Source: a virus. From it: a DNA stretch of 6,145 bases. Made by a program: the position numbers and the translations under genes. Position 1 is the first letter of the stretch, and each line of letters starts with the position of its first letter. Below are positions 1-6,145 of this stretch, in pieces. Under the pieces are notes generated by a model. That model did no database searches. It was given only the letters and a program-made list of their open reading frames with translations, and had not been told where the DNA came from. The stretch spans positions 1-6,145 of IMG/VR virus record IMGVR_UViG_3300011982_000017; one strand, 5' to 3'.

Positions 1-77
1 TACAAATATAGTTATTAACTTGTCTTTGCTTATAGATTTAATGTAAATCTTACGCTTTTTTAACTCTGCGCTGTGAA
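1..77. repeat. Terminal redundancy of a circular genome (left copy)
   Basis: Read directly: bases 1-77 (tacaaatatagttattaacttg...ctctgcgctgtgaa) are identical to 6069-6145. One exact direct repeat at the two ends of a roughly 6 kb microvirus-like contig is what a circular assembly produces. The unit length is 6068 nt. Confidence 0.95.
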
Positions 78-224
78 GCGTGGAGTTATTTATTTGGGTA
101 CAGGGTCTTAATAAGACCCGTAGCGGATAGCACCACAAAGCGAAGCGGTTAAGGCGCTGGGGCTTGCCCCCTGCTTGACGGAATAGCGAAGCGTATGGAG
201 GAAATAAAGCGCCCCTTATAAGTC
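61..224 (+). other. GC-rich multi-hairpin non-coding element (candidate complementary-strand origin or structured RNA)
   Basis: By hand count, 121-215 is roughly 55-60% GC while the flanks are visibly AT-rich. Hand-folded stem-loops: 61-88 (12 bp including two G-T/G-U wobbles, GTGA loop); 103-109/113-119 (GGGTCTT-AAT-AAGACCC, perfect 7 bp); 144-147/155-158 (AGCG-GTTAAGG-CGCT); 159-162/167-170 (GGGG-CTTG-CCCC). The 9-mer AGCGAAGCG occurs at 139-147 and 185-193, each containing GCGAAGC, and GAAGCG occurs a third time at 75-80. No ORF of meaningful length is present on either strand. Confidence 0.5.
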
Positions 225-301
225 AAAAAAATCTTTCTACAAACACAAATATAAAACGCAAACGCCCCCGCCGTTTGTCAAAGCTCTTGTTTCTTACAGG
301 A

Positions 302-325
302 AAAACTGACACCTCGTCAGTTTTC
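302..325 (+). terminator. Terminator-like hairpin (AAAACTGAC-acctc-GTCAGTTTT)
   Basis: A perfect 9-bp inverted repeat at 302-310/316-324 with a 5-nt loop. The core CTGAC/GTCAG stem is followed by TTTT and preceded by an A-run, which is the look of a bidirectional intrinsic terminator. It sits at the 3' edge of the GC-rich island, before the AT-rich stretch leading to the small ORF and rep. The stem is short and weak. Confidence 0.3.
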
Positions 326-429
326 AAAAAACCTATACTAAACACTACTAAAAATATATAAATCTTAAAAAACACTAATCATACTATTAATTATCTAACT
401 TTTTACCTGTAATTATTTATATTTGTGGC

Positions 430-606
430 ATGAACTTTGATATGTGGCAAAATTTCGATGAAATATGTAATTATACTCTTACTTGCGGTGATTGTAGTTG
501 GTGTGTGGTTAATTTTAGTGGCTCAGGACATTTTACCAGCTTTATATGTTCTAATCATCCTGAGCACCCTGAAGTAAAACTAACTGATAAGTGCTTTTTA
601 TTATGA
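430..606 (+). CDS. Small Cys/His-rich hypothetical protein (58 aa), putative zinc-binding, translationally coupled to Rep
   Basis: My own translation, since the ORF is not in the supplied track: MNFDMWQNFDEICNYTLTCGDCSWCVVNFSGSGHFTSFICSNHPEHPEVKLTDKCFLL*. It has 6 Cys and 3 His arranged C-x5-C-x2-C-x2-C ... C-x2-H-x2-H. The stop TGA (604-606) overlaps the ATG at 603-605 of the rep gene, a 4-nt ATGA overlap typical of coupled translation. It is on the same strand as every other gene and fills otherwise unexplained space. I cannot check homology. Confidence 0.45.
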   Translation: MNFDMWQNFDEICNYTLTCGDCSWCVVNFSGSGHFTSFICSNHPEHPEVKLTDKCFLL

Positions 607-2387
607 TAGACGAAATTAAATCTTATACTGCTAAAGAGTTTTTGCCTAACGATAACCTTTTCGGTTGTCTTCATCCCTCGTATATATATAATAAAAATAC
701 AGGACATTATGAAACAGTGCCCTGTAAAAAGTGTACATATTGCGTTAATGTTGAAGCGAGTAAACAATCTCGACGAGTTCGTGAAGAAATAAAACAACAT
801 TTGTACAGTGTTATGTTTACACTTACATACGATAATGAATATATACCACGAATGGAAGCATTTGCAGGCAAACATGGAGAAATGCAAATACGACCAATTG
901 GACGTACAAAAGAACTTCATAACTGTTGCCCTTTCAATTCTAAAGATTTTAACGGAGAATATCGTTTTAACGATGATACTCGTATTCCATGGATTGAAAA
1001 AAATAAAATAGTTTGGAAAAATAACATACAATTTGCAACAGTTAGCAAAAAAGACATACAGAATTTTCTCAAAAGATTGAGGAAAAAAATAGATAACTTA
1101 AATATTCCACAAAATGAAAAAAAAATTCGTTACTACATTGCAAGCGAATACGGACCTACGACACTCCGTCCGCATTACCACGGTATCCTATTCATCGATT
1201 CCGCCGAAGTCCTCTCTAAAATTAAAGATTTCATCGTTGACTCGTGGGGACTTTGGGTCAAGAAAAAAGGCACATTTAATAAGTATGAATTTAAACCGTT
1301 TGCGGATACTTTTCTTACCGCTGACAACATCAACATCTGTAACCCAAACACAGCATTCTATATTGCTGAATATGTTGCAGGCAATTTGGGTTTACCAGAG
1401 GTGTTACGAGAGCGTTGCACACGCCCGTTCCACTTACAAAGTAAAAACCCTGTTATTGGTGAATTCAAAAATAGCAAAGAAGAAGTTTTCGCACGCATCG
1501 ACCTCGGAATGCTTAGAAAGCCTGAAACATTTACTAAAAAAGATGGAACTCAAAAAACAGTTAATTTACTTATATCCAAAGATACATTATCTACCGTCTT
1601 CCGCAAATGTTACCGATATCGTGACTTATCTAATGATACAAAATATCACACTTATAACTTCTATTCTAAACACATCCGAGAATGGAAAGAGTACATTAAT
1701 GTTAAACTTATAGAATATGCTTTTACGAATAATATTAGATTTAATCGAGTTAATTTGTCTCGTTATCTTAGAGTACACCGTGAAGACACTTTCAGGAATT
1801 GGTGTATTAATTACAAAGCTGATGAGTATTTTCAACTTGAAATGGATAACGACACGAATTGGTATAGTAGTAAAAAGTGTTATGAATGCTCTAAAGATAT
1901 TGACCTTAGGAGATATAGTAACTTTTCTGATTTTACTTCTGTGTATCTTTTTATGTTCGATAGGTATCTTTATTTATACGAACAAGATAAGCTATCTACC
2001 TTTTATAATACATTTAATAACTTGATAGAGGAAATAGGCTATTATTCTGCCGAATTAGAGTGTTTTCCACTTCTCCGTCAAGCTATTCCACATATTAAAA
2101 AATTCACCGTTCACGGTTATAATTTAAACTTTGATAGAGAGAATAGAAAAGATATAAATTTACAACCATATATTAATTATATACAGCGAACTTCTTTTAA
2201 ATATTGGGTAACTCCTTACAACTTTCACGGCTATTTTGACGATGAAAAATTTGATAAAGAGTATAACCCCCGAAAAACATCTTTTTTCGAAAGGTACAAG
2301 AATGAACAAAAGAAAAAACTTAATATTCGTACGAAAACGAAGAAAGTAAACAACACAACAGTTAATGGAGTTCGAAAAATGGCTTAA
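603..2387 (+). CDS. VP4: Rolling-circle replication initiator protein (Microviridae VP4 / gene A-like, HUH endonuclease)
   Basis: The HUH superfamily motifs appear in the canonical order. Motif I is FTLTY (816-830). Motif II is HYHGILF (1173-1193). Motif III carries two tyrosines, YIAEY (1359-1373), with the same Y-x3-Y spacing as phiX174 A protein YVAKY. The N-terminal VPCKKCTYC cysteine cluster is typical of microvirus VP4. The track ORF opens at GTG 591. I prefer ATG 603 because it forms the ATGA overlap with the upstream small ORF. Stop is TAA at 2385-2387. Confidence 0.9.
   Translation: MIDEIKSYTAKEFLPNDNLFGCLHPSYIYNKNTGHYETVPCKKCTYCVNVEASKQSRRVREEIKQHLYSVMFTLTYDNEYIPRMEAFAGKHGEMQIRPIGRTKELHNCCPFNSKDFNGEYRFNDDTRIPWIEKNKIVWKNNIQFATVSKKDIQNFLKRLRKKIDNLNIPQNEKKIRYYIASEYGPTTLRPHYHGILFIDSAEVLSKIKDFIVDSWGLWVKKKGTFNKYEFKPFADTFLTADNINICNPNTAFYIAEYVAGNLGLPEVLRERCTRPFHLQSKNPVIGEFKNSKEEVFARIDLGMLRKPETFTKKDGTQKTVNLLISKDTLSTVFRKCYRYRDLSNDTKYHTYNFYSKHIREWKEYINVKLIEYAFTNNIRFNRVNLSRYLRVHREDTFRNWCINYKADEYFQLEMDNDTNWYSSKKCYECSKDIDLRRYSNFSDFTSVYLFMFDRYLYLYEQDKLSTFYNTFNNLIEEIGYYSAELECFPLLRQAIPHIKKFTVHGYNLNFDRENRKDINLQPYINYIQRTSFKYWVTPYNFHGYFDDEKFDKEYNPRKTSFFERYKNEQKKKLNIRTKTKKVNNTTVNGVRKMA
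1833..1851 (+). promoter_or_regulatory. Candidate viral-strand origin nick site (phiX174 ori-like), copy A, inside rep
   Basis: CAACTTGAAATGGATAACG. The first 18 nt match 15/18 positions of the phiX174 origin core CAACTTG^ATATTAATAAC, which I recall from the literature, including the full CAACTTGA around the nick. As in phiX174, the site lies inside the rep gene on the viral strand. Confidence 0.3.
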
Positions 2388-2433
2388 CCAATTATTAAAC
2401 AAATATGTATAACTATTTAATTTTAAATTAATT

Positions 2434-4140
2434 ATGTCAACTTCAAAAGTACCATTAATTAAACCAAGTAAGGCGACACGCCCAAGAAATGCGTTTGATA
2501 TTTCACAGCGTCACCTATTTACAGCGCCCGCAGGTGCTTTGCTCCCTGTGTTGTCGCTTGACCTCCTACCCCACGACCATGTGGAAATTAATGCAAGTGA
2601 TTTCATGCGCACTTTACCGATGAACAGTGCGGCGTTTATGAGTATGCGAGGAGTTTATGAATTTTACTTTGTGCCTTACAAACAGTTATGGAGCGGTTTT
2701 GACCAATTTATAACAGGTATGAGCGATTATAAGTCATCATTTATGTACGCATTTAAAGGCAAAACTCCTCCCTCTTGCGTGTCTTTCGATGTACAGAAGT
2801 TAGTTGATTTCTGTAAAACAAACACCGCCAAAGATATACACGGCTTTGACAAAAATAAAGGTGTTTATCGAATTCTTGACCTGTTAGGTTATGGAAAATA
2901 TGCAAATTCGGCAGGTGTTCCATACACTAATCCAATTTCTACTGCTATTGGCAAATGTACACCTTTTAGAGGTTTAGCATATCAAAAGATATATAACGAC
3001 TTCTACCGTAATACAACCTATGAAGAGTATCAACTTGAAAGTTTTAACGTTGATATGTTCTATGGCAGTGGAAAAGTTAAGGAAACAATTCCTAACGAAC
3101 CATGGGATTACGATTGGTTTACGCTAAGATATCGAAATGCTCAAAAAGACCTTTTGACTAACGTTCGCCCTACTCCGTTGTTTAGTTTGGACGATTTTAA
3201 CCCCCAATTTTTTACAGGTGGTAGTGATATAGTTATGGAAAAAGGACCAAATGTCACAGGTGGAACACACGAGTATAGAGATAGTGTCGTTATTGTTGGA
3301 AAGAACCTAAAAGAACAAGGTGTAGACAGTAAAAGAACTATGATATCAGTTGCAGATATCCGCAACGCCTTTGCTCTTGAGAAACTTGCATCTGTAACCA
3401 TGAGAGCAGGAAAAACCTACAAGGAGCAAATGGAAGCGCATTTCGGTATAAGTGTAGAAGAAGGACGTGACGGACGTTGTACATATATCGGTGGTTTTGA
3501 TTCTAATATACAAGTAGGTGATGTAACCCAATCAAGTGGTACTACTGTAACAGGTACAAAAGATACATCTTTTGGTGGTTATCTTGGAAGAACTACAGGA
3601 AAGGCGACAGGAAGCGGTAGCGGTCATATTCGCTTTGATGCAAAAGAACATGGTATTTTAATGTGTATTTATTCACTTGTTCCTGATGTTCAATATGACA
3701 GTAAGAGAGTAGACCCATTCGTACAAAAGATAGAGCGTGGCGATTTCTTTGTACCAGAGTTTGAGAACTTAGGTATGCAACCATTATTTGCTAAAAATAT
3801 TAGCTATAAGTATAATAATAATTTAGCTAATGCAAGAATAAAGAATTTAGGTGCTTTCGGTTGGCAACCCCGATATTCTGAATATAAGACAGCGTTAGAC
3901 ATCAATCATGGTCAATTTGTTCATAACGAACCGCTAAGTTATTGGACTGTTGCCCGAGCAAGAGGTGAAAGTATGTCTAACTTCAATATCTCGACATTCA
4001 AAATTAATCCTAAGTGGCTTGACGATGTTTTTGCCGTAAATTACAACGGTACAGAATTAACCGACCAAGTTTTTGGCGGTTGTTACTTTAACATCGTAAA
4101 AGTTTCAGATATGAGTATTGACGGAATGCCCAAAGTATAA
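2434..4140 (+). CDS. VP1: Major capsid protein (Microviridae VP1 / F-like)
   Basis: A 568-aa ORF and the second-longest ORF in the genome, after rep. The N-terminus RPRNAFDISQRHLFTAPAGALLPV...DHVEINASDFMRTLPMNSAAFMSMRGVYEFYFVPYKQLW has the characteristic microvirus capsid signature (R-N-x-F-D-x-S, then a beta-rich jelly-roll core). The C-terminal WQPRYSEYK and YWT segments are also typical. Stop is TAA at 4138-4140. Confidence 0.95.
   Translation: MSTSKVPLIKPSKATRPRNAFDISQRHLFTAPAGALLPVLSLDLLPHDHVEINASDFMRTLPMNSAAFMSMRGVYEFYFVPYKQLWSGFDQFITGMSDYKSSFMYAFKGKTPPSCVSFDVQKLVDFCKTNTAKDIHGFDKNKGVYRILDLLGYGKYANSAGVPYTNPISTAIGKCTPFRGLAYQKIYNDFYRNTTYEEYQLESFNVDMFYGSGKVKETIPNEPWDYDWFTLRYRNAQKDLLTNVRPTPLFSLDDFNPQFFTGGSDIVMEKGPNVTGGTHEYRDSVVIVGKNLKEQGVDSKRTMISVADIRNAFALEKLASVTMRAGKTYKEQMEAHFGISVEEGRDGRCTYIGGFDSNIQVGDVTQSSGTTVTGTKDTSFGGYLGRTTGKATGSGSGHIRFDAKEHGILMCIYSLVPDVQYDSKRVDPFVQKIERGDFFVPEFENLGMQPLFAKNISYKYNNNLANARIKNLGAFGWQPRYSEYKTALDINHGQFVHNEPLSYWTVARARGESMSNFNISTFKINPKWLDDVFAVNYNGTELTDQVFGGCYFNIVKVSDMSIDGMPKV
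3031..3049 (+). promoter_or_regulatory. Second copy of the ori-like motif, copy B, inside the capsid gene
   Basis: CAACTTGAAAGTTTTAACG. It matches copy A at 15/19 positions (CAACTTGAAA-N4-TAACG) and the phiX174 ori core at 14/18. Both copies are also preceded by GAGTAT, directly here and 2 nt further upstream in copy A. Confidence 0.2.
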
Positions 4141-4158
4141 AAAGAAAGGAATACAAAT

Positions 4159-4599
4159 ATGAGTAATTTAAATATCTTTTTCCCTTATATGTCAAGTGAG
4201 GACATAAAAGCAATGGAAGTCCAAACAGAACCAAACAGAGATTTGCCTGCGTTAAATAGAGAAATTGAGGAAGTAGTGGAAACTCTTTTCCCTATTGATC
4301 CACTTACAGGTAATCCAACATCAGCAGTTAGTAAACTTTTATCTCCTGCAGTTAGCGCACTTGAAAAAGAGAAGTATGCAAAGATGATGGAAGCAATACC
4401 AACAGATAATGGTAATAGAGGCGTTGATGATGAAACACTTATGGCAACTTTGCCCAGTCGTAGAAATATGACAATGACGGACAACGACAAATTTGCAAAT
4501 CACATCGCTAACTTTACTGATTACGTGGCAGAAAGTGGAAAAGAAGCAACCCCAACCGATACAGGAAGTCCTGAAACAGGTACAGGAACAGCTGAATAA
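4159..4599 (+). CDS. Small acidic protein, function unknown (possible internal scaffolding protein, VP3-like)
   Basis: A 146-aa ORF in the slot between capsid and pilot genes, on the same strand with tight 18-nt spacing after VP1. AAAGGA at 4145-4150, 8 nt upstream of the ATG, is the only clear SD-like site in the genome. The protein is D/E/T/P-rich with a low-complexity tail (TPTDTGSPETGTGTAE), consistent with a disordered scaffolding-type protein. That function is inferred from position and composition only. Confidence 0.7.
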   Translation: MSNLNIFFPYMSSEDIKAMEVQTEPNRDLPALNREIEEVVETLFPIDPLTGNPTSAVSKLLSPAVSALEKEKYAKMMEAIPTDNGNRGVDDETLMATLPSRRNMTMTDNDKFANHIANFTDYVAESGKEATPTDTGSPETGTGTAE

Positions 4600-4603
4600 T
4601 AAA

Positions 4604-4632
4604 AGTAGGGGGAATTTGCCCCCTACTCTTTC
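4604..4632 (+). terminator. Strong GC-rich stem-loop between the acidic ORF and VP2 (leaky terminator, attenuator or mRNA-stabilising hairpin)
   Basis: AGTAGGGGG (4604-4612) pairs perfectly with CCCCCTACT (4619-4627) around a 6-nt loop AATTTG. It starts 5 nt after the TAA of the 146-aa ORF. The trailing T-tract is short (CTTTC), so termination would be partial at best. That would resemble the inefficient intergenic hairpin terminators of phiX174. Confidence 0.35.
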
Positions 4633-4654
4633 ATAACTTTAAAGTTTTTGAATT

Positions 4655-5950
4655 ATGGAACAACAACAACAAAGTAACGGAGTAGGTGCAGCTCTTGCCG
4701 GTGGTTTGACTTCTGGCGCTTTTGGACTTATTGGCGGTGCAATAAATTCAATATTTGGCGCACGTTCACAGAGGAAAGAAAATGCAAGAAATAGAGCACA
4801 CCAAGAACTGATGTTAAAACGACAACAAGAGTACAACGATAAAGTTAATCAAGAAAATAGAGAATGGACAAATGAGGTAAACGTAAGAAATCGTATAGAA
4901 AGCGCAGGTTATAACCCTTATTTATACGACAACAACGCTCAAGCAAGCGCAGTAAATTCTAATAGTGCAGGCTCTGCCCCTGTTGAAAATATGCCGAGTG
5001 GTTTTGACCCAAGTTTTGGCAACGCTTTGCAAAATGCAGGCAATTTATTTGCCGATAGTATGAATAAAATTAAAACTTTTGAAAAAGATAATTATGACTT
5101 AGGACGTAAAAAAATTATTGATGATAAAAAAGACACACTTTCAGGTGGTGAAGGTGAAACAGAGGCACAGGAAGCAGTTGCCAACGCTAAATTAGCAGGC
5201 GCACACGCTCGTAAAGAATTAGCTTTAGCAGCTCAAGAAGAATTAAATACAACTTTTATGCAGTCACAGGCTTATGACGAGAACTCGCAACCGATGACAA
5301 ATCCGGACGGTTCTCCGATGACGTACAGCGACGCCAAAAACAAAGGTATAGTATCACAGCAATACAAAACTATTGAGAAGTTGTCGCAAGAGATTGCAAA
5401 TTTAGTAGAACAAGGTGACGGCATTAAATGGGATAATTTAACTAAAAAATATAATTTACAAGAATTGATGCCTGCAACTCTTGACCAAATTAGAGCATTA
5501 ACGGATAAATATAACACAGAAGTAAAAAAATTAAAGTCAGATATACAACTTAATGCAGAATTAGCAGTTACTGAATATTTTAAGCGAATGAATTTTCGAG
5601 CAGCTGCAAATATGAATTATTCATTATCAAACTTTTATAATATTTCTGCTTGGGATATAAAACAACAAAATCCGTATAAGATTAATGAATTAAAGTCAAG
5701 AAGTTTCTTTAATAATAGCCATGCAAATTATTTTAATGGTATGCTTCCATTCCAACAAGATTTGCTAAATGCACAAACAGGACATTATTTGAACCTTTCG
5801 GATAAGTTGAAGTTAGAAAATTATTTCAATGAGCAAACAATGGATAAAAGACTTTCACGTTTTGAATTAGATTATTATAAAAGTATTATGAGTGATGCAT
5901 ATAAAGGTGTTGGAAAATTAGGCGGTATGTTTATACCACGTTTTTGGTAA
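4655..5950 (+). CDS. VP2: Minor capsid / DNA pilot protein (Microviridae VP2 / H-like)
   Basis: A 431-aa ORF downstream of the capsid gene. The N-terminus has a Gly/Ala-rich hydrophobic segment (GVGAALAGGLTSGAFGLIGGAINSIFGA), a glycine-zipper-like membrane segment as in pilot proteins. This is followed by long charged Q/E/K/A-rich, probably coiled-coil, stretches (EAQEAVANAKLAGAHARKELALAAQEEL). Size, position and architecture fit VP2. Stop is TAA at 5948-5950. Confidence 0.8.
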   Translation: MEQQQQSNGVGAALAGGLTSGAFGLIGGAINSIFGARSQRKENARNRAHQELMLKRQQEYNDKVNQENREWTNEVNVRNRIESAGYNPYLYDNNAQASAVNSNSAGSAPVENMPSGFDPSFGNALQNAGNLFADSMNKIKTFEKDNYDLGRKKIIDDKKDTLSGGEGETEAQEAVANAKLAGAHARKELALAAQEELNTTFMQSQAYDENSQPMTNPDGSPMTYSDAKNKGIVSQQYKTIEKLSQEIANLVEQGDGIKWDNLTKKYNLQELMPATLDQIRALTDKYNTEVKKLKSDIQLNAELAVTEYFKRMNFRAAANMNYSLSNFYNISAWDIKQQNPYKINELKSRSFFNNSHANYFNGMLPFQQDLLNAQTGHYLNLSDKLKLENYFNEQTMDKRLSRFELDYYKSIMSDAYKGVGKLGGMFIPRFW

Positions 5951-6068
5951 TTAATTATACTGCTACTAATAGAAAAATGAACGCTATTAGTATAACTTTG
6001 ATGCAAAATATAATTATTATAACTCTTATAAAATCTTCCATATTATTATTATGTTTTAGTTATTGATA

Positions 6069-6145
6069 TACAAATATAGTTATTAACTTGTCTTTGCTTA
6101 TAGATTTAATGTAAATCTTACGCTTTTTTAACTCTGCGCTGTGAA
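6069..6145. repeat. Terminal redundancy of a circular genome (right copy)
   Basis: Exact copy of bases 1-77. See the left copy. Confidence 0.95.

Follow-up and report, generated by a model that had tools for sequence, protein, structure and literature searches.

What is the function of the GC-rich, hairpin-rich island that lies in the long non-coding stretch of this microvirus genome? The window (the whole stretch of DNA analysed, 6,145 nt) was found to be a circular microvirus genome of 6,068 nt, the first 77 nt of which recur as a terminal repeat (1-77 = 6069-6145), and its + strand carries all of the genes:

430-606, + strand, small ORF
603-2387, + strand, Rep of 594 aa
2434-4140, + strand, capsid
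4159-4599, + strand, ORF
4655-5950, + strand, pilot

The original prediction had put the non-coding region at about 550 nt; 547 nt were measured (5951-6068 joined to 1-429), with just two short ORFs, neither of which had a family match, and the annotations of relatives show no feature in the equivalent stretch. Given that a prophage 87% identical to the window phage is present in Hoylesella nanceiensis (DSM 19126), the host was deduced to belong to the Prevotellaceae. The GC content is 57% at 101-200 versus ∼35% genome-wide, as expected from the island that had been predicted. When 55-330 was compared with dinucleotide-shuffled controls, its fold was more stable with both DNA parameters (z = -2.98; 1 of 200 shuffles as stable) and RNA parameters (z = -2.05; 6 of 200 shuffles as stable). 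The hairpins of the GC-rich island are thus real; as a set they are conserved, specific to one strand and common to microviruses of Bacteroidales.

Homologues were found in two groups, referred to as G1 (18 distinct sequences) and a second microvirus group, G2. Loose-pattern matches were filtered with covariance model R1, by which L156, L104 and L068 were rejected as false positives. The pattern AGCG-N1-2-AGCGGTWAAGGCGC was discarded, as it returned ∼45 contigs of ∼50 kb with one unrelated tailed-phage-family coding sequence, that is, chance matches; a looser pattern gave mostly chance matches in metagenome contigs and only chance matches in genome contigs. Long metagenome contigs bearing the element (QWCF01000091 and others) were rejected as prophages, being tandem chimeras of different microviruses, and the element explains such assemblies. 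It was absent from the distant prophages of Prevotella sp. AGR2160, a Prevotellaceae MAG, a Paludibacteraceae MAG and a Faecalimonas-binned contig. The features deduced in the window are as follows:

1..10, + strand, 10-mer TACAAATATA, ∼60 nt upstream of hairpin 1 and nearly invariant in G1
61..95, + strand, hairpin H1 (stem 61-88, 12 bp, GTGA loop) and T-rich run, resembling an intrinsic terminator
96..102, + strand, junction GGGTACA (consensus GGGYAYAG) leading into H2; G96-G98 invariant in G1
103..119, + strand, hairpin H2, GGGTCTT-AAT-AAGACCC, with compensatory stem replacement
121..133, + strand, hallmark motif TAGCGGATAGCAC (in most relatives TAGCGTCTAGCAC), common to G1 and G2
140..146, + strand, mini-hairpin 1, GCGAAGC, with two G-C pairs and a sheared G.A pair
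153..158, + strand, 5' arm GGCGCT of the long-range helix H3, pairing with 208-213
159..170, + strand, hairpin H4, GGGG-CTTG-CCCC; three of four pairs change on both sides
171..207, + strand, G1-specific branch with mini-hairpin 2 (186-192, GCGAAGC)
208..222, + strand, 3' arm AGCGCC of H3 and conserved tail CCTTATAAG; GCGCCCCTTA invariant in G1
259..277, + strand, hairpin CAAACG-CCCCCGC-CGTTTG with conserved loop CCYCCGN
302..324, + strand, hairpin AAAACTGAC-ACCTC-GTCAGTTTT with conserved 5' half AAAAnTGACACCTCG
376..400, + strand, dif-like attachment site (attP), flanking the module outside the folded island
418..425, + strand, TATATTTG, -7 promoter box of Bacteroidota type, close upstream of the small ORF and rep

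The core is composed of H2 (103-119), three 2-bp mini-hairpins of the form GC-[G..A]-GC (123-131, 140-146 and 186-192) and the helix 153-158/208-213, which encloses 159-170; it sits between the terminator-like hairpin 61-95 and the next promoter box at 418-425.

Covariation in relatives, proposed as a check together with the island, was observed in both groups. Among the 18 distinct G1 homologues, 94.8% of the cells were paired versus at most 52.8% in slid controls, and 11 pairs had changed on both sides; in the G2 version, 96.7% of the cells were paired and 17 of 22 pairs covaried. In alignment A2 all 11 pairs of H1 were 100% paired, four with changes on both sides, and its wobbles are T67.G82 (invariant) and G68.T81. 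H1 was present in the DNA- and RNA-parameter folds, and 61-88 with TTTATTTGGG was listed by a terminator scan; a T run follows it in all G1 subgroups, a canonical terminator is formed in Hallella, and none follows the first hairpin of G2. The junction downstream reads GNGCAAYAG in G2. The stem of H2 is wholly swapped in relatives (GGGGGCAT/ATGCCTCCC, GGGGGTAT/ATCCCCC), and all six of its pairs covary in G2. H3, which was predicted independently by RNAalifold, has five invariant pairs, and T158-A208 alternates with A-T 9:9 without exception in the 18 distinct G1 homologues; it is not conserved in G2. The G2 helix GGCG/CGCC was rejected as its homologue, given that 19 of 36 sequences are unpaired at one position, and the larger G2 set favours a local mini-hairpin, CGNC-GAA-GNCG, instead of an H3-like helix. 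The stems of H4 were GGGG/CCCC, ACCG/CGGT, ACGG/CCGT and AGGG/CCCT, and its G2 counterpart is a longer helix with six of eight pairs covarying. At 259-277, 84% of the cells were paired versus at most 55% for slid controls and five pairs change on both sides, with GAAAAAA/TTTTTTC and GCGAAAC/GTTTCGC as alternative stems; in Hallella the arms are swapped and the loop is kept. The hairpin at 302-324 has compensatory arms, AAAAAATGA/TCATTTTTT, in L005, and loops of 5 to 20 nt. Thus, of the hairpins originally proposed, 61-88, 103-119, 159-170, 259-277 and 302-324 were present with compensatory changes, and 144-158 (AGCG/CGCT) was unsupported: it clashes with helix 153-158/208-213, whose T158-A208 pair becomes A-T in 9 of the 18 homologues. 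Tertiary pairings of 121-133 with 171-207 were also rejected, as their changes do not covary (L120, for example, combines GA with TA), and so was a GNRA-receptor reading of TATGG, which is not conserved.

The 9-mer AGCGAAGCG was reported to occur twice, and it was indeed found exactly at 139-147 and 185-193 and nowhere else, with GAAGCG at 75-80; two copies were seen in none of 200 shuffles. The GCG(N)nAGC class is represented in the window by GCGAAGC at 140-146 and 186-192 and by GCGGATAGC at 123-131, and a cluster of three GCG-N(1-3)-AGC units within 70 nt occurred in none of 500 shuffles. Mini-hairpin 1 reads GCGAAGC in 9 of the 18 distinct G1 sequences, GCGTTAGC in 4, GCGTCAGC in 3, and GCGTAGC and ACGAAGT in 1 each; other forms are GCGATAGC (L015), GCGAAAAGC (prophage) and GCGGAGC (Hallella). 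In keeping with the proposed mini-hairpin fold, loop positions alone vary in the GCGAAGC units (GAA, GTA, GTTA, GTCA, GATA), with a compensatory AC..GT stem in one homologue. Within the hallmark motif, 123-131 forms the mini-hairpin GC-[GGATA]-GC, with the variants GC-GTCTA-GC, GC-GACTA-GC, GC-GTTTA-GC, GC-GTTA-GC and the double change AC-GTCTA-GT; two independent double changes have turned a mini-hairpin stem from GC..GC into AC..GT. Mini-hairpin 2 is variable, with the loops GAA, GTTA, GAAT, AAG, ACG and AAT, and is deleted in L034 and L161. Since the branch 171-207 is, in addition, wholly absent in G2, it is dispensable.

The DNA mini-hairpin rule of Hirao (GCGNAGC or GCGNNAGC with any N, two G-C pairs being closed by a sheared G.A) holds at 140-146 in every homologue; the 123-131 loop has 5 nt, G-NN-T-A (GTTA in four G2 genomes), and the published stability rule covers GNA/GNNA loops. 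Previous studies have shown that d(GCGNAGC) melts at 70-76 C for any N, with GNNA loops tolerated, that r(GCGAAAGC) melts at 39 C only, and that such DNA mini-hairpins bind SSB poorly (PMC13037366). The statement that this class had been noted in ssDNA-phage origins was borne out by the literature, in which GCGAAAGC/GCGTTAGC are located at the primer site of the G4/St-1/alpha3 complementary-strand origins (PMC13037366).

One strand folds: the paired cells of G1 comprised 470 Watson-Crick, 34 G.T and 0 A.C pairs, all wobbles thus falling on the element-sense strand, and those of G2 622, 11 and 1, respectively. Folding energy favoured the sense strand over the complementary one in all 18 G1 sequences; in G2 the element-sense strand was not favoured, being ahead in 15 of 36 sequences with DNA parameters and in 4 of 36 with RNA parameters. 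The island is far better conserved than the proteins. Its core is ∼80-90% identical between genomes whose Reps share just 56-63% identity, and the hallmark 13-mer is common to G1 and G2, although the G2 Rep is a different protein of 332 aa. Conservation of the core across divergent Reps points to a host factor, and both groups show Bacteroidota-type promoters or hosts. No known family was matched when Rfam, the check named with the original prediction, was searched (Rfam 15, 4,227 families; best E = 3.4-5.6 in window 1-700, far below gathering scores), three G2 genomes gave 0 matches at E ≤ 1, and a tRNA/tmRNA search found none.

Transcription signals were located relative to the core. TAnnTTTG has just two matches on the + strand of the genome, neither of them within 61-325; one is the box at 418-425, which is conserved ahead of the ATG in Hallella prophages. 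The 10-mer TACAAATATA is the complement of this TATATTTG box; in G2 this 10-mer is found again ∼85 nt ahead of the element, with its relative orientation unchanged, and in gene sense it forms TTTG-N19-TATATTTG. A -7 box complement at 246-253 can pair with 416-427, a pairing not kept in all G1 subgroups. As the core directly follows the terminator-like hairpin and lies ∼200 nt before the next -7 box, and as neither a conserved promoter ahead of the element nor a terminator after it was found in element sense in G2, the core is probably not transcribed as a unit, and the box at 418-425 appears to mark the downstream end of an untranscribed gap. The motif at 376-394 was discarded as a plus origin, given that the prophage junctions in Hoylesella nanceiensis, which share ATCATA(A/C)TATTAATTATAT, identify a dif-like attP; dif/Xer integration has been proposed for Bacteroidales microvirus proviruses (PMC3091885). 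A likeness of TTAACTTG (window 15-22) and of the G2 TAACTTTG to the phiX174 nick site or a -7 box was set aside, because it is not conserved.

Based on these results, the module is tentatively read, at slightly less than an even chance, as a host-recognised single-strand (complementary-strand) origin acting on the packaged strand. Positions 61-222, with flanks conserved from 1 to ∼330, would constitute a portable cis-acting module of Bacteroidales-infecting microviruses, which would act as folded ssDNA on the strand that is packaged and displaced in rolling-circle replication. While host SSB coats this strand, the GC-rich core (103-119, 159-170, 153-158/208-213 and the tandem mini-hairpins 123-131 and 140-146) would stay folded, the mini-hairpins presumably being very stable as DNA and poor SSB binders, and the folded core would offer a fixed place at which a host enzyme starts the complementary strand. 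The enzyme would most likely be DnaG primase, as in phage G4, with RNA polymerase or a PriA primosome as alternatives, and the hairpin 61-88 with its T run probably also serves to end the late transcript. The DNA (rather than RNA) nature of the active form, the priming function and the identity of the enzyme are inferred. A CTG within 25 nt 3' of mini-hairpin 1 was found in only 5 of 18 homologues and is not conserved, which counts against the reading but would be compatible with a Bacteroidota primase of different triplet preference.

The same fold could be that of a structured RNA, encoded by a non-coding RNA gene of its own or acting in cis within a UTR, although this is unlikely. The GTGA (GNRA) and GCTTGC (CUUG-type) loops are classic RNA tetraloops too and count against the DNA reading, G.U wobbles are frequent and T67.G82 never varies; G1 and G2 differ in the orientation of the element relative to the genes but fold the same strand, as would be natural for an independent RNA gene. 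A TAACTTTG box does precede the element in some G2 genomes, but in only ∼7 of 34, and its distance from any TTTG is unsuitable; in element sense there is neither a conserved promoter box nor a terminator downstream, no Rfam family matches the element, and the core of G1 and Hallella begins directly after a terminator-like hairpin. Moreover, the three conserved 2-bp hairpins are stable as DNA and weak as RNA (76 C versus 39 C, PMC13037366). A riboswitch-like leader for the small ORF and rep, which had been offered as the alternative, is unlikely, as the core comes straight after the terminator-like hairpin and is separated from the ORF by two further hairpins and the dif-like site, and integration at attP would cut the element off from rep by placing the whole prophage between them. 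A cluster of terminators or mRNA-stabilising hairpins, which would end the late operon and halt transcription around the circle, would account for 61-88 with its T run and 302-324 with TTTTCA, both of which score as or resemble terminators, and intergenic hairpins of phiX174 have such roles. Multiple functions have also been noted for microvirus hairpins (PMC9865509). The invariant 13-mer, the 2-bp mini-hairpins and the long-range helix are, however, not needed by terminators, the first G2 hairpin has no T run, and the G2 module is inverted relative to the genes with the folded strand unchanged, all of which makes this explanation very improbable.

That the module is or contains the plus-strand (double-strand) origin, with Rep binding and nicking an extruded hairpin or single-stranded segment, for example within TAGCGTCTAGCAC, and terminating there, or a packaging signal, was judged quite unlikely. 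The motifs on which Reps of the HUH type act are commonly located within or next to a hairpin, the module is the most conserved non-coding sequence of these phages, and its orientation, like that of a single-strand origin, would define the packaged strand and fit the skew data described below. Nick sequences can also persist across very divergent Reps, as CTTGATA does in phiX174 and the pC194 family. Yet the plus origins known from microviruses are far smaller (∼30 nt in phiX174) than this multi-helix element of 160 nt, the hallmark 13-mer appears base-paired as a mini-hairpin rather than held open, and the Reps of G1 (594 aa) and G2 (332 aa) are very different. A role as accessory fold when Xer integrates the genome in single-stranded form, as in CTXphi, would suit a phage that integrates at a dif-like site bracketed by inverted repeats (244-255/416-427 and 294-305/401-412), but the crossover site (∼378-398) lies ∼160 nt outside the island, the dif-like sequence is in none of its helices and no prophage was found for G2; this proposal is extremely improbable.

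The complementary-strand origin had been put forward in the original prediction and stays the best reading, with mini-hairpins as in the G4 group; no homology to the G4 origin was found, and the G2 module proved antisense to the genes. This orientation was observed in 33 of 33 G2 genomes. At 4-fold degenerate sites the element-sense strand was T-rich in 10 of 10 G1/Hallella and 33 of 33 G2 genomes, as expected if the element marks the packaged strand. The coding strand of element-bearing G2 genomes had A 0.57-0.71 and T 0.09-0.20, and A was 0.48-0.87 in all 80 G2-related genomes, compared with a coding-strand T of 0.43-0.69 in G1, Hallella, Chp2, SpV4 and G4. The mirrored A/T skew was found in all 80 G2-related genomes whether the element was present or absent, and is shared by the isolated phage phiMH2K (A 0.45, T 0.24); it supports reversed polarity in G2 only indirectly. 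The packaged strand is assumed to be the coding-sense one in all microviruses characterised to date, and nothing relevant was found in the literature on skew or polarity in gokushoviruses. If G2 packages the coding-sense strand as well, the element is absent from its virion DNA and cannot act as a single-strand origin there; the alternatives are thus packaging of the non-coding strand by G2 phages, or an element that does not signal as ssDNA. On the cassette reading, the inverted module and the mirror-image neutral-site composition of G2 would mean negative-sense microviruses. The joint proposal, in which the module is a host-specific origin cassette that sets the displaced and packaged strand, G2 is negative-sense and the cassette has moved between lineages, is possible but doubtful. 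If it is true, many microviruses of the gut and the environment, forming a large clade, have virions with the strand complementary to their mRNAs, and the cassette has moved between unrelated microvirus lineages with shared Bacteroidales hosts.

Every microvirus infection begins with initiation of the complementary strand, a step defined only for the E. coli phages (phiX174 and the G4 group), and for the abundant human-associated Prevotella/Bacteroides microviruses no cis-acting replication signal is known. The module is a concrete candidate signal, whose defined secondary structure, invariant sites and naturally occurring deletions can guide mutagenesis, and could show how Bacteroidota priming enzymes recognise ssDNA. 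As the polarity of the module itself is the same in both lineages but its orientation towards the genes is not, the long-held assumption that all Microviridae are positive-sense becomes directly testable, and the covariance models could be used to annotate these genomes. The statement that no such element had been defined for this group agrees with published accounts (PMC3091885, Roux 2012), in which complementary-strand features are essentially unknown (Roux 2012); for other microvirus clades, however, minus-strand origins have been suggested in the form of simpler conserved hairpins, located upstream of Rep and with compensatory changes (PMC9865509).

Compared with known systems, the element is best regarded as a putative analogue, not a homologue, of the G4, phiX174 and plasmid sso signals. 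Like the origins of G4, St-1, alpha3 and phiK (Bullavirinae), it is an intergenic multi-hairpin signal, presumably on the viral strand, with a GCG(N)nAGC mini-hairpin (GCGAAAGC in G4; GCGTTAGC in St-1 and alpha3, found verbatim in several homologues here) and the presumed logic of a structure resisting SSB. Covariance model R1 did not match the origin region of G4 (+ strand 3900-4000); a long-range helix and tandem mini-hairpins replace the three simple hairpins of that group, there is no conserved CTG start triplet, the host phylum differs and the function is putative. Like the ssoA plasmid origins, the element is a folded DNA of ∼150-200 nt, strand- and orientation-specific, and highly conserved among otherwise unrelated replicons with common hosts. 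The CS-6 hexamer TAGCGT of ssoA is found in the hallmark motif of 16 of 18 G1 sequences, and either TAGCGT or TAGCGA occurs in most G2 sequences. In the window, however, the hexamer reads TAGCGG, and it overlaps the stem and loop of a mini-hairpin rather than forming a terminal-loop signal. The ssoA RSB box (TTATGCCGAGAAAATTT) gave 0 matches at up to 3 mismatches, and ssoA belongs to Gram-positive plasmids and is primed by RNA polymerase. The Ff (M13/f1) minus origin likewise consists of packaged-strand hairpins in a multi-signal intergenic region beside other cis signals, but it mimics a promoter for RNA polymerase, whereas no -33/-7 boxes of Bacteroidota type were found on the island's own strand, although the -7 box complement at 246-253 can pair with 416-427. 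The reekeekee- and roodoodoovirus hairpins, tentatively assigned to minus-strand initiation, are also intergenic, next to Rep and marked by compensatory substitutions (PMC9865509). They are one or two simple hairpins of 13-64 nt and unrelated sequence, whereas the element described here is a 160-nt multi-helix module common to two very different microvirus lineages.

The window was found to be a microvirus genome, circular and 6,068 nt long (terminal repeat 1-77 = 6069-6145), with all genes on the + strand:

430-606, +, small ORF
603-2387, +, Rep (Pfam REP_ORF2-G2P)
2434-4140, +, capsid protein (Pfam Phage_F)
4159-4599, +, ORF
4655-5950, +, pilot-like protein

The closest records were microviruses from human oral and nasopharyngeal samples. 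Because Hoylesella (Prevotella) nanceiensis DSM 19126 carries an integrated prophage with 87% nucleotide identity, whose capsid protein is 98% identical to that of the window, a Prevotellaceae host and a temperate phage were deduced. The small ORF upstream of rep encodes a Cys-rich protein of 58 aa (72-93% identity within G1, the close homologue set that includes the window), for which a family search gave no match; in the Hallella prophages, Cys-rich-peptide DNA lies instead upstream of the terminator and the element (~11400-11575 of locus L293).

The non-coding stretch of the original prediction (5951-6068 joined to 1-429) proved to be real, at 547 nt, as did the GC island within it (57% at 101-200 vs ~35% for the genome). 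The repeated 9-mer AGCGAAGCG is present at 139-147 and 185-193 and nowhere else, and two copies were obtained in 0 of 200 shuffles. Compared with dinucleotide shuffles, region 55-330 was more stable (z = -2.98 with DNA parameters, -2.05 with RNA parameters). The proposed hairpins at 61-88, 103-119, 159-170, 259-277 and 302-324 were recovered with comparative backing; that at 144-158 was rejected because it is incompatible with a covarying long-range helix (H3).

Pattern scans and protein-guided retrieval yielded 18 distinct close versions of the element (window 61-222), which constitute G1 and are carried, without exception, by microviruses of ~6 kb. A looser pattern uncovered G2, a second group of ~6-kb microviruses from human and animal guts with the gene order capsid-pilot-Rep and a Rep of 332 aa, and with a G2-specific covariance model 33 of 80 related genomes proved to carry the element (53-162 bits). 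A diverged third version occupies the same genomic position in Hallella bergensis prophages (capsid only 52% identical). When the model of each group was searched against the other group, hits were weak (12-22 bits), yet always lay at the correct place and strand. Since these placed matches were accompanied by a common 13-mer, TAGCG(T/A)CTAGCAC (equivalent to window 121-133), a common order (hairpin, AYAG junction, hairpin, 13-mer, GAA-type mini-hairpin, GC-rich hairpin) and a common 10-mer, TACAAATATA, which precedes the element by 60-85 nt and keeps its relative orientation, the G1 and G2 elements were treated as homologous. No Rfam match was obtained for either.

The module is a mosaic in the alignment (A2): H1 of sequence L006 is nearest the window type, with one compensated G-C to A-T change, its H2 and second mini-hairpin are of the L003 type and its H4 of the L002 type, which suggests recombination inside the element among co-circulating phages. 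Long element-bearing metagenome contigs carry different microviruses in tandem or one genome twice (QWCF01000091.1, 39.6 kb, with L098 and L120; L144, L105, L161, L193), in one example with a Rep 90% identical to that of the window next to one that is 56% identical; such contigs are probably chimeras of assembly, for which the common non-coding module perhaps served as the join. The 19-nt string AGCGGAAGCGGTAAAGGCGC, found in a coding region of one tailed-phage contig family (L007-L064, ~45 contigs of ~50 kb), was dismissed as a chance match because its flanks have nothing in common with the element.

The covariation check that had been proposed for relatives supported a 32-pair structure in G1, with 94.8% of cells paired (≤52.8% with slid partners) and 11 pairs changed on both sides; RNAalifold independently found H1, H2 and H3/H4.

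Helices of the element and downstream hairpins (window positions)
61-88, H1: four pairs changed on both sides; T67.G82 wobble invariant
103-119, H2: entire stem swapped for another in relatives
153-158 with 208-213, H3: five invariant pairs; T158-A208 vs A-T 9:9, no exception
159-170, H4: stems GGGG/CCCC, ACCG/CGGT, ACGG/CCGT, AGGG/CCCT
259-277, downstream hairpin: loop CCYCCGN kept, stem wholly different among relatives
302-324, downstream hairpin: compensatory C-G to A-T change; loops 5-20 nt

The kept loop at 259-277 (CCCCCGC, CCTCCGC, CCTCCGA or CCCCCGT), whose two stem arms are exchanged in Hallella (L293 11762-11787), suggests that it may be read by a protein or another nucleic acid; it includes an anti-Shine-Dalgarno-like CCUCC. 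The G2 structure had 96.7% of cells paired, with 17 of 22 pairs covarying. An H3-like helix was ruled out there by the larger G2 set, which instead supported a local hairpin, CGNC-(GAA/AAA/GGA/AGA)-GNCG. Within 0-130 nt 3' of the G2 element in element sense (e.g., L316, L304), conserved CCTTAAGG palindromes were observed, as well as CACCTC...GAGGTG around GGCC-ACCC-GGCC, adjoining a conserved CCCTCCCGTTATACACC; given this further conserved structure, the G2 module exceeds the modelled 126 nt.

Three units of the form GCG-N(1-3)-AGC lie at 123-131, 140-146 and 186-192, with just one more in the genome, and three within 70 nt occurred in 0 of 500 shuffles. The unit at 140-146 varies within G1 among GCGAAGC, GCGTAGC, GCGTTAGC, GCGTCAGC and the compensatory ACGAAGT, with GCGATAGC in L015, GCGAAAAGC in the Hoylesella prophage and GCGGAGC in Hallella. 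The unit at 123-131 belongs to the hallmark 13-mer and reads GC-[G-NN-T-A]-GC; four G2 genomes have the shorter form GC-GTTA-GC, and two have AC-GTCTA-GT. The third unit is degenerate and deleted in two genomes. These units match the sequence rule of "mini-hairpin DNA" (Kimoto and Hirao, PMC13037366), in which d(GCGNAGC) melts at 70-76 °C whatever N, loops of the GNNA type (e.g., GTTA) are tolerated, GCNNNGC fragments form the structure with GNA loops only, and binding by SSB is poor. The RNA counterpart r(GCGAAAGC) melts at 39 °C, and the primase start sites of complementary-strand origins contain GCGAAAGC in G4 and GCGTTAGC in St-1 and alpha3 (PMC13037366).

The folded strand was deduced from wobble pairs: G.T versus A.C counts in well-aligned helices (470 Watson-Crick, 34 G.T and 0 A.C cells in G1; 622, 11 and 1 in G2) assign the fold to the TAGCG-sense strand in both groups. 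This strand was also favoured thermodynamically in 18/18 G1 sequences, but in only 15/36 (DNA parameters) or 4/36 (RNA parameters) of G2; the G2 call is therefore weaker, and rests on wobble counts and the orientation of the non-palindromic motif. Every G1 and Hallella genome has the module in the sense of its genes; in 33/33 G2 genomes it is antisense to every gene and follows the Rep stop codon at a distance of 100-300 nt. Packaging of the coding-sense strand is assumed for all Microviridae; were this so in G2, the module would be absent from virion DNA, and an ssDNA function would therefore be excluded there. Neutral-site composition was consequently compared.

Base frequencies at 4-fold degenerate third codon positions, coding strand
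G1 and Hallella: T 0.43-0.69, A 0.16-0.39
G4: T 0.46, A 0.17
Chp2: T 0.50, A 0.25
SpV4: T 0.65, A 0.28
Element-bearing G2 genomes: T 0.09-0.20, A 0.57-0.71
All 80 G2-related genomes (L297-L376): T 0.04-0.29, A 0.48-0.87
phiMH2K (L379; isolated phage, intermediate): T 0.24, A 0.45, G 0.07

The G2-related coding strands are strongly A-rich and T-poor, the mirror image of G1, G4, Chp2 and SpV4, and in each genome examined it is the element-sense strand that is rich in T. In ssDNA phages, the packaged strand is known to show a C-to-T bias. These observations fit a module that marks the packaged strand, with G2-type phages packaging the non-coding strand. They do not amount to proof: the skew is a clade-wide trait independent of the element, and phiMH2K is A-rich too. 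A module that sets which strand is packaged, making a large clade of microviruses negative-sense, is a rather doubtful proposal.

We favour, at somewhat below even confidence, the reading that the element is a host-recognised single-strand origin: the module, folded on the displaced and packaged strand, would be recognised as DNA by a host factor. A host factor is preferred to Rep because the core sequence is conserved across Reps only 56-63% identical, the hallmark motif also occurs in a lineage with a quite different Rep, and Bacteroidota hosts or promoters are common to both lineages. As a rival reading, a plus-strand origin or Rep site was judged improbable. A structured RNA, backed mainly by the orientation flip, was considered unlikely; conserved 2-bp hairpins of the mini-hairpin class are easier to explain by DNA than by RNA structure. 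Bacteroidota -7 boxes (TAnnTTTG) occur on the + strand of the window only at 418-425, directly before the small ORF, and 5993-6000; the core lies between a terminator-like hairpin (61-95; a canonical terminator in Hallella) and the next promoter box, in a gap apparently without transcription. In G2, neither a conserved promoter box upstream of the element nor a terminator after it was found in element sense. A plain terminator cluster was given little credence. The -7 box TATATTTG has three copies, 3-10 (-), 246-253 (-) and 418-425 (+), two of them on the gene-free strand; that at 246-253 is kept in some, not all, G1 subgroups.

An accessory fold for Xer integration was held to be very improbable. 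According to the prophage junctions (L292 ~5945-5965 and 12095-12113, H. nanceiensis DSM 19126), the AT-rich conserved motif at ~376-400 is a dif-like attachment site, with the crossover motif ATCATA(A/C)TATTAATTATAT resembling dif (CATAA, 6 nt, TTAT...). It matches the Xer/dif model put forward for proviruses of Bacteroidales microviruses (PMC3091885). The site is bracketed by two inverted repeats:

244-255/416-427, perfect 12-nt repeat
294-305/401-412, 11/12-nt repeat

By analogy with CTXphi or M13, these could reflect ssDNA folding around attP or a double-stranded promoter mimic.

The packaged-strand polarity of virion DNA bears alike on the negative-sense reading and on the main caveat of the origin reading. 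No published description of the element was found in the literature searched; for other microvirus clades, conserved intergenic hairpins have already been suggested as minus-strand origins (PMC9865509). The likeness of the element to the single-strand origins of rolling-circle plasmids is one of function, in that it is strand-specific, orientation-specific, host-specific and resembles a cassette. TAGCGT, the CS-6 hexamer of ssoA, is present in most homologues, whereas the RSB box of ssoA is absent and there is no homology to the G4 origin; the element is therefore regarded as an analogue of these origins and not as a family member.
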